DNA from: Octopus sinensis
Lineage: Eukaryota
Length of the DNA: 13,691 bases
Direction of reading: 5' to 3'
Assembly: GCF_006345805.1 (NCBI RefSeq)
Contig: NW_021826018.1
Location: 1-13,691, forward strand
Part shown: piece after piece, positions 1-13,691 of the stretch
Layout of the letters: each line of letters begins with the position of its first letter
Numbering within the stretch: position 1 is the stretch's first letter
Translations under genes and position numbers: made by a program
The notes under the pieces: model-generated
Databases searched by the model: none
Told to the model about the DNA's origin: nothing
Seen by the model: only the letters and a program-made list of their open reading frames with translations

Positions 1-301
1 GAATGTCAGAAGGCCGGTTTATGATAAAAGAAATTTAAGTTGAGATCACAAAATACAGCCGGTATTCGGAATAGTGGAGATCCGTGACATCTAAGAGGAA
101 ATAGAGTGATGACCTATGTGGTGAATTAAGACAAGAAGTTTTTCCGGTTTATGAGAATTTCGTTTATATCGAGAAGTCGGTTAGAAGAGTTGACTGTATT
201 AAATTTTTTTCACAAATTAAATATTCTTTTATTTCCATCTTGATCTTTATTTTAACTCTATTATTTAAAAATTAATCTTCAACAGTAAAGATTCGTTAAA
301 T

Positions 302-984
302 GATAAAGATTCTAATTTTCGCTCATTGTCCTTGATTTGTATCAAAATCTTTTTTCAGCAAATCATTATTTCCAATTGCAATTTCTTTCAATGTTTTTGA
401 AAAATTCCTTTCCATTCTTTCAAGATATTTGTCGTTTATAATAGTTTGATTTTCATACTCTTCATAATTCATCATCATTAAAATAAGAAATGTTGTATCC
501 TCTTGTTCGGAAAAAAAGCCATAAATAGTGACATATTTATAGATAACAATGAATTGAAATATTGTACTGATATACAATTTTTTATAAATCATCCACCATT
601 TTTTCTGTTTGTCTGTGAGTTCTTTTTGAATCCATCTGCAAATGGTTTGATTCAATGCTCCACTGTACCTGTGATTCTGAATGTCTTTATTTTAAATTCT
701 TCACATAATGACGTTATTTCTGATTAACAAATTCTGTTCTGTTGTCAGACCGCAGAATTTTTTGTGGAGAATAGGAAAGAAATATAGTTTTCAATGATTC
801 CGAAACTGTAACTGTTTCTTTATTTTCTACTTTTCGATCAAAGCAAAATTTTGAATAAATATCTATGATATTTATAAGATATTTATAGGAATCATTTATA
901 TCTGAAAAACGAAGATCGACTAAATCAACTTGATAGCTAAAAATAAACTATTGAATGACCGTCTCGAGGTTCTTTGGCTATATG
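302..984 (-). pseudogene. rve/DDE integrase (KRAB-A domain-containing protein 2-like, Ginger/TDD-type transposase), frameshifted, with a candidate 23-nt intron
   Basis: Manual minus-strand translation across frameshifts: HIAKEPR..YQVDLVDLRFSDINDSYKYLINIIDIYSKFCF...SLKTIFLSYSPQKILRSDNRTEFVNQ..ITSLCEEFKIK...GTVE..NQTICRWIQKEL...W..DL.KIVYQYNISIH...YLERM...LLKKDFDTNQ. The catalytic D (QVDLVD), D (SDNRTEF) and E (GTVE) motifs are in order. Confidence 0.85.
937..959 (-). other. candidate 23-nt spliceosomal intron in the integrase
   Basis: Minus strand gtcattcaatagtttatttttag is GT...AG and AT-rich, and separates EPR(E/D)R from YQVDLVD. One extra 1-nt indel nearby is still needed to restore the frame. 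Confidence 0.6.
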
Positions 985-1017
985 GTGACTAGTGAATATT
1001 TTGTCTTTAAGGACTAC

Positions 1018-1272
1018 ATGTTTCAATCTTTTTGACCTTTTTATTCATACTGTCTGCAGAGATGTAAGTGAATACATCTCGCTACTTCATTATGCCGTCG
1101 TAAGTAATCGCTGTTTAGCATTCGCCCACACCACACCTGGTAGCTAGATGGTCAACAGTTTTTTTCGCAGAGTTGCAATGTTTGCAATTCGTTTCTCCTG
1201 CTCCAAAGAGGAAATTGCGGTCTTGTAGTAACAGAAAGATGCTTCTGATCTCGGAGAGATGTTTCCAATGTT
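1018..1272 (-). mobile_element. non-LTR retrotransposon fragment (post-RT CCHC zinc knuckle leading to the restriction-like endonuclease; R2/R4/NeSL-type clade)
   Basis: Reconstructed GNISPRSEASFCY(L)QDRNFLFGAGETNCKHCNSAKKTVDHLATRC.RMLNSDYLRRHNEVARCIHLHLCRQY..KRSKRLKH, containing the C-x2-C...H...C knuckle and the RHNEV motif. Confidence 0.85.
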
Positions 1273-2426
1273 ATTATTTCTGTTTTCTATAAATTTCTAC
1301 AAATTCATTGGTGGTAACAGATTGGACTGAACATTCAAAATATAAGAAATAAAATAAGCCGGTTCTTCAGCCTGGGCGAATTTTTGAAAAAATTTTTAAA
1401 CGTATGTTTTTGCAGAATGTTCTTATTTCGCTGTCATTATAATATTTTCAGGTTTATATTTTTCCAATTTTGTGCAAATCACTGAAATAAAACAATTGAT
1501 TTCATCTTCAAGGTTTACGTCAATCATATAAGACTATCCGTGAAAAGTTCTTAAATTTATATTGCTCGGATTCTTATCGGGGCAGCGGTTCAATTGTAAC
1601 TTTTAGAAGACGATAGAACACACATGTGATGCTGATTTGACATTATATAGACCATACAACTTGTTCTTCACAAAAATAATTGCAATTTATTCAACTTCTG
1701 ACTATTCTTCTGCTTTAACATCAGCAATTAAAAATATCGAATATTTTACTCAATGATTTTCATTTTTTAAGTCTTTTTCTAAACGCCGACTTTTGTTAAG
1801 TTTATAGAGAAATATATCCAACAACGACATATACGCACAAATAAGGATTAAAAACAACAACTTTTATCAGATTTTACATCTATATATCTTGTTCGTTACA
1901 ACATACAAATACTTCCATTTGTAAATTCGAGAAAAGTTACAGATACTTTAATAACCAAGTAAATTTTTTCACAATTCTCCTTTAGATTTGTGGCCTCAGA
2001 TTGTGAGAATTCCTTCCTGGTATGTCGGTGTTATCCACAGCCAGGCCTGTCTGTACTTTAATAATCATGTATAAAATTGTCAGTTGTAGGCTCTATCGAC
2101 GGCTTATCCAAAAATTACAAGAAGGGATGGACAAAAAACATTCGTTTTCACTCGTTGAAGGTATTGCTATCGATGTGCACTGTGAGTGATATTTCCGATA
2201 ATTTTTTGCTCTTATTTGACGTGGCAGATAATGACTAGACATAATATTGACAGCTTTATTAATCTTCTTGCCTTGAAGGTTGCTAATTCCCCAGAACAAG
2301 CCTGAGTGGACTTGGACTGTTGGTTAAAATTATTCCTTCGAAGTATACTTGTCCTTTCAGTAATATTTAGACTTGTTGTGGATGAACACGGTCTTTCTGA
2401 CTCGTTCATAAGTTCAAGAGTTATTC

Positions 2427-2508
2427 CAAATTTATGGTTTAGTACACATTTAATGTTAGATTATTAGTATTTCAAATTTATGGTTTAGTACACATTTAAT
2501 GTTAGATT
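2427..2508. repeat. tandem duplication, 36-bp identical core, 46-bp period
   Basis: caaatttatggtttagtacacatttaatgttagatt occurs at 2427-2462 and 2473-2508. Confidence 0.95.
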
Positions 2509-4463
2509 TTTCGTTTTTTATACATTTATCACGGAGTGATGTGTAATGCACTAACTGACAGTTCATCCGTGATTTTCATACCAACAAGGACTGTTTTAAC
2601 TCAGATTTTGGAAACTATTAGTTGGTGGAGAATGTTTTGTAGGGGGAATGATGACATTTTTGGTTGTCTATGTTAAGGTGAAGAATGTATAGTTCATCTA
2701 GGGGTTAAAAGACTTGGGGAGTATTAAAACATTAATATTTTCTGTTTTGTGTCGGAATATTACTGGGCGTTTTAGGTTGGATGCCTTTAATTTGGGTCTA
2801 GATATCGTATATAACAACAAAGCATTCAATGCACGTGACATACTATTTGTATATTGTTATCTTTATTACTTAGGATGATTAAATAAGGTATTTTCTTAAT
2901 AAAGCTTTTTGAACTATTTTTGTGAGATATTATTCATATTAATGGTATTAATAATGGATAATTTACTATTTTTAATACATTGGTTAATTTGCCAAGTTTT
3001 AAGTTAAATTCAATAATAGAATGATCATGAAAAATATTACATTTTAATAAATTTTAAGGGAAGAATGGATATGAAGAGCCGATTATATGGTTTTTATCTC
3101 TTATTCAGAAAGAATAGAAAACAAAAAATGGTTTTGGAAAATATATTAAAATCCGGCTAGACAAGCTCCATTAAAATTATGGAATCGTGAATAACAGTTG
3201 TGGATGAAAAAACGATGAACATAGGATAATAAAAATATTTTTACAGAATAAAATTTTAAATTAATTAAAAGTTAGGATGTACAGAGGGGAAATAAATAGT
3301 TAATATTTTTGAGAAATTTCTGTTGGATTCTAACACTTTAAACAAAATTAAAGACTGTCTGTAATTTTAATAATTTATGTTAAAGAAAATATTTGTTCTA
3401 AAATTATGTTTTAATCAACAAAATTAATCATAATTTTAGGATTTGTCACGATGAAAGTTTTATAGAAAAAAAATTCTAGAAGTCGCTTTGATGATCACTT
3501 GAAGACTTCATTCGGAAATGCTTCCCAGCCCCGCTATCACTCTGTTAGGAATATTGAGGTTATCATGACATTTTACCGGCGATGAAATTCTTTTTTCTAA
3601 GAAATATATTGAGAGTGAATAAAGAAATATTTGAAAAGTCCTTGAATCAACGTCAACTCACATACCATCATTGACCCTTTATATATTTCCATTATCCTCA
3701 TATGTACTTTTGAGCCCGTGGGTAGTTTTAACTGAGACTAAAGCTTGTCACCAATTTAGTCCAATAGTAGTTAAATTTGATCCTCGTGTTTCAGGTGCCC
3801 GCATTAGAACCCGTCGAAATAGACATAAATCATGAGCGGTGAAATTTTATAATTACTTAGCAGCTTATGCGCTCAATGAACGGTGCATTCATATTTTTTC
3901 AAATCCTATAAAATCATTAAAATCACACTTGACATTAAAAAGGTTTTTTTTTCTATTAAAATTATAGATATTACGATAACTTTAAACAATGATAGCAAAC
4001 GTGGATCGACAGGGCTTCCTTTCTTGAGAAAGAAATTGCATATTACCAATGCTTAAAAATAATACAAATTATCATTAATCCGTCGGGGAGTGGTTATCGG
4101 TAAAAAATAACTTCTTGAAAACCACAAGGGCAGATCACATAGAGTTACGGACTCTCCACACATTCTTCCGTCACTTTTTATGTGAAAAAAGATTGTTATT
4201 AACATATCGTAGCAGAATCTAGTGAAATTAATTCAGAGCTTAATGTTTTTCGTCAAAATAATAAACCAAATTTAATCCTTCTTTGAATCTTCGTTATTTT
4301 AAATAGATTTCTTGTTAATAAATAAATTGAAAATTTATTTAAATTATCATCATGTAAATTTGAAAAAGTAAAACGTTTCGTAGTGAAATTGGCTTACGGA
4401 GACAACTTGAGAAAGTTTTGAAAAACTCTCAAAGTATCCTCTGCGCCCACAATCCGATGATCC

Positions 4464-4508
4464 TGAAGGAAATCTGTATTTGATCACTATAATGAAGGAA
4501 ATCTGTAT
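4464..4508. repeat. 16-bp direct repeat, 29-bp period
   Basis: tgaaggaaatctgtat occurs at 4464-4479 and 4493-4508. Confidence 0.85.
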
Positions 4509-5419
4509 ACACTGAAAGAGTGACTTCGGTGCTTTGTTTTTATCTTTCGTTAACGATTCTCCTTTTCGTTAGATTTTGGTTTTTTTTGGACAATAAAAAC
4601 AATTCTATTCCAAGGATTTTTAAAAATCAAGTTAAATAATTAATTATCGAATTATACTTATATATTTTCTAAAATATTAATTTTTTGAAATGAATAAAAA
4701 TATTGAATTATTATCAATAGCGTGTTCTGCACGCTTTCCTGTTGTTGTGTTGTTTTGTTTTTGTACGTTGATTATTACTTTTTATTCAAAATTTTTACAG
4801 TATAATTTATCTATTTGCATTTATTGCTGATTAAATATTGTTACATGTAGAATACCTTGAAAAAAGTTATTTTACAAGTCATTTGTGGCTATTGCCTCAT
4901 AGTTTAATCTCAATTGAATGCATCTTTTTAATGATTTTTTTCTATTGTATATATTCATTTTTATTGATATTTCATGATTTATCATTTTATTGTATTTTTC
5001 TTTGATCAAATTTGATTAAACTCTGTAAAATATTACTTTTTAATCTCTTTATTATTCACAATTCTTAAATCTTGTAATATTATTATTTAATTGAATCATT
5101 ATTGTTATATTTTTTTTCTAGATTTTTTTTAAACTGAACACGAATTTAATTATTGTTATATTATTTTTATAAATTATTATGTCACAGGCTTAGTGTGTAC
5201 CGAGCCTAGGTGGTTATACTTTCGGACTTGGAAAAAAATCAAAAAAAATATTTGAATTCTATTTCAAAATCTATTTTGTCAAGATAAATGTTATAAAATG
5301 ACAAGAACAGAACAGAATTTTTTATTGTAAAGAACAAGAGACTGGTACAGAAATATTTTTTGACGTCTATACAACAAGATGGTTGCTCGAGGGAGTCGAA
5401 CTGATTAGCCTCCAGATCA

Positions 5420-6164
5420 CACGAGGTTAGATGTGAAGCAGAGAATGTATCCCAGCAGGTTGCACCCCATACGAGGACATTTCGCTCTCAAATGGGAAAA
5501 GGGTGATCCCGTCAACTTTAAAAATTTCGGAATGATACTTTTTGGATTACTCAACAAATTTCGGAATGATACTTTTTATTATATATAATTTTTTCCCTTC
5601 AGAACTTGCAGCCAGATAGCTCAAGTCACGGTAAATGGACGTCGTCTTGGAAAACCTCTGACTACACAAGAAAGACTTCAATTGAACTGCGTTCAATGAA
5701 GGCATTAATTGGTAATCTGCGAGGGGAATCCAAGCGATGCCATATAGACCGTTAGCGGCAGTGGATAGACCGGTTCTAACATTAAAACGTAAAACTCGGG
5801 GTCTCCAATAGTCATAAAGTGACCTTGGGAAGAAACCCATGCATCATGGCATTGGGAGAAAACCACCGGAATGTCGTCTATGATTGAACCTGATTTCCAG
5901 ATTTGGTGGCACATCGGTTGCGAGATAAAGACGCGTTGTTGTCTCAAAGTCCTATCAGGTGTCCCTTCAGCCCTCTTCAATTGAAGACTTAAAGCGTTAC
6001 TCTCTGAGTGAGAGCACGCATGGCTGAAGGTTGACCAGACTTTTGAGGAGCAGAACGTTGTTTAGGAGGGGTACGCTTAGGTTTGCATTGGCGTTGAGCC
6101 TTAGACTTTTGGTTTTCGAAACACGCTGAGAACTGGAAGATTTGTTTGAAGAAGGAGGAGGCAT
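5420..6164 (-). pseudogene. endogenous viral element: single jelly-roll (T=3-type) capsid gene with basic N-terminal arm, frameshifted
   Basis: ATG at 6164. Joining ORFs 5997-6257, 5989-6183, 5705-5980 and 5547-5840 gives MPPPSSNKSSSSQRVSKTK.SKAQRQCKPKRTPPKQRSAPQKSGQPSAMRALTQRV.ALSLQLKRAEGTPDRTLRQQRVF...SGSIIDDIPVVFSP...SLYDYWRPRVLRFNVRTGLSTAANGLYGIAWIP.... This is a K/R/P/S/Q-rich arm followed by the SP...Y..WR...L.F...S.A.NG...I...P pattern of the S-domain strands. GC is clearly higher than in the flanks. Confidence 0.72.
5522..5577. repeat. 22-bp direct duplication inside the capsid remnant
   Basis: aaatttcggaatgatacttttt occurs at 5522-5543 and 5556-5577. Confidence 0.95.
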
Positions 6165-6186
6165 ATTGAGCCATCCCACCCATACC

Positions 6187-6666
6187 CTAACAATGTTCAT
6201 TTGACATATCAACGTTGTCAATTGGTTGTAGAAAAGTGTCCAATGCTTGTTTAACAACAGTTAAATAATGTTGGCGAGTTGGTCCTTTCATGGAGTCAAA
6301 TGATACATTACAAGGCTTATCTAAATCAGCCTGATGCGGAGATAAAGGCAACTTCTTAAACTTAGCGAAGAAGCTAGTCTCGCCAATACTTCGGCTGAAG
6401 ATAAGTTTGTTGTCACTCAAGACAATTAAGTTTGGAAAGGTGTTCTTTAATTGTTCGAAAAACGTAATCGTTGTCTGAAGATAAAAAGACTACGTCAAGT
6501 GCCTTTCACTAAAGAACTAAGCGGGGGTTGAACGGAATCGCTAACTTTCAACAAAGACATGAATTTTGGATAAAACATTCTATAACCTCGGAACAGCAGG
6601 AGAGTCAACACGTTCACACTGGTCTAACTTAGTGATCACCGAAATATCTTTAATATCCACCTAGAA
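6187..6666 (-). pseudogene. 3' part of an unidentified ORF directly upstream of the capsid gene (putative viral non-structural ORF)
   Basis: Open frame QTTITFFEQLKNTFPNLIVLSDNKLIFSRSIG...DNVDMSNEHC* ends at 6187, 22 nt before the capsid ATG. Composition matches the capsid region. No RdRp GDD or other motif was recognised. Confidence 0.45.
6659..6666. repeat. left 8-bp target-site duplication (acctagaa)
   Basis: Identical to 8835-8842, with the central TA (nnnTAnnn) typical of Buster elements. Confidence 0.97.
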
Positions 6667-6769
6667 CAGTGGTTCTCAAACTTTTTTCCTTGCGTACCCC
6701 TGCCATCTAAATAATTTTTCGCGTACCCCTTATCGATTTTTAAAAAATTAAGGAAAAAAAATATTTAAA

Positions 6770-8640
6770 TTAATGAGATGGATGGTGTTGTTTATCAATC
6801 ACTAATCTATCGATTTCTGGATCCTTTGACGAAAGACACACCCGAATATCATGAACAACATTCAGCCTCGCACGATGAACTGATTTTAAATTAAACAACG
6901 ATGAAAATCCTTGTTCGCAGAGATATGTAGTCGGAAAACAAAAGCAAAAAATCGATTATATAAAATCCAATATTGTGATATTTTGATGTCATTTTACACC
7001 AAAAATTCAATTAATGGTGCAGATTCAAATAAGATTTTTGACTCGTAAGAATTTATTAATTCAATAACTTCTTCTTGAATATTTGAAGGCAAAAAACTTA
7101 ACTTTTACGGAAAAAGGATTGACAAAAAACTTAAGATCTACTTCATTAATTTCAGGTATATATTTTTCAATTTCATTCTTCAATCCAAGTAAATGGGAAG
7201 TTATTTGATGTTTTAAATTTTCTATTTCATTTAATTTTAGATGGAAAATGTTTTCATTCAACTTATCAAACATAGTAAAATTAGAATTTGTTGTATTATC
7301 TATCCACAGTTGGAGCTTCATACGAAAAGACCTACAATATTGCATTATTTCGTAAAAAAACCTTGTTTTTTCTAAAAAGTCAACAATGGTAACTCCCTTA
7401 GTTTGTACCGATAAATTCAAAGCATTAATTCGCGAAAAAATGTCCGTTAAATAAGATAGCATTACACCCCAATACATATTTGATAACTTTGATAAATATA
7501 AATTTTTATTTTCGCGAAGAAAATATTCATAAATTTTTCATTCTTCAAACTGTGCACTCTGGAAAGAACATTTCCTTTGGATAACCATCGAACTTCTGTG
7601 TGATATAGTAAAACCTTCTCATCTGAACCAAATTCTTCACAAATTGAATAAAAAATTCGCGAATTTAAAGGACTTTTTTTGATATGATTGACAATTTTAA
7701 TAACATCGTCAAGAACATTTTTAAGTTCAAGAGGCATTGTCTTCACAGCAAGAACATAACGATGCAACATACAGTGAAGATGTTTTACATTTGGATTGAC
7801 AGATTGTACTCTACCTCGGAAACCAGAGTTACATCCAAGCATAGCTGGTGCTCCATCTGTGGTGCATGCACTAAGATTTTGCCACAATAGGCCTATCATA
7901 AGTAAAAAATCAAAAATGTACCTTCTGTTTCAAAAAAACAATTAACTGCATCGAAAATATCAGAACCTTTTGTGTTTAAAGGTAAGGAATAGTTGAACAA
8001 AAATTCTTCCTTAATATTTTCCATATAAATATATCGCACATAAACGAGTAACTGAGAGCAATTTGCTACATCTGTTGATTCATCCAATTGAATTGAAAAT
8101 TTTTTAAAGGCAGCACTTTTTATTTCAGTAATGACCTAATAATAATTAACCAGAAAATAACTTGTTCTTTTATGTTTTCGGATAGATCTCGTATTCTTCT
8201 ATTGACGGTATCATTTGAACATGGAATTTTTCGAACAATATGCTCCAATTTATTGCCAGGGAAACATTCAAACATGTCCTTAATGCACGGTATAATAAGA
8301 TTCTCGGCAATTGTATGTGGTTTTTTGGCTTTTGCGATCCGATATGAAATCATGTAAGAGAGTTTTGATAGTAAAAAATTAATGTCAAAATTGAAAGAAT
8401 CGTCTATTTTCCGAATATTATCTTTTTTGTTCTTAAAAAAGTCATTTGGTTTTCCGATAGTTTCGAAATGATTAGAAACTTGATGCCGAGAAAGTAATGA
8501 AGGTTTCATGGATTCAGGGCAAAGAATCTTTTGGCAAATAATACACTGCGGATGTGGCACACCGTTTTAATCACAAAATAAAATCCATAGTTGAGATAAC
8601 TATCGTTGTATTTTCGAATCTTGTTAACAGGTAAACTCAT
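6770..8640 (-). CDS. Buster/ZBED5-ZBED8-like hAT transposase, about 594 aa after removing 3 tiny introns and correcting 5 homopolymer indels
   Basis: ATG at 8640 (MSLPVNKIRKYNDSYLNYGF), BED-like finger PQCIIC...RHQVSNH, catalytic D in QLDESTD, D in TTDGAPAM, HCMLHR, VRWLS, E in FPTTYLCEQGFS, ending KQHHPSH-TAA at 6770. No in-frame stop codons in the reconstructed frame. Confidence 0.92.
7332..7361 (-). other. transposase intron 3 (30 nt, phase 2, in-frame)
   Basis: AAG|gtttttttacgaaataatgcaatattgtag|GTC. Removal gives FLEKTRSFRMKLQLW, matching the K..AF..KL.LW helix of hAT transposases. Being 3n and stop-free, it is not required for the frame. Confidence 0.65.
7893..7921 (-). other. transposase intron 2 (29 nt, phase 1)
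   Basis: GAAG|gtacatttttgattttttacttatgatag|GC. Splicing joins FFETE-G-LLWQNLSACTTDG and restores the frame between ORFs 7896-8087 and 7462-7899. Confidence 0.88.
8136..8161 (-). other. transposase intron 1 (26 nt, phase 0)
   Basis: CAA|gttattttctggttaattattattag|GTC. Splicing gives NIKEQ-VITEIKSAAFKKFSIQLDESTD and removes the premature stop. Confidence 0.88.
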
Positions 8641-8768
8641 AAGAAAAACTAGTAGCGTGGAGATTTATTTTATTATTAATTATTTAATTTAATTATGATT
8701 TTTATTATAATTAGAATTAATAACTTTTTTATGTTGAAACGAAAATTAAATAGATTTTCAAAAAATTT

Positions 8769-8818
8769 TCGCGTACCCCCTACAGAATTTCGCGTACCCC
8801 TAGGGGTACGCGTACCCC
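8769..8818. repeat. subterminal transposase-binding repeats, including a perfect 22-bp palindrome
   Basis: cgcgtacccc occurs several times. cgcgtacccctaggggtacgcg (8791-8812) is its own reverse complement. The same motif occurs at 6692-6700 and 6720-6729 at the other end. Confidence 0.9.
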
Positions 8819-8834
8819 AGTTTGAGAACCACTG

Positions 8835-8842
8835 ACCTAGAA
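8835..8842. repeat. right 8-bp target-site duplication (acctagaa)
   Basis: Identical to 6659-6666. Confidence 0.97.
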
Positions 8843-8960
8843 GATAAAGTCAAACGCGCATAGCGTTTTGAAAGATCAGTGAATGTTCAAAAGAATCCTT
8901 TTCAAGATTGAGGGTTTTTTCTGAAAATAGACAAGTCTTTTTGAATGGACACAAATGGAA
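8843..8960 (-). pseudogene. continuation of the sequence interrupted by the Buster element (upstream part of the putative viral ORF)
   Basis: The TSD shows this was contiguous with 6658. It reads ...SFKTLCAFDFIF*VDIKDISVITKLDQCERVDSP across the rejoined junction, with stops. Confidence 0.4.
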
Positions 8961-8968
8961 CGCTATAT

Positions 8969-9785
8969 CAGCCTGGCCAACCCAATCGCATCGCGGGCCA
9001 CTTTGTCCAATGAATCCTTTCCGCGGGCCGGCATATACATGTACATACTAAGGATAGATCAAAACACAACAGATAATATTTTATTTAGTAACATAGCATT
9101 CAGTCAATTATACGTATCAATGAGAAATCTGTTTTCCTTATCTTCACTTAATTTTTTCAAATCAACTTCACAATTACTAGTTGCACATCTATATTGGTTT
9201 TCTAAGTTTTTTATCTTTTAAAGAAGATCTATATATACTTTTACTAAACTTTAATTTCGAAAAGAATGATTCACATACGTAAGTAGATCCAAAGGAGCTT
9301 ACAACTCTTTGTGCAAAATTCTTAAGTTGGGATATTTTCTGCAGTCACATATTTGTTATAAAAGTCAATTTTGGATATAGTAGGATAAACAAGTCTTAGT
9401 TCACTGTTGCACTGTAGGGTCAATTATTTCCGTCTGCAAAGTATTTGAAAACAATAGAAACGTCAACATGAAATGGAGAAGAAAATGTTTCAAACCTTTT
9501 CTCATATTTTTTTAGTTCCGAGAATCGACTGTCAAATGCTGCAGCAAGATTTTTTATTTCATCAGCGTACTTGAAGAAATGTTTACAATGGCTGATTTTA
9601 AATTGATTTAGCGTGGAAAATGTTGATCATTTCCATTTCTTATTTGCCATTCAAACAATGACAATTTCATTCGAAATGCTTTGACTTGATGGCATGCATA
9701 GTAATAAATTATCCTGTCCTTGTAACTCCTTGTTTAATTGATTAATTTTTTCGGTTATATCTACCAAAAAGCACAGATTATCTAG
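8969..9785 (-). mobile_element. 5'-truncated second hAT element (SPIN / GTF2IRD2 / EPM2AIP1-like Buster-group transposase, C-terminal third plus 3' terminus)
   Basis: Reconstructed DNLCFLVDITEKINQLNKELQG...VKAFRMKLSLF...AFDSRFSEL...SPFHVDV...LQTEIID.QCNSEL...YPNL.NFAQRVVSSFGSTYVCESFFSKLK...QISH* (stop at 9117-9119). Terminus cagcctggccaacc at 8969, with gcgggcc subterminal repeats at 8993 and 9023. The flanking 8-mer cgcTAtat has a central TA. Confidence 0.88.
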
Positions 9786-10111
9786 ACTCTAGATAATAGT
9801 GGCATCTGGAGCAAGACAGCAGGATGTTGGTGTCCCCAAAGGTGTGCCATTAATGCGCGACGAATCTTAACGAAATGGTGAACAACGTCAAAGGACTCAA
9901 CTAAACTCTGATATTATGTCACATGGGTGATCAGACCCCTATGGACAACCTGCCTTTACGTGTTTCCATGGGCACTACATACAAATATTTACTAAAAGGC
10001 CAACTAATATAAAAGGCAAACGATACGAACTAATGATTGAACTTTAAAATTTTTGAGAAATGATGTTTTAATATTTGAACCATGCTTGCTTTAAAATAGT
10101 AAAATTATTTA

Positions 10112-10230
10112 CAACATAGCAATTATATGTGAATTATTTTTATTTTTGATAATATAATTGCAACATTAGCAAATTATTATGTGAATTATTTTTATTTTTG
10201 ATAATATAAATTGCAACATTAGCAAATTAT
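10112..10230. repeat. AT-rich tandem repeat, about 50-bp unit, 2.3 copies
   Basis: caacat(t)agc(a)aattat..gtgaattatttttatttttgataatata..ttg starts at 10112, 10161 and 10214. Confidence 0.92.
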
Positions 10231-10267
10231 AATTTTACATCCAATTTTTTGCAAAGTTTGTAACAAC

Positions 10268-11562
10268 TCTAACCTTAACCCAAACCCTAACGTTGGCAAG
10301 TGACAAGATAAATATATTCAAAATCTAACCCTAACCTTAACCCAAACCCTAACGTTGGCAAGTGACAAGATAAATATATTCAAAATCTAACCTTAACTAA
10401 CCTACACCCTAACGTTGCAAGTGACACATAAATATATTCAAAATCTAACCATAACCTTACCCAAACCCTAACGTTGGCAAGTGACAACATAAATATTCAA
10501 AATCTAACGACCCTAACCTTAACCCAAACCCTAACGTTGGCAAGTGACAACATAAATATTCAAAATCTAACCCTAATCCTTAACCCCAAACCCTAACGTT
10601 GGCAAGTGACAACATAAATATTCAAAATCTAACCCTAACCTTAACCCAACCCTAACGTTGGCAAGTGACAACATAAAATTCAAAATCTAACCCTAATCTT
10701 AACCCAAAACCCTAACGTTGGCAAGTGACAACATAAAAATTCAAAATCTAACCCTAACCCAAACCCTAACGTTGGCAAGTGACAACATAAATATTCAAAA
10801 TCTAACCCTAATCTTAACCCAAACCCTAACGTTGGCAAGTGACAACATAAATATTCAAAATCTAACCCTAATCTTAACCCAAACCCTAACGTTGGCAAGT
10901 GACAACATAAATATTCAAATCTAACCTAACCTTAACCCAAACCCTAACGTTGGCAAGTTGACACATAAATATTCAAAAATTCTAACCCTAATCTTAACCC
11001 AAACCCTAACGTTGGCAAGTGACAACATAAAAATTCAAAATCTAATCTTAACCAAACCCTAACGTTGGCAAGTGACAACATAAATATTCAAAATCTAACC
11101 CTAACCTTAACCCAAACCCTAACGTGGCAAGTGACAACATAAAAATTCAATATCTAACCCTAACCCAAACGTTGGCAAGTGACAACATAATATTCAAATC
11201 TAACCCTAACCTTAACCCTAACGTTGGCAAGTGACAACATAAATATTCAAAATCTAACCCTAACCTTAACCCTAACGTTGGCAAGTGACAACATAAATAT
11301 TCAAAATCTAACCTTAACCCTAACGTTGGCAAGTGACAACATAAATATTCAAAATCTAACCTTAACCCTAACGTTGGCAAGTGACAACATAAATATTCAA
11401 AATCTAACCTTAACCCTAACGTTGGCAAGTGACAACATAAATATTCAAAATCTAACCCTACCCTAACCTTAACCCTAACGTTGGCAAGTGAAACAAAATA
11501 TATCAAAATCTAACCTTAACCCAAACCCTAACGTTGGCAAGTGACAACATAAATATTCAAAA
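10268..11562. repeat. satellite of 23 units (mostly 48-62 bp): 3-5 telomere-like hexamers plus a constant spacer of about 30 bp
   Basis: Unit is (ctaacc/ttaacc/caaacc)n-ctaacg-ttggcaagtgacaacataaatattcaaaat. 23 gt(t)g(g)caagt cores counted by hand. The minus strand reads TTAGGG/TAAGGT variants. Confidence 0.97.
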
Positions 11563-12140
11563 CTAGCTCGGCAGCTCGCTTCGCTCACCGCGACCTAGCT
11601 CCTGCGGAGGGCCTGTTTCATCAACACAACTATAAGTTTATGTAGATTGATTATAAAACTACCTGGTTTAATGTAACCCTATTCTATCGCCTGTTGATAA
11701 ACGATGTTGTCGTCCGTCCTTCTTGGCATATATGAATAAATTTTCTCTTCTGCCTACCCTCGAGCATCCCACATACAGCCTGTCATATGAAAAGCACTCA
11801 CTCTCTAAAAATAACCCAACTACCTTTAATGACTGTCCCTGGGCCTTGTTTATTGTCATTGCAAAACTCATCCTCAAAGGAAATTGCAGCCTTTTAAATC
11901 TAAATAATAATCATTCATAAATTATCGAAATTCGTGGAATATAAACATCCTCACCTCTATACTTACCTGTTATATCGTCGCCTCTATTACGTTAGCCATC
12001 AAATTTTTGATAACTAACTTCGTTCCGTTGCATAATTTAGGTGGCGCAAGATTTCGTAATAAAAACACTGGAACGCCTATCTTTAACTTTAAAAGATGAT
12101 TCGGCATTCCAGAGGGATCTAAGGAGTTTAAAAATTCAAT
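11563..12140 (-). mobile_element. Helitron 3' end with RepHel C-terminal PIF1-type helicase fragment (frameshifted; stop at 11679-11681)
   Basis: [42 protein letters not shown]...IPRI...RLQFPLRMSFAMTINKAQGQSL...LYVGCSRVG...NIVYQQAIE*, then a GC-rich hairpin (11571-11591) and terminal CTAG followed by T at 11563/11562. Confidence 0.93.
11571..11591 (-). terminator. Helitron 3' rolling-circle termination hairpin
   Basis: Minus strand gcggt-ga-gc-gaa-gc-ga-gctgc, 8 nt before the CTAG end. Confidence 0.8.
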
Positions 12141-12589
12141 CCGGTTGAATTTTAGAAAATAACACAAAAATAAAGAAAAAAAAATATAAAAATGAATAAT
12201 TTAAAAAAAACAAAAAATAAAAAAAACAAAAAAAAACTTTAAAAATTTGTAAAATAGTATAAACACAAAAAAAATCTCTGCCGCCACGGCAACAACCAGT
12301 CTAATCTTTAACAGCCAATTAAGATAATGCTTAAGAGCCTTTATAGTCCGGAGATTTAGCTTAGTGACCTTGATTAGACAAACCACTGACGGAAATGGGG
12401 CAGCCGGAGATGCGGCAGGCAGAGGAGTAGCAGCAGCCAAAAAAGCGACACACAAAAAAGATTTAATTAATTACCTTTAACCTGACCGTTTTTCTTCAGC
12501 TTCGTTTTTCCTCCTTCGTTATCTATTGAAAAAAAAATTATTTTTAATAATAAAAAAGTTTAGGAAAAGAGGCATACCGAAATGAATTC

Positions 12590-13108
12590 TATCTTTACGA
12601 AAAACTTAACTAAATAGTTAATATTTTTACGCAATTCTTCTGATTGCTCTGTCAATTGGGGTAAATTGTGTAATGATTGTGCTAATGTGGTTTTAGCTAT
12701 CAAAGTGTTTTTCAAAATCTGTTAATTGCACACTCTATTCAAGGTCGTGCAATCTGTAATGGCACATTCTGTCAAAGTCAAATATGATATAGCTTTAATT
12801 TTGATTCATGGTCGATAATGATATATGCATCTAATTTTAAAAAGAAAATCTAGGATGAATTGAATTTCTTTATCGCGAATAATTGGGAGTTCATCATTGT
12901 TAATATTCTCGCTGTCGTTTTCATCAAGGATATTCTTAATACGTGAGATTTTTGCCTCGAAGGTTTTAATGGACCTCATCATGATGTCGAGGACATTAAC
13001 GTTGTTCATTTTAATCAATGCAGAAAATAATTTTTTGATTTTTGGCGGGAAGGTTTTAAGGACCTCATCATGTAAGTCGAGGACATCGTAGTTGTTCATT
13101 TTAACCAA
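12590..13108 (-). pseudogene. unknown protein-coding-like sequence whose 5' part is the 90-bp repeat
   Basis: ORF 12806-13108 (VKMNNYDVLDLHDEVLKTFPPKIKKLFSALIKMNN...ELPIIRDKEIQF) plus shifted downstream frames, e.g. QILKNTLIAKTTLAQSLHNLPQLTEQSEELRKNINYL. No family recognised. Confidence 0.35.
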
Positions 13109-13691
13109 AATGCAGAAAAGTTTTTTTTAATTTTTTTTTGGGGGGGAAGGTTTTAAGGACCTCATCATGTAAGTCGAGGAATCGTAGTTGTTCATTTTAA
13201 CCAAAATGGCAGAAAACTTTTTTTAATTTTTTTTTTTGGGGGGAAGGCTTTAAGGACCTTATCATGTAAGTCGAGGACATCGTAGTTGTCATTTTATACC
13301 AAAATGCAGAAATTTTTTTTATTTTTTTTTGGGGGGAAGGTTTTAAGAACTTCATCATGTAAGTCGAGGACATTGTAGTTGTTCATTTTAACCAAAATGC
13401 AGAATTTTTTTTAATTTTTTTTGGGGGGAAGTTTTAAGGACTTCATCATGTAAATCGAGGACATTGTAGTTGTTCATTTAACCCAAATGCAGAAAAATTT
13501 TTAATTTTTTGGGGGGGAAGGTTTTAAGGACTTCATCATGTAAGTCGAGGACATTGTAGTTGTTCATTTTAACCATAATGCAGAAAATTTTTTTTTAATT
13601 TTTTGGGGGGGAAGGTTTTAAGGACTTCATCATGTAAGTCGAGGACATTGTAGTTGTTCATTTTAACCAAAATGCAGAAAATTTTTTTTTA
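12959..13691. repeat. tandem array, 89-97-bp unit, about 8 copies, runs off the window end
   Basis: The t(c/t)atcatg anchor occurs at 12976, 13065, 13162, 13259, 13352, 13443, 13533 and 13627. Length variation lies mainly in the T and G runs. Confidence 0.97.

Follow-up and report, generated by a model that had tools for sequence, protein, structure and literature searches.

A Buster-type hAT transposon with three predicted micro-introns on apparently dicyemid contigs of the Octopus sinensis assembly

The window, a stretch of 13,691 nucleotides deposited as Octopus sinensis DNA, contains a complete transposon of the Buster/SPIN type, bounded by perfect terminal inverted repeats (TIRs) and by an 8-bp target site duplication (TSD) with the same letters on the two sides (Table 1). 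The TIR, CAGTGGTTCTCAAACT, matches the window perfectly at two places, where chance would give 0.01 matches, and differs at a single base from the repeat of SPIN elements, CAGYGGTTCTCAACCT; read on the element strand, the TSD is TTCTAGGT on both sides, in agreement with the consensus for Buster/SPIN target sites, nnnTAnnn / NYYTARRN (PMC3014272, PMC3499496). A near-identical copy of the element on another contig, L002, lies at a different site and is flanked on both sides by a perfect TSD of its own, ATCTACAG, and comparison of the flanks of a further copy, L001, revealed no matching TSD. Short repeats of the motif GCGTACCCC recur close to both ends of the element and are probably transposase-binding motifs. 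No host gene was found in the window itself, and an exact look-up of the window ORFs found none of them on record.

Table 1. Features of the transposon in the window (slashes mark exon-intron boundaries; positions count from the first letter of the window).
Feature	Position	Strand	Remarks
Buster/SPIN-type hAT transposon, complete, 2168 bp	6667..8834	-	TIRs, TSD and near-identical copies on 3 other contigs
TSD, left copy, ACCTAGAA, 8 bp	6659..6666		Same letters as 8835-8842
TSD, right copy, ACCTAGAA, 8 bp	8835..8842		Same letters as 6659-6666
TIR, CAGTGGTTCTCAAACT, element 3' end	6667..6682	+	Perfect 16-bp match
TIR, CAGTGGTTCTCAAACT, element 5' end	8819..8834	-	Perfect 16-bp match
Subterminal GCGTACCCC repeats	8771, 8792, 8810 (+); 8803 (-); further two at 6692, 6721		Sequence motif, at both element ends; putative transposase-binding motifs
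Exon 1, ATG at 8640; N-terminal zinc-finger-like region (PQCIICxxxL..H..H)	8162..8640	-	Window frame broken: missing A near 8569
Micro-intron 1, 26 nt, phase 0, GTTATTTTCTGGTTAATTATTATTAG, caa/GTTATT..ATTAG/gtc	8136..8161	-	Identical in 4/4 copies
Exon 2; first catalytic Asp motif SIQLDESTD at 8090-8070	7922..8135	-	Homolog alignment
Micro-intron 2, 29 nt, phase 1, GTACATTTTTGATTTTTTACTTATGATAG, aag/GTACAT..GATAG/gcc	7893..7921	-	Identical in 4/4 copies
Exon 3; CTTDGAPAM (second Asp, 7863-7849), HCMLHR, EVRWLS	7362..7892	-	Window frame broken: two extra A, 7537-7538
Micro-intron 3, phase 2, aag/GTTTTT..TGTAG/gtc	7332..7361	-	30 nt (T7) in the window; 29 nt (T6) in L001 and L002
Exon 4, stop TAA at 6772-6770; PTTYLCEQGFS (catalytic Glu, 6925-6908) and hAT C-terminal region	6770..7331	-	Window frame broken: 7095-7097, 7005, 6938

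Conceptual splicing of the gene within the element gave a protein with 865 matches in the protein searches, the best of which showed 51% identity over 99% coverage (E = 3.6e-191). The named matches are ZBED5/8-like, SCAND3-like and FAM200-like proteins, which are Buster derivatives and carry PF14291, PF27073, PF27046 and PF05699. The motifs LDESTD, CTTDGAPAM, HCMLHR, EVRWLS and TYLCEQGFS, which hold the catalytic Asp, Asp and Glu together with the CxxH and RW signatures, line up with conserved columns of the homologs. Across the proteins related to SPIN and TcBuster (ZBED5/8/9, SCAND3 and FAM200 among them), identity ranged from 40 to 51% over 99% of the length, with LDESTD, TDGA, CxxH, RW and YLCE conserved, and the likeness extends to the TIR and to the 8-bp nnnTAnnn TSD. 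The element described here differs from SPIN and TcBuster in being compact (2.16 kb) and very AT-rich, with a GC content of 31% in the consensus coding sequence, and in having a transposase gene divided by three introns of 26-29 nt, where the closest relatives have a single ORF. A Pfam scan of the spliced protein, using a local library without the newer Buster models, produced no significant match; since a control, the related protein P0001, also gave weak matches only, we do not count this result against the assignment. A PDB sequence search with the transposase returned no match. We conclude from the TSDs, the SPIN-like TIR, the full-length homology and the motifs that the element belongs to the Buster family of the hAT superfamily, and the Buster-type hAT transposase proposed in the initial annotation of this DNA, made from the letters of the window, is thereby borne out.

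The initial annotation had also described three GT..AG segments that interrupt the transposase gene, and both their coordinates and their phases (0, 1 and 2) hold. All three segments have GT..AG on the sense strand, and the exon-intron junctions are of the AG/G or AA/G type. With sliding of the boundaries allowed, three arbitrary inserts would all show GT..AG on the sense strand with a probability of about 4e-7. Exact removal of the segments had been said to restore both the frame and the conserved motifs; in agreement with this, the junction peptides KEQ/VITEIK, ETE/G/LLWQNL and EKTR/SFRMKLQLW aligned with 54 Buster/ZBED5/SCAND3-like proteins without a gap at any junction. Extra residues in homologous proteins had been named as an observation that would speak against introns, and the 10 residues that segment 3 would add in the window are an insertion absent from all 54 of these proteins. 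The start codon of exon 1 and the reading VIKNGVPHPQC are confirmed by an N-terminal RefSeq fragment, P0132, and a C-terminal fragment, P0121, shows that the C-terminus is unbroken in two other copies of the element. Protein searches across the splice junctions retrieved unspliced RefSeq fragments only, and no spliced product from the protein database. In their GT..AG boundaries, in the frame and the colinearity with homologs that result from their exact removal, and in a length like that of introns in the host genome (see below), the segments have the properties of spliceosomal introns. We conclude that the three intron-like segments are real and not a chance effect.

The same two RefSeq fragments, both labeled Octopus sinensis, led to three further copies of the element. 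P0121 led to L001 and L002, contigs of assembly GCA_006345805.1 on which the element is full, and P0132 led to L003, where the copy is cut off at window position 7524; together with the window, the four copies lie on four different contigs. By BLAST, the other copies are 99.0-99.4% identical to that in the window (99.2-99.4% for L001 and L002), and almost all the differences are indels of 1-2 nt. All three segments are kept in every copy recovered, with intron 3 represented in the three copies that reach that point. An alignment of the genomic copies had been suggested as a check on the introns, and it shows that the segments, carried by L001, L002 and, as far as it reaches, the truncated L003, are not private insertions. 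The idea that the third intron, as a multiple of three nucleotides, could yield two protein isoforms does not survive this comparison: the length of 30 nt is private to the window, where a T-run contains one extra T, and both L001 and L002 have 29 nt.

Relative to a consensus of about 2.16 kb, the copies show 1-5 substitutions; their indels, 0-11 in number and 1-2 nt long, fall almost exclusively in short base runs. So low a number of substitutions agrees with the earlier description of the transposon as still young, a description that fits the copies and not necessarily the introns. In the window copy, the ORF remains broken once the three segments are taken out: five further frameshifts lie within or next to short runs of A or T (Table 1), all of them private to this copy when compared with L001-L003. 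None of the four copies is intact as deposited, L002 being short of one A in an A-run. Removal of introns of 26, 29 and 29 nt from the majority consensus, however, leaves an intact ORF of 593 codons that ends in TAA and has no nonsense codon. Because indels of 1-2 nt in short base runs are a pattern typical of long-read assembly error, the extra frameshifts of the window are probably errors of this kind; according to the title of the cited record, the assembly is PacBio-based. If the indels were instead real mutations, the family would be dead. Judging from the consensus sequence, the family may be currently active.

Introns of similar size were found in other genes on the related contigs. On the contig of L003, which measures 892 kb, a gene for GANAB (neutral alpha-glucosidase AB) with at least ten introns lies 5-7 kb from the element. 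It encodes a continuous protein of 518 aa only after the removal of ten segments of 24-27 nt with GT-AG boundaries, 25.6 nt long on average, and the spliced protein is colinear with residues 224-733 of mouse GANAB (E = 1.2e-192). An aspartyl protease gene at the L003 locus has introns of 24, 25, 25 and 29 nt. Moreover, a second hAT family, of the DUF659 type and unrelated to the first, is common to L001 and L002 and contains four segments of 23-26 nt, which we placed by hand on conserved motifs; only with the four segments removed does this family show one continuous ORF, of about 460 aa. Since the introns of the GANAB gene, the aspartyl protease gene and the second hAT family measure 23-29 nt, the introns in the Buster element are of the size that is usual in the host genome, and their micro size is no peculiarity of the transposon. 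A gene for RPL13e has an intron of 58 nt, which the NCBI model reads through, and its sequence is unusually divergent; an Ets-domain gene on L001 is very divergent. Among protein clusters, the products of neighboring genes stood alone or were grouped with O. sinensis-labeled proteins only. Several other repeat families are shared among the loci. The window is linked to this micro-intron genome by the shared young element and by one old LINE fragment in common with L001, at 79% identity.

To our knowledge, dicyemids are the only metazoans reported to have introns this short. The intron-size signature, together with the presence of metazoan genes (Ets and GANAB) and the octopus label of the assembly, O. 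sinensis being the natural host of Dicyema japonicum, suggests that the contigs, and probably the window too, are dicyemid DNA within an octopus assembly, and this is the most economical reading. In Dicyema, the median intron length is 27 bp and two thirds of the introns are shorter than 30 bp (PMC6543705); a value of 26.2 +/- 1.9 nt has been given for dicyemid introns (PMC2222250), and Dicyema japonicum has been collected from Octopus sinensis (PMC6736024). The transposon introns are alike in their GT-AG boundaries, and their 26-29 nt fall within the published distribution and match the 24-29 nt of the host-gene introns; they differ in that they sit in a mobile element, at places where no homolog is interrupted. 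A literature search for dicyemid contamination, or for transposon transfer between dicyemids and octopuses, found no report of either. Taken together, it seems likely to us that the element was recently active, as a hAT transposon of the Buster/SPIN type, and that it carries three host-style spliceosomal introns in a dicyemid-like genome.

Alternatively, the segments could be unspliced insertions in non-autonomous copies that were mobilized in trans by an intronless autonomous relative of the Buster family. We consider this unlikely. Cross-mobilization is common among hAT elements, and the lack of an intact assembled copy (none of the four) and of a spliced product among the protein matches across the junctions would be expected of such copies. 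However, three independent insertions would all have needed a sense-strand GT..AG (p about 4e-7), and every one of the segments is of host-intron size. The consensus, moreover, shows neither a nonsense codon nor other damage over 593 codons, the second hAT family shows the same pattern on the same contigs, and no intronless copy is present among the four recovered.

A different possibility is that the true host is Octopus sinensis, either with a spliceosome that handles exceptional micro-introns or with an element recently acquired by horizontal transfer from a dicyemid parasite. Housekeeping genes on the 892-kb contig contain at least 14 introns of 24-29 nt, a gene structure that is not known for cephalopods, and the NCBI models read through the small introns, which suggests that they have no octopus RNA support. 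The related contigs, that of 892 kb included, are all deposited and annotated in RefSeq as O. sinensis, and the contact between parasite and host is a classic route of transfer for SPIN and other hAT elements; against this, RPL13e and Ets show unusual divergence, and, if its transposase cannot be spliced, the element has no enzyme to drive its amplification in the octopus. An octopus host is thus quite improbable. That the segments are assembly artefacts or internal eliminated sequences (IES) of the ciliate type can be dismissed as exceedingly improbable, in spite of the many homopolymer errors in the assembly and of the likewise 26-30 nt long IES and introns of Paramecium: introns 1 and 2 are identical in four copies on four contigs, intron 3 is found in all three copies that reach it with a difference of one T in a T-run, and a ciliate host with Paramecium-type IES is ruled out, since the sole TA-to-TA excision at intron 1 that leaves one TA removes 21 nt and would leave the gene out of frame, TAA serves as the stop codon of the ORF, and metazoan genes, Ets and GANAB, lie on the contigs.

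If the contigs are dicyemid DNA, the assignment reaches beyond the transposon. Within the reference assembly of Octopus sinensis, contigs that reach a length of at least 892 kb, VCDQ01001555.1, VCDQ01008156.1 and VCDQ01008304.1 among them, and the RefSeq and UniProt proteins predicted on these contigs, appear to be dicyemid; examples of such proteins are XP_029655941.1, XP_029654853.1 and XP_029656784.1. Several protein models on these contigs read through micro-introns. Mislabeled contigs could mislead comparisons among cephalopods and make horizontal transfer appear where there is none.

For a transposon resident in a dicyemid-like genome, we propose that the three introns of 26, 29 and 29 nt would be removed by a host spliceosome suited to introns of about 25 nt, and that the product would be a transposase of 593 aa in which the motifs of the catalytic Asp, Asp and Glu are all unbroken. 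This protein would then act on the terminal repeats, with 8-bp duplications as the outcome, as for other Buster elements. Splicing of all three segments is thus predicted. As read from the consensus, translation of the unspliced gene would stop at about codon 173, retention of intron 2 alone would cause a stop at codon 239, and retention of intron 3 alone a stop at codon 412. These predicted stops suggest that an active transposase depends on a spliceosome able to handle such short introns, and it is a fair inference that this dependence would leave ordinary hosts unable to make the active enzyme. Removal of introns of less than 30 nt is not known for the spliceosomes of most animals. Control of transposition at the level of splicing, as envisaged in the initial annotation, seems possible. 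A Buster transposase whose production would require the splicing of introns below 30 nt is a testable case of an element adapted, and perhaps confined, to one host lineage.

Transposase genes with introns are also found in the P element of Drosophila, in Ac of maize and in Tol2 of medaka, whose active transposase needs splicing, as is predicted here. Retention of the third intron of the P element gives an N-terminal truncated protein, and retention in the element described here would do likewise. The difference lies in the size of the introns, which at 26-29 nt is set by the unusual spliceosome of the host. The element is an ordinary transposon with introns that are ordinary for an extraordinary host.

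The closest relatives that we could inspect at the DNA level are P0001 (51% identity) and P0008 (49% identity), and both are encoded by uninterrupted ORFs, of 1797 and 1698 nt, respectively. The TIR of the element that encodes P0008, at L005, starts with the same 13 nt, CAGTGGTTCTCAA. Because these relatives are single ORFs, a gain of the introns within this transposon lineage is the simplest history, and the gain most likely took place while the transposon was resident in such a genome. A gain after entry into the host, as proposed at the outset, is therefore plausible, and the element is a possible example of intron gain. As the nearest relative is just 51% identical, the gain may be recent or old. 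The protosplice contexts and the short direct repeats that flank the introns (GT, AGG and AGGT) are also features of introners and of introns gained by tandem duplication of AGGT. However, no intron resembles its flanks above the level of shuffled versions, and a local duplication, at which the start of intron 1 and of the following exon had seemed to hint, is not supported as the origin by this comparison. An introner-like family was rejected as well, in that a comparison of 20 introns (190 pairs) gave a maximum z of 3.3 and no repeated intron family, and a length of 26-29 nt leaves no room for the introns to be transposons themselves.

Tentatively, the two unrelated hAT families may each have gained three to four host-sized introns (23-29 nt) at protosplice sites, with relatives elsewhere that are intronless; we regard this broader proposal as possible, and somewhat doubtful. 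If it were true, the transposons of dicyemids would offer a natural system in which to study how an animal has recently gained introns. Host range would also be locked by the introns, with no active transposase made wherever introns of less than 30 nt go unspliced. In addition, intron retention could give truncated proteins with the DNA-binding region only, and these might repress transposition. The introns of the Buster element are slightly longer and more AT-rich than those of the host GANAB gene (19-23% GC versus 32-44% GC), and their AT-richness matches the composition of the element itself.

The host genes for neutral alpha-glucosidase AB (GANAB), an aspartyl protease and RPL13e all lie on contig VCDQ01001555.1, labelled Octopus sinensis, and this contig looks like dicyemid DNA within the octopus reference assembly. 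RefSeq models on this and related contigs are fragmentary or run through micro-introns; examples are XP_029655941.1 (RPL13-like), XP_029655940.1 and XP_029654853.1, which both RefSeq and UniProt label as octopus proteins. The aspartyl protease genes are tandemly duplicated (L003, the locus on this contig with a truncated copy of the Buster element, 13676-14407 and 16187-17153), with a DNA identity of about 72-86%.

Features of the window and of the three loci with further copies of the element (L001 and L002, full copies; L003, truncated copy)
Feature	Location	Strand	Details
Buster-like transposase, C-terminal half, decayed	window 9060-9830	(-)	LQCNSELRL 9391-9417; STYVCESFFS 9258-9287
Retroelement integrase core and LINE C-terminal remnants	window 717-947 (-), 1130-1162 (-), 5405-5514		integrase core: QVDLVDLRF...; LINE: KTVDHLATRCG, VLVWGATCWDTF
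Helitron/Pif1-type helicase, C-terminal remnant	window 11671-12200	(-)	FAMTINKAQGQS
Satellite arrays (two)	window 10265-11562, 12959-13691
Second young hAT family, unrelated to the Buster element	L001 16092-17953; L002 16695-18558	L002: reverse	inverted repeat TAGGGCAACCAA; DUF659 hit
Ets-domain gene, very divergent, without introns	L001 13800-14411	(+)
GANAB	L003 about 3290-5100	(-)	introns within 24-29 nt
Aspartyl protease gene	L003 about 13600-14770	(-)	introns within 24-29 nt
RPL13e gene	L003 11647-12168	(-)	58-nt intron
RefSeq models, fragmentary or running through micro-introns	L003 11647-12168 (-), 10001-10471, 10797-11108; L001/L002 10001-10501

Intron 1 of the element (window 8136-8161) resembles a GANAB intron (L003 3543-3567, GTTGTTCTTTGGTTATTATTGGTAG; about 77% identity, z = 3.3), the best pair among 190 comparisons, yet not significant once that number is taken into account. 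The 8-bp flanks of the L001 copy differ (TTTTAGAG at 8438-8445 vs GTGTAGAT at 10606-10613), which could result from misassembly or from recombination between copies.

The two copies of the second hAT family share 98.9% identity, and a single continuous reading frame (about 460 aa) emerges only when four GT-AG segments of 23-26 nt are taken out. The Ets-domain gene has an in-frame TAG at the expected position of a conserved Trp, and may be a pseudogene or contain a base error.

Within the window, stops and frameshifts are present in the Buster-like remnant, and one frameshift and one in-frame TGA in the Helitron/Pif1-type remnant. L001 15111-15221 matches the LINE fragment at window positions 5405-5514 with 79% identity. 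The first satellite array comprises 23 copies of a 60-nt unit with telomere-like CCCTAA motifs inside; the other consists of about 8 copies of a 94-nt unit and reaches the window end.
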